Part shown: positions 1 to 64,000 of the stretch, piece after piece | How positions within the stretch are numbered: the stretch's first letter is position 1 | Layout of the letters: every line of letters begins with the position of its first letter | Assembly: GCA_963718615.1 (NCBI GenBank) | Contig: OY970368.1 | Location: forward strand, 5,536,001-5,600,000 | DNA length: 64,000 nucleotides | DNA from: an uncultured cyanobacterium | Lineage (GTDB): Bacteria; Cyanobacteriota; Cyanobacteriia; PCC-9006; JAAUQQ01 | Direction: 5' to 3' | The notes under the pieces: generated by a model | What the model was told of the DNA's origin: nothing | The model's input: only the letters and a program-made list of their open reading frames with translations | Database searches by the model: none | Program-made: the position numbers and the translations under genes

Positions 1-486
1 CGTTAGCAGCATTTGAGTTCGGAGAGTCAGACCTAAAAACGTCAAGCAAACCAGTAAAATGACAATGCTAAAGATTAGATCTATTGGTCGAATCGATAGA
101 ATGTCACCAAATAATAATTGATTGAATCCTCCTTTATATTGACCCACAAAGCTAAGTGTAATCACAGCTAGAGCCAAGGATGACGAGTAAACAATATTGA
201 GCAGTGCATCTGTCCAAAGCTTGGTTTTTTCTAGCAAATAGGTGACACCAATGGCAAAGATAACGGAAAAAGGAATGAGAACTAAATTGGGGTTTAGTCC
301 TAGCAAAATTCCAAGGCTGATGCCCAGCAAGGCAGAATGTCCCAGGGCATCGCTAAAAAATGAAAGCTGCCGCAAAATTGTAAAACTGCCGAGCATACCG
401 CCTGTGGTGCCGAGCAAAAGACCGCCCAGCAGAGCACGCTGCATAAAAGGAAGCTGGAGTAATTCGGAAAAATGAGATCCATCCAT
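1..486 (-). CDS. Metal (Zn/Mn) ABC transporter permease, ZnuB/ABC-3 family; runs off the left edge of the window
   Basis: Not in the ORF track. Manual translation from ATG 486 gives MDGSHFSELLQLPFMQRALLGGLLLGTTGGMLGSFTILRQLSFFSDALGHSALLGISLG...LFGDIL, which has the ABC-3 'FMQRAL' and 'DALxH' motifs. Confidence 0.9.
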   Translation of the reverse strand, partial: MDGSHFSELLQLPFMQRALLGGLLLGTTGGMLGSFTILRQLSFFSDALGHSALLGISLGILLGLNPNLVLIPFSVIFAIGVTYLLEKTKLWTDALLNIVYSSSLALAVITLSFVGQYKGGFNQLLFGDILSIRPIDLIFSIVILLVCLTFLGLTLRTQMLLT

Positions 487-512
487 AGCCGTTCCCGTCC
501 TCACTCATCTGA

Positions 513-533
513 TGATAATGAAAATCATTATCA
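513..533. promoter_or_regulatory. Zur/Fur-type box (TGATAATGAAAATCATTATCA)
   Basis: Palindrome matching the 7-1-7 TGATAATnATTATCA consensus, ~27 bp upstream of the metal permease start. Confidence 0.8.
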
Positions 534-639
534 CTCATTTGTCAATGGAAATCACCTTAATTTCGCAATGGTATCGGGCAGGATGGCCTGTCGGCCTTCT
601 CCTATAATGGAGATTAAGCTTTGTATCACGATCCTGGCT

Positions 640-1356
640 ATGCGGCCCATTCAACCCTATCAACCGCTCCTGCTCCGCCTGCTCCATGGTGTGACGGCCC
701 TATGTTTAATGCTCTCAATTCTGACGGCCTTTTGGACTTACAACACCTACGATGGCCGCTGGGGTACGATTCCTTTGCCGCAGTTCAAGGAAATTGAGGG
801 CATTCATGGCACATTTGGTCTCTATACATTGCTGATATTTCCGGTATTTGTGCGCTACGCCTTTGGGCCAGGGCATCGTCGATTGGCGCAGGGAGATACC
901 CTACAAAAGCTGCAGCAGGTGGGTCAACCGATTTGGTGGTATACGTTGAATCGCTTGACAAATACACTGACGCTAGTTGCGTTATTGTTTGCCCTGTTTA
1001 GCGGCAAGATGATGGATGAAACTTGGTTGCCGAAGGGGGATCTAGAGCATTTTTGGTATTACGGTCATTTGATTTCTTGGGTTGTCATGGTAGGGGCGAT
1101 CGCCCTCCATCTATTGATCAATGCCAAGGTGGGAGGAGTCCCCCTTTTGCTGTCAATGTGGACAAAGAAATTCCGGGCCAAGGATAGCCCTCGGCAATGG
1201 CCAGAACAGGTGGGGGCTTGGTGGGTGGCAGTGCGATCGCGGCGGTGGTCAGAGCGTTTGTCGGTGTTCGGGAGATTGTCGGGGTTGGAGTGGGTGATGT
1301 GGCTCGGCTGGGGAGCGGCGTGGGGGATTTCGCTGGTGAAGGAGTCTTTGGGGTAA
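640..1356 (+). CDS. Cytochrome b/b6 (Ni-hydrogenase cytb-like) domain membrane protein
   Basis: YQPLLLRLLH...EGIH...WYYGH...ALH: four transmembrane His residues. Start reassigned to ATG 640 because the longer ORF overlaps the Zur box and the divergent gene. Confidence 0.75.
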   Translation: MRPIQPYQPLLLRLLHGVTALCLMLSILTAFWTYNTYDGRWGTIPLPQFKEIEGIHGTFGLYTLLIFPVFVRYAFGPGHRRLAQGDTLQKLQQVGQPIWWYTLNRLTNTLTLVALLFALFSGKMMDETWLPKGDLEHFWYYGHLISWVVMVGAIALHLLINAKVGGVPLLLSMWTKKFRAKDSPRQWPEQVGAWWVAVRSRRWSERLSVFGRLSGLEWVMWLGWGAAWGISLVKESLG

Positions 1357-1420
1357 GGGAGACGGATTAAGTTTTTAACCCAAGATGGGATAGATCAAAG
1401 CTTAAAAGTCCCGTTAGTCT

Positions 1421-1471
1421 TTAGGTCAAATAGGCTGTGTTGGGAATTAGCATGAACAGGGTGTATTCGTA
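1421..1471 (-). repeat. Direct repeat copy A (51 bp): duplicated 3' end of gene 8317-9129
   Basis: 47/51 identical to 8317-8367; encodes YEYTLFMLIPNTAYLT* on the minus strand. Confidence 0.9.
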
Positions 1472-2164
1472 GACTATTTTAAGCAGTTCTCTATCGACCA
1501 TGGCTTTGCTGATTCGATCTCTGAAAGCCCTTCGGCTCAATATGAGCAACTCCATTAGGACGATGCCTTCCCTTGTCTTTGAGACTAAATTTGATTAGAA
1601 GCGGAAGTGTTCAGACTAACGAGGATAATCGATGATTACCAGCAAGAAAATGTCAGCAACATAGACAGGGAATACGGAATCACGAAATCTCAACCGCACT
1701 CATACAATCAACTGATGCTTATATTTTTATATTGAATATCATTGGCTTTAGGTTAGGCCTTCTGCCTAAAACAGCAACGTAAGTATAAGGATTACATCTC
1801 CACATTGAGGTCTATGCAAGAGGTGTACTCATCCACGTATAACTCATAGACAAAGAAAATGTCAAAAGACAACAGGTCAAGAACTATCTATTCTTCAGGA
1901 GTCAACAAGGAATTCTTAAAAAAATCTAATAATCTTGGTAAATACGAAAAATCGTTGAATAGTTTACAGTTGTTGACTCTCGTATCGAGCTACACTTGGC
2001 TATGACTTGGGTGGTTTTGAGAGTTTGCTCGAAAAGTGATAAACACTCAATGTTATGACTGCTTGCAGTTAGTTCAAGATGAATACTTATGCTTTGTTAG
2101 CAGTACAAGCGTTATTGGCTATTGGCAATTCACTTGATTGCTCAAAGCTAAAAAGGAGGTTGCA

Positions 2165-2299
2165 GTGCGATTAGAGGATATTTCAATTGATCAGGTTCTG
2201 GTTATTTCGACATTAACGCTTTTGATCCTAATCATATTTTCAGAGCTTATTTCTATGATCGAATTTTGTACTGATAGTCAGTTGATCTGTGGATTGTGA
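2165..2299 (+). CDS. Putative 44-aa single-pass membrane protein
   Basis: AAGGAGG Shine-Dalgarno just before GTG 2165; MRLEDISIDQVLVISTLTLLILIIFSELISMIEFCTDSQLICGL; co-oriented, 59 bp upstream of the DUF2231 gene. Confidence 0.45.
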   Translation: MRLEDISIDQVLVISTLTLLILIIFSELISMIEFCTDSQLICGL

Positions 2300-2358
2300 T
2301 GATGGCTGTTGAACAACATTAAATTAGTAGGATAGTTCATTTCATTTGTTGCAGCCCT

Positions 2359-2859
2359 ATGTTCAACTCTTTGCCCACACTCAATGATCACAATTTACCT
2401 TATCCTGATACAATCCATCCCATCGTCGTGCATTTTGTGATCGCGATGGTTCTCTTCTCTACTCTGTGTGATGGAATTGGATATTTTACGCGTAATCCCC
2501 GACTTTATGAAGTCAGTTGGTGGAATCTATTCTTGGCAACTATTTCAATTTTTATCGCCATCATTTTTGGTCAAATTGAAGCAGGTCTAGCCGAACCCTA
2601 CACAGCGGCAGCGGCAACATTAAATCTACATACTCTTCTGGGCTGGTCTTTATCGGGGATCATTGCGGCGGTGACAGCTTGGCGATATGTCTTGCGATCG
2701 CGTGACCCCAAGACTCTACCTCTGCCCTTTTGGGGAATTGCCCTACTGCTTACAGGCCTAGTCGTTGTTCAAGTGTATTTAGGAGATGTGCTGGTCTGGG
2801 TCTACGGATTACACAGCGTTCCCGTGGTCGAAGCAATGCGGGAAGGAGTATTACAATGA
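2359..2859 (+). CDS. DUF2231-family membrane protein
   Basis: IHPIVVHF motif and 4 TM segments; typical neighbour of cyanobacterial ARTO clusters. Confidence 0.8.
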   Translation: MFNSLPTLNDHNLPYPDTIHPIVVHFVIAMVLFSTLCDGIGYFTRNPRLYEVSWWNLFLATISIFIAIIFGQIEAGLAEPYTAAAATLNLHTLLGWSLSGIIAAVTAWRYVLRSRDPKTLPLPFWGIALLLTGLVVVQVYLGDVLVWVYGLHSVPVVEAMREGVLQ

Positions 2860-3464
2860 ATTCAGATTTACTCCATCAGCTCCAAGCACAACTTGGTGAT
2901 AACGGTTTACCCTATGCCCTGCCAATACATCCTAACTTAGTCCATTTGACCTTGGGCTTATTTATTGTGGCGATCGCCTTCGATATCGTTGGTGTTCTCT
3001 TTCCCCTAGAAAAGCCGATCTTCAAATTTTTAGCGATCCCCGCAACCCGATCTAATTTTTTCGATGTGGGCTGGTATAACATGCTCGCAGCGGCCATCAT
3101 CACTTTTTTTACAGTTGCCGCAGGCTTTTACGAAATTATGCTCGCAGACCCCTCAACCGAGGTCGTCAGTGCTTGGGGTTTACGAGCGATGGAAACCATG
3201 CTTTGGCATGGCGTTGGTGGGGTATTGCTGTTGTTACTGATTGTAGCAATGACGGTCTGGCGAGGATTTCAGCGTTTCATTTGGCGTAAGGACAACGCTA
3301 GGCAGGTCCAGTGGAGCTATCTTTTGGCAGGTTTAGGAATTTTTGCCTTGATGTTTGTTCATGGCACTTTGGGGGCTCAACTCGCAGCAGAGTTTGGGGT
3401 ACATATTAGTGCCGATCGCTTACTGCGCCTAGGTGAGAATCCAAATCTGCGCTTAGGGAGCTAG
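2856..3464 (+). CDS. DUF2231-family membrane protein (second paralog)
   Basis: IHPNLVHL motif; ATGA overlap with the upstream stop at 2856-2859. Confidence 0.8.
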   Translation: MNSDLLHQLQAQLGDNGLPYALPIHPNLVHLTLGLFIVAIAFDIVGVLFPLEKPIFKFLAIPATRSNFFDVGWYNMLAAAIITFFTVAAGFYEIMLADPSTEVVSAWGLRAMETMLWHGVGGVLLLLLIVAMTVWRGFQRFIWRKDNARQVQWSYLLAGLGIFALMFVHGTLGAQLAAEFGVHISADRLLRLGENPNLRLGS

Positions 3465-3468
3465 AGCC

Positions 3469-4428
3469 ATGAATATTCGCACAGGGTTAACTTTAGGGAT
3501 AATTGCCATTGCTCTCACTCTTGTGAGCCTATGGATGGGGCAGCAGGCCTATACTTGGTTGCCGCCCCAAGCGTCAGCAGAGTCCCAGTTAGTAGATCGG
3601 CTCTTTAGTTTTTTAGTCACCCTAGGCACATTTATTTTCCTAGGCGTCGTTGGAACCTTGACCTACGCGGTCCTTTTTCAGCGTGTGGGAAAATACGACA
3701 TGAACGATGGTCCACCTGTTGAAGGCAATGTCCCCCTAGAAGTCGTCTGGACAGCGATTCCCTTTGTCCTGGTGATTTGGATTGCCTTTTATAGCTACCA
3801 AACCTACGACCAAATGTCGATTTTAGGACCCATGGAACATGCTCATGCCCATCAATCGGTTGGTTCTTTCAAAAAAGGCTTGCTCAGAAATGCAATCAAC
3901 GTGGCGGCAATAGCAGAGAGCAATGGTTTAGACATACCAATCGATATGAAACCTATCAATTCCATTACAACCATTGAAGTTTACGCCCGTCAATGGGTTT
4001 GGGAGTTTCGCTATCCTGAGCAGCAAGTGATCAGTACCGAGCTGCACGTGCCCAATAATCAGCGGATAAAACTTATCTTGCACTCTGAAGATGTGTTGCA
4101 TGGTTTTTTTGTACCTGCCTTCCGGATTAAGCAAGATATCATCCCTGGACGGATCATTGATTTTGAGTTTACGCCGATTCGAGAAGGCCGGTATCGACTG
4201 CGGGATTCTGAATATAGTGGTACTTATTTTGCTGCGATGCAAACCGATGTGTTGGTGGAATCCCCCAACGCTTATCAAAAATGGCTAAGTGCAGCAGCAG
4301 CCCATCCCCCGGTTGTTGCAAGAAATCTAGCCTTTGATGAGTATCAGCAGGCGCAACAGTCTGGGAAACCAGGATGGAAAACAGTTGTTCCTGCCTCACC
4401 ACCTCTTGTTAATGCTCCTAGCCCTTAA
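3469..4428 (+). CDS. ctaC: Heme-copper oxidase subunit II, ARTO (CtaCII) type lacking CuA ligands
   Basis: LEVVWTAIP, QWVWEFRY and DVLHGF motifs; the CuA CxExCxxxH motif is replaced by DSEYSGTYF. Confidence 0.9.
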   Translation: MNIRTGLTLGIIAIALTLVSLWMGQQAYTWLPPQASAESQLVDRLFSFLVTLGTFIFLGVVGTLTYAVLFQRVGKYDMNDGPPVEGNVPLEVVWTAIPFVLVIWIAFYSYQTYDQMSILGPMEHAHAHQSVGSFKKGLLRNAINVAAIAESNGLDIPIDMKPINSITTIEVYARQWVWEFRYPEQQVISTELHVPNNQRIKLILHSEDVLHGFFVPAFRIKQDIIPGRIIDFEFTPIREGRYRLRDSEYSGTYFAAMQTDVLVESPNAYQKWLSAAAAHPPVVARNLAFDEYQQAQQSGKPGWKTVVPASPPLVNAPSP

Positions 4429-4464
4429 GGTAGCGATATTCTCTCGTGATTCTGCAAGTAACCC

Positions 4465-6138
4465 ATGACAAGTTTTCCCACTGAAACGATCGCTCCTCTT
4501 GAGCCTCCCTCGCCCAGTCCCCAAAATGACTGGCAACGCTTTTTTAGTTTTAGTACCGACCATAAAGTTATCGGCATTCAATATCTAGTCACCTCGTTCT
4601 TTTTCTTTTTGGTTGGTGGTGTTTTTGCCATGATCATTCGTGGTGAACTCATAACACCAGAAGCAGATTTACTTGATCGTGCGGTTTATAATGCAATGTT
4701 TACTATGCATGGCACAGTCATGCTTTTTCTCTGGACTTTCCCTTCCCTCTTGGGTCTCTCAAACTATCTTGTACCTTTGATGATTGGGGCTAGGGATATG
4801 GCTTTTCCCCGGCTCAATGCCGCTGCATTTTGGATGGTTCCTGTGTTTGGAATTATCCTCATGACCAGCTTTCTAGTGCCAGGAGGACCATCTCAATCCG
4901 GTTGGTGGGCCTATCCACCGGTTAGCCTTCAAAATCCCACAGGTCATTTAATTAACGGACAAGTACTTTGGATTTTAGCAGTGGCTATTTCTGGCGTTTC
5001 GTCAATTATGGGAGCCGTCAATTTTGTCACAACAATTTTCAAAATGCGTGCACCTGGAATGACTTGGTTTCGGATGCCGGTCTTTGTTTGGACCGTCCTA
5101 GCTGCTCAGATTATTCAACTCTTTGGCCTACCAGCGTTAACCGCAGGAGCCGTCATGTTACTTCTAGATTTAACGGTTGGAACCAGCTTTTTTGACCCAG
5201 CCAAGGGAGGTGATCCAGTACTGTATCAGCATTTTTTCTGGTTCTATTCCCATCCAGCTGTGTATGTGATTATCTTACCTATTTTCGGCATTTTTTCAGA
5301 GATTTTCCCTGTTTATGCACGTAAGCCTCTCTTTGGTTATAAAGTCGTTGCAATTTCTTCTTTGATTATTACTGGATTAAGTGGCATTGTCTGGGTTCAT
5401 CATATGTTTGCAAGTGGAACTCCAGGCTGGATGCGGATGCTGTTTATGGCGACAACCATGTTAATTTCAGTGCCAACGGGTATCAAAGTCTTCGCTTGGG
5501 TTGCAACGATTTGGGGGGGAAAGTTATGCCTGAATACAGCCATGCTTTTCGCCTTAGGAGGCTTGGTCATGTTTGTATTCGCCGGAATTACAGGGATCAT
5601 GTTGGCTTCGGTACCTATTGATATTCATGTGAATAACACCTATTTTGTTGTTGGACATTTTCATTATGTGATCTATGGAGCTGTGGTTATGGGGATGTAT
5701 GCAGCCTTTTATCACTGGTTCCCTAAAATGACAGGCCGTATGTATTCAGAAGGTCTTGGTAAAATACATTTTTTCCTCACCTTTCTCGGTACAAATCTCA
5801 ACTTTTTTCCCATGCATCCGTTAGGTCTTCAGGGAATGCCTCGTCGCGTTGCTTCCTATGATCCAGAATTTGCCTTTTGGAATGTGATTGCTAGTATTGG
5901 GGCATTTCTATTGGGGATGTCTACATTGCCATTCATCCTAAATATGGTTGGGTCATGGATTCAAGGGGAAAAAGCCCCAAAAAATCCCTGGAGAGCCATC
6001 GGTCTCGAATGGTTGCTATCCTCTCCTCCCACCGTTGAAAACTTTGAAGAACTCCCGATTGTCCTTGCTGAACCCTATGGCTACGGTAAAGCTGAGCCTT
6101 TGGTTGCAAACCCTGATGCGTTGGAGGTCCACCCATGA
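4465..6138 (+). CDS. ctaD: Heme-copper oxidase subunit I
   Basis: TDHKVIG, HGTVM, WFYSHPAVY, VWVHH, HFHY and GMPRR motifs. Confidence 0.97.
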   Translation: MTSFPTETIAPLEPPSPSPQNDWQRFFSFSTDHKVIGIQYLVTSFFFFLVGGVFAMIIRGELITPEADLLDRAVYNAMFTMHGTVMLFLWTFPSLLGLSNYLVPLMIGARDMAFPRLNAAAFWMVPVFGIILMTSFLVPGGPSQSGWWAYPPVSLQNPTGHLINGQVLWILAVAISGVSSIMGAVNFVTTIFKMRAPGMTWFRMPVFVWTVLAAQIIQLFGLPALTAGAVMLLLDLTVGTSFFDPAKGGDPVLYQHFFWFYSHPAVYVIILPIFGIFSEIFPVYARKPLFGYKVVAISSLIITGLSGIVWVHHMFASGTPGWMRMLFMATTMLISVPTGIKVFAWVATIWGGKLCLNTAMLFALGGLVMFVFAGITGIMLASVPIDIHVNNTYFVVGHFHYVIYGAVVMGMYAAFYHWFPKMTGRMYSEGLGKIHFFLTFLGTNLNFFPMHPLGLQGMPRRVASYDPEFAFWNVIASIGAFLLGMSTLPFILNMVGSWIQGEKAPKNPWRAIGLEWLLSSPPTVENFEELPIVLAEPYGYGKAEPLVANPDALEVHP

Positions 6139-6782
6139 GTTCCTCTAAACCTATATTCTCGAACCCCGAATTATTGTCTGAAGCGCTCGCGGATGATACA
6201 GCAGTCAAGCAGAGTGAACTTGCACATCATCATCATCATGAAGCTGGCAATAGCATGTTTGGCTTTTTGGTCTTTCTGCTTTCTGAAAGTGTTATCTTCT
6301 TCAGTTTTTTTGCTGCTTATATTGTCTATAAAACTACGGCGATTGATTGGTTACCTTTAGGAGTAGAAGGACTAGAAATTCGAGACCCTACGATTAACAC
6401 AGTTATCCTAGTCTCCAGTAGTTTTGTTATCTATATTGCGGAACGTTTTCTGCACGCCCACAAGCTCTGGGGCTTTCGTCTCTTTTGGTTACTCACTATT
6501 CTCATGGGAAGTTACTTCCTTTATGGCCAAGCCGTAGAATGGCAGAGTTTGTCCTTTGGATTTACTGATGGACTGTTTGGAGGCACGTTCTATTTACTCA
6601 CGGGGTTTCATGGTCTTCATGTGCTGACAGGCGTTTTATTACAACTGATCATGCTGGTGAGATCGTTTATTCCTGGCAATTACGATGGAGGTGAGTTTGG
6701 GGTTGCTGCTACTTCTCTATTTTGGCATTTTGTCGATGTGATTTGGATTATTTTGTTTGGTCTCATTTATGTCTGGCAGTGA
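6135..6782 (+). CDS. ctaE: Heme-copper oxidase subunit III
   Basis: FLLSE, TGFHGLHV and FWHFVDVIW motifs. Confidence 0.95.
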   Translation: MSSSKPIFSNPELLSEALADDTAVKQSELAHHHHHEAGNSMFGFLVFLLSESVIFFSFFAAYIVYKTTAIDWLPLGVEGLEIRDPTINTVILVSSSFVIYIAERFLHAHKLWGFRLFWLLTILMGSYFLYGQAVEWQSLSFGFTDGLFGGTFYLLTGFHGLHVLTGVLLQLIMLVRSFIPGNYDGGEFGVAATSLFWHFVDVIWIILFGLIYVWQ

Positions 6783-6791
6783 GGTGACGTT

Positions 6792-8303
6792 ATGATTATT
6801 GATGATCAACTTTACGATGTAATTATTATCGGTACAGGAGCAGGAGGGGGGACTCTATCCCAAAAGCTAGCACCAACAGGTAAGCGGATTTTGATTTTAG
6901 AGCGGGGAGAGTTTATGCCCCTAGAAGAACAAAATCGGAGCAATGTAGATGTGTTTAAGCGCGATCGCTACCACGCCCCTGAGCAATGGTATGACAGTGC
7001 TGGTGAACCCTTTTCACCTCAAACGAACTATGCGATTGGGGGCAACACCAAAATCTATGGTTCAGCTTTACTACGCTTTCGAGAGCGGGACTTTGAAGCG
7101 ATCCAACATCAAGGAGGAATTTCTCCGGCCTGGTGTCTAAGCTATAGTGACTTTGAGCCCTATTATACTGAAGCAGAAACACTCTACAAAGTTCATGGTC
7201 AAACCAAATTAGATCCTACGGATCCCTATCGGAGCAAAGATTACCCCTTTCCTGCGGTGGAGCAGGATCCGCAAATTGAGGAGATTGTTGGGGCACTTGC
7301 CGATCATGGTCTTCATCCCTCGCCTCTGCCCTTAGGATTAACTCGCCAAGAGGAAGACCCGACTAATGATTCCGAAGTAAGTGGTATTGTTCCCGCTTCA
7401 AAGTATCCAAATGTAACCATCATAACGGCTGCTAAAGTCGTTTGTTTACATACTGACTCATCGGGTCGAGTAGTGAAAGGAGTCGAAGCTAATGTTAGGG
7501 GACAGTCCCATCTATTTTTAGCTCATATCGTTGTATTGGCTTGTGGCGCGGTTAACTCAGCTGCTTTATTATTGCATTCAGTTAGCGATCTTCATCCCCA
7601 GGGCTTGGCGAACCGTTCCGGTTTGGTTGGGCGTAATTTAATGAAAAGCCTAATGACGGTCATCGTCCAATTCAACACTAAGCCTAATTCTGGGGCTTTC
7701 CCAAAAACAGTTTGTATCAATGATTTTTACTGGGGTGATACTGACTTTCCTTTCCCTATGGGTCATATTTATAATTCTGGAGGGCTACTAACGGATGTAA
7801 TTTTTGCAGAAGCACCGCCGTTACTCTCGGTTCTCGCAAAGTTTATGCCTGGTTTTGGTTTGAAGCAATTGGCAACCCGGTCAATTGGTTGGTGGGCACA
7901 AACAGAGGACCTGCCAAATCCAGACAACCGTGTGCAGATCCGGGAAGGGAAGTTATATGTGGAGTATCAAGCGAATAATACCGAAGCCCATGAGCGTCTT
8001 ATTTATCGCTGGATCGACACACTGAAAGCAATTGAGAAAAATCTAGATGGATTTCAACAAAATGCCCTTCACCCCCGAGGAGAAGTGCCCATTCAGGTGA
8101 TGGCTAATCAGTGTGGAACCTGTCGTTTTGGAGAAGATCCAACCACATCTGTTTTAGATCCTAACTGCCGGACCCACGATGTAGAAAATTTGTACGTGGT
8201 TGACGGCAGTTTCTTCCCATCTAATGCTGCTGTGAGCCCAGCCCTAACCATCATGGCAAATGCTCTACGGGTAGGGCAGCATCTGATTGGTCAGCTTTGC
8301 TAA
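6792..8303 (+). CDS. GMC-family FAD oxidoreductase
   Basis: GTGAGG Rossmann motif, GGNTKIYG, CGTCRFG, NLYVVDGSFFP, NALRVG. Confidence 0.9.
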   Translation: MIIDDQLYDVIIIGTGAGGGTLSQKLAPTGKRILILERGEFMPLEEQNRSNVDVFKRDRYHAPEQWYDSAGEPFSPQTNYAIGGNTKIYGSALLRFRERDFEAIQHQGGISPAWCLSYSDFEPYYTEAETLYKVHGQTKLDPTDPYRSKDYPFPAVEQDPQIEEIVGALADHGLHPSPLPLGLTRQEEDPTNDSEVSGIVPASKYPNVTIITAAKVVCLHTDSSGRVVKGVEANVRGQSHLFLAHIVVLACGAVNSAALLLHSVSDLHPQGLANRSGLVGRNLMKSLMTVIVQFNTKPNSGAFPKTVCINDFYWGDTDFPFPMGHIYNSGGLLTDVIFAEAPPLLSVLAKFMPGFGLKQLATRSIGWWAQTEDLPNPDNRVQIREGKLYVEYQANNTEAHERLIYRWIDTLKAIEKNLDGFQQNALHPRGEVPIQVMANQCGTCRFGEDPTTSVLDPNCRTHDVENLYVVDGSFFPSNAAVSPALTIMANALRVGQHLIGQLC

Positions 8304-8316
8304 GTTAATCAATCTT

Positions 8317-8367
8317 TTAAGTCAAGTAGGCTGTATTGGGAATTAGCATGAACAGGGTGTATTCATA
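8317..8367 (-). repeat. Direct repeat copy B (current 3' end of gene 8317-9129)
   Basis: Matches 1421-1471 with 4 synonymous differences. Confidence 0.9.
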
Positions 8368-9129
8368 CCAAGCAGTCCAGAGGAAGCTTCGCAGCCAGCG
8401 ATGCCGTTTGTCGGGGGCGATCGCATAATCAAAGGCCCCTGTACTTCGGTCAATAGTCGCCAAATGAGAATTACAAGCACAGCCATGTTGATAGGTAAAT
8501 CCCTGTTGGGAAGCGATGCTTTGCACTTTCATCTGGATGGCAAAGACTTTGCAGGCATGAAGGATAGCATCCCAGGAGCGCTTATGGTCTTGATCGCGGG
8601 GATCGTAGCGAAGGGCGCGTTCTTCAAAGATATGATCGCGATTGAGAGGGGCCAAATGTACCTCATAAAAGCTGGCGGGAAGGTCGTAGCCAAATTCGGC
8701 GAACAGCTCAAGGGAAATTTGGGCAACCTTGGCGGCATTACTTTCAGGCCCGTATTGGGTTTGGGCTTGAGTGAGAATTTCCTGGAAATTGGGGTACCGT
8801 TCGATCAGAAAGTCTTCACCATAAAAGGCTAGGGTTTCCCAGGCCAATGGCCCCAGGAGTTGTCCAAACATTGACTGGTAGCGCTTGAGGTGTGGACGCT
8901 CTTGGAAGAGATCAACGTCTCCGTTCTCGAATTTATAGAGAAAGAGCTGGGCCAGATGTACATAGGCTTGGCGGTTGCTTGACGAACTTCCGCAGGCGTC
9001 ATCTATACCTATTGGAGCTTGACCCTGGGCAATGGCCTGCCAAATGGGAGGAAGTTGCGTGAGAGGAGTCGCGTTCTCACCGGAGATCAGGCAGGGGGCT
9101 GTGAGGCTTGGGGCGAGATTAAGATGCAT
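8317..9129 (-). CDS. Hypothetical protein with HGCACNSH putative metal-binding motif
   Basis: ~270-aa ORF with ATG 9129. The synonymous-only divergence of its duplicated 3' end indicates it is coding. Confidence 0.7.
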   Translation of the reverse strand: MHLNLAPSLTAPCLISGENATPLTQLPPIWQAIAQGQAPIGIDDACGSSSSNRQAYVHLAQLFLYKFENGDVDLFQERPHLKRYQSMFGQLLGPLAWETLAFYGEDFLIERYPNFQEILTQAQTQYGPESNAAKVAQISLELFAEFGYDLPASFYEVHLAPLNRDHIFEERALRYDPRDQDHKRSWDAILHACKVFAIQMKVQSIASQQGFTYQHGCACNSHLATIDRSTGAFDYAIAPDKRHRWLRSFLWTAWYEYTLFMLIPNTAYLT

Positions 9130-9499
9130 AGCTAGAGAACCTTTCAAATCCGAATCAATAAGAAATCTTAGGAGCGATCGCTCCTAAGCTATTGTCACTG
9201 TAGAATAATTTCACATCCTAGACCCATCTCTAGATAAATATTTTAATAATGAGTTGTATATTCGTGGCCTTATAAGATTAGAGTTTGATTATATAAATTT
9301 GATCGTGTAAAAAAGAGAGCAACTTGATCTGGCAACGTTTAATTCTAGTCCTCTCAAGCTTTGTGAATTGCCTTGGGTAGGCAAAGCAACGTTTTCCCCT
9401 AACACTTCTATCTAACACTTCTAGGGGAATACAGAGATACGGGAAATACAGAGATACAATAATCGCGTATTCAAAGTAGAACCATGGGAGGCTATCCGT

Positions 9500-12217
9500 T
9501 TGGCTCACTTTCAACCCAATTCCTACCATGTCCTATCCGAGCAGGACCTGCGAGCGCATTTTGCAAGTCGTGCAGATCAGGGATTAACACCGGAGGAAGT
9601 TGCAAAGCGCTACGAGCAGTATGGCTGGAATGAGTTGCAATTTAAACCGGGTAACCCTGCGTGGTTAAGGTTCCTCCTGCAATTTCATCAGCCCCTGCTT
9701 TATATTTTGCTCCTGGCTGGAACCATTAAGGCCTTTCTTGGATCTTGGACGAATGCCTGGGTGATTTGGGGCGTGACACTGATTAATGCCATCATTGGTT
9801 ATGTTCAGGAAGCCCAGGCAGAAGGGGCGATCGCCTCTTTGGCAAAGGCCGTTACGACCGAAACTACCGTTCTACGAGAAGGGCAACCCCTCAGAATTCC
9901 ATCGCGGGATCTGGTACCGGGAGATTTAGTAATGCTGACCTCTGGAGATAAAGTCCCGGCGGATTTACGATTGCTACGAGTCCGCAATCTCCAGGTCGAT
10001 GAATCAGCCTTGACAGGGGAATCGGTGCCGGTGGAAAAATCTGTTCAGGTTCTTCCTGCGGAGACTCCCCTGGCTGAGCGATACAACATGGCTTATGCCG
10101 GCAGTTTTGTGACCTTCGGGCAGGGGCAGGGGATCGTTGTTGCGACAGCAAATGCTACGGAAATGGGACAGATTTCCCAATCGATGGAAAGTCGTATCAG
10201 TCTCAGTACACCCCTGACCCGCAAGTTTGAGAAGTTTAGTCGTACCCTCCTCTATGGAATTTTGGTCTTGGCGACCTTTACGTTTGCCGTGGGCATCGGT
10301 CGGGGGGGGACCTGGATGGAGATGTTTGAGGCGGCAGTGGCCCTAGCGGTGAGTGCCATCCCCGAAGGCTTGCCGGCTGTGGTGACGATTACACTGGCCA
10401 TTGGGGTAAATCGCATGGCAAAACGCAATGCCATTATTCGCAAATTGCCTGCCGTGGAGGCCCTGGGGAGTGCCACCGTAATTTGTTCCGATAAAACCGG
10501 GACCCTCACGGAAAACCAGATGACGGTTCAGGCCATTCGTGCGGGCAGGCAACATTACGTTGTTAGTGGTGGCGGGTATAGCCCGAGGGGAGAGATTACG
10601 GCGAAGGGGGACGGGGATGCCTGTGTTTTAGAGGGCAAAGATTTACCCCCTGCCCTGGCGGCCTGTTTGATCGCTGGTCTGCTTTGCAATGACTCTCAGC
10701 TTCAGCAAAATGGCCAGGACTGGACCGTCGTGGGAGATCCGACGGAGGGAGCTCTGATCACTGTGGCAGAAAAGGCTGGGCTGAGCCAAGCGGGACTGGT
10801 GAATGCTCAGCCCCGGCTCGATTCGATTCCCTTTGAATCGGACTACCAGTATATGGCGACGCTCCACGATGCAGAACCTCGCATGATGTATGTGAAGGGG
10901 TCAGTGGAAGCTTTGCTGTGTCGGTGTACCCAGATGCTGGATGACCAGGGACAGGCGATCGCCCTTGATGCGGCTCAGATCCAGCAGGAAGTGCATACCC
11001 TGGCGGGTCAAGGGCTAAGGGTCTTGGCCTTTGCCCAAAAGATTACCCCCTCCCATCGCCATACCCTCGACCACGAAGACTTGGCCATGGATTTAGTGTT
11101 TCTGGGTATCCAGGGCATGATCGATCCCCCTCGTCCTGAGGCGATCGCAGCGGTTCATGCCTGTCAGTCTGCCGGAATTCAGGTCAAGATGATTACGGGG
11201 GATCACATTGCCACCGCACGGGCGATCGCCCAGCGCATGGGCATTCAAACCCCAGCAGGTGTGATTGCTTTTGAAGGACAGCAACTGGCCCAAATGAGCG
11301 AGTCGGAGCTACGGAATGTGGCCGCCGAGGGGTCTGTCTTTGCAAGAGTTGCGCCTGCACAAAAGCTGCAACTGGTGGAAGCGCTCCAGGCCCAGGGGAA
11401 TATCGTCGCCATGACGGGGGATGGGGTCAACGATGCTCCGGCCCTCAAGCAAGCGGATATTGGCATTGCTATGGGCAAAGGGGGCACGGAGGTAGCCCGT
11501 GAATCCGCTGCGATGTTGTTGATGGATGATAATTTTGCATCCATCGAGGCGGCGGTGGAAGAAGGTCGGACGGTTTATCAGAATTTGCGGAAGGCGATCG
11601 CGTTTTTATTGCCTGTTAATGGCGGGGAATCCATGACGATTTTGATCAGTGCCCTATTGGCTCGGGATCTGCCGATTTTATCCTTGCAAGTCCTCTGGCT
11701 CAATATGATTAACTCCATTACGATGACGGTTCCCCTTGCCTTTGAACCTAAATCTCAGGGGTTGATGCAACAGCCTCCCCGTGACCCCAATGAACCTTTG
11801 CTGAACCCAAAATTGTTTCGTCGTATTTTGGTGGTATCGGTGTTCAATTGGATTTTGATTTTTGGACTGTTTGAATGGGTGAAGTTAACCACTGGGGACA
11901 TTACCGTGGCACGGACGATGGCAATTCAAGCTCTCGTTGCAGCACGAATTGTTTATTTGATTAGTATTAGTCAGCTAGGAGCGAATCTTGGGCATTATTT
12001 GCGCGGTCGAATGAGGGCGATCGCATCGGCTCCAATGTTGCTGATCGGCATTGCCGCTGCTGTCCTTTTGCAGGTCCTGTTCAGCCAATGGGGGGTCATG
12101 AATACGCTGTTTGCAACAGCGCCCCTGACCTGGCAGCAGGGACTGATTTGTCTAATTCCGATGTTGCCGATGATTCCCACCGCCCTCTGGGCCAATCGGC
12201 TTGATTCTCCCCGATAA
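9500..12217 (+). CDS. Cation-transporting P-type (P2, Ca2+/PacL-like) ATPase
   Basis: TGES, PEGL, DKTGTLT, MITGDH and TGDGVNDAPALK motifs. Confidence 0.95.
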   Translation: MAHFQPNSYHVLSEQDLRAHFASRADQGLTPEEVAKRYEQYGWNELQFKPGNPAWLRFLLQFHQPLLYILLLAGTIKAFLGSWTNAWVIWGVTLINAIIGYVQEAQAEGAIASLAKAVTTETTVLREGQPLRIPSRDLVPGDLVMLTSGDKVPADLRLLRVRNLQVDESALTGESVPVEKSVQVLPAETPLAERYNMAYAGSFVTFGQGQGIVVATANATEMGQISQSMESRISLSTPLTRKFEKFSRTLLYGILVLATFTFAVGIGRGGTWMEMFEAAVALAVSAIPEGLPAVVTITLAIGVNRMAKRNAIIRKLPAVEALGSATVICSDKTGTLTENQMTVQAIRAGRQHYVVSGGGYSPRGEITAKGDGDACVLEGKDLPPALAACLIAGLLCNDSQLQQNGQDWTVVGDPTEGALITVAEKAGLSQAGLVNAQPRLDSIPFESDYQYMATLHDAEPRMMYVKGSVEALLCRCTQMLDDQGQAIALDAAQIQQEVHTLAGQGLRVLAFAQKITPSHRHTLDHEDLAMDLVFLGIQGMIDPPRPEAIAAVHACQSAGIQVKMITGDHIATARAIAQRMGIQTPAGVIAFEGQQLAQMSESELRNVAAEGSVFARVAPAQKLQLVEALQAQGNIVAMTGDGVNDAPALKQADIGIAMGKGGTEVARESAAMLLMDDNFASIEAAVEEGRTVYQNLRKAIAFLLPVNGGESMTILISALLARDLPILSLQVLWLNMINSITMTVPLAFEPKSQGLMQQPPRDPNEPLLNPKLFRRILVVSVFNWILIFGLFEWVKLTTGDITVARTMAIQALVAARIVYLISISQLGANLGHYLRGRMRAIASAPMLLIGIAAAVLLQVLFSQWGVMNTLFATAPLTWQQGLICLIPMLPMIPTALWANRLDSPR

Positions 12218-12321
12218 CTCTCCCCAGTCCTCCCGATCCTAATCACCCGTTACACAGTCAATCACCACATCGTCGAAAGCGGTTCAGGTTGTACTGCAAC
12301 CTGATGGCTTCCCAATTCAAG

Positions 12322-13044
12322 CTACCCAAACCCTTTCCTCGCACCATACCGAACTTCCCTAAACTCAACGCGATCGCTCCCTGGCTCATACAACACATAG
12401 CTCGCCTCCCCCGGCACCCGCCCCACAGACCCTACCCCAATCACCTTATGCACCGTCGGCTGATCCACCTGCCGGCAGTCCTCTCCATCCAAAGTTTGTA
12501 GCCGCTGCACCAACTGACCCGACCCAATCTCACAACAAAACGACAAACCCGATCGCCCACAAAATAACCGATTCGCCTGTACCCGTTGCAGCCGATCCAA
12601 CATCACCAACGGCGAAGTCTCCGGGGTTAGCGCCTCCTCAACCCCCGACGGACTGCCATGGATCATCAAACAATCCAACTCCATCATACCGAACTCCAGC
12701 CCCGACAACCAAGGCAACAGTTCCCGAGGAACCGCCTCCCAGAGTTGTGTAATCATCTCATTGCCATAGCGTTTTACCAGCTCCGTCGGCTCCTCACTAC
12801 GACCCAGAGCATAGAGAATAAGTGCCTGCTCCTCCCACCAACCCTGACAAACCTCCGGCGTCGCTTCACCGGTGCGGGGTGACTGCAACCGCTGGACGAG
12901 TTGGACATTGTGCGGCGTGGGTCCGATCACATCTCCCAAGACAAACAGTTGCTCAATCGACTGTTTTTGACGCTTGAGATCACTCAAAACCGCCTCATAG
13001 GCTGCCAAATTGCCCTCAATTCCACTCAAAATTGCCCAAGCCAT
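12322..13044 (-). CDS. Degenerate metallophosphoesterase-family protein
   Basis: SGIEGN/GDVIG/HGSP/GSVG fold motifs, but metal ligands are altered; start MAWAILS at 13044. Confidence 0.8.
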   Translation of the reverse strand: MAWAILSGIEGNLAAYEAVLSDLKRQKQSIEQLFVLGDVIGPTPHNVQLVQRLQSPRTGEATPEVCQGWWEEQALILYALGRSEEPTELVKRYGNEMITQLWEAVPRELLPWLSGLEFGMMELDCLMIHGSPSGVEEALTPETSPLVMLDRLQRVQANRLFCGRSGLSFCCEIGSGQLVQRLQTLDGEDCRQVDQPTVHKVIGVGSVGRVPGEASYVLYEPGSDRVEFREVRYGARKGFG

Positions 13045-13076
13045 GCCGTTTCCTCCGTCTTCATTGACCCTTCCTC

Positions 13077-13895
13077 CTAACGTTCGCACACATGGGTCGG
13101 GTCGTCCGCCCGCTCTGCAAATTCCAACCCCTGGGCCAAGCGCCAAGCAAAGATTGGTGGCAACCCCTTTTCGAGAATTGCAGCACAGGTTTTACGATAG
13201 TCGTACTCTACCTCACGCAGGGTGGTTTGCTCGCTATCCGTGTCGTAGAGGACATAGGTGGCATTGGGTCTGCCGTGGCGAGGTTCGCCGACGGAACCGG
13301 CATTGATGATGCGCCTGATCGGAAAGTGGATGGGTTGAGCCACGATCTCGCCACTGTCTTGGGGCCGTTGGACTCGCATCTGAAGTTGGCTATCGCACAA
13401 CTCCCGCACGTAGGGCACATGGGTATGGCCACAAAACAGTACATCGCAGCCCAATCCCATGACTCGTTCCAGAGCGGTAAAGGCATCCATCTCAGGCAAC
13501 AAATACTCGTGTTGGCTGTTGGGGCTGCCGTGGACAAAGGCGAGGTTGTTCTGTTTGTGGGTGAGAGGAAGTTGGGCAAGGAATGCTCGGACTTCGGGAT
13601 TGATGACTTGGTCAGTCCACTGGTGAGCAGCTTTGCCGCGTTTTTCGGCCAAGAGTGAAGGGTAACTGCATTCACAGGCATTCAAGCCATCAACAATGTC
13701 CTCATCCCAACACCCTTGGACGGTGGGAATATCGAGAGAGCGAATCAGCTCAACAACTGCATTGGGATCAGGACCATAGCCAACCAGATCACCGAGGCAG
13801 ACAACTTGGTCGGCGTGATGTTGGTCAATGTCGCTGAGGACGGCATTGAGAGCTTCGTAGTTGCCGTGAATACAGGAGATGATAGCGAATTTCAT
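13077..13895 (-). CDS. Metallophosphoesterase-family protein
   Basis: SCIHGN, GDLVGYG, HGSP, CGHTH and NAGSVG motifs; ATG 13895. Confidence 0.9.
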   Translation of the reverse strand: MKFAIISCIHGNYEALNAVLSDIDQHHADQVVCLGDLVGYGPDPNAVVELIRSLDIPTVQGCWDEDIVDGLNACECSYPSLLAEKRGKAAHQWTDQVINPEVRAFLAQLPLTHKQNNLAFVHGSPNSQHEYLLPEMDAFTALERVMGLGCDVLFCGHTHVPYVRELCDSQLQMRVQRPQDSGEIVAQPIHFPIRRIINAGSVGEPRHGRPNATYVLYDTDSEQTTLREVEYDYRKTCAAILEKGLPPIFAWRLAQGLEFAERADDPTHVCER

Positions 13896-13914
13896 GGGAT
13901 CAAGACAAATAGGA

Positions 13915-14703
13915 CTAGGAGGCGATCGCCTGCAATTGAGCCTGATGTTGCTGAAGCAAACCATCGCTCAGGAGGCAGTCTTTCAGCGTGGCAAGGATGG
14001 CTTCGCCGTTGAGCTCATGGCCAGTGGCTTCAAGGGCACTGGGTAGCTGGGGACGGCCTTGGAGACAGGGTTCGACTTGCAACCGAGTGTAGGTACTCTG
14101 GGTTCCAGCAACGAAACTGAAGTAAAAGGCGGGACCATCCGCAAGACAAAACCCCCCTTTGGCTCGGTGAACCGTGCCAAAGGCCCCGCCTGTGAGTTCC
14201 TGCCAAAAAACATCCAAACTCGGGGGATCGAAAACTTGGCCCGTTAATTCGACAGCGCAGATTTGGGGCTCGGTGGCAAAGGGAGTCCGAGGGAATGGAA
14301 CAGGAGAAGGAAGTAGGCGATCGCTCCAAGCCTCCAAGTCTTTGCTTTGCCACCCTTCGGGCAACAGGCCAAGGGTCTCAAGGTCAACCCCGGCAGGGAA
14401 TTGGAGCTGAGCCAAATCGACACTGTTATCGATTTCAACATAAAGGGTGCGGTTTTGTGCCAGGGCGGCGGCAAGGGCAGAATCTCCTGGGGTCAAAATT
14501 TCTAAATTGGGGCATCGGGAGGCCAAAAACAAGGCATCTAGAGAGACTCCGGCTCCCCCCAGGGGCCAGTACAGAGCTGGCTCACTGACGCCTCTATCCC
14601 CTGAGGCGATGGCCTGCTGGGCAATCCAGGTGGTTTTGCCACTACCGGGAGGGCCTGCGATCGCAATAACGACAGCCCTATCCCGCCTGATTTCTCTGCT
14701 CAT
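13915..14703 (-). CDS. COG0523/CobW-like P-loop GTPase-related metal chaperone
   Basis: Walker A GPPGSGKTT; C-terminal CobW_C-like 'GTVHRAKG'; upstream Zur box. Confidence 0.75.
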   Translation of the reverse strand: MSREIRRDRAVVIAIAGPPGSGKTTWIAQQAIASGDRGVSEPALYWPLGGAGVSLDALFLASRCPNLEILTPGDSALAAALAQNRTLYVEIDNSVDLAQLQFPAGVDLETLGLLPEGWQSKDLEAWSDRLLPSPVPFPRTPFATEPQICAVELTGQVFDPPSLDVFWQELTGGAFGTVHRAKGGFCLADGPAFYFSFVAGTQSTYTRLQVEPCLQGRPQLPSALEATGHELNGEAILATLKDCLLSDGLLQQHQAQLQAIAS

Positions 14704-14734
14704 CTTTTATCTCAGCAACATCTGCCATTAATAA

Positions 14735-14749
14735 TGATAATCGTTATCA
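14735..14749. promoter_or_regulatory. Zur/Fur-type box TGATAATCGTTATCA
   Basis: One mismatch to TGATAATnATTATCA, in the divergent intergenic region. Confidence 0.8.
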
Positions 14750-14792
14750 TTCTTGGTGTATAGTTTTTCTGGCGCTTTGCTGGCTTTGCTTT

Positions 14793-15287
14793 ATGACACT
14801 CGCTGCCCCTGCTACCCTGGACCTTGCGATTATCGGGGCTGGCCCCCATGCCTTAACGCTGGCGACCCATCTGTTGCAGAAGTTGATGGTACAAGCGGGA
14901 CGACTCCCCTTTCACTTAAGCACCGCCTCAGGGACCATTCGAGCTCGGCGAGTGATTATTGCCACTGGGGCAGGAAAACCAAAGTGGCCAGATTGGGCAG
15001 TGCGGACACAACTAGAATATCTGCTACAAGGTCATTCTCCGTCTGTTTCTCTCGCTCATTCCAGTCAAGTTGATCTGAGACAAACCCCAATCGTCAAGGG
15101 TTTACCCGTGTTAGATCAACATCTGCGTTGGCCCAACTTAGAGCTATTTTTAACGGGGGGACTTGCTGCTTTACAGTTAGGTCCTGTAGCCAGGAATTTA
15201 CACGGGGCAAGGATGGCCGCAGAGCGAATTGTTCCTGCGATCGCAAAACCCAGTTTAGCCCTAGGACAAACCTCTCTTTCACGATGA
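14793..15287 (+). pseudogene. Internally deleted FAD/NAD(P)-binding oxidoreductase
   Basis: GAGPHA Rossmann start, ATGAG mid-motif and the C-terminal GGLAALQLGPVARNL are all present in only 164 aa. The NAD(P)-binding domain and most of the N-terminal domain are missing. Confidence 0.6.
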
Positions 15288-15341
15288 GTGACTGTTGCAG
15301 ATTAATTTTATTGTTAGCGCCTTGTTAGCTACGCTGATCGC

Positions 15342-17669
<2,328 letters not shown>

Positions 17670-17772
17670 CTAACTTTCTAGGCCACTGGGTGTTGCTATT
17701 GTAGGGAGAAGTGACTGGGGCGATCGTATCCTTGCGGACAGCGGCGATCGCCCCTCCCTGAACTCTACTGGT

Positions 17773-18915
17773 CTATCCTTGCGCAACCAAGGTTTGGCAT
17801 TGAACGTCGACCGGAGCCAAGGTTGACACCATTGCGCCCAGGAGTTGCGCGGGTGAAACGGCGAAGGGGAGGTGGTGAATATCTGACTCGGGTTTACAGG
17901 CGATTTCTGCGGCCCGTTGTAGATCCGCCAAGGTTGCTTGGGCAAGACCCAGTTCTGGGAGCGATCGCGGCAAACCAATCTCTTCATAAAACTTGAGCAG
18001 CTGTTGCCGCGCCGTTGCCGCCAGTTTGTTTCCCTGAACCATTTCTTCTAAGCGCAACTGCACCAAAATGCCATAGGCAACTTTTTCCCCATGGAGCCTG
18101 TCGTGGCAAGCCAGCAAATGGGTCAAACCATTGTGAACTGCATGGGCCGCAACGGTGCGACATTGGGCACCCCCCAGCCCCCCGATCACCCCAGCCAGTA
18201 AAACCGATGCATCCACAACCTCATGCCAAGCTTCGCCACCGGGCTCCGCTAGGGCCTCGGCAGATTTTTGGAAGAGCAGATCCCGCAGGACCCGTGCCTG
18301 TTGCACCGCCGCCACAATCAGCGTTTGGGTTGAAGCACCGCTGCTGACAGAGGCTTCATACCATTTAGCCAAGGCATCGCCAATCCCGGCCACCAGGGTT
18401 CGCTGAGGGGCGGTTTGGATGACGTCATAATCCAGAATCAGCAGTTCAGGGCAGCGGCTCAGCGGCACATCGTAGAGAAAGGCTCCCGCATCGGAATAGA
18501 CATTGGACAGGGCCGTCCAGGCGGCACAGGTAGCGGCGGAGGTCGGGACCGTTACGATGGGAAGATCGCACTGAAACGCAATCAACTTGGCGGTATCCAG
18601 GGCTTTGCCGCCGCCCAGGCCAATGATCACGTCGGCCTCGTGGGTTGTCACAGCATCCCGCAGCCTCGCTAGGGCATTTTCGCTGCAATCGGTACTGTAG
18701 CTGATGCGGGCGTCGTGGAGTTGGGCAAGGGTTTCGTCGAGCTGGGAGGCCAAGGCCACGAGGGTCTGATCCCCGCCGATTACCAGGGGACGTTGACCGA
18801 GACGGGCGATCGCCCCCCCCATCTGAGACAAAATACCCGCCCCCCGCACAACCTGGGTCGGAGACAGCAGCATCGGGGTCACGGGAAGAGAAGCAGCAAC
18901 AGAAGATTGGAACAT
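17773..18915 (-). CDS. Iron-containing alcohol dehydrogenase / glycerol dehydrogenase family protein
   Basis: GGGKALD, PTSAATCA, GDALAKWYE, AAHAVHNG and HGEKV motifs. Confidence 0.9.
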   Translation of the reverse strand: MFQSSVAASLPVTPMLLSPTQVVRGAGILSQMGGAIARLGQRPLVIGGDQTLVALASQLDETLAQLHDARISYSTDCSENALARLRDAVTTHEADVIIGLGGGKALDTAKLIAFQCDLPIVTVPTSAATCAAWTALSNVYSDAGAFLYDVPLSRCPELLILDYDVIQTAPQRTLVAGIGDALAKWYEASVSSGASTQTLIVAAVQQARVLRDLLFQKSAEALAEPGGEAWHEVVDASVLLAGVIGGLGGAQCRTVAAHAVHNGLTHLLACHDRLHGEKVAYGILVQLRLEEMVQGNKLAATARQQLLKFYEEIGLPRSLPELGLAQATLADLQRAAEIACKPESDIHHLPFAVSPAQLLGAMVSTLAPVDVQCQTLVAQG

Positions 18916-18973
18916 AGAAAGGCTTGCCGTAAATCGAACGCTTGACGGAGTCAAACAGACATCTGCACGATTT

Positions 18974-19519
18974 CTATGCTAACGATAAATGCTCGCTTGG
19001 ACATCGCGGTAAATTGCGGTAAAAGCTAACCGCGTCATAGGTGGATAATTGTAAACCCGTCATTTGCTCGTAGGGTAAGGGGTCCTCGGTATCCAGATGG
19101 AACGCTCCGTCCTCTAGATTGCGCAAGTTGGCCAGCAGATCGAGCATCTGTAGCTGAAATAATTGTTGGACCTGTGGACCCGTGAGAACGCCCTGCTGCT
19201 TAAAATATTGGCCCATCGCCACACCCGGTGGACAGCATTTGGCAATTTGAGCCGTGGTGGTATAGCTGCCCCAGCCTTGGCGTTGGATCAGCCGCAGAAA
19301 TCCGTTGCTTCGACTATTACGGCTGGCTCCAACGAGCGCACCATTCTTGAACCACAGTTGATGGATCTGGAGGGGATGGGAGCCTCCCGATGGGGTGGGC
19401 TGAATTTTGAGCCAACCGGTGAGGCGTAACCGTTCAACCAGGTTGAGGAGTTCAATCCAGGGACATTCGTGGAGGTGACCGGTAATTTGCATGGGAGTCG
19501 GGGGGATGCAAGAGGGCAT
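18974..19519 (-). CDS. DUF4388 / PatA N-terminal (PATAN)-like domain protein
   Basis: ITGHL...ELLNL...LTGWL...LWFKNG pattern and GAFHL; no receiver domain. Confidence 0.65.
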   Translation of the reverse strand: MPSCIPPTPMQITGHLHECPWIELLNLVERLRLTGWLKIQPTPSGGSHPLQIHQLWFKNGALVGASRNSRSNGFLRLIQRQGWGSYTTTAQIAKCCPPGVAMGQYFKQQGVLTGPQVQQLFQLQMLDLLANLRNLEDGAFHLDTEDPLPYEQMTGLQLSTYDAVSFYRNLPRCPSEHLSLA

Positions 19520-19616
19520 AGATGAGACCGTTGGCTAAGAAGATTCAGGCGTTGGTCCCAAGCATTAATTCGGTTGGATATGGGGAAGTTATGCAGGGCA
19601 GCCCGCCCCATTAGCC

Positions 19617-19650
19617 AAAAAAAAGGGGGTGTCCTAGGACACCCCCTTTG
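19617..19650 (-). terminator. Rho-independent terminator of the PEP-CTERM gene
   Basis: Perfect palindrome AAAGGGGGTGTCCTAGGACACCCCCTTT followed by a U-tract on the minus strand. Confidence 0.8.
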
Positions 19651-19788
19651 GATTTAAGAAAACTAGGAGACCAAACCGTATCTAGGAGAAAACTTGAAGA
19701 GGCTGGGGGGTCTAGGATAGAGGTCTAGGAATCGTCACCCCCGATTCCTGTATAGACCGATCCTGAGAGTCCCCCAACGATGAGGCAA

Positions 19789-20580
19789 TTAGACTGCTTC
19801 GCCTGCGAGTTGACGACGACGCTTGGAGAGCAGCAGGGCCCCTGCCGACAGACCCAATGCCGCTAGGCTAGCGGGTTCAGGGACTTTCGTCGCGACCACT
19901 TTGTAATCGGGACCGTTGAAGCTGCCCACGCCTTTGTTGAAGCTCGACAACCGTACACCTGCCACATCGGAGGCAAACTTCAGCCCGTAGGAACCGACTT
20001 GCTGCGCTGCCAGAATCTCGGTGGTGTCGATGCTGTAGCCCGCTGCGCCCCAGAGGTCGCGGGTAATTTTGAAGGAATCCCCCACGACATTGCCGCTGGC
20101 ATCTAGCGCTTCCACGAGCAGGTCGCTGTTCATGCCGCGCTCCCAGAAGAAGAAGGAGTTCACGGGCTGGTCGAAGAAGAGATCGAAGACTGATGTTCCG
20201 TTCTTATCCTCAGTGTCAATGATGCTGTTGAGATTGAGGTTGCCCAGGGCGCTGACGATATCATTGGCGTCGGGAATTTCTACAGGGGTGCAGTTTGTGA
20301 CGAGATCACCGCAGTCCTTACTGCCGGGGCCAAGCTGAACACCCGTGAGGGCCGTATTTTGTTGAATCACTGCCGAATGGACTAGGGAGAAATCGTTAAT
20401 GACCGTACCATTCGATTTCTTCACCGAGATCAGGGTGATGTCTGCTTTGGGATCAGGATTGTCAGGGGTGAAGGTGGTGTCGAAGCTATAGCTGGAGAAG
20501 CCTGCGGCTTGGGCGGGCAATGCGCTCAGCATCACGCCAGTAGCCAGAATCGAAACCCCGAGAAGACCTTTGATAGCCAT
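19789..20580 (-). CDS. Exosortase-dependent PEP-CTERM surface protein
   Basis: Signal peptide ending AQA; C-terminal VPEPASLAALGL-TM-KRRR. Confidence 0.9.
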   Translation of the reverse strand: MAIKGLLGVSILATGVMLSALPAQAAGFSSYSFDTTFTPDNPDPKADITLISVKKSNGTVINDFSLVHSAVIQQNTALTGVQLGPGSKDCGDLVTNCTPVEIPDANDIVSALGNLNLNSIIDTEDKNGTSVFDLFFDQPVNSFFFWERGMNSDLLVEALDASGNVVGDSFKITRDLWGAAGYSIDTTEILAAQQVGSYGLKFASDVAGVRLSSFNKGVGSFNGPDYKVVATKVPEPASLAALGLSAGALLLSKRRRQLAGEAV

Positions 20581-21193
20581 TTGTAAGTACCTCAAGCAAG
20601 TAAAAAGCGCGTTCAGTGGTAGATACGTCCCCAATCTCTACTGCCATGAGGCAGATACACCGTTCTGAGTTGTAGAAGCTGCTCTGTCAGCCACCCCGTT
20701 CGAACTCCGTTGAGATTACTGAACTTATGTATAAATACTAACTGGTTGTTTCGCGGACTGGCAATGCAAATCTCAGGGTTTCACGCAGCCTTTATAGCTT
20801 TGCAGAAATTAAATTTTTGAGCGGCTTCAAAGCCTTATCCACAGGGCTTTTTAAAAGTTCACCAAGGTTGTTTTTTGTGCTTTATAGTTTTTCCGGATGG
20901 GGCGATCGCCCCATCCCCTCCCCCATACTCAAATCCTTTTTCCACCAGCATTTTGCCCTACAGTAATCGCCATAAACATGACCCCTTGAGGTTGAGGATA
21001 GGACGGCGGAAGTCGCCTGGGGCGATCGCCTAATCGGGCACAAAAGTTCCCTGTAATTACTGAGATTTATCTGCGCATTCATGACGCTATTTATACTTAA
21101 TGATGAGTGGCGGCTGGAGGATGTACGGAAAGATCCGCAATTGTCAGTTCCCCTGGACGAGGAGGACGGACCGATGATGTCAAAATAAAAGAC

Positions 21194-24133
21194 ATGGCAA
21201 ACCCGACTGATTTCCCCACCCTGCTCCTCGTGGATGGTCACTCCCTGGCCTTCCGCGCTTACTATGCCTTCGCCAACAGCCGTGACGGAGGGCTGCGCAC
21301 GTCCACCGGCATCCCCACCAGCGTTGCCTTTGGGTTTACGAAGTCCCTGCTGGAAACGATGGTGATGGAAAAGCCCGATGCGGTGGCGCTGGCGTTTGAC
21401 TTGGGCGGGCCGACGTTTCGCCATGAGGCAGATGCCAAATATAAGGCCAACCGGGCGGAGACGCCGGAGGATTTTATTCCAGATGTGAATAATCTGACGG
21501 AACTGTTACGGGCGTTGGATTTGCCAATTTTTGTGCAGCCGGGGTACGAGGCCGATGATGTGTTGGGGACGCTGGCCCAGCAGGGGAGCACGGCGGGGTA
21601 TCGGGTCAAGATTTTAAGTGGCGATCGCGATCTCTTCCAGCTCGTAGACCCCGCCAAACGCATCAGTATTCTATATATGAGCACCGCCTACGGCAAAGGA
21701 GCCCGCAGCAGCCAGATTCAGGAATATGGTCCCGAGGACGTTAAGGACAAGCTGGGGGTGACGCCGGAGCAGGTGGTGGACTACAAGGCGCTCTGTGGCG
21801 ATGCCTCGGACAATATTCCGGGGGTCAAGGGAATTGGTCCCAAAACGGCGGTGACGCTGCTGAATGAGTATGGGTCGCTGGAGGTGATTTACGAGTCATT
21901 GGACAAGCTCAAGCCCGCTGTGCGCAAAAAGCTGGAGGAAGACCGGGAGGCAGCGATTCATTCCCAGAAGATGGCGCGGATTATTACGGATGTGGCGATC
22001 GAGTCCGAGGTTGAGTTTGCGGAATGCTGCCAACTGCGGGGCTTTGACGTGGATAAGGTTCTGCCCCTGCTGGAAAAATTAGAGCTGCAATCCTTTATTC
22101 AGCAGATCCAAAAACTCCAAACCCTCCTAGGCGGTGCGTCGCGTTCTGCTCATCCAACTGAGCCAATCGCCCCCGCGCCCCTGACCCCCGCTCCAGACAT
22201 CTCCTCCGACCCCGATCTAGATTTCTTCAGCGCAGCCGAAACTCAAGCAGCCCAACGCCATGCAACCGAGACCCGGATTCAACCCTGGGTGATCGCAACG
22301 CCGGCCCAGCTCCAGGACTTGGTTGAAAAACTCAAAACCCACACCGATCCCCAAAATCCCGTGGCTTGGGATACGGAAACCAGTGCCCTGGATCCCCGCG
22401 ATGCGGAATTAGTCGGGATTGGCTGTTGTTGGGGCGTCGGTGCTGCCGATCTGGCCTATATTCCCCTGGGTCATAGTATCTTGGGGAGCCAGAACCTGGA
22501 ACTCTTGCCGACCCTCCAGGCCCTACGAGAGATTTTGGAAGATCCCCAATATCCTAAGGCCCTCCAGAATGCCAAGTTCGATCGCCTCATTCTCAAACAC
22601 CAGGGCGTAACCCTGCGAGGTGTTGTCTTCGATACCATGCTCGCCAGCTATCTGCTCAATCCCGACGATAACCACAAGCTCGAAAATATTTCCCAGCGGA
22701 TGTTGGGCTTTTCCTCGAAGAGCTACGACCAGCTCGGGCTCAAAAAAGGTGCTAGCATCGGCACGTTGCCGGTGGCGGATATCGCTGAATATTGTGGTTT
22801 TGATGTCTACGCAACCTATCAGCTTGTGCCCAAGCTGCGAACAGCATTGGCAGCGTTGCCCAAGCTGCTAGATTTACTCACCCAAGTCGAAATTCCCCTA
22901 GAGCCGATCTTGGCCGAAATGGAAGACCAGGGCATTCGGATTAATACGGCCTATTTACGCGAGTTTTCCAAGTCCCTGGAAACGGACCTGGCCCAACTGG
23001 AACAACAGGCTTATGACGCGGCGGGAGAAACCTTTAATTTAGGGTCACCCAAGCAGCTCAGCGAACTCTTTTTCGAGCGATTGGGGCTCGATACGAAAAA
23101 ATCCCGCAAAATCAAAACTGGCTATTCCACCGACGCCGCCGTGCTTGAAAAGCTCCAGGGCGACCATCCCGTCGTTGATTACATCGTCGAATATCGCACG
23201 TTAGCCAAGCTCAAATCCACCTACGTTGATGCCTTGCCCAACTTGGTGCGACCCGAAACGGGGCGAGTCCACACTGACTATAACCAAGCGGTGACGGCCA
23301 CGGGGCGATTGTCTTCTTCCAAACCCAATTTGCAAAATATTCCCATTCGGACTGCCTTTAGTCGACAGATTCGCCAAGCCTTTGTGCCTCAAGAGGGCTG
23401 GATTTTGGTCGCGGCGGATTATTCCCAAATCGAGTTGCGAATTTTAACCCATCTGAGCCAAGAGCCAATTTTGGTCGAGACCTACCGTAAGAACGAAGAT
23501 ATCCATGCACTTACGGCTAAACTCCTGCTGGAAAAATCAGAAATTACCAGCGAAGACCGTCGCCTTGGCAAAATCATTAACTTTGGGGTGATCTATGGCA
23601 TGGGTGCCCATCGGTTTGCTCGGGAGACGGGGGTGAGTTACGGTCAGGCCAAGGGCTTTTTGGATCGGTATCACGATCGCTATCCCAAAATTTTTGAGTA
23701 TCTTCAGCGGATGGAACAGGAGGCGATCGCCCAGGGCTACGTAGAAACTATCTGGGGCCGTCGTCGCTATTTCAATTTCACTGGCAACAATCTCCAGACC
23801 TTGCGGGGCAAAGATCCCAGCGAAGTCGATCTGGCTAAGCTCAAACCCCGAGGCTTCGATGCGGGCCTGCTCCGCGCGGCGGCCAATGCGCCGATTCAGG
23901 GGTCGAGTGCGGACATTATCAAAATTGCCATGGTCCAGCTCAGCAAACTTTTAGCCGATTACCAAGCGCGGCTGTTGCTGCAGGTGCATGACGAACTGGT
24001 CTTTGAAATGCCGCTGGAGGAGTGGGTGGAATTGGAGCATAAAATTCAGCACAGTATGGAAAATGCCGTGCAGCTCAGCATTCCGCTTCAGGTGGAAATT
24101 CGAGCTGGGGCAAACTGGATGGAGGCAAAATAG
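21194..24133 (+). CDS. polA: DNA polymerase I
   Basis: LLVDGHSLAFRAYYA, EADD, DTETS exonuclease, TGRLSS, ADYSQIELR and LQVHDELV motifs. Confidence 0.98.
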   Translation: MANPTDFPTLLLVDGHSLAFRAYYAFANSRDGGLRTSTGIPTSVAFGFTKSLLETMVMEKPDAVALAFDLGGPTFRHEADAKYKANRAETPEDFIPDVNNLTELLRALDLPIFVQPGYEADDVLGTLAQQGSTAGYRVKILSGDRDLFQLVDPAKRISILYMSTAYGKGARSSQIQEYGPEDVKDKLGVTPEQVVDYKALCGDASDNIPGVKGIGPKTAVTLLNEYGSLEVIYESLDKLKPAVRKKLEEDREAAIHSQKMARIITDVAIESEVEFAECCQLRGFDVDKVLPLLEKLELQSFIQQIQKLQTLLGGASRSAHPTEPIAPAPLTPAPDISSDPDLDFFSAAETQAAQRHATETRIQPWVIATPAQLQDLVEKLKTHTDPQNPVAWDTETSALDPRDAELVGIGCCWGVGAADLAYIPLGHSILGSQNLELLPTLQALREILEDPQYPKALQNAKFDRLILKHQGVTLRGVVFDTMLASYLLNPDDNHKLENISQRMLGFSSKSYDQLGLKKGASIGTLPVADIAEYCGFDVYATYQLVPKLRTALAALPKLLDLLTQVEIPLEPILAEMEDQGIRINTAYLREFSKSLETDLAQLEQQAYDAAGETFNLGSPKQLSELFFERLGLDTKKSRKIKTGYSTDAAVLEKLQGDHPVVDYIVEYRTLAKLKSTYVDALPNLVRPETGRVHTDYNQAVTATGRLSSSKPNLQNIPIRTAFSRQIRQAFVPQEGWILVAADYSQIELRILTHLSQEPILVETYRKNEDIHALTAKLLLEKSEITSEDRRLGKIINFGVIYGMGAHRFARETGVSYGQAKGFLDRYHDRYPKIFEYLQRMEQEAIAQGYVETIWGRRRYFNFTGNNLQTLRGKDPSEVDLAKLKPRGFDAGLLRAAANAPIQGSSADIIKIAMVQLSKLLADYQARLLLQVHDELVFEMPLEEWVELEHKIQHSMENAVQLSIPLQVEIRAGANWMEAK

Positions 24134-24145
24134 CGAGTTCTTCCC

Positions 24146-24442
24146 CTAGTCCAAAAAAATCTTTCGAATCATCTCTAGATCATCCAGGTGATAGCTCAGC
24201 CAAGTTTTGCCCTGAATCCACACCTCCACATTGGGGCAATCAAAATCCCGCGCCAGCACATCCAGACGCACCGTTAGCCCATCGGCCAAGACCTCCGCAA
24301 ACAGACGATCCACGGATTCCGTATCTGCACAATGGGCGATCAGAGTATGGTCATCCATGGATTCATCATCCTTGGCGGCAATGGTGAGACCCTCGATCGG
24401 GGGAAGATGATAGCGATCGCGTAGCGTTTGAGTCAAGCTCAT
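24146..24442 (-). CDS. Hypothetical protein
   Basis: 98-aa ORF convergent with polA; no recognised motif. Confidence 0.55.
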   Translation of the reverse strand: MSLTQTLRDRYHLPPIEGLTIAAKDDESMDDHTLIAHCADTESVDRLFAEVLADGLTVRLDVLARDFDCPNVEVWIQGKTWLSYHLDDLEMIRKIFLD

Positions 24443-24636
24443 GGTACAGGCTCCAGATTGCGTCCAGACGCCCCTGAGTAAAAAGAGGTCGCCTATACCC
24501 CAGTCGGAAAACCGTTGGTTCGAGTCGTAATAAATTTCAGGTGCATCGTTCTTTTCTCCTCTGCCGCATATTAGTAATTATCTATACAGAGTGATCTGCG
24601 AGTCTTCCGTACAACCTGAAAAATTTAAGATCGGCT

Positions 24637-26298
24637 TTAGCTCAGACTGAAGGAATTTACGCCAGTCACCGTAGTTCCATTCATTTGCCAAATCTTGAGC
24701 TCCCCTAGACTCGCATTATACCAGGCGATATCCGAGTAGCTGTCTACGGTGTAATCGGCGATCGCCCCCAGCACCCAACCGTCCGCTACGCCTGCGGTGT
24801 CGATACTGCTATCGATTGCCTCCAGGGATAGCCCGACCCCATTGCTCTCTAGCTGCTGCGTAAACAGAGCAGCGGATTGTGAATCCTGCCACAACAGTTC
24901 GAAGGTTCCATCCTGGTCAAAATCGCCACTCCCCACAATGGTTTTGCCCGTGACCGAGCCCAGTTGAAACGGCACCTTGTCCGTTTGCTGACCCTCGCTG
25001 ATATACCACAGGACCGCTGCTCCCGTTTCCCTGTTATACCAAATCAAATCCGACTGATCATCCTGATTAAAATCGCCCGTGCCGTGGATTTGCCAAGCCC
25101 CGTCGGTCACCGAAGGGAGGACCATTGCCGTGGGACGCTGTTCGGCATCCATCAGCCAAAGTAGGGTTTGGCCTGTTTTTTGATTGCGCCAGACCCAATC
25201 TGCGATCGCATCTCCATTAAACTGACCACTGCCTTGAATTTGCCAATTCGCATCTTGGATCGTGGGACCGACCTGCTGAATTTGCTGAATCTGTGTGCGA
25301 TCGAGAGCCACGACCTGAGCGGCTCCCCCTTGGGGCGATCGCAGTAGAAAATCGCTCTGATAATCTCCATTAAAGTCTGTAAGAACCGTTGGATTTTGAA
25401 CCTGAATCAAAAAAGTTTGTTCGACGGCATTACCCTGAAGATTAGTGGCACGCAGTGTAATGGATGTGCTGCCGATTTTTTTCGGTAGATAATCAAGAAT
25501 GAGTTGATTGTTTTCAATCTTTGCATTGATCAGATTGGGGTTGGAATTTTGGGCGATCGCAAAACTCAACTCTTCTTGCTGGAAGACCGTGATGCTTTTG
25601 TAGCGCACAAAGTTTTCATCCCTAGTGATCAAAAGACTGCTAGGATCGTCAAAAATTATAGGAATCTCGGCAAAGGCACCGTTGACCCTACTGACGTCAA
25701 ATCTGGGGAGCGCTGCGATCGCATCCACCGCGACCAAGTCGGCCTCAGAGATCACTTCTCCAAAAACCGTAAACCCGTCATTTTGACTGTTGAGACTAGC
25801 CGAATTATCCTTGAGGTTAAAAAACCATTGACTCGTTGCACTATTTGGGTCACCACCGATCTTGGCAAAAGCGATCGTTCCTCGGGTATTGGAGCGCGCA
25901 GCACTAAACTCGTTCTGAATGGGCGCATCCGTTGGGACTGAGAAAATCGCATTGTTAGGGGTTTGGAGATTATTCGCTAAATCGTTAACAATAAACCCTC
26001 CCCCCTGAACGACAAAATTCGGAATAGACCGATGGATAATACTATTCACATAGTCACCATCATTCACATAGTTCACAAAGTTTTGAACACTCACCGGTGC
26101 GCCACTACCGGGTTGATCGTAGAGCAAAACATGGGTAATGCCACCGCCCAAACTAGTGTTTTCTAACTCAAAGCGAGCGGTTAATCCTGTCGTTAATGGA
26201 TCATCAAAATAGTCAAACAAGCTAATGACGCTATCAGCCGCTGTAGGAAGGGTGAGAATGTCTGAGATGGGGGTTTTAACAATGGGTGTGGATGGCAT
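24637..26298 (-). CDS. Cyclophilin-type peptidyl-prolyl isomerase with C-terminal FG-GAP/VCBS repeats
   Basis: HRSIPNFVVQGGG, RGTIAFAK and SATSQWFFN motifs; DFNGD/DFNQD/DFDQD repeats. Confidence 0.88.
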   Translation of the reverse strand: MPSTPIVKTPISDILTLPTAADSVISLFDYFDDPLTTGLTARFELENTSLGGGITHVLLYDQPGSGAPVSVQNFVNYVNDGDYVNSIIHRSIPNFVVQGGGFIVNDLANNLQTPNNAIFSVPTDAPIQNEFSAARSNTRGTIAFAKIGGDPNSATSQWFFNLKDNSASLNSQNDGFTVFGEVISEADLVAVDAIAALPRFDVSRVNGAFAEIPIIFDDPSSLLITRDENFVRYKSITVFQQEELSFAIAQNSNPNLINAKIENNQLILDYLPKKIGSTSITLRATNLQGNAVEQTFLIQVQNPTVLTDFNGDYQSDFLLRSPQGGAAQVVALDRTQIQQIQQVGPTIQDANWQIQGSGQFNGDAIADWVWRNQKTGQTLLWLMDAEQRPTAMVLPSVTDGAWQIHGTGDFNQDDQSDLIWYNRETGAAVLWYISEGQQTDKVPFQLGSVTGKTIVGSGDFDQDGTFELLWQDSQSAALFTQQLESNGVGLSLEAIDSSIDTAGVADGWVLGAIADYTVDSYSDIAWYNASLGELKIWQMNGTTVTGVNSFSLS

Positions 26299-26412
26299 GG
26301 GGAAACTCTCCCGAACGATCGCGCAGGCTGAAGGATGGATGCTTAGGGTACCCGACTCGACCTTAATTTTTGCGCAGTACTGTAGATCTTAGGTCATATT
26401 GGATGCTGCAAT

Positions 26413-27306
26413 TCAGCGCCGCTTCAGTAATTTCCTGCCTTGGGGGGCAATGAGGGCGATCGCCACCAAAACCGCTGTCACCAAATTCAAATCCTGAGCC
26501 TGGAGGCCAATCCAGTCTGCATTGAGGGCGAGGGCGATCGCCAATCGATAGACCACCGCCCCCAGCAACACGCCCAACGTCCGCAGGGGCACCTTGCCCG
26601 AGCTTCCCCCCAGCAGCGCCTCGCCAATAATCACCGCCGCTAAGCCAAACACAATCGTTCCCACCCCCAGAGACACATCCGCAAAGCCGTTGGTCTGGGC
26701 AAACAAGGCTCCCGCCAACGCCACCAGGCCATTACTCAGCGCTAGCCCGGTCATGATCATGCCCCCGGTCCGAATCCCCTGGGCTTCTGCCATGGTTGGC
26801 GTCGAGCCTGTGGCACGCATAGCCAGACCCATTTCGGAGGCCAGGAAGGCATCCAGTAAAAATTTTGTTGCGATCGCAACCCCAAACAACACCAGGGGAA
26901 TCCCTACCCGTTTCGGCAACAGCTCCAGCACCCCTTGGAGCGGTGTCAAAATTGTCGGTTCACCCAGGAGCGAAACGTTGGGCTGGCCCATAATCCGCAG
27001 ATTGATTGAATAGAGCGCGATCATCGTCAGGATGCTGGCAAGGAGATTGAGAATCTTGAATTGGACCGACAGCCAAGCGGTGCAAAGACCCGCGAGACCG
27101 CCTGCGAGGAGAGCGATCGCCGTTGCCCAGATCGGATGAACCCCATTGACAATCAGTGTAGCCGCCACTGCTCCGCCCAGGGGAAAGCTACCGTCAACGG
27201 TGAGATCAGGAAAGTCGAGCACTCGGAAGGAAAGATACACCCCGAGGCCAACCAAGCCATAGATAAAACCTAGCTCAAGGGCACCGGAGAAGGCGATCCA
27301 GTTCAT
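26413..27306 (-). CDS. ABC transporter permease (COG4120 type)
   Basis: PDLTVDGSFPLGGA, LYSINLRIMG and GLAAVIIGE motifs. Confidence 0.9.
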   Translation of the reverse strand: MNWIAFSGALELGFIYGLVGLGVYLSFRVLDFPDLTVDGSFPLGGAVAATLIVNGVHPIWATAIALLAGGLAGLCTAWLSVQFKILNLLASILTMIALYSINLRIMGQPNVSLLGEPTILTPLQGVLELLPKRVGIPLVLFGVAIATKFLLDAFLASEMGLAMRATGSTPTMAEAQGIRTGGMIMTGLALSNGLVALAGALFAQTNGFADVSLGVGTIVFGLAAVIIGEALLGGSSGKVPLRTLGVLLGAVVYRLAIALALNADWIGLQAQDLNLVTAVLVAIALIAPQGRKLLKRR

Positions 27307-27687
27307 GACAAACGCTGAAGAACAAGAGACGATTCCTTAATCATCCCGCATTTATCCTAGGCCAAGATCCATTTTGGGAGACATGGCGACAGCGCAACAA
27401 AAATGCATGACAACCCCAAGGCTAATAATATTGTGTTACGCTCGATACAAGCTAAGTTTAAATCGAGACTCAATTCAGGCTTGAGATCTTCGGCACCGAT
27501 CCTGCATGACTTAGGCTTGCAGATCCATGTTTTGGCCGAATTAGATTTTTAATAACCTCGAAAATACAAAACACCAGGTTAATGATGCCTGATGCTCATT
27601 TTTCATGCCGAGAAAACCTTGGTCATCGACAGAGCTTACAGCTTCGAAAAGCCCTGAGAGACTCAAGAATAGATAGGAAAAACTAAA

Positions 27688-28809
27688 ATGGCAATCCTCA
27701 AAGAAACCGCCTTAGTCTATTGTGAAAATCAGTTTGGCCTAGCCGATGGTAAAACAGCCGCAGGCTTAGTTCGGCATTCTGAACTCTATGATATTGTCGG
27801 CGTGATCGATAGTGCGCTAACGGGCAAAGATGCGGGGGAGGAGTTAGGCGAGACAAAGCGTAACATTCCGATTTTTGCCAATTTAACCGAGGCCCTGAGC
27901 GAGCTTGTACAAATTCCCGACTGTTATATCTATGGGAAAGCTCCCTTAGAAGCCTGCATCTCTAAGCTAGAAAGACTGCTGATCTTAGAAGCCATGGAAA
28001 AGGGCATGGATATTATCAATGGTCTCCATCAACTTTTTTCAGAAGATCAAGAATTTATTGATATGGCGGTTCAATGCCGAGTCAATATTAAGGATATTCG
28101 CAAGCCCCCAGAATTAAAAAATCTCCATGTTTTTAGCGGCCAAATCGCTCAAGTGAACATTCCCGTCATTGCGGTATTGGGCACCGACTGCGCCTGTGGC
28201 AAGATGACCACAGCGGTAGAGCTGAATGAAGCCCTAAACCGCCAGGGCATCAAATCCATCATGATTGCCACCGGTCAAACCAGCTTGATGCAGGGCGCTA
28301 AATATGGTGCGCCCATGGATGCTCTCGTGTCCCAATTTGCCATCGGTGAAATCGAGCATGCTGTTGTGCAGGCCTTTGAGCAAGAACAGCCCGATATCAT
28401 TTTGGTCGAGGGGCAAAGCTCCGTGAGCCATCCCGCCTTTATGAGTTCTATCGGCATTCTCAAGGGATGTTTGCCCGATGGTATTATTCTCCAGCATCCG
28501 CCCGCTCGAAAAGCTCGCTGTGATTTTCCCCAGTTAGCGATGCCAAACATTGAAGATGAGATTCATTTGATTGAAGCGATCTCCCAATCCCAGGTGATGG
28601 CGATCGCCCTCAGCCACGAAGACCTACCCGAATCAGAAATTCCCAAAATCATTGCAGATTATGAAACTCGATTGCAATTACCCACAACGGATGTGTTGCA
28701 TTATAGCTGTCAGAAATTGATTAATGCGTTGTGCGATCGCTTCCCCAATCTCAAGCAAATTATTGAACGCAACCGTTTAGAAAAAATGCCGATGCTCTCC
28801 GCAAGATAG
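27688..28809 (+). CDS. DUF1611 (DgcN-like) P-loop protein
   Basis: GKTAAGLVR, GTDCACGKMTT, ATGQT and VEGQSSVSHP motifs. Confidence 0.88.
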   Translation: MAILKETALVYCENQFGLADGKTAAGLVRHSELYDIVGVIDSALTGKDAGEELGETKRNIPIFANLTEALSELVQIPDCYIYGKAPLEACISKLERLLILEAMEKGMDIINGLHQLFSEDQEFIDMAVQCRVNIKDIRKPPELKNLHVFSGQIAQVNIPVIAVLGTDCACGKMTTAVELNEALNRQGIKSIMIATGQTSLMQGAKYGAPMDALVSQFAIGEIEHAVVQAFEQEQPDIILVEGQSSVSHPAFMSSIGILKGCLPDGIILQHPPARKARCDFPQLAMPNIEDEIHLIEAISQSQVMAIALSHEDLPESEIPKIIADYETRLQLPTTDVLHYSCQKLINALCDRFPNLKQIIERNRLEKMPMLSAR

Positions 28810-28842
28810 GCAGAGTGGATCGGTACAGCCTAGACCGCAACG

Positions 28843-29910
28843 ATGAAGTCATTCCTGCCACGGATAGAAATTTCTCTATCCAAAATTCGACATAATGCTC
28901 GGATCCTATCCGAGCGCTATGGGCGTCAGGGTATCGAACTCATGGGCGTCTCCAAAGCAATCTTGGGAGATCCTGCGATCGCCCAGGCCATGGTGCAAGG
29001 GGGGGTCAAGTTTATCGCGGACTCTCGCCTCGAAAATATTGAAAAACTTAGAGCATCTCAGCTAGAAACCCAGTTTGTTTTACTGCGCACGGCCCTCAGT
29101 CAAGCAGAAGCGGTGGTGGCCCATGTTGATATTAGTCTGAACACAGAACTGGAGACGTTAAAAGAACTTTCCCATTACGCCCAATCAACGAACAAAATCC
29201 ATCAAGTCATCATCATGGTGGAGCTAGGGGATTTGCGAGAGGGTGTACTGCCCGGTGATCTTTTACAATTCCTACAGCGAACCCTGCGATTGTCCCATCT
29301 TAAGGTGGTTGGCATTGGCTGCAATTTAGCCTGCTATGGCGGCATCAAGCCCGACCTCGCTAAAATGCAGGAGCTCTCCCAGTTGGCCACTGCCCTAGAG
29401 CATAAACTTCACATTCAATTGCAGATTGTCTCTGGCGGTAACTCTGCCAATGATGAATGGGCTCAATCTACGCCAGAAGTGGGAAGAGTTAACAATTTAC
29501 GCCTAGGTGAATCAATTTTGTTAGGGCGAGAAACGGTCTATGGCAAAACGATTGCTGGACTAAAAACCGATGCTTTTGAACTCTTTGCTGAAGTCATCGA
29601 ATCCAAACTAAAACCCTCTTTACCCTTTGGACAATCCTGCCCCAATGCCTTTGGGGAAATGCCCGTTTTTCGAGATCAAGGGATGCAGCAAAGAGCTATT
29701 CTGGCCTTGGGCAGGCAGGATGTTTCGATCTCTGATTTACGATCCGACGCGGTAGAACTCCTCGGTTCTAGCAGCGATCACATCATTCTCCATAGCAACC
29801 AAGAGCCGCTTGTCCTGGGTAGCACCGTCAAGTTTCAGCTCAACTACGGCGGTGTTTTGGCCGCCATGACCTCTCCTTTTATTCGCAAGCAATTTATCGA
29901 CCCGCTTTAG
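28843..29910 (+). CDS. Alanine/ornithine racemase-family PLP enzyme
   Basis: GVSK (PLP Lys), ADSRLEN, MVELGDLREG, SGGNS, LRLGESILLG and SSDH motifs. Confidence 0.88.
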   Translation: MKSFLPRIEISLSKIRHNARILSERYGRQGIELMGVSKAILGDPAIAQAMVQGGVKFIADSRLENIEKLRASQLETQFVLLRTALSQAEAVVAHVDISLNTELETLKELSHYAQSTNKIHQVIIMVELGDLREGVLPGDLLQFLQRTLRLSHLKVVGIGCNLACYGGIKPDLAKMQELSQLATALEHKLHIQLQIVSGGNSANDEWAQSTPEVGRVNNLRLGESILLGRETVYGKTIAGLKTDAFELFAEVIESKLKPSLPFGQSCPNAFGEMPVFRDQGMQQRAILALGRQDVSISDLRSDAVELLGSSSDHIILHSNQEPLVLGSTVKFQLNYGGVLAAMTSPFIRKQFIDPL

Positions 29911-29980
29911 GTGCCCTGGCCCTTGCCACCGTCCAAAAGGCTCTACCATAATGGGCCTGTTCCTCTGCCCCCCCTGCGCT

Positions 29981-30448
29981 ATGGCTGCCCCTTGGCAAAC
30001 GGAGCCCGTCATCCAACACACCCAGCGACTGCTGTTTAGTTTTGAATATTGGCTGGGGCGATCGCTCCTTCCCCAGGCCACTCTCTCTCCCGAAAATAAT
30101 GCCCAGCAATTATTCGACGCCGACTTTGTTCTGGTTTCCCACGGTTTGCAGGCCGACCCGATCTTCAACTACGGTAACCGCCAAGCCTTAGCGCTCTGGG
30201 AGCTGAGCTGGGACAGCCTCATCCAAATGCCCTCCCGTAAAACTGCCGAAGTGGATCTGCGAGCCGATCGCGCCCAAATGCTCACCGCTGCTCTGCGCAA
30301 GGGCTATATCGAGCATTATGAAGGGATCCGAATTTCTAGCACGGGCCACCGCTTTCGCATCCTGGATGGCATTATCTGGAATGTGGTCGACGAACTCGGC
30401 ACCCGCTGGGGCCAAGCGGCCACGTTTTCACGCTATGAGTTTCTATGA
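29981..30448 (+). CDS. MEKHLA-domain (PAS-like) protein
   Basis: LVSHG..DPIFNYGN..AL.LWE..PSR..AE, YEGIRIS.TG.RF.I and GQAATF motifs. Confidence 0.88.
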   Translation: MAAPWQTEPVIQHTQRLLFSFEYWLGRSLLPQATLSPENNAQQLFDADFVLVSHGLQADPIFNYGNRQALALWELSWDSLIQMPSRKTAEVDLRADRAQMLTAALRKGYIEHYEGIRISSTGHRFRILDGIIWNVVDELGTRWGQAATFSRYEFL

Positions 30449-30452
30449 GCCC

Positions 30453-30755
30453 ATGTCTTCCCTCGAACCGCCCGAACCGCCCAACGCCCCAGAAGTCTCT
30501 ACAACTCCACCAACCGCCCTTAGCGTTTGGGCGTTTAAGCCTTGGTGGTGCCAGCCTTGGAGTATCTTACTGACGGGATTTGGGGCGATCGCCCTCAGTT
30601 GGTTCCTGGCCCATCGGCTCTGGCTCACGGGCCTCGTCGCGATTCCGTTCCTAGCCTGGATGGGCTTTTTCCTGCTGGTCTTTCCCAAAGCCATGGCTGA
30701 AAGCGGCTTACTCGAAGAAATGCAGCGCAAGGCCTCCCCGCCGTTCGATATCTAG
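30453..30755 (+). CDS. Conserved cyanobacterial small membrane protein
   Basis: KPWWCQPWSILLTG motif plus 2 TM segments. Confidence 0.75.
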   Translation: MSSLEPPEPPNAPEVSTTPPTALSVWAFKPWWCQPWSILLTGFGAIALSWFLAHRLWLTGLVAIPFLAWMGFFLLVFPKAMAESGLLEEMQRKASPPFDI

Positions 30756-30949
30756 TTGATTTGGGCATTCTGGTACAAAGTCATTCTGTCATCCATCAGG
30801 CATCGGCTTGTTCCAGCCTGGATTGCGTATCCCCACTGATCCCCTCAAGACAGGTTCTCCTCCAACCGGTCTATCTCTCTATGGTTTTAGCACCACCCTA
30901 GGGAACATTTTTGCTGAGCGAGATTTATCAATACCGGGAGACAAGCACG

Positions 30950-32101
30950 ATGTTGACGGTTGCCGTAGGCCACAGTATCGATCCAGATGCCCCAGAAGCC
31001 GTTGCCGAGGCTTTGGAACAATGCCAAGGGACCCTAGCTGGGCAGATCCCTCAAGCTGGAATTGTATTCGCTGCCATTGATTTTGAGCACCAAACCATTC
31101 TCGACGAGATTTTGCGGGTCTTTCCCGAACTAGAGCTGGTGGGCTGTACAGCGGATGGTGAGCTCTCTTCAGAAATGGGCTTTCAGCAAGATTCCCTGAC
31201 CCTCATGCTGTTCTGCTCCGACGAAGTCGAGATTCGTGCAACGGTCGGACGCGATGTTTCCCAAGCCCCCACGGACATTGCTCAGGCAATGGTCCGCAGC
31301 CTAAAAGACCAAATGCAGAGCCCCATTCGCCTCTGCTTGGCCTTTCCGGACGGGTTGCGGACCAATGCTTCTACCCTGGTCAACAGCCTGCAATCCGAAC
31401 TGGGACCCGTTCCGCTGCTGGGTGGCGTGGCGGCAGAGCAACCCAAAGCTCAGCAAACCTATCAGTTCTACCGCAATGAGGTCCTACAGGATGCTTTACC
31501 CCTGCTGGTTTTCGGCGGCAGTCTCATCCTCTCCCATGGCTTTGCCAGCGGCTGGAAACCTCTCGGTAAGCGAGGTGTGGTTACTGAGGTGCAAGACAAT
31601 ATCCTCTATCGGATTGATCACCAGCCCGCCCTGGCGTTTTATCAACATTATTTTGAGAATTACAGCCCTGATGCGGCCTATCCCTTGGCCGTATTTGCCC
31701 CCGGTGAAGAGAAGTTCTTTATCCGAGGATCGGTCAGCTATGACCCAGAGCAAGGCAGCCTGACCATGGGTGGCAATGTGCCCCTCGGTGCAACGGTGCA
31801 AATTACCGACGCGGAGCGCGACGATATTGTCAACGCCGCCAAACAAAGCCTAGAACAGGCATGGAGCACCTATCCCGGCGTAGCTCCAGCCGCAGCCCTC
31901 TTTTTCTCCTGTGCCTGGCGACGATGGGTATTGGGCACCCATACCGATCGCGAATATGAAGCGATCGCCTACACCCCCGGTCGAGACCGCATTCCCACCT
32001 GCGGATTTTATACCTTTGGTGAAATTGCTCCCCTTCACGACCATGGCGCAGCGGTCAATCACAATACAACCTTCGTGACCCTGTTACTCGGAACCCACTA
32101 A
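30950..32101 (+). CDS. FIST-domain (NosP-like) sensor protein
   Basis: LVGCTADGEL, GWKPLG, FSCAWRR and GFYTFGEI..HNTT motifs. Confidence 0.9.
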   Translation: MLTVAVGHSIDPDAPEAVAEALEQCQGTLAGQIPQAGIVFAAIDFEHQTILDEILRVFPELELVGCTADGELSSEMGFQQDSLTLMLFCSDEVEIRATVGRDVSQAPTDIAQAMVRSLKDQMQSPIRLCLAFPDGLRTNASTLVNSLQSELGPVPLLGGVAAEQPKAQQTYQFYRNEVLQDALPLLVFGGSLILSHGFASGWKPLGKRGVVTEVQDNILYRIDHQPALAFYQHYFENYSPDAAYPLAVFAPGEEKFFIRGSVSYDPEQGSLTMGGNVPLGATVQITDAERDDIVNAAKQSLEQAWSTYPGVAPAAALFFSCAWRRWVLGTHTDREYEAIAYTPGRDRIPTCGFYTFGEIAPLHDHGAAVNHNTTFVTLLLGTH

Positions 32102-32105
32102 TTCC

Positions 32106-33143
32106 ATGCAGAACGCTGTAGAAACCGATGCTTTGAAGCAACTGCAGAAAGAGAATCGCATTCTGCAAAAGAAGCTGGAACGATCTGAAGCCGAGCGCAT
32201 TCGCCTAGAGGAAATCAATCGCAAAAAGGAAGCCTTGCTCAAACAAGTCATTGTAGAATTGCAGGGGTCTCAAGCCATTTTAGAAAAGAAAAGTAGCGAT
32301 TTAGAACAAACCCTCGCCGAGTTACACCAAACCCAAGACCAGTTAATCGAAGCCGAGAAGCTGGCGGCCCTGGGGCGGTTGGTGAGTGGTGTGGCCCATG
32401 AGATCAATACCCCCGTTGGGACCGGCATTACCGTAGCATCGACGCTCGTTGATGAAACCAAACGCTTTCAGAAGGCGATCGCCGAGGGAGCCCTCAAGCG
32501 ATCGCTCCTCAACCACTACACGGAAATTGCCACGGAAAGTACCCAACTCATCCTGAGCAATCTCAATCGAGCGGCGGATCTGATCCAGAGTTTTAAGCAA
32601 ATTGCCGTTGACCAAACTCGGCTAGAACTACGTACTTTTGACGTACGGGCCTATCTCGAAGAATTGATGGTTAGCCTTTCGCCCCAATTGCGCCAAACTG
32701 CCCACAGTTGGAGCATCACTGGAGACGACAGGTTAGTTATCCAGAGCTATCCCGGTCTGTTGGCACAAATAGTGACCAACCTCGTGACTAATTCCCTCGT
32801 CCATGGTTACGAACCTGGCGAAGCGGGAAAGCTTAAACTTCACCTTGCCCTTGAGGGCGATCGCTTCCTCCTGGTCTACAGCGACAATGGCCGGGGCATT
32901 CCCCTCGCAGATCAATCGAGAATCTTTGAGCCCTTTTTTACGACGGCTCGCGATCGCGGTGGCACCGGTTTGGGATTACCGATTCTCTACAACCTCGTGA
33001 AGCGGAATCTCAAGGGCGACATTACAGTCCATAGCCAACCTGGCGAGGGAGTCCAGTTTAAGATTGAGATTCCTCTGGGAGCCTTTGCCCTGCCGGTGAC
33101 AGCGGACAACTGGGCAACTTTTTCCCCAGAGGATTTGCGATAA
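32106..33143 (+). CDS. Sensor histidine kinase (soluble, coiled-coil N-terminus)
   Basis: VAHEINTP H-box, NSLVHG, DNGRGI, FEPFFTT and GTGLGL motifs. Confidence 0.93.
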   Translation: MQNAVETDALKQLQKENRILQKKLERSEAERIRLEEINRKKEALLKQVIVELQGSQAILEKKSSDLEQTLAELHQTQDQLIEAEKLAALGRLVSGVAHEINTPVGTGITVASTLVDETKRFQKAIAEGALKRSLLNHYTEIATESTQLILSNLNRAADLIQSFKQIAVDQTRLELRTFDVRAYLEELMVSLSPQLRQTAHSWSITGDDRLVIQSYPGLLAQIVTNLVTNSLVHGYEPGEAGKLKLHLALEGDRFLLVYSDNGRGIPLADQSRIFEPFFTTARDRGGTGLGLPILYNLVKRNLKGDITVHSQPGEGVQFKIEIPLGAFALPVTADNWATFSPEDLR

Positions 33144-33163
33144 GGATCTCTGAGATATTTAAC

Positions 33164-34459
33164 ATGGTCTACTCCTCCCGTGCAAACCATCCCATGCCTG
33201 ATGATAAGCTTTTAATCATTGAGGAGGATGAGATTGAAATCGATGAAGATGTCGAAATTGACGAAGATGTCGAAACTTCCCTAGGGGCGATCGCACCCCT
33301 ATCGACCCTGGCGTCAGAAGATACCCATGCCAGTTTTGATACCTGGAAAGTCATCATTGTTGATGATGAACCCGCCGTTCACCAAGCGACCCAGCTAGCG
33401 CTCAAAAACTTTACGTTTGAGGGCAAACCGTTAGAACTGATCTCTGCCTATTCCGGGGAAGAAGGAAAGGAGCTGATTACCCATCTGCATTCTGAGATCG
33501 CCTTCATTTTGCTTGATGTGGTGATGGAAAGCGAAGATGCAGGGCTGAAGGTCATCCGCTATGTGCGCGAGGAGTTGCACAATCATCAAGTTCGCATTAT
33601 TTTACGCACAGGCCAGCCAGGAGAAGCCCCAGAAGAGTCGGTTATCCTGAATTACGATATCAATGACTATCAGCTTAAGGTCGAACTCACCCGCCAGCGG
33701 CTGCTGACCACTGTTCTCTCGGCGCTGCGGTCCTATCGCGATATTATTACCATTGAAAAACAGCGTTTGGCCCTTGCCAAGGTGCTGGAACGGTTACAGT
33801 TGATGCAAAATCAACTCAAAGAATATTCCTACAACTTGGAGATTAAAGTTTCGCAGCGCACCGCTGAGCTAGAACGAGCGAACCGAGAACTGCATCGCCT
33901 TGCTCACCTTGATGGTCTCACTCAAGTGGCCAATCGTCGCTGTTTTGATGAATATCTTCAAGCGCAATGGCAACAGCTATCCGAACGGCATCAGCCGCTT
34001 TCCTTGCTCATTGCAGATGTGGATTATTTCAAGCGCTACAACGATCACTACGGCCATCAAGCTGGCGATGATTGCCTGTTGCAGTTGGCTCAAACCCTCA
34101 AGGCGATCGCCGCCCGACCGGAAGATCTCGTGGCGCGGTATGGGGGTGAAGAATTTGTTGTGCTTTTGCCCTCTACCCCCCTAGAAGGGGCTTGCAAAGT
34201 TGCGGAGATTGCCCTAGCAGAGATCCGTCAACTCCAGCGGCCCCATGCTGCATCGGAAATCGCCGACCATGTGACCCTCAGCATTGGGGTGTCTTGGCTG
34301 ATGCCCCAGGCCGCAACCTCGCTCGAAAGTTTGATTGAAATGGCAGATCGGGCGCTCTATCAGGCGAAGCAAGCGGGTCGCGATCGCTACTGTATCTATA
34401 CGGCAATGGACTCTTTAAACGCGATCGGTGCTTTCTTGGAAGAAGATTTTCGGTTGTAG
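33164..34459 (+). CDS. Response-regulator receiver-GGDEF diguanylate cyclase
   Basis: IVDDE and LLDVVME receiver motifs; DGLT..ANRR; RxxD I-site (RPED) before GGEEF. Confidence 0.92.
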   Translation: MVYSSRANHPMPDDKLLIIEEDEIEIDEDVEIDEDVETSLGAIAPLSTLASEDTHASFDTWKVIIVDDEPAVHQATQLALKNFTFEGKPLELISAYSGEEGKELITHLHSEIAFILLDVVMESEDAGLKVIRYVREELHNHQVRIILRTGQPGEAPEESVILNYDINDYQLKVELTRQRLLTTVLSALRSYRDIITIEKQRLALAKVLERLQLMQNQLKEYSYNLEIKVSQRTAELERANRELHRLAHLDGLTQVANRRCFDEYLQAQWQQLSERHQPLSLLIADVDYFKRYNDHYGHQAGDDCLLQLAQTLKAIAARPEDLVARYGGEEFVVLLPSTPLEGACKVAEIALAEIRQLQRPHAASEIADHVTLSIGVSWLMPQAATSLESLIEMADRALYQAKQAGRDRYCIYTAMDSLNAIGAFLEEDFRL

Positions 34460-34479
34460 AGGCAAATTAAGCAAATAAA

Positions 34480-35472
34480 CTAGGAATAAGTCGACCCGTC
34501 AGGCATGGTAGTCCCCTGCAAAGACGCACCCGTGAGATTTGCCGTACTCAGTTCAGCCCGAATCAGCGTTGCTTGGTCTAGCCGAGCTTGGCTGAAATTG
34601 GTGCGTGCGCAATAGGCCTCTGATAAAATTGCCCGATAGAGATTTGCCCCGGTGAAGTTGGTTCGGCTCAGATCCGCCCGCGCGAGCTTGGCACTTTCCA
34701 ACTGGGCTTGGGTCAGCAACGTCCGCACCAGTTTGGCTTCGGTCAAAATCGCCAAATTAAAATTCGCTTCGCTGGCTTTTGCTTCGGTCATGTTCGTGCG
34801 CTCCAATTTCGCATTGCGCAGATTCGCGCCTCCCATCTCGGCTTGGCTGAGGTTGGCATCGGTCAACATCGCGCCTTCCAAATTGGCCCCGCGCAAATTG
34901 GCCCCGCGCAAATCCACGCCCCGCAACGTCGCATCGCTCAAGTTAGCCTGACTCAAATTGACCCGTGATAAATCGGCCCCCGACAAATTAGCGCCGCGCA
35001 GATCCGTTTGGTAAAGATTAGCCCCTCGCAAATTGGCACTTTGATTGCGCTTTTCCTCGCGCAAATTGGCCCCTCGCAAACAGGCCCCGCTGAGATTAGC
35101 CCCGCTGAGATTGGCATTGCGTAAATCCGAATCAATTAAATTGGTATCGAGCAAATTGGCCAGCGTAATATTAGCCCCCCGCAAATCAGCCCCCTGAAGA
35201 CTTGCCCCATGCAAATCCGCATTGCTCAAAATGGCGCGAATCAGCCGAGCCTGATTGAGATTGGCTCCACTGAGTCGCGTGTTGGTGAGATTGGCAGCGG
35301 TAAAGTCAACACGACTGAGATAGGCCATCATCAAATTGGCATTGCTGATCTCAGCCTTCGAAAAATTGACACCGATCAAATCCGCTTCATGGAGATCGAT
35401 ACCGCGTAGGGTTTCACCCTCGAAATTGGTTTTACCAGCTTCATACTGGCGCAACAGTTGTTGAGCATTCAT
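34480..35472 (-). CDS. Pentapeptide repeat protein
   Basis: A(D/N)LxG repeats throughout; ends MPDG. Confidence 0.95.
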   Translation of the reverse strand: MNAQQLLRQYEAGKTNFEGETLRGIDLHEADLIGVNFSKAEISNANLMMAYLSRVDFTAANLTNTRLSGANLNQARLIRAILSNADLHGASLQGADLRGANITLANLLDTNLIDSDLRNANLSGANLSGACLRGANLREEKRNQSANLRGANLYQTDLRGANLSGADLSRVNLSQANLSDATLRGVDLRGANLRGANLEGAMLTDANLSQAEMGGANLRNAKLERTNMTEAKASEANFNLAILTEAKLVRTLLTQAQLESAKLARADLSRTNFTGANLYRAILSEAYCARTNFSQARLDQATLIRAELSTANLTGASLQGTTMPDGSTYS

Positions 35473-35520
35473 AGGAATTGGGGTAGATGCTTAGGATCAG
35501 CGACGGCGATGGCAAGGAGA

Positions 35521-36747
35521 CTAAGACAATGTTCCTACGTTATAGTAGGGCCTGAGGGCACGGGCGATCGCCCCGGCGGCCTGTTCGTAGTCTTCAACTT
35601 GGTCGAGCGATCGCGCCGTATCTTGTAACCCAACCTCAACGCTATCGTAGGTTGAGTAATGGTCAAACAGTTGCCTGAGCAAGTCTCCAAGGGTTTGGTT
35701 GCGAATTTTCGACCAATCGGCGGAGTTGGATTCAAAGGGATGATACAGACTGGAAAACAGCAGTAGTTTGGCGCGTAAAGGATTGGTGTACTGCATAATT
35801 TCGACGCGCAGATCCGAGAGGTCAGTGCGATCTTTGGGAGGCGTTAGAACCGAGCTATCAGGGCCTGGTTCTTGAGGAATTGCTTCTTGAGGAATTGCTT
35901 CTTGAGGGATTGGTTCTTCAAAACCCAAAGCTGCGGGGGGCAGACCCACTGCCGTTTCCATCAGTTCCTCGTCATCGAGATCGGCGGCATTAAAATCAGC
36001 GGCTAAGGACAACAGCGATTCGGGACTCAGGTTGGGTTCAGGGCTAGCTGCGAGTTCAGGGGATTGGGCCGCAGGAGGGCGATAAAGCGGGGTTAAACCC
36101 TCCAGAATACTCTGGGCCACCTGGGTATATTCCACGCGTCGATTGAGACTGGAGACCACGCGGTTCAGCAGACTGGCTAAGGTTTCTAGATCCGGGGCAA
36201 GCTGATGGAGCTGCTGCACCAAACTCGGCAGCTTGAAATAGGCCAAAACCTGGGGATCGTTTTCCCAACCGCCGCTACACACGCTGTAGAGCAATTTTTT
36301 GATCCGGTTGGCATTGGGGGATTGGGCCAGGGTGTTGGCGATCGCCTCATAGGGCGACTGCATCAAAGGCCCTGTATCTTCCGCTTCTCCACTCAAAATG
36401 CCGGTGACATCCAACCGCGCCAGCGCTGAAGCCGGATCTTGATAAAGCGGCCCAATGACCTTGAGAATGCCCTGCCCTAGGGCGACGTACTCGGTAGGAC
36501 GATTGAGACGAATCGCCAAATTATGCAGAGCAGTCCCCAGATCGCCTTGGGTGGGATGGGTCAACACTAATTCATGAATAATATCGCGCAATCGGTACTG
36601 CTCCAGAACCTTGGCATCACTCTCCCAAGCATTCTGGCAAACCGCAAAGGTCAACTTGCGGATGCGCAAATACTCGGGATGATTTTCGAGTTGTTGGGAT
36701 ACTTCATCGAGCAGCCAAGACGGTACCATCGATCTCCTCAGGAACAA
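35521..36747 (-). CDS. Hypothetical cyanobacterial protein with three related helical modules
   Basis: Repeated RIRKLTFAVCQNAWESD / RIKKLLYSVCSGGWEND / RAKLLLFSSL; IPQEA x3 linker. Confidence 0.7.
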   Translation of the reverse strand: MFLRRSMVPSWLLDEVSQQLENHPEYLRIRKLTFAVCQNAWESDAKVLEQYRLRDIIHELVLTHPTQGDLGTALHNLAIRLNRPTEYVALGQGILKVIGPLYQDPASALARLDVTGILSGEAEDTGPLMQSPYEAIANTLAQSPNANRIKKLLYSVCSGGWENDPQVLAYFKLPSLVQQLHQLAPDLETLASLLNRVVSSLNRRVEYTQVAQSILEGLTPLYRPPAAQSPELAASPEPNLSPESLLSLAADFNAADLDDEELMETAVGLPPAALGFEEPIPQEAIPQEAIPQEPGPDSSVLTPPKDRTDLSDLRVEIMQYTNPLRAKLLLFSSLYHPFESNSADWSKIRNQTLGDLLRQLFDHYSTYDSVEVGLQDTARSLDQVEDYEQAAGAIARALRPYYNVGTLS

Positions 36748-36870
36748 CCTATCGGGTCAGGAACACCCTACCAGGAACCTGACCCTCATCATACTCAGAT
36801 CTGAGCGGGGTTTCGATGAAACTTACTAGAAATTTCCCTTGACTAAAAATAAATCTCTGGAGAACTGCCC

Positions 36871-37908
36871 TTAGGGAACAGGGCTGGCGCTGAGGTCGGG
36901 ATGGAGAATTCCGTTGAGGATGGTCTCGGGTCGTTTTTCGTGTTTCCAGGCGAAGGCATGCTTAAAGGCAGCTTCCTGGCAGGCGCGCAGTTGCTCGAAG
37001 TCGATGATGTTGTGGGTGAGCAGGTTTTCGTATTCGAAGGGCAGTCGCACGTTGTGCAACCCGGCGTTGTCGGTGCAGATGGCGATATCAACACCCGCTT
37101 CAAAGCAGCGATCGAAAACGATTTTGAGCGGGTCAATGCTGGGAAGGGTGCCGGTCTTGGTATAGGTGGTGGGACAAACCTCTAGACATTGGCCTCGGGC
37201 GGCTAGGTCCTTGAGTAATTCGGGGTGTTTGAGGGGGATCTGGATGCCGTGGCCGATACGCTGGAGATAGGGCAAGAGGGCAGGATGGCAACCGGCTTCG
37301 GTTTCGTAGAGGTGGCCGGTGGTGTTGATCCCGAGGGATTGAGCGTATTGGTAGAGCTGGGTGAATTCTTCGAGGCGATCGCCATACAACCCATCTCCCC
37401 CCGCCACATCGATCCCACAGACATACTGAGGATAGGCCGCCGCCAAATCCACCATGGCCCGGTTGACTTCGTAGGGCAGCCGCGAGTGCATACAGAGAAT
37501 CTGGCTGTTGACGATCGGGTAGAGCGTCGATTGGCTGGCTTGACCGACCACTTCAATGATCTGGGCGGTGGCGTCGATGCGCTCGGTTTGGCTGAGGTGT
37601 TCGGGGGTGCGCAGGTAAGGGGTATAGCGCAGCTCCAGGTAGGCGAGGTTTTCAAAGACATAGGCCCCGCGCAGCAGCCGGTAGATGAAGTAAGGCAGGG
37701 TTTCGATCGTCTGCACTTTTTCAACGAGGGTGTGCAGTTCTAGGTATTCGGCAAGGGTGTTGCGGGGCCGGGTGTAGAAGTCTTCAAAGTCGCTGTAATC
37801 GGCAAACTGAGCGGATGGCTCGGATTCGTTGCGTTGAAAATAGCCCCAGAGAATTCGGGGTACAACAGAACCGCCTAGGTGGCGGTGCAGCTCGGCGTAG
37901 AGGGCCAT
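36871..37908 (-). CDS. Adenosine deaminase family protein
   Basis: AELHRHLGGS, GHLYE, RIGHG, EVCPT and CTDN motifs. Confidence 0.9.
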   Translation of the reverse strand: MALYAELHRHLGGSVVPRILWGYFQRNESEPSAQFADYSDFEDFYTRPRNTLAEYLELHTLVEKVQTIETLPYFIYRLLRGAYVFENLAYLELRYTPYLRTPEHLSQTERIDATAQIIEVVGQASQSTLYPIVNSQILCMHSRLPYEVNRAMVDLAAAYPQYVCGIDVAGGDGLYGDRLEEFTQLYQYAQSLGINTTGHLYETEAGCHPALLPYLQRIGHGIQIPLKHPELLKDLAARGQCLEVCPTTYTKTGTLPSIDPLKIVFDRCFEAGVDIAICTDNAGLHNVRLPFEYENLLTHNIIDFEQLRACQEAAFKHAFAWKHEKRPETILNGILHPDLSASPVP

Positions 37909-38082
37909 GGGGATAGAAGCTCCTGACTGATGAGAGGATGGCAAAGCACCTGCGCTCTGAGGATTTAGCTTTGCCGAAAAACTGGACGAATTAAACTTTA
38001 GGCCGCAACAATACTTTGGCGAGGGCACCTAGGATGCTCGCGATGCAAGCATTTGCGGGATTTAGGGTGAATTAGAGACATC

Positions 38083-41000
38083 CTAGCGCAGGCTGTTAAT
38101 TTTGGCCGCGTTTTTTTGAAATTTTCCAGGGGCACAGGCTAGCTGCGGCAATGCGACTGGTTCCGAGGATTGGGCGATGAGTTGGATGCCTTGGGGTGTG
38201 GTTTTCCAGGTGGTGGCTTCGAGGAGTGCGGGAGCGGGGGGCGACGGGTGCGATCGGGTGGAGGGGAATGTCTGGGGTGATGGGGTGACGGGGAGGGTGA
38301 CCCAGGTGGGGATCAGAGGTTGGGGGAAGGGTTCTTCTGGGCTGAGGGGAATACCGTTACGTCCGGTGATGATGAAGGAGCTGCGGCTGGCTTCACTGTT
38401 GGGAGAGCAACTATCGTCGATTCGATCGCTGGGGTCGGTGAGGGCTTCGGAGATCTGAAGGGTGCCTTGGCTGGGGTCAGTGTTGAGGCCGTTGAGATTG
38501 AGGATGCCGCTGGAGCCGAAGGCGGAGCTGGCGCTGATGTCGTTGGTTGTGTTGTTGCGGAGGGTGTTGACGTTGGGTTCGTCTTGCAACTGGAAGTTGA
38601 GGATGGCGTTGGCGTTGATGGTGATGTTGCCGCCGCTGCCGCTGAAGGCGTTAGCGATGATGTCGCTGTTTTCGTTGGGGAGACTGATCAGGAAGGGAGT
38701 GTTGATGGTGATGTTGCCGCCGTTTCCTGGGTTTTGACTATTTCCGGCGGTGGATGTAACTAAGCTAGCATTTCTCAACAAAAAAGATTGAGAATCTTTT
38801 TTGTCTATATCAATAACTATGTCACCTCCATTACCAAATGAGGAAACAGTCGACATCCCCCCTTTATCTAACGTTAGTTGAGCAGTGCTAATACCTATAG
38901 ACCCAGTTTCTCCCACTCCATCTGAAGCAGTAGTAATAAAGGGGAAGAGTTTATCCTGACTACTTTCTAAAATAGTTTCTCCATTTGCCTCAATTTTGAT
39001 ATTACCTGCATTACCTTTGCCAGAAGTTCGAGTTGAAATAAATGCCCCATCTCTGACCACAAAATTGTTTGTAAATATCTCTATTTTTCCTCCATTTCCT
39101 ATAGCTTCTGGTTCCACGGAAGTAGATATAAAGCTCTGTTTGCGTGATCTGTTATTTATACCATCTAAATAAACACTATTCCTAGCGCTTATCTTTAACT
39201 CACTTGCATCTCCTGTACCTTGCGTACTTGCGTTGATTCCTGCACCTCTAGTAATAACAATACTATCAGCTAAGATTTGAATGCTTTTGCCATTGCCAAT
39301 TGCTCCTGACGCAACAACGCTAGAAATACCGCTACCTACTGAGTTATTACGACCATCAAATTCAACTTTTCCTGCCACTGTAAGGTTTATCTCTCCGGTA
39401 TTCCCCACACCAGATGTTCCGACGCCTATTCCAGCTCCATTTGTTATTTTGATTTCTCCAGCATTAACATCAACTAATCCACCATCACCGACTGCACCTA
39501 CACCGACAATACTGCCGACACCACTAGCACCTTGCTCATCAGGTGTTGAACCATCAAAAGATGCTAGCCCTCTAACCGTGATGTTTATATCACCAGCATT
39601 CCCTTTCCCAAAAGTGCTAGCGTTTATGACTCCCCCATTTGTCGCCTTCAATAACTCTGTATCAATGCTAATTTTTCCACCATTTCCTACTGCCCCTGAT
39701 GCTACAATACTGCCAATTGTGCTAGGAAATTTGCCGCTTTCATCGGTACCATCAAGAAAAATACCATCTCTAGCTTGAATGAGAAGTATTCCAGCATCCC
39801 CTTCTCCAAAGGTACTTGTGTTGACGGTTGCGCCATTAACAATATTGAGCTCTCTCACGAAAAGCTCAATATTGCCAGCCTTTCCAACTCCATTATTGCT
39901 AACGCTGCTTCCAATAGTGCTACCGATATTATCAACTGAGCCAGTACTATCAAGAGAAACTACACCTGAGGCCTCAATTCTAAGATTGCCAGCGTTTCCC
40001 AGTCCTGAGGTTAAGCTACCTACGGTAGAGACTCCACTCAGACTCAAATCCTCTGTTTTCATCAACAAATTGCCAGCTGAACCAGTAGCACCATTGCTGA
40101 TTTCATTAATGATTAGGCTATCCCGTAGTCTAGTTTCTCTTTTGGTGCGGATTTGTATATCCCCAGATTTTGATTCAGGAGAACCCAAATCGAAGAAAAT
40201 TCCTGCTCCAAGAATACTTGAGTCTAGCAACTCTAAATTCTGGCTATTGACTTGTATATCACCACCTCCGCTCCAGCTAACAATTCCACGAGATTTTTCT
40301 CTGAATGAAATATCAGCCAGCTCTAAATTTTCTGGAAAGAGCAAGCTAAATTTTTCTGAGATTTCTACTTCTCCCATTCCTGCCACAGCACCTAAATCTA
40401 GCCTGCCTTCAAGTGCATACAATCCGCTTCCCACAACTTCAATGTCTCCTCCGAGCATCACGAGGCTTTTACCAATATCAACACCAATTCCAGTAAAAAA
40501 ATTTGGTAATGCAGGACTGAAAGGCCGTTTTGCTCTTACCTCGATTCTGCTTGGGGCTGCGTTTGTAAAAATGAATGAAGAGGGAAAAATTGTTAATAGT
40601 TCTGACACACTTCCCTTCTCTACACTAAATGTTCCCAGGGATTTGAATCTAACTCCTGTCGATGTCGATGCGATAAACGAGCCTCTTAAGTCAAGAGATG
40701 AATTCTCACCAAAGAGAATTCCGTTGGGGTTAAGAAAGAATAAATTTGCAGATGATGGCTGAAAAATACCATTAGAGAATCTCTTGAGTCCCTAGAGTTC
40801 CCAAAATATTCGATTTTTTGTTGCCTGTAATCCTAGCTAATACATTTTCAATTCCTGAATTAAAAATAAAAAATACGGAACGAAAACTACTAATGTCAAA
40901 ATTTTCAAAGCTATGAAATAAGTTTTTTCCTCGCTGTGCTCCACCTGAAACTAGGTCTACCTGCGGTATAAAATCTCGAGTTAATTGAGATGATTCTAAG

Positions 41001-41098
41001 CCTAAGCTTGTGTCTGGAATAATTTCCTGCAATCGCCCCACCTCCGCAGCCAAAGCCAAGCCACCAAGCCCCAACACCAAAACCGCTCGCAGTCCCAT
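38083..41098 (-). pseudogene. Filamentous haemagglutinin / TpsA-like secreted protein, frameshifted near 40775
   Basis: 5' ORF has a signal peptide and NLFHSF. The +1 frame continues NGIFQPSSANLFFLNPNGILFG into the 841-aa beta-helix ORF. Confidence 0.8.
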
Positions 41099-41183
41099 TC
41101 GTTACACCCTAGTTGACAAACACAATCATCCTACCGAGCCCCACCGCCCCCAGCCGCCACCCTCACTACAAATCTTCAATATC
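41027..41183 (-). repeat. TpsA promoter/leader repeat copy 1 (native)
   Basis: Core TCCTACCGAGCCCC...CAGCC...CAAATCTT plus the signal-peptide start (ATG 41098). Confidence 0.75.
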
Positions 41184-41369
41184 CGGCGGATGCCATCCAC
41201 TCAACACCCACCGTTCTCGCGCCTTCACAATCACCCAATCATTCATCCGCAGCGCCATCACCGTCGCCCGCCCAGTAGCCGTCAAGCCTTCCACTCGGCT
41301 TCCACCCGCCACCCAAGCAAAATGCTCAGTCCAACGCTGCTGCCTCGGATGAAACAATCGCACCCTTTC
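41166..41369 (-). pseudogene. 3' remnant of an HNH endonuclease (toxin-like) gene
   Basis: LFHPRQQRWTEHFAW...GLTATGRATV..LRMN..R..W...GWHPP is the family C-terminus; the N-terminal CxxC/HNH part is absent. Confidence 0.7.
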
Positions 41370-41776
41370 ACCAGCGGCTGAACGACCTGTCCACGCCACC
41401 GCAACAATGCAGCAGCATGGGCTTTACGCAACATGAATAAATCCGCCTCATGCCGCAACTTCTCAAGCTCCTGTTGCTCATGCAAGGGCAGCTCTCGTTC
41501 TTTTTTGAACTCTAACAGCTCGTCGTAGCGGTGTAGCTCATCCTCGGTACAACGAGCTTGAGCGACTTGCCACAGAGCTTCATCCTCCAAGCGATCCAGC
41601 GCCGCTAGCTCCGATTGAAATTGTGCTGGCACATCCTCCCAAGCTGGTGGACTCCCCACCGTTAATGCCCGCACAACAACCTCTTGCAACGGACGTCGCA
41701 TTGCAGCAGCAGTATTCACTAGCCGCAAATACAAAGCTTCAGGAAGTTCCAGCGTGACCGTTGCCGTTGACATCAA
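41282..41776 (-). CDS. Antitoxin-like partner of the HNH gene, with 3' read-through after a deletion
   Basis: VTLELPEALY RHH-like N-terminus, LEDEALW and LRKAHAAALLRWRG motifs. Confidence 0.65.
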   Translation of the reverse strand: MMSTATVTLELPEALYLRLVNTAAAMRRPLQEVVVRALTVGSPPAWEDVPAQFQSELAALDRLEDEALWQVAQARCTEDELHRYDELLEFKKERELPLHEQQELEKLRHEADLFMLRKAHAAALLRWRGQVVQPLVKGCDCFIRGSSVGLSILLGWRVEAEWKA

Positions 41777-41846
41777 GAGACTGCCTTCATCGTTGCTTAG
41801 AGTCTAGTCATATTCTAGTGCCACTTCATCAAAAATAAAGCAGCCT

Positions 41847-41988
41847 TGCAAACCCCGGCCCCGCCACCAAAGCCACCCAACCCAACCCCAAAAATACCCC
41901 GCATTCCCATAATCCGCACCAGACTCAGCCAACCCAATCATCCTACCGAGCCCCCACCCACCCAGCCGCCATTCCCACTACAAATCTT
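41847..41988 (-). repeat. TpsA promoter/leader repeat copy 2 (orphan signal-peptide stub)
   Basis: Same core; ATG 41910 MGMRGIF..., shifted frame LGLGWVALVAGPGFA. Confidence 0.75.
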
Positions 41989-42010
41989 TAGACCTCCGGG
42001 ACAGCCCTGG

Positions 42011-42415
42011 CTACCAGATCGTCTCGATTACCGTTAGAGTCTGAATCTTGTGATCGCAAGTGACTAACGGTAAGCCTAATGCTAGCGCTGTTACTGCAAT
42101 CATGCGATCGCCCATTTCCGGCACAGTAACTTTTGGAACTTGCCGAAGCTGCTGTGCAATTTCCAAGCTAAACGACACCACTTTCAGACCCGAGTCAGAA
42201 TCCTGTAATACTTGATAGAGCATCTCTAGCGCAGCTTCAGGCAACCGCCCTTTTTCAACCAGATACGTGATTTCAACAATCGAAATTGAAGAGATGTAGA
42301 CAACATGACCAGAGGCTATTGCTTCCTCAATTCTGCTACTTGCGAGATCTGAAATTCTAGGAGAATCTAGCAACCACTAGACCACCGCGTGAGTATCCAG
42401 CACCAGCGAAGTCAT
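42011..42415 (-). pseudogene. vapC: VapC (PIN) toxin with a nonsense mutation
   Basis: ATG 42415 MTSLVLDTHAVV*WLLDSP (TAG at 42377-42379, probably from TGG); SISIVEI, DRMIAVTA and LVTCD motifs. Confidence 0.85.
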
Positions 42416-42666
42416 AACTCAATTTCCTCACCAAACCCACTCCACATTTCTCGGCGAGCCTCTAAGAAATCGGTTTCTGTCAAAGGATCAATGTCAAGGT
42501 TCGACCACAGACCCTTTAAACTTTTGGGAAGGCGACGCGTTGGAATCAAACGATCTTTCAGAAACTCTACAAAGTCCAACACCGTTTGTTGCTGTTTGCT
42601 TGGCAACGAGCGCAGGCTGTCAAAGATAGCCTGCTGAAGACTGACAAGATTCTGCATAATTTTCAT
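42412..42666 (-). CDS. DUF2281-like antitoxin
   Basis: LPSKQQQTVLDFVEFL...SLKGLW...EARREMW; 4-bp overlap with vapC. Confidence 0.8.
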   Translation of the reverse strand: MKIMQNLVSLQQAIFDSLRSLPSKQQQTVLDFVEFLKDRLIPTRRLPKSLKGLWSNLDIDPLTETDFLEARREMWSGFGEEIEL

Positions 42667-42715
42667 CCAAACCTGTTCTTTTCGCACTACTCTCTTCCCT
42701 TCCTCATTATGCCAG

Positions 42716-42837
42716 CCCAATCCGACCCCCAAAACACCCCGCAGTCTCATAAATCTACCCCCAGACTCAACTAACCCCACCCTCCTACCGAGCCCCACCG
42801 TCTCCAGCCACTACACCTCCCACAAATCTTCAACATC
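42716..42837 (-). repeat. TpsA promoter/leader repeat copy 3
   Basis: Same core; ATG 42750 MRLRGVLGVGLGW. Confidence 0.75.
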
Positions 42838-42987
42838 TATTTAGAAAAGCTGCGAGATAATTGCCTCAGTACCCGCTCACCGTCGAACTCCCTCGCAGAT
42901 CAACCTCGCAGATCAACGATCCAAAAGAAGAATGCAGCTACGTTCATCCTCACAGGATCCCTCCCTCCAATTTCTCCCCGAACAAAG

Positions 42988-43371
42988 ATGAATCGCTTTC
43001 TCCAATTCCAAGCCAATACCTTTCAGTTTCCTGGCCAAGGTAAAGCCATCAAAAATAGAACGGCTCTTCATCTTGCCGTCCTCAGCGACGACGCAGCACA
43101 ACTGGAATTTTTGCTGACCCACAATGCCTCGCCCAACGCCCGTGATGCCCAGGGCCATACGCCCTTTCACTATGCGATCGCCAGCAGAAACATCGCCCTA
43201 GCCGAGCGCCTCCTAGAGGCGGGGGCAGATATTAATGTGCGCGATCGCCAACGCCGAACTATCCTCACCATTCTCACCGATCCCAAACTTGCAAAACTCC
43301 CAATCGATTCCGGCGATTTAAGCTTTGAACAACGGGTTAGCTTCTTGCAAAGCAAAGGCGCAATTCGATAG
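42988..43371 (+). CDS. Ankyrin repeat protein (possibly 5'-truncated)
   Basis: TALHLAV and GHTPFHYA..LLEAGADIN motifs. Confidence 0.8.
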   Translation: MNRFLQFQANTFQFPGQGKAIKNRTALHLAVLSDDAAQLEFLLTHNASPNARDAQGHTPFHYAIASRNIALAERLLEAGADINVRDRQRRTILTILTDPKLAKLPIDSGDLSFEQRVSFLQSKGAIR

Positions 43372-43500
43372 CAGTCAAGCCAGTAGCCGCCAAGCCAGTG
43401 ATCTTTCTCGTATATATTGCGAGATGTAAACAAGTCCCACAGCTTCCAGCCTGAACCAGAGAAAATCAGAACATCCACCACTTTGGACCAGATTCACACC

Positions 43501-43959
43501 ATGAATCGACGCGACTTCTTGTCCTGGATGGGGGTTAGCACCCTCGCCACTTCTTTGCCCATGGCGATCGCCGCCTGTAGCAGCCCCACCAGCACCACTC
43601 CCCCCGCTGCCGATTCTGCCACCAGTACTGCCCCCCCCGATACCGCTAGTGCGCCTGAACCCGTGAACCTGGGCACCGTTGATGACCTCAAAGTAAAAGG
43701 TAGCCTCGTTGTCGAACAGCCCGAAAAGATCATCGTCGTGCAAGATCCTCAAAATCCTGACGCCGTCATCGCCCGCACCGCCAACTGCAACCACAAAAAC
43801 TGCACCGTGGGCTGGCAAGCGGACAAGGGTGAATTTGTCTGCCCCTGCCATGACTCCCGCTTTGCCCTGGATGGCAGCATTCTCGCAGGCCCCGCCACCG
43901 AGCCGCTCAAAGTCCTCACGGCCTCCGTCGAAAATGGGCAAGTCGTCGTCACCATGTAG
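43501..43959 (+). CDS. Rieske [2Fe-2S] lipoprotein with Tat signal (PetC3-like)
   Basis: MNRRDFL Tat motif, IAAC lipobox, CNH..CPCH. Confidence 0.88.
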   Translation: MNRRDFLSWMGVSTLATSLPMAIAACSSPTSTTPPAADSATSTAPPDTASAPEPVNLGTVDDLKVKGSLVVEQPEKIIVVQDPQNPDAVIARTANCNHKNCTVGWQADKGEFVCPCHDSRFALDGSILAGPATEPLKVLTASVENGQVVVTM

Positions 43960-43997
43960 CGCTGTACCCCGCTAAAATTTCGCTGCTAAATTTTGCT

Positions 43998-44774
43998 TTG
44001 ATTGAGCTTCAGTCGGTTCAAGTTGTGTTCAATCCCGATACCCCGCTGGAATCCCTCGCCCTGCGGGGCATTGACGTACAAATTCCAGCGGGACAATTTG
44101 TCACGGTTATTGGCAGCAATGGTGCAGGCAAGTCTACCTTGCTCAATGTCCTCAGCGGCGAAATTTTGCCCCAAGCGGGCCGGGTAAAAATTGCGGACCA
44201 AGTCGTGACCCGCTGGCCCGTAGCCAAGCGATCGCCCCTCGTTTCCCGCGTCTTCCAAAACCCGCTCCTCGGCTCCTGTGCTGACCTCACGGTGGAAGAA
44301 AATCTTGCCCTCGCCTACCAGCGGGGCCAGCGGCGGCGGTTGCGTTGGGCCTTAAATCGATCGCTGCGGGAGGAGTTTCGCGATCGCCTCTCCCGGCTCG
44401 GTCTGGGTTTAGAAAACCGGCTCGGCGATCCCATGGGTCGGCTCTCTGGGGGGCAGCGCCAAGCCATTTGTCTATTTATGGCCACCCTGGCCACCCACAA
44501 AATTTTGCTCCTGGATGAACATACCGCCGCCCTCGATCCGAAAACCGCTGATTTTGTGCTGGAACTCACGCGGGAACTGGTGGCACAGCAGGGGCTGACG
44601 ACGTTAATGGTCACCCATAGTATGCGGCAGGCCTTGGAGGTGGGCGATCGCACCCTCATGCTCCACGATGGCCAAATTGTTTTTGATGTGCAAGGGGCAG
44701 ACCGAGCCAGCTTGAGCGTGGATGATTTGCTCCAACGATTTCAGCGATTGGAAGATCTGTCCTACGAGGTCTAG
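43998..44774 (+). CDS. ABC transporter ATP-binding protein (COG1101 type)
   Basis: GSNGAGKST, LSGGQRQ and LLDEHTAALDP motifs. Confidence 0.92.
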   Translation: MIELQSVQVVFNPDTPLESLALRGIDVQIPAGQFVTVIGSNGAGKSTLLNVLSGEILPQAGRVKIADQVVTRWPVAKRSPLVSRVFQNPLLGSCADLTVEENLALAYQRGQRRRLRWALNRSLREEFRDRLSRLGLGLENRLGDPMGRLSGGQRQAICLFMATLATHKILLLDEHTAALDPKTADFVLELTRELVAQQGLTTLMVTHSMRQALEVGDRTLMLHDGQIVFDVQGADRASLSVDDLLQRFQRLEDLSYEV

Positions 44775-45176
44775 GTCATGCCTGTATTTTTGCGGAGTAA
44801 TTTTCAGATTTGAGCTAACGCTTTTGGTGCGTCAAGAGATAGAAGATTCGATAATTTTGCGTTCCTGTCGATTTGTACCGTTTTCGTATTTTTACCGGAT
44901 ATAGCAGTTGTAAACTCCCTCTATATACGTGAGTTTTTCGGTGACTAAAAGTATCGCTGAGAATAAAAACATTATCCTGTTTTCAGAGCATACTTTTGAA
45001 TCTCAGAATTGAGAAATTCCCGACAAAATTTGTAGATAATTCGTGAAGTCTTTGAGCCTTAGAGACTAAAACTTCACTCAAATTGGTTATTTACAACGAG
45101 GGGTATCGCTGAAGATAGAAGACCTAGACTTGCCTTAACCTAGAAAGCGTTGCATGGCCTTTGATGTTCTACATTC

Positions 45177-47933
45177 ATGCTAAATTCCACCACTAGCTCC
45201 TCCGATCTTCAGGGTTTCTACAAGACCATTGCGCCATGGATTGATCTCTATTTATCCTCTCCCTATGGCATGAGCGGGTTGGATCAAAACTCAATGACCC
45301 AACTACTCAATGATCCTACGTTCAGTACAGTTCTGGGAGAATACCTATCTACAGCAGTGGCTCCAGCGTTACTCGATGGCTTGAGCGACGAAACCATCGA
45401 AACCACGCTCCTAAAGGCCATGCAAGCCGGGTGGGATCAGGGAAAAGCTGAGGATTCCCTTTGCCCTATGCCAGAAGTCCTAGCGAGTGATCCAACGGTG
45501 GACCTAGGCGGTAATGATGCCACAAACGCGTTCAGCTTGACGTTGACCGAGGGGAAGGCGATCGCCCAGGACTGGATCGGCCTCAATGGGGATTCTCGAG
45601 ACTACTATCGTTTTAATCTAGAACAGTCCGGGACTCTCTCCGTTACGCTCAGTGGCTTGAGCGATAACGTTAATATGCAACTGTTTAATGAACAAGGCCA
45701 ACGGGTTGGGGCCTCCTATACTGGCGGTACCCAAGATGACGTGATTAGCGGAACGTTTCAAGCGGGAAGCTATTATGTCGCCCTGTTTGGTAAAACGCCT
45801 GATGTGCAGACATCCTATTCTCTAAACATTCAAGGACCAGCATCCTTACCGGCTCCGATTGCACCGGTCTCGCCTGCAACCACCACAGAACCCACATCAA
45901 CGCCGACCGCAACGCCGACCGCAACGCCGACCTCAACGCCTCAAAGCACGCTCAATCCCAGCCTAGACGGGGCGGGAGATGGGTTTGATACGGCTCGGCT
46001 GCTCACCTGGGATAGGGGACAGGCGATCGCCCAGGACTGGATCGGTGTCAATGGCGATTTGAAAGACTACTATCGATTTGCGATCGCCCAAACGGGCGAT
46101 GTCATGGTAACGCTCAGTGGTTTAAGCGATAACGCGAACCTACAACTCTTCAATAATCAGGGCCAGCGGATCGGTGCGTCCTATGCGGGCGGTACCCAGA
46201 ATGATGTGATTGCCAGTAAGCTCGCTGCTGGGGATTACTACGCCGTTGTCTTTGGCAAAACCACGGATGTGAAGACGGCCTATACCCTCACCCTCAAAGG
46301 CCCCACGGCAGAGCCAACCCCCCTAGAGCCAGCTTCCGTTGACCCAACATCCATCGAGCCCGAGCCCTCAGAGCCAGATCCTTTACCCAGCCCCAATCCC
46401 AATATAGATTTAGCCGGAGATACGTTTGGCACGGCCTATCAACTTGATCTTAGTCAAGGATCGGCAACGGTGCAAGATTGGATGGGGCTAAATGGTGATG
46501 TGCGAGATTACTATTCCTTTGATGTCGCCAAGGCCGGTGAAGTCACGGTTACGCTCAGCGGTCTCAGTGACAATGTCAATCTCCAACTGTTTAATAGCCA
46601 AGGCCAGAGAATTGCAGCTTCCTACGCTGGGGGCACTCAAAATGATGTGATTGCCCAAACGCTGGCCGAGGGTACTTATTCGGTCATGCTATTTGGCAAA
46701 ACGAGTGATGTTAAAACCGCTTATACACTGTCCGTTGTAGCCCCGGTTGCGGATGCGACTGATCCGACGACAGCTCCTGAATCTGTACCGACTGTTCCCC
46801 AAACCAATCCCATCTCTGAGCCTGTTTCTGAGCCTAATTCTGAGCCCGTGTTCGATTGGTTTAGTAACAATCTTCAGGATGCGGAGCTGAAGAGTATGGC
46901 GCGCGATCGCTTCCAGGATGGCAAGATCGATCGCAATGATATGATTGCACTGCTGCAATCAGCGGGGGATGCAAATGTTGTCGACAGCGCTGAATTTGCT
47001 GATCTCAAAACCCTCGTGAGTTCAGCCGCTTATCTCAAGCTCGATGACTACGTTGTCAATTTGTCCAACAAGTTGGTGAATGGCGATCGCGCCAACCAAT
47101 GGTATACCGGCGGTGCAACTCAGCGGACGGATCTGGGTAATTTGCAGGCGGGGAGCAGTGCCGACCAGTTGAATAAGCTGATTGGTAAATGGTTCTTGGG
47201 GAGCGATCGCCCCACCACGCTGTCTACCTCCCACCAATATACCTATGTCCAAGGACAGCTGTTCCAGAATGGGATTCAGCTTGAAGATATTGTTCAATCC
47301 CAACTGGGCGATTGTTACTTGATGGTGGTTTTGGCTGGCACCGCCCAGAAACATGCCAATGTGATTCAAGATATGTTTATTGACAACGGTGACGGTACGT
47401 TTACAGTGCGATTCTTTAAGAATGGCGTCGCGGACTATGTCACGGTCGATCGCTATCTGTCCTCAATCAACGGTACCGGCAAGAGCCCCTATACACAATT
47501 TGGCAGTTCGCCCACCAACAGCAGCAACGAACTCTGGGGGGCATTGCTAGAAAAAGCCTATGCTCAGCTCAATGAGTCGGGTTGGGTTGGCCAAGACAAT
47601 ACCAACAGCTATGCAGGAATTGAAGGGGGTTGGATGTCTATGCCCACCAGCCAAGTGCTAGGAGTGAGAAGCCGCTCGGTTGCAATTACAAGCAGCAGCA
47701 TTTCTAAGGCCAGCATGATTGATTTGGTCAATTCTCAACAGGTGGTCACCGTGGGTATCGTGGGAGCGGGTCAGTATGGCGCGGTGGATAACCATGCCTA
47801 TACGCTCAAGGGCTATGATGCAGTCACTCAAACCTTCCAATTGCATAACCCTTGGGGTACAAAGCACATCAGCTTGACCTGGGAGCAATTACAGAGCATG
47901 GGCACTAACTTTGTCTGGTCGGAGCTGGCCTAG
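45177..47933 (+). CDS. Calpain-like (peptidase C2) cysteine protease with three PPC domains
   Basis: Three DYYRF...LSGLSDN.NLQLFN PPC repeats with P/T-rich linkers; QLGDCY, LLEKAYA, NHAY and HNPWG catalytic motifs. Confidence 0.88.
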   Translation: MLNSTTSSSDLQGFYKTIAPWIDLYLSSPYGMSGLDQNSMTQLLNDPTFSTVLGEYLSTAVAPALLDGLSDETIETTLLKAMQAGWDQGKAEDSLCPMPEVLASDPTVDLGGNDATNAFSLTLTEGKAIAQDWIGLNGDSRDYYRFNLEQSGTLSVTLSGLSDNVNMQLFNEQGQRVGASYTGGTQDDVISGTFQAGSYYVALFGKTPDVQTSYSLNIQGPASLPAPIAPVSPATTTEPTSTPTATPTATPTSTPQSTLNPSLDGAGDGFDTARLLTWDRGQAIAQDWIGVNGDLKDYYRFAIAQTGDVMVTLSGLSDNANLQLFNNQGQRIGASYAGGTQNDVIASKLAAGDYYAVVFGKTTDVKTAYTLTLKGPTAEPTPLEPASVDPTSIEPEPSEPDPLPSPNPNIDLAGDTFGTAYQLDLSQGSATVQDWMGLNGDVRDYYSFDVAKAGEVTVTLSGLSDNVNLQLFNSQGQRIAASYAGGTQNDVIAQTLAEGTYSVMLFGKTSDVKTAYTLSVVAPVADATDPTTAPESVPTVPQTNPISEPVSEPNSEPVFDWFSNNLQDAELKSMARDRFQDGKIDRNDMIALLQSAGDANVVDSAEFADLKTLVSSAAYLKLDDYVVNLSNKLVNGDRANQWYTGGATQRTDLGNLQAGSSADQLNKLIGKWFLGSDRPTTLSTSHQYTYVQGQLFQNGIQLEDIVQSQLGDCYLMVVLAGTAQKHANVIQDMFIDNGDGTFTVRFFKNGVADYVTVDRYLSSINGTGKSPYTQFGSSPTNSSNELWGALLEKAYAQLNESGWVGQDNTNSYAGIEGGWMSMPTSQVLGVRSRSVAITSSSISKASMIDLVNSQQVVTVGIVGAGQYGAVDNHAYTLKGYDAVTQTFQLHNPWGTKHISLTWEQLQSMGTNFVWSELA

Positions 47934-48044
47934 GGGGGGTATTGATACGATCCTGGACTCATGGGTTGATTAACCAGCAGGTCATTCCGTAAAATTGCGG
48001 CTATGAGGCGATAACCTTTCGTCACAACGTAACCGGATAGGGAC

Positions 48045-51000
48045 ATGACTCAAACATGGTGGCAGGGGCTGAGCTGGGCGTTAGTCGCCTGGAGTGGGCT
48101 GTGGGTGAAGTCAGGCTTGGCCCAAAATCTGGTAATCGATGGCACGCTGGGAGTCCCAGGCACGAGTGGGGCGTTACTGGGACCGATTTATGATGTTCCC
48201 CAAGGGTTAGGCAGTCGCCAAGGGCAGAATCTATTTCACAGTTTTAGTCAGTTTAGTTTGCAAGTGGGAGAGGAAGCTCGGTTTGAAGCGGGGCCAGAAA
48301 TTCGCAATATTTTGACGCGGGTGACGGGAGGGAGCGCTTCGCAGATTGACGGAGTAATTTCGACACCAAGTTCGACGGCGAATTTCTTTTTGATGAATCC
48401 TGCGGGATTAGTATTTGGGCCGAATGCGCAGCTTGATCTGGGCGGTTCGTTTGTAGGGACGACGGCGAGTAGGGTACGGTTTGGGGAATTCGGCGAATTT
48501 AGTGTGGTGAATCCGCAGGCCCCTGCACTGTTGACGATCGATCCGTCGGCGTTGCTGTTTGGGGTGGCACCGGGCCAGATTGTGAGTCGCTCGGTGGCTC
48601 CGGCAGGGGTGAGTCCGAGTGGGCGATCGCTCTTCGGCCTTACTGTCTCTCCGGGCCAAAGCCTTGCCTTGGTTGGGGGCGATATCACGGTTGATGGGGG
48701 TGGGGTCATTGGGGGACTGAATGCCCAGGGGGGTTGGTTGGAACTAGGAGGTTTAGCCAATGCAGGATCTGTTGATTTGGCAAGTTTGGGTACCAGCGGT
48801 TGGCGGTTGGTTTTTCCTGGGGATGCGGCTTTGGCGAATGTTCGTTTGGTGAATGGTGCGCGGGTGAATGTGCGGGGAGTAGGGGGGGGCGATATTCGGG
48901 TGAATGCGAATCGTTTGTTGGGGGAAGATGGGGGGCGGTTAATTGCGGGTACGGAGGGTAATGGTGATGCGGGTGATCTGATCGTTAATGCGAAGACGAT
49001 CGAATTTCGGGGACAGGTTGTTAATGCGAATCAAGAGGTTATTGCAGCTTCTGGAGCCTCGAATGATGTCGCTGATAATGCAACAGCCAATAGCGGACTA
49101 ACGCAGTTGAAGGGCGATCGCCTCATCCTCTCAGCGGGGGCGCAAGTGGGTAATGCTACGTTTGGAGATGGAGATAGTGGGCCTGTCGTGTTGGAGTTTC
49201 AAGATGCTATTATATTAGATGGATTAGATAAAAAAGATACTGGAATTTTCAGTCAAGTTTTTAATACAAATACTTTGGTCAATAGTGGCGATCTGCGCAT
49301 CAAAACACCAAGACTTCAAGTCACGAATGGTGCACAGATTTCAAGTGCGATTTTTGGCACAGGCAATGGAGGCTTGATCAGGATTGATGCCGATGAAATT
49401 ATTCTCACTGGCCGAGTGAGTTGTGGCAATGACTGTAATTTTGCGAGTAGCATTGCTAGTGGTACCGATAATGGCGCAGAGGGAAATGGAGGCGATATCG
49501 AAATTTTCACAGATTCTTTGACAATATCAGATGGCGCTGACATAAATTCTTTTTTGAGAGGTCGGGGTAAAGGGGGGGATATTACAATTGAGGGGCGCGA
49601 GTTTGTTGAGCTTGATGGTTCCCCTTCTACAATTAATACATCGATTTTCCCGGACGGTGTGGGAAATGGCGGAAATATTACTTTGAGTACGCCTACTTTA
49701 TCCTTGCATAGAGGAGCATTTATTGAGTCTGGAAATAGTGGTGGGAAGGGTGATGCTGGAGATATTTCTATCACAAGCGATCGCCTAGAAATTTCACAAT
49801 TGGGTGAAGATTCTAAATTTTCTGGTGCTATCAGCAGTCAGTCTAACGGTAAAGGTGATTCAGGTGCTATCACAATTGATGCATCACAGATTATCTTTCA
49901 GGATGAAGGGGGTATGTTTGCTGGCGTCTTTATATTTGATGAGTTTAATGTTGTTGCCGAAGGAAGTGGCCAAGATATCCAAATTAAAGCTCAATCTTTG
50001 TATTTGAACAATTTTTTGATTACTACTCAAGTTTCCGGCAATGGAACTGCGGGTAATATTAGAATTCAAGCAGAAGGTCCCGTCTCATTAGAGTCGAGTA
50101 GTATATCTACAGCCTTTGGTGGTGTAGAAAGTATCGGACAAGCGGGAAATGTACAAATTAATGCCCAATCATTAAACCTGAAAGATAGCAGTATCATCAG
50201 TATCACTCGAGCGAAAGGAGATTCAGGCTCAATTACACTTCAAACGCGTGAAGATATACGTTTAGACGGTAAGACTCTCTTGGGTAGTTCTGTAACAGAT
50301 GAAAGGAGCTCTGGGCGAGCCCAGGATATCAGTCTGGAAGCCAGAGCAATTTGGATTGGAGAGGGGGTTATTTTACTTTCTGCCAATGTGGCTCAGAATG
50401 ATGCTGGTGCAATTCGGCTCAAGGCTCGCGATCGCATCGACATCGGTCAAGAAGCATCATTATTCAGCAGCACGTTCGGCGCTGGAAAAGCTGGAGATAT
50501 TTTGATTGACACCCCTGTTCTGACGATGGCTGTAGGGAGTCAGTTAAGGAGCGAGTCCTTACAGATTAATTCAGAAGATGGGGGGGTGGGAACAGCGGGA
50601 AACATTGAGATTGCGGGCGATCGCCTAACCGTCAACGGAGCCACAATTTCCACCAACAGCGCTAACACCGACGGCGGCAACATCCGCTTCAACCTCAGCG
50701 ACGCCGTTCTCTTTTCCAACAATAGCCTCCTTTCCACAAATGCAGGTACCGCCCAAGGCGGTGGCAATGGCGGGAACATCACCATTAACACTCCCTTCCT
50801 AATCGGTTTACCCAACAACAATAGCGATATAATCGCCAACGCCTTCAGCGGCAGCGGCGGCAAGATTCAGATCACGACCCAAGGAATCCTGAATTTTGAC
50901 CTTGCCAACAATCAAACAGATACCCAACTTCGAGCTAATACAACCAACGACATTAGCGCCAGTTCTCAACTAGGAACTTCCGGCATACTCACCCTCACCG

Positions 51001-51347
51001 GCTTCAATACAGACCCGAGCCAAGGAACCGTTGCACTGTCTGAAACCTTCACCGATCCAACCGATCAAATCGATCGCAGTTGCTCCCCCGAAGGCATCAT
51101 CCTCAGCGAGTTCTTCATCACCGGGCGCAGCGGACTGCCCCTCAGTCCCGATGAATCCTTCTCTACCGACCTCCTCGCTGGTTGGGTGCCTCTAGCGGAA
51201 CAAGGCCCAAACCTAGCCGTTGCCGAACAGTCTCGCCGCCCTAGGGCCACAATGGTCCTCGAAGCCTCGGCGTGGGAGCGCGATCGCCAAGGCCAAATTC
51301 ATCTGACGGCACCGAAGCCCGTGGAGAGGCGATCGCCTACTTGCTAA
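48045..51347 (+). CDS. Filamentous haemagglutinin / TpsA-like secreted protein
   Basis: Signal peptide, NLFHSF, MNPAG TPS domain, G-x-G-x-I repeats, conserved SDIIANAF..DISASS..FFITGRSGLP C-terminus. Confidence 0.9.
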   Translation: MTQTWWQGLSWALVAWSGLWVKSGLAQNLVIDGTLGVPGTSGALLGPIYDVPQGLGSRQGQNLFHSFSQFSLQVGEEARFEAGPEIRNILTRVTGGSASQIDGVISTPSSTANFFLMNPAGLVFGPNAQLDLGGSFVGTTASRVRFGEFGEFSVVNPQAPALLTIDPSALLFGVAPGQIVSRSVAPAGVSPSGRSLFGLTVSPGQSLALVGGDITVDGGGVIGGLNAQGGWLELGGLANAGSVDLASLGTSGWRLVFPGDAALANVRLVNGARVNVRGVGGGDIRVNANRLLGEDGGRLIAGTEGNGDAGDLIVNAKTIEFRGQVVNANQEVIAASGASNDVADNATANSGLTQLKGDRLILSAGAQVGNATFGDGDSGPVVLEFQDAIILDGLDKKDTGIFSQVFNTNTLVNSGDLRIKTPRLQVTNGAQISSAIFGTGNGGLIRIDADEIILTGRVSCGNDCNFASSIASGTDNGAEGNGGDIEIFTDSLTISDGADINSFLRGRGKGGDITIEGREFVELDGSPSTINTSIFPDGVGNGGNITLSTPTLSLHRGAFIESGNSGGKGDAGDISITSDRLEISQLGEDSKFSGAISSQSNGKGDSGAITIDASQIIFQDEGGMFAGVFIFDEFNVVAEGSGQDIQIKAQSLYLNNFLITTQVSGNGTAGNIRIQAEGPVSLESSSISTAFGGVESIGQAGNVQINAQSLNLKDSSIISITRAKGDSGSITLQTREDIRLDGKTLLGSSVTDERSSGRAQDISLEARAIWIGEGVILLSANVAQNDAGAIRLKARDRIDIGQEASLFSSTFGAGKAGDILIDTPVLTMAVGSQLRSESLQINSEDGGVGTAGNIEIAGDRLTVNGATISTNSANTDGGNIRFNLSDAVLFSNNSLLSTNAGTAQGGGNGGNITINTPFLIGLPNNNSDIIANAFSGSGGKIQITTQGILNFDLANNQTDTQLRANTTNDISASSQLGTSGILTLTGFNTDPSQGTVALSETFTDPTDQIDRSCSPEGIILSEFFITGRSGLPLSPDESFSTDLLAGWVPLAEQGPNLAVAEQSRRPRATMVLEASAWERDRQGQIHLTAPKPVERRSPTC

Positions 51348-51831
51348 AGGAAAACACCAGCGATGGCGTTGCTGTTGCATGCCCGATAATCTTTTGGCCA
51401 CCGTTTTGGAATGCTCCCTCTAGTTCAGGTGAGTTGCCATAAAAACCATTGAGTTTTAGCTTCACCTGAGATCCTTGTACCGTAGTCGTGAGGGGGCCTT
51501 GCTTGAGGACGGTATCCACCCACTGACCATTGACCTGCTTCGAGCCAATATGCTTCCAAACGCCCGCTGCACCGCCGCCCGGTACTTGTAAAACTAAATG
51601 GGTCAACACATCATCCCCTTGATAATGCATATTGCCCTCCCAGGTTCCTACGAGGCTCATCGCCACTTGGAAGTTTGCAGGACCACTGGGGCGGGCTGGC
51701 TGGCTTTGGACGGTGCCCTGAACCCTTACAGGACCGGCGATCGCCCCTCCCACCGAGCCCAAAACTAACACACCCGCCAACATCGAAACAGTAACCGTCG
51801 CCGACTGAGCAAACTTTTGGGAAATAGACAT
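51337..51831 (-). CDS. Hypothetical secreted protein
   Basis: Signal peptide ending AIA; LVGTWEG beta-barrel-like start. Confidence 0.6.
   Translation of the reverse strand: MSISQKFAQSATVTVSMLAGVLVLGSVGGAIAGPVRVQGTVQSQPARPSGPANFQVAMSLVGTWEGNMHYQGDDVLTHLVLQVPGGGAAGVWKHIGSKQVNGQWVDTVLKQGPLTTTVQGSQVKLKLNGFYGNSPELEGAFQNGGQKIIGHATATPSLVFSFSK

Positions 51832-64000: not shown

Follow-up and report, generated by a model that had tools for sequence, protein, structure and literature searches.

Toxin-antitoxin-type cargo at a cyanobacterial TpsA gene matches a scar type known for restriction-modification genes, with two apparent insertions in series

Most chromosomal toxin-antitoxin (TA) pairs come without a transposase or integrase, which leaves their movement, from genome to genome or inside one genome, largely unexplained. 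In the 64,000-nt window analysed here (contig OY970368.1, positions 5,536,001 to 5,600,000, from an uncultured cyanobacterium), the start of a TpsA gene occurs three times in direct orientation with small genes of TA type between the copies. The array is probably the scar of two successive insertions of small TA-type cassettes into the 5' end of the TpsA gene, each with a long target duplication. An initial annotation had proposed serial capture of cassettes at this site; the copies are confirmed, serial insertion is the best reading, and the arrangement matches a type of scar known for restriction-modification (R-M) genes, here with TA cargo.

All features of the array lie on the minus strand. 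Copy T1 (41027..41183) comprises about 85 nt of upstream region, the ATG at 41098 and TpsA codons 1-24. The stub T2 (41847..41995) consists of upstream region, an ATG at 41910 and about 21-24 codons, after which the reading frame runs to a dead end as an open reading frame (ORF) of 31 codons, and the stub T3 (42716..42837) of upstream region, an ATG at 42750 and about 12 codons. The three ATGs open MGLRAVLVLGLG, MGMRGIF and MRLRGVLGVGLGW, respectively. The copies were found where the initial annotation had located them, with the same periods of 812 and 842 nt and with the shared motif TCCTACCGAGCCCC beginning at 41129, 41941 and 42783. Their pairwise likeness is 68-78%, and a gapless 68-nt core is 76-78% identical. 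Local alignment scores between copies were 50-58, compared to 12-14 ± 2 in 500 dinucleotide shuffles (z 18-21); as no shuffle reached the observed score, the likeness is more than that of shuffled sequence. A blastn search of the whole 6.1-Mb genome returned these three local copies only (E 1e-10 to 1e-14), which rules out a dispersed repeat or genome-wide MITE. Each copy is sharply delimited at both ends and every joint has a different flank, the pattern to be expected if target, insert and target follow one another; inserts of 662 and 720 nt lie between repeats of 122-157 nt. T1 alone runs on into the TPS-domain gene, in line with the earlier claim that only this copy continues into an adhesin gene. 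The leader and signal-peptide start of TpsA are thus truly duplicated, and the copies separate two small co-oriented cassettes. The locus had no blastn match among 72,556 plasmid records, by which a plasmid origin is rejected. A G-quadruplex motif, sought by eye in the alignment, was dismissed as not conserved, since four G-runs occur in T2 only.

The cassette next to T3 carries a PIN-domain (VapC-type) toxin gene of 134 codons (42011..42415, Pfam E 6e-15), preceded by a small putative antitoxin gene (42412..42660) whose TGA overlaps the PIN start codon as ATGA. This is the layout of a type II VapBC pair, although the antitoxin match is weak: DUF2281 scores 21.4 bits (cut-off 26.5) and VapB 22 bits, both under the cut-off. 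The other cassette holds an uncharacterised gene of a family of about 133 amino acids (41390..41776), the ORF of which extends to 41282 across a deletion joint, and an HNH endonuclease remnant (41166..41399) with its last codons and stop inside T1. Only the C-terminal 64-77 residues of the endonuclease are left, aligning to residues 74-137 or so of a 138-amino-acid paralogue that has its HNH motif at 19-65; about 73 N-terminal residues including the motif are missing, and a Pfam scan of the remnant gave no HNH hit. Of the TA gene content annotated initially, the PIN gene is therefore clear, the DUF2281 gene is weak, the HNH gene persists as a C-terminal remnant lacking the catalytic motif, and the gene called RHH-like has no support for that name in Pfam, NCBIfam or PDB sequences; a PDB sequence search with the 129-amino-acid protein found nothing at E up to 1. 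A supposed homology of the upstream half of the stubs to the 3' flank of the HNH paralogue was discarded (T2 and T3 score 21-26, shuffle maxima 29-33); the corresponding score of T1 stems from the HNH coding part.

The genes downstream of the three copies are all damaged, by a stop codon in the PIN gene, by loss of the catalytic half of the HNH gene and by a frameshift in the TpsA gene. The PIN reading frame is interrupted by an in-frame TAG at codon 13 (42377-42379), a codon that reads TGG in two RNA-library contigs of 98-99% likeness. The TpsA gene starts with a frame of 108 codons (40772..41098), which encodes a signal-peptide-like start and TPS domain positions 3-81, and continues in another frame (38083..40767) with TPS positions 85-251 and a repeat-rich body. 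The single frameshift near 40776-40792 may be a sequencing error. The TPS secretion domain (PF05860) is present, split over the two frames, and scores weakest among the 24 TpsA loci of the genome.

A scan with the leader pattern gave no matches in genome contigs and none in metagenome contigs, and a looser pattern gave two hits, both by chance in unrelated high-GC sequence. A DNA search in 40 relatives, none of the same genus, matched only the stretch encoding the TPS domain and fragments of the cassette genes. The best TpsA match within the family is 36% identical, so that no orthologue is available. Eight sequencing runs contained at most 12% of the sampled words each; contigs from four of these runs were 111-325 nt long, contained no joints and were too short to bear on an empty site or on excision. 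Close relatives, 98-99% identical, are represented in soil and wetland runs. Environmental contigs do span the PIN/T2 edge (41974-42191), and one over the 133-aa-family gene ends at 41836 and so misses the T2 boundary by about 10 nt.

Within the leader a 14-nt block, GGGGCTCGGTAGGA (41129..41142, and again at 41941-41954 and 42783-42796), is invariant in all three copies, against a per-site invariance of about 54% elsewhere in them (p about 0.02 by a rough estimate). Such a block might be the core of a recombination site or a promoter under selection, as opposed to the product of passive duplication. The block overlaps a -10-like hexamer. Initially a TAGGAT box was placed 31-33 nt before each ATG; box and ATG are indeed present, but the distances from hexamer end to ATG are 29, 29 and 31 nt in T1, T2 and T3, and the hexamer of T3 is TAGGAG, without the final T. 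The stubs might have been kept as working parts, each an active promoter and 5' untranslated region transcribing the cassette behind it, which would make the array a selected regulatory arrangement beyond a scar. Both cassettes are co-oriented with the stubs, the hexamer-ATG spacing equals that of a TAGAAT in a TpsA paralogue, the DUF2281-like antitoxin ORF can be reached from the T3 ATG without a change of frame or a stop, and RNA-library contigs span the PIN gene, the antitoxin/PIN joint and the PIN/T2 edge. These contigs, however, show neither starts nor strand and may derive from DNA, a simple sigma-70 scan of 40900-43100 gave no minus-strand site, the T3 hexamer lacks its last T, and both cassettes have -10-like words of their own between stub and start codon, as judged by eye. 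Elsewhere in the genome, moreover, some comparable structures hold oppositely oriented cargo, which a duplicated promoter could not transcribe, and in others the repeated piece is the 3' end of a gene. At the TpsA locus a duplicated promoter may drive each cassette, though we think this somewhat less likely than not. This reading concerns function only and is compatible with an insertion scar.

The invariant block also bears on an alternative origin of the array, in which a recombinase encoded elsewhere would recognise the leader core GGGGCTCGGTAGGA and insert circular cassettes in the manner of an integron or an att-based islet. TA cassettes are frequent in chromosomal integrons, and the array resembles these in its row of small co-oriented cassettes of TA cargo with a repeated element between. 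The cassettes are also similar in size (662 and 720 nt), and the block is invariant while the copies differ at about 46% of aligned sites. Unlike in integrons there is no intI or attI beside the array, and the repeat is a copy of a neighbouring gene start instead of a cassette-borne, hairpin-forming attC. Single-strand folds of the copies were no better than those of shuffled sequences (z -0.84 to +0.88, six folds) and no inverted repeats occur inside the copies; the hallmark of attC is therefore absent, and the term integron-like array used in the initial annotation is not upheld. Its remark that no integrase is visible proved correct: Pfam scans of the ORFs in 35521-51347 detected no integrase, transposase or other mobile-element genes, and the genome has only five Phage_integrase matches, with the nearest tyrosine recombinase match more than 1.7 Mb away. 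The region 40500-43300 matched no Rfam family at E up to 1. Other cassettes in the genome are flanked by unrelated repeats of 70-255 nt with no common end motif, a misfit with a single recombinase site. We consider site-specific capture very improbable.

A self-comparison of the genome showed that the structure is not confined to TpsA. Defining clusters as direct repeats of 70-260 nt that are 300-2500 nt apart and not inside one ORF, we counted 40 loci of this kind. In 15 of them the repeats enclose TA-type genes recognised by Pfam, including PIN, ParE, MazF, BrnT/BrnA, HepT/MNT, Fic-Doc, AbiEii, DUF433/DUF5615, UPF0175/DUF3368, DUF4160 and XisH. Another eight carry other nuclease or toxin genes (Uma2 in five clusters, HSDR_N, Tox-PL-2 with IS3, and an Arr-like gene), whereas 17 have no recognised selfish cargo, one of which (L060) was left out of the scan. 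PIN matches are concentrated in these structures, with 6 of 25 falling within clusters that make up 1.19% of the genome (binomial 4e-7). The duplicated piece comes from the 5' end of a gene in some clusters and from the 3' end in others, and the cargo has either orientation. Examples are argS (142-nt repeat, 96%, with Doc cargo on the opposite strand), ureC (80 nt, 96%), a GDSL lipase gene (87 nt, 90%) and the 3' end of cobN (157 nt, 99%); the 3' ends of hsdM, mscS and WD40 genes are duplicated as well. Repeats regarded as young, with 99-100% identity, are those of the ParE cassette at cobN, those of the Arr-like cassette and a 201-nt pair at L044. Three copies with two cassettes, as at TpsA, occur at three further loci (L025, L026 and L038). 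Visual inspection of the joints of 17 repeat pairs revealed no end motif shared among inserts. The HIP1 palindrome (GCGATCGC) was rejected as a feature of the insertion joints, being present within 25 nt of 6 of 108 joints as compared to 7.4% of random positions. The suggestion that the adhesin promoter served as a recombination anchor is not supported, as the same structure flanks TA or nuclease cassettes at unrelated genes, some of them with 3'-end duplications. Since the scar recurs at many unrelated genes, it points to a general insertion mode that is neither adhesin-specific nor integron-like.

The abundance of TpsA genes allows yet another origin, namely from three neighbouring TpsA genes that had related leaders and a TA pair behind each. 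Deletions would then have removed two of the gene bodies while the promoter and first codons were kept, perhaps since the TA pair depended on the promoter. Several of the 24 TpsA loci are tandem pairs. The stub signal peptides are 72-73% identical to that of the paralogue at C1:5727067 and 61-67% to that of T1, and are to be regarded as equally close to both; T2 matches this paralogue at 38 of 44 nt, and the paralogue has a TAGAAT at the same distance of 29 nt from its ATG. In addition, environmental contigs show a T2-like leader continuing into an intact-looking signal peptide, and the stubs at L025 and L026/L027 likewise come from families with several regional copies. Such an origin, however, requires that about 3 kb was deleted on two independent occasions, each time from codons 12-24 to 55-70 nt before the next cassette, and all three copies would have to share their upstream edge within about 8 nt. 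Host genes such as argS, ureC and cobN are single-copy, which rules out paralogue remnants at those loci, so the same structure there cannot be explained in this way. For the TpsA locus itself we think such deletions unlikely.

Serial insertion with target duplication would proceed as follows. The cassette of the 133-aa-family gene and HNH gene would have inserted first, duplicating about 157 nt of the target up to codon 24. Later the DUF2281-like/PIN cassette would have entered the distal stub, duplicating about 122 nt up to approximately codon 12. Each event would have placed a truncated stub beyond its cassette. With promoter region, start codon and first codons all contained in the duplicated piece, the gene would have kept one complete start at its side. 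While repeats, their uniqueness, cargo, gene decay and recurrence at other loci are matters of observation, the polarity of insertion and the order of events are what we infer. GAT(A/G)TTG before AAGATTTG is common to T1 and T3 and absent in T2. The coding part reaches to codon 24 in T2 and to about codon 12 in T3, with matches at 26 of 32 positions for T2-T3, 42 of 69 for T1-T2 and 26 of 39 for T1-T3. This suggests, from the alignment of the copies, that the second insertion entered the distal stub and not the adjoining live gene. Whole-copy identities are uninformative on order, being star-like (site patterns 18/17/16) with equally diverged copies; the order given above is therefore based on the boundaries and the 32-69 coding positions.

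Insertion with duplication would not be specific to TpsA but would be a general way of this genome to acquire or keep selfish cassettes. The candidate mechanisms are fill-in at a staggered break, homologous integration of a circle that contains one copy of the target and, following DNA uptake, illegitimate recombination facilitated by homology. As to persistence, we infer that direct-repeat structures probably last when the cargo is addictive, because recombinational loss between the repeats would be punished. A bolder extension is an integrase-free life cycle, in which the cassette with one target copy would loop out via the flanking repeats, travel as a circle or as taken-up DNA, and re-insert by homologous recombination at the same gene end, with toxin addiction protecting the unstable repeats and gene ends acting as reusable docking sites on which arrays are built. 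Such a general, RecA-driven 'integron without integrase' is a speculative idea to which we give little credence.

Insertion of R-M genes with long target duplication was reportedly described by Nobusato and co-workers in 2000. The cases treated by Furuta, Abe and Kobayashi in 2010 (PMC2853133) include the cyanobacterium Microcystis; the repeats frequently lie across a translation start or stop, by which the target gene stays intact, and DNA breakage by the cargo is suggested as a common cause. The criteria given there are repeats above 30 bp, an insert below 20 kb, no integrase, transposase or mobile gene in or beside the insert, a repeat that is not dispersed, an empty site in a relative, and R and M genes as cargo. 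The TpsA locus agrees with these in repeat length, insert size, absence of mobile genes and the non-dispersed repeat and departs from them in its cargo, which consists of the PIN and DUF2281-like genes and of the 133-aa-family gene with the HNH remnant. As a class, the structures described here resemble the R-M cases in that a small selfish unit, lacking both transposase and integrase, is flanked by direct repeats some tens to hundreds of bp long, which are genome-unique, variable in length and often placed over a translation start or stop. They differ in cargo, which is of type II TA with RNase-type toxins (PIN, MazF, BrnT, HepT, ParE, Doc) and not of DNA-cutting systems, and in forming serial nested arrays, with at least 15 TA-bearing loci in one genome. 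Such cargo sits poorly with the DNA-breakage suggestion made by Furuta et al. (PMC2853133). The R-M cases, moreover, rest on genome comparison (PMC2853133), whereas the present class is known from repeats within one genome.

In the part of the literature surveyed, long target duplication is ascribed to R-M systems and, tentatively, to their cutting of DNA (PMC2853133). Here, one genome has at least 15 TA-bearing loci and eight nuclease or toxin loci with this scar. Most of the toxins, as RNases or other enzymes, leave DNA uncut, so that cutting of DNA by the cargo would not be a requirement of the mechanism, and the scar could be a general footprint of the arrival or persistence of addictive cassettes.

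Two other kinds of array are partly similar. Islands that accumulate in tandem at tRNA genes leave behind a series of partial tRNA copies, a process that needs site-specific integrases and short identical cores. As in that process, stubs of the target gene separate successive inserts and one target copy is intact; unlike there, the inserts, 0.5-2.4 kb long, contain no recombinase genes, and it is protein-coding genes whose ends serve as targets. Orphan toxin/immunity cassettes sit 3' of cdiA/tpsA genes and carry alternative C-terminal toxin domains with immunity genes. The alternation of truncated TpsA-family pieces with small genes is common to both, but the stubs described here are 5' of the gene and contain the leader and 12-24 codons only, with ordinary cytoplasmic TA genes as cargo.

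For annotation, an inserted cassette can be recognised by a truncated gene start or end that recurs at a distance of a few hundred bases, and stub ORFs such as the 31-codon 'signal peptide' of T2 are not genes.

All features of the array lie on the minus strand of the single 6.1-Mb contig (C1) of the genome (G000), in which the window occupies G000:C1:5536001-5600000. In 5' to 3' order, copy T3 (42837-42716) is followed by a DUF2281/VapB-like gene (42660-42412), a PIN gene (42415-42011), copy T2 (41995-41847), a gene from an uncharacterised ca. 133-aa family (41776-41390), an HNH remnant (41399-41166) and copy T1 (41183-41027), which runs on into a TPS-domain gene (TpsA, filamentous-haemagglutinin-type) ending at 38083. 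A repeat search recovered a 68-nt core in three copies, with 76-78% identity and start-to-start spacings of 812 and 842 nt as initially annotated, and in a MAFFT alignment the similarity reached 120-157 nt. Local alignment scores between copies were 50-58, as compared to 12-14 ± 2 for dinucleotide shuffles (500 per pair), none of which equalled the observed score. When each copy was searched by blastn against the complete genome, only the three local copies were returned (E 1e-10 to 1e-14), so the core is not a genome-wide repeat.

Each copy comprises 85-87 nt before the ATG and the first codons of the gene (24 for T1 and for T2, about 12 for T3). A 14-nt block, GGGGCTCGGTAGGA, is identical in all three. 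The initial annotation had placed a TAGGAT box 31-33 nt before each ATG; the hexamer is present in T1 and T2, T3 has TAGGAG, and the distances from hexamer end to ATG are 29, 29 and 31 nt. The TpsA paralogue nearest by signal peptide, at C1:5727067, has TAGAAT likewise 29 nt ahead of its ATG and encodes a comparable signal peptide (MRLQNILGVGFGW), which indicates that T1-T3 are true TpsA gene starts. In one soil-metagenome contig, sequence matching the leader of T2 (window 41892-41960; 8 differences in 69 nt) continues on the coding side into a dissimilar, intact-looking signal-peptide sequence; some relative may therefore carry a T2-type leader on a whole gene.

Several genes of the array are damaged. 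In the TpsA gene the reading frame shifts near 40776-40792, within the TPS domain, and the two TPS pieces of the gene have the lowest scores among the 24 TpsA loci of the genome. The PIN gene, whose ATG overlaps the TGA of the antitoxin gene, has 134 codons with a TAG at codon 13; two environmental RNA-library contigs (98-99% alike) have C at 42378, giving TGG, so the stop is either an error or confined to this genome. Of the HNH gene, only the part aligned to residues 74-137 of a 138-aa paralogue (C1:5339632-5340048) is retained; in that paralogue the Pfam HNH motif covers residues 19-65. The gene preceding it had been called RHH-like, an assignment that is unproven since it has no match in Pfam, NCBIfam or PDB sequences and its 395 relatives at E ≤ 1e-5 are typically 'hypothetical proteins' of 133-134 aa from cyanobacteria, Sorangium and Chloroflexi. 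Nearby, an ORF of 408 aa at 35521-36747 (-) has no match in Pfam or NCBIfam, and a protein of 918 aa (45177-47933, +) combines PPC domains with a calpain-type cysteine peptidase domain. It precedes a second TpsA paralogue, which is intact (48045-51347, +; TPS E 1.8e-46) and whose leader is unrelated to T1-T3.

The array had been described as integron-like with no visible integrase. The latter holds: no recombinase was found among the scanned ORFs of 35521-51347, and the nearest of the five Phage_integrase matches in the genome is more than 1.7 Mb away. No inverted repeats were found inside T1-T3 either, and single-stranded DNA folding of the copies was no better than that of shuffles on either strand (z -0.84 to +0.88), and Rfam gave no matching family; an integron is thus very unlikely.

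The structure matches what Kobayashi's group named insertion with long target duplication, and we consider two successive cassette insertions of this type the probable origin of the array. In PMC2853133 it is described for restriction-modification genes of several genera, among them Helicobacter, Haemophilus, Neisseria and Microcystis; the repeats often cover the start or stop of translation, which leaves the target gene intact, and DNA breakage by the cargo is tentatively proposed as the link. Compared with these cases, the repeats of T1-T3 and several other loci likewise include a start or stop end, whereas the cargo here consists of toxin-antitoxin (TA) type genes. The available part of a 2013 review (PMC3874152) mentions such insertions for restriction-modification systems only, and no description for type II TA pairs was seen in the literature that our searches covered.

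A self-comparison of the genome in 8-kb pieces (blastn, word 9, E ≤ 1e-6) was used to look for the same structure elsewhere. Of its 702 matches, 233 were direct repeats of 70-260 nt spaced 300-2500 nt apart; removal of pairs within one ORF left 123, and removal of pairs with both copies in ORFs of at least 150 aa left 40 clusters, including this locus. The Pfam scan of ORFs of at least 60 aa covered 55 of 66, 74 of 92 and 150 of 224 listed ORFs, the others being flanking or overlapping ORFs and every ORF of cluster L060. TA-type genes lie between the repeats in 15 clusters: this locus, L025 (DUF433/DUF5615 and UPF0175/DUF3368), L026 and L043 (DUF2281/PIN), L029 (Fic-Doc with an 81-aa partner), L030 (AbiEii, a 133-aa-family gene and HNH), L032 (BrnT/BrnA), L033 (ParE and PIN), L034 (PIN with a 105-aa partner), L035 (HepT/MNT), L038 (MazF and PIN), L044 (DUF4160 and PIN_3), L045 (ParE), L049 (XisH) and L057 (PIN and UPF0175/DUF3368). 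In eight clusters the cargo is a nuclease or toxin gene of another kind: Uma2 (L040, L041, L054, L055, L056), HSDR_N (L037), Tox-PL-2 with an IS3 (L028) and an Arr-like gene (L050). Recognised selfish cargo was absent by Pfam from 17, a count that includes the unscanned L060. Six of the genome's 25 PIN matches fall within the clusters, which span 1.19% of the genome (binomial 4e-7), and three copies with two cassettes also occur at L025, L026 and L038. By blastn against the genome the repeat units are locus-specific, except those of L025 (seven regional copies, which are paralogue leaders) and L026/L027 (common to two paralogous TPR-CHAT loci).

At other loci the duplicated unit is the end of an adjacent gene: 5' ends with start codons of argS (142 nt, 96%), ureC (80 nt, 96%), a GDSL lipase gene (87 nt, 90%), a TPR-glycosyltransferase gene and the TPR-CHAT genes, and 3' ends of cobN (157 nt, 99%), hsdM, mscS and a WD40 gene. 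Joints are sharp throughout, with inner and outer flanks unrelated to each other; no common end motif was seen at them, nor any enrichment of the HIP1 palindrome (density 1.45 per kb). T2 and T3 could instead be remnants of deleted tandem TpsA paralogues, a live alternative for this locus since TpsA genes are numerous and often tandem in the genome, but one that we regard as unlikely and that is unable to account for the single-copy host genes elsewhere. The environmental contigs span 111-325 nt each, and one of them, at the PIN/T2 edge, is consistent with the arrangement seen here. The invariant 14-nt block would suit T2 and T3 stubs that may still act as putative promoters for the co-oriented cassettes, or may be a candidate crossover core; at L025, L026, L029 and L032 the cargo lies on the strand opposite to the host gene, so a duplicated promoter is not what the cargo needs.

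Under successive insertion, the 133-aa-family/HNH cassette would have entered first, duplicating all 157 nt, and the DUF2281-like/PIN cassette later, into the distal copy, duplicating a shorter piece. This order fits the coding extents of the two stubs (codon 24 for T2, but no further than about codon 12 for T3) and the GAT(A/G)TTG that directly precedes AAGATTTG in T1 and T3 and is absent from T2. T2 and T3 are the closest pair in the coding part (26/32 positions, vs 42/69 and 26/39 for the other pairs); we infer the order from such features only, since T1, T2 and T3 are equidistant when all of the shared region is compared (site patterns 18/17/16). The low identity (68-78%, which together with that at L033 and L043 is the lowest among TA-bearing cases), truncated HNH gene and frameshifted TpsA gene point to an old and decaying array.

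L045 (G000:C1:1279427-1282911) appears to record the same type of event at a very recent date: its repeats (locus 1201-1357 and 2129-2285) copy the 3' end of the cobN/Mg-chelatase gene, enclose an 84-aa ORF together with a ParE toxin gene, and leave a 70-aa stub ORF that matches the final 36 residues of CobN. The repeats of L029 (G000:C1:5713500-5718500; locus 1411-1552 and 2265-2406, 142 nt, 96%) copy the upstream region and first 20 codons of arginyl-tRNA synthetase, with the Fic/Doc pair on the opposite strand. L050 (G000:C1:1918676-1922175) holds a lone gene with a rifampin ADP-ribosyltransferase (Arr-ms) domain between perfect 78-nt direct repeats (locus 1201-1278 and 2223-2300). At the five Uma2 loci, local direct repeats of 70-87 nt enclose putative restriction endonuclease genes of the Uma2 family, which may move as the TA pairs do. 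The L030 island (G000:C1:5337000-5345500), adjoined by IS21-type genes, contains AbiEii, two 133-aa-family/HNH gene pairs and a 118-aa gene, and its two interleaved direct-repeat sets (171 nt at 89% and 106 nt at 77%) are ordered in a way incompatible with one simple insertion. At L026 (C1:4360500-4366500) and L027 (C1:5069000-5075500), paralogous TPR-CHAT genes each have three upstream copies of one leader with small ORFs between them, DUF2281/PIN among these, reflecting either duplication of whole arrays or parallel insertions.
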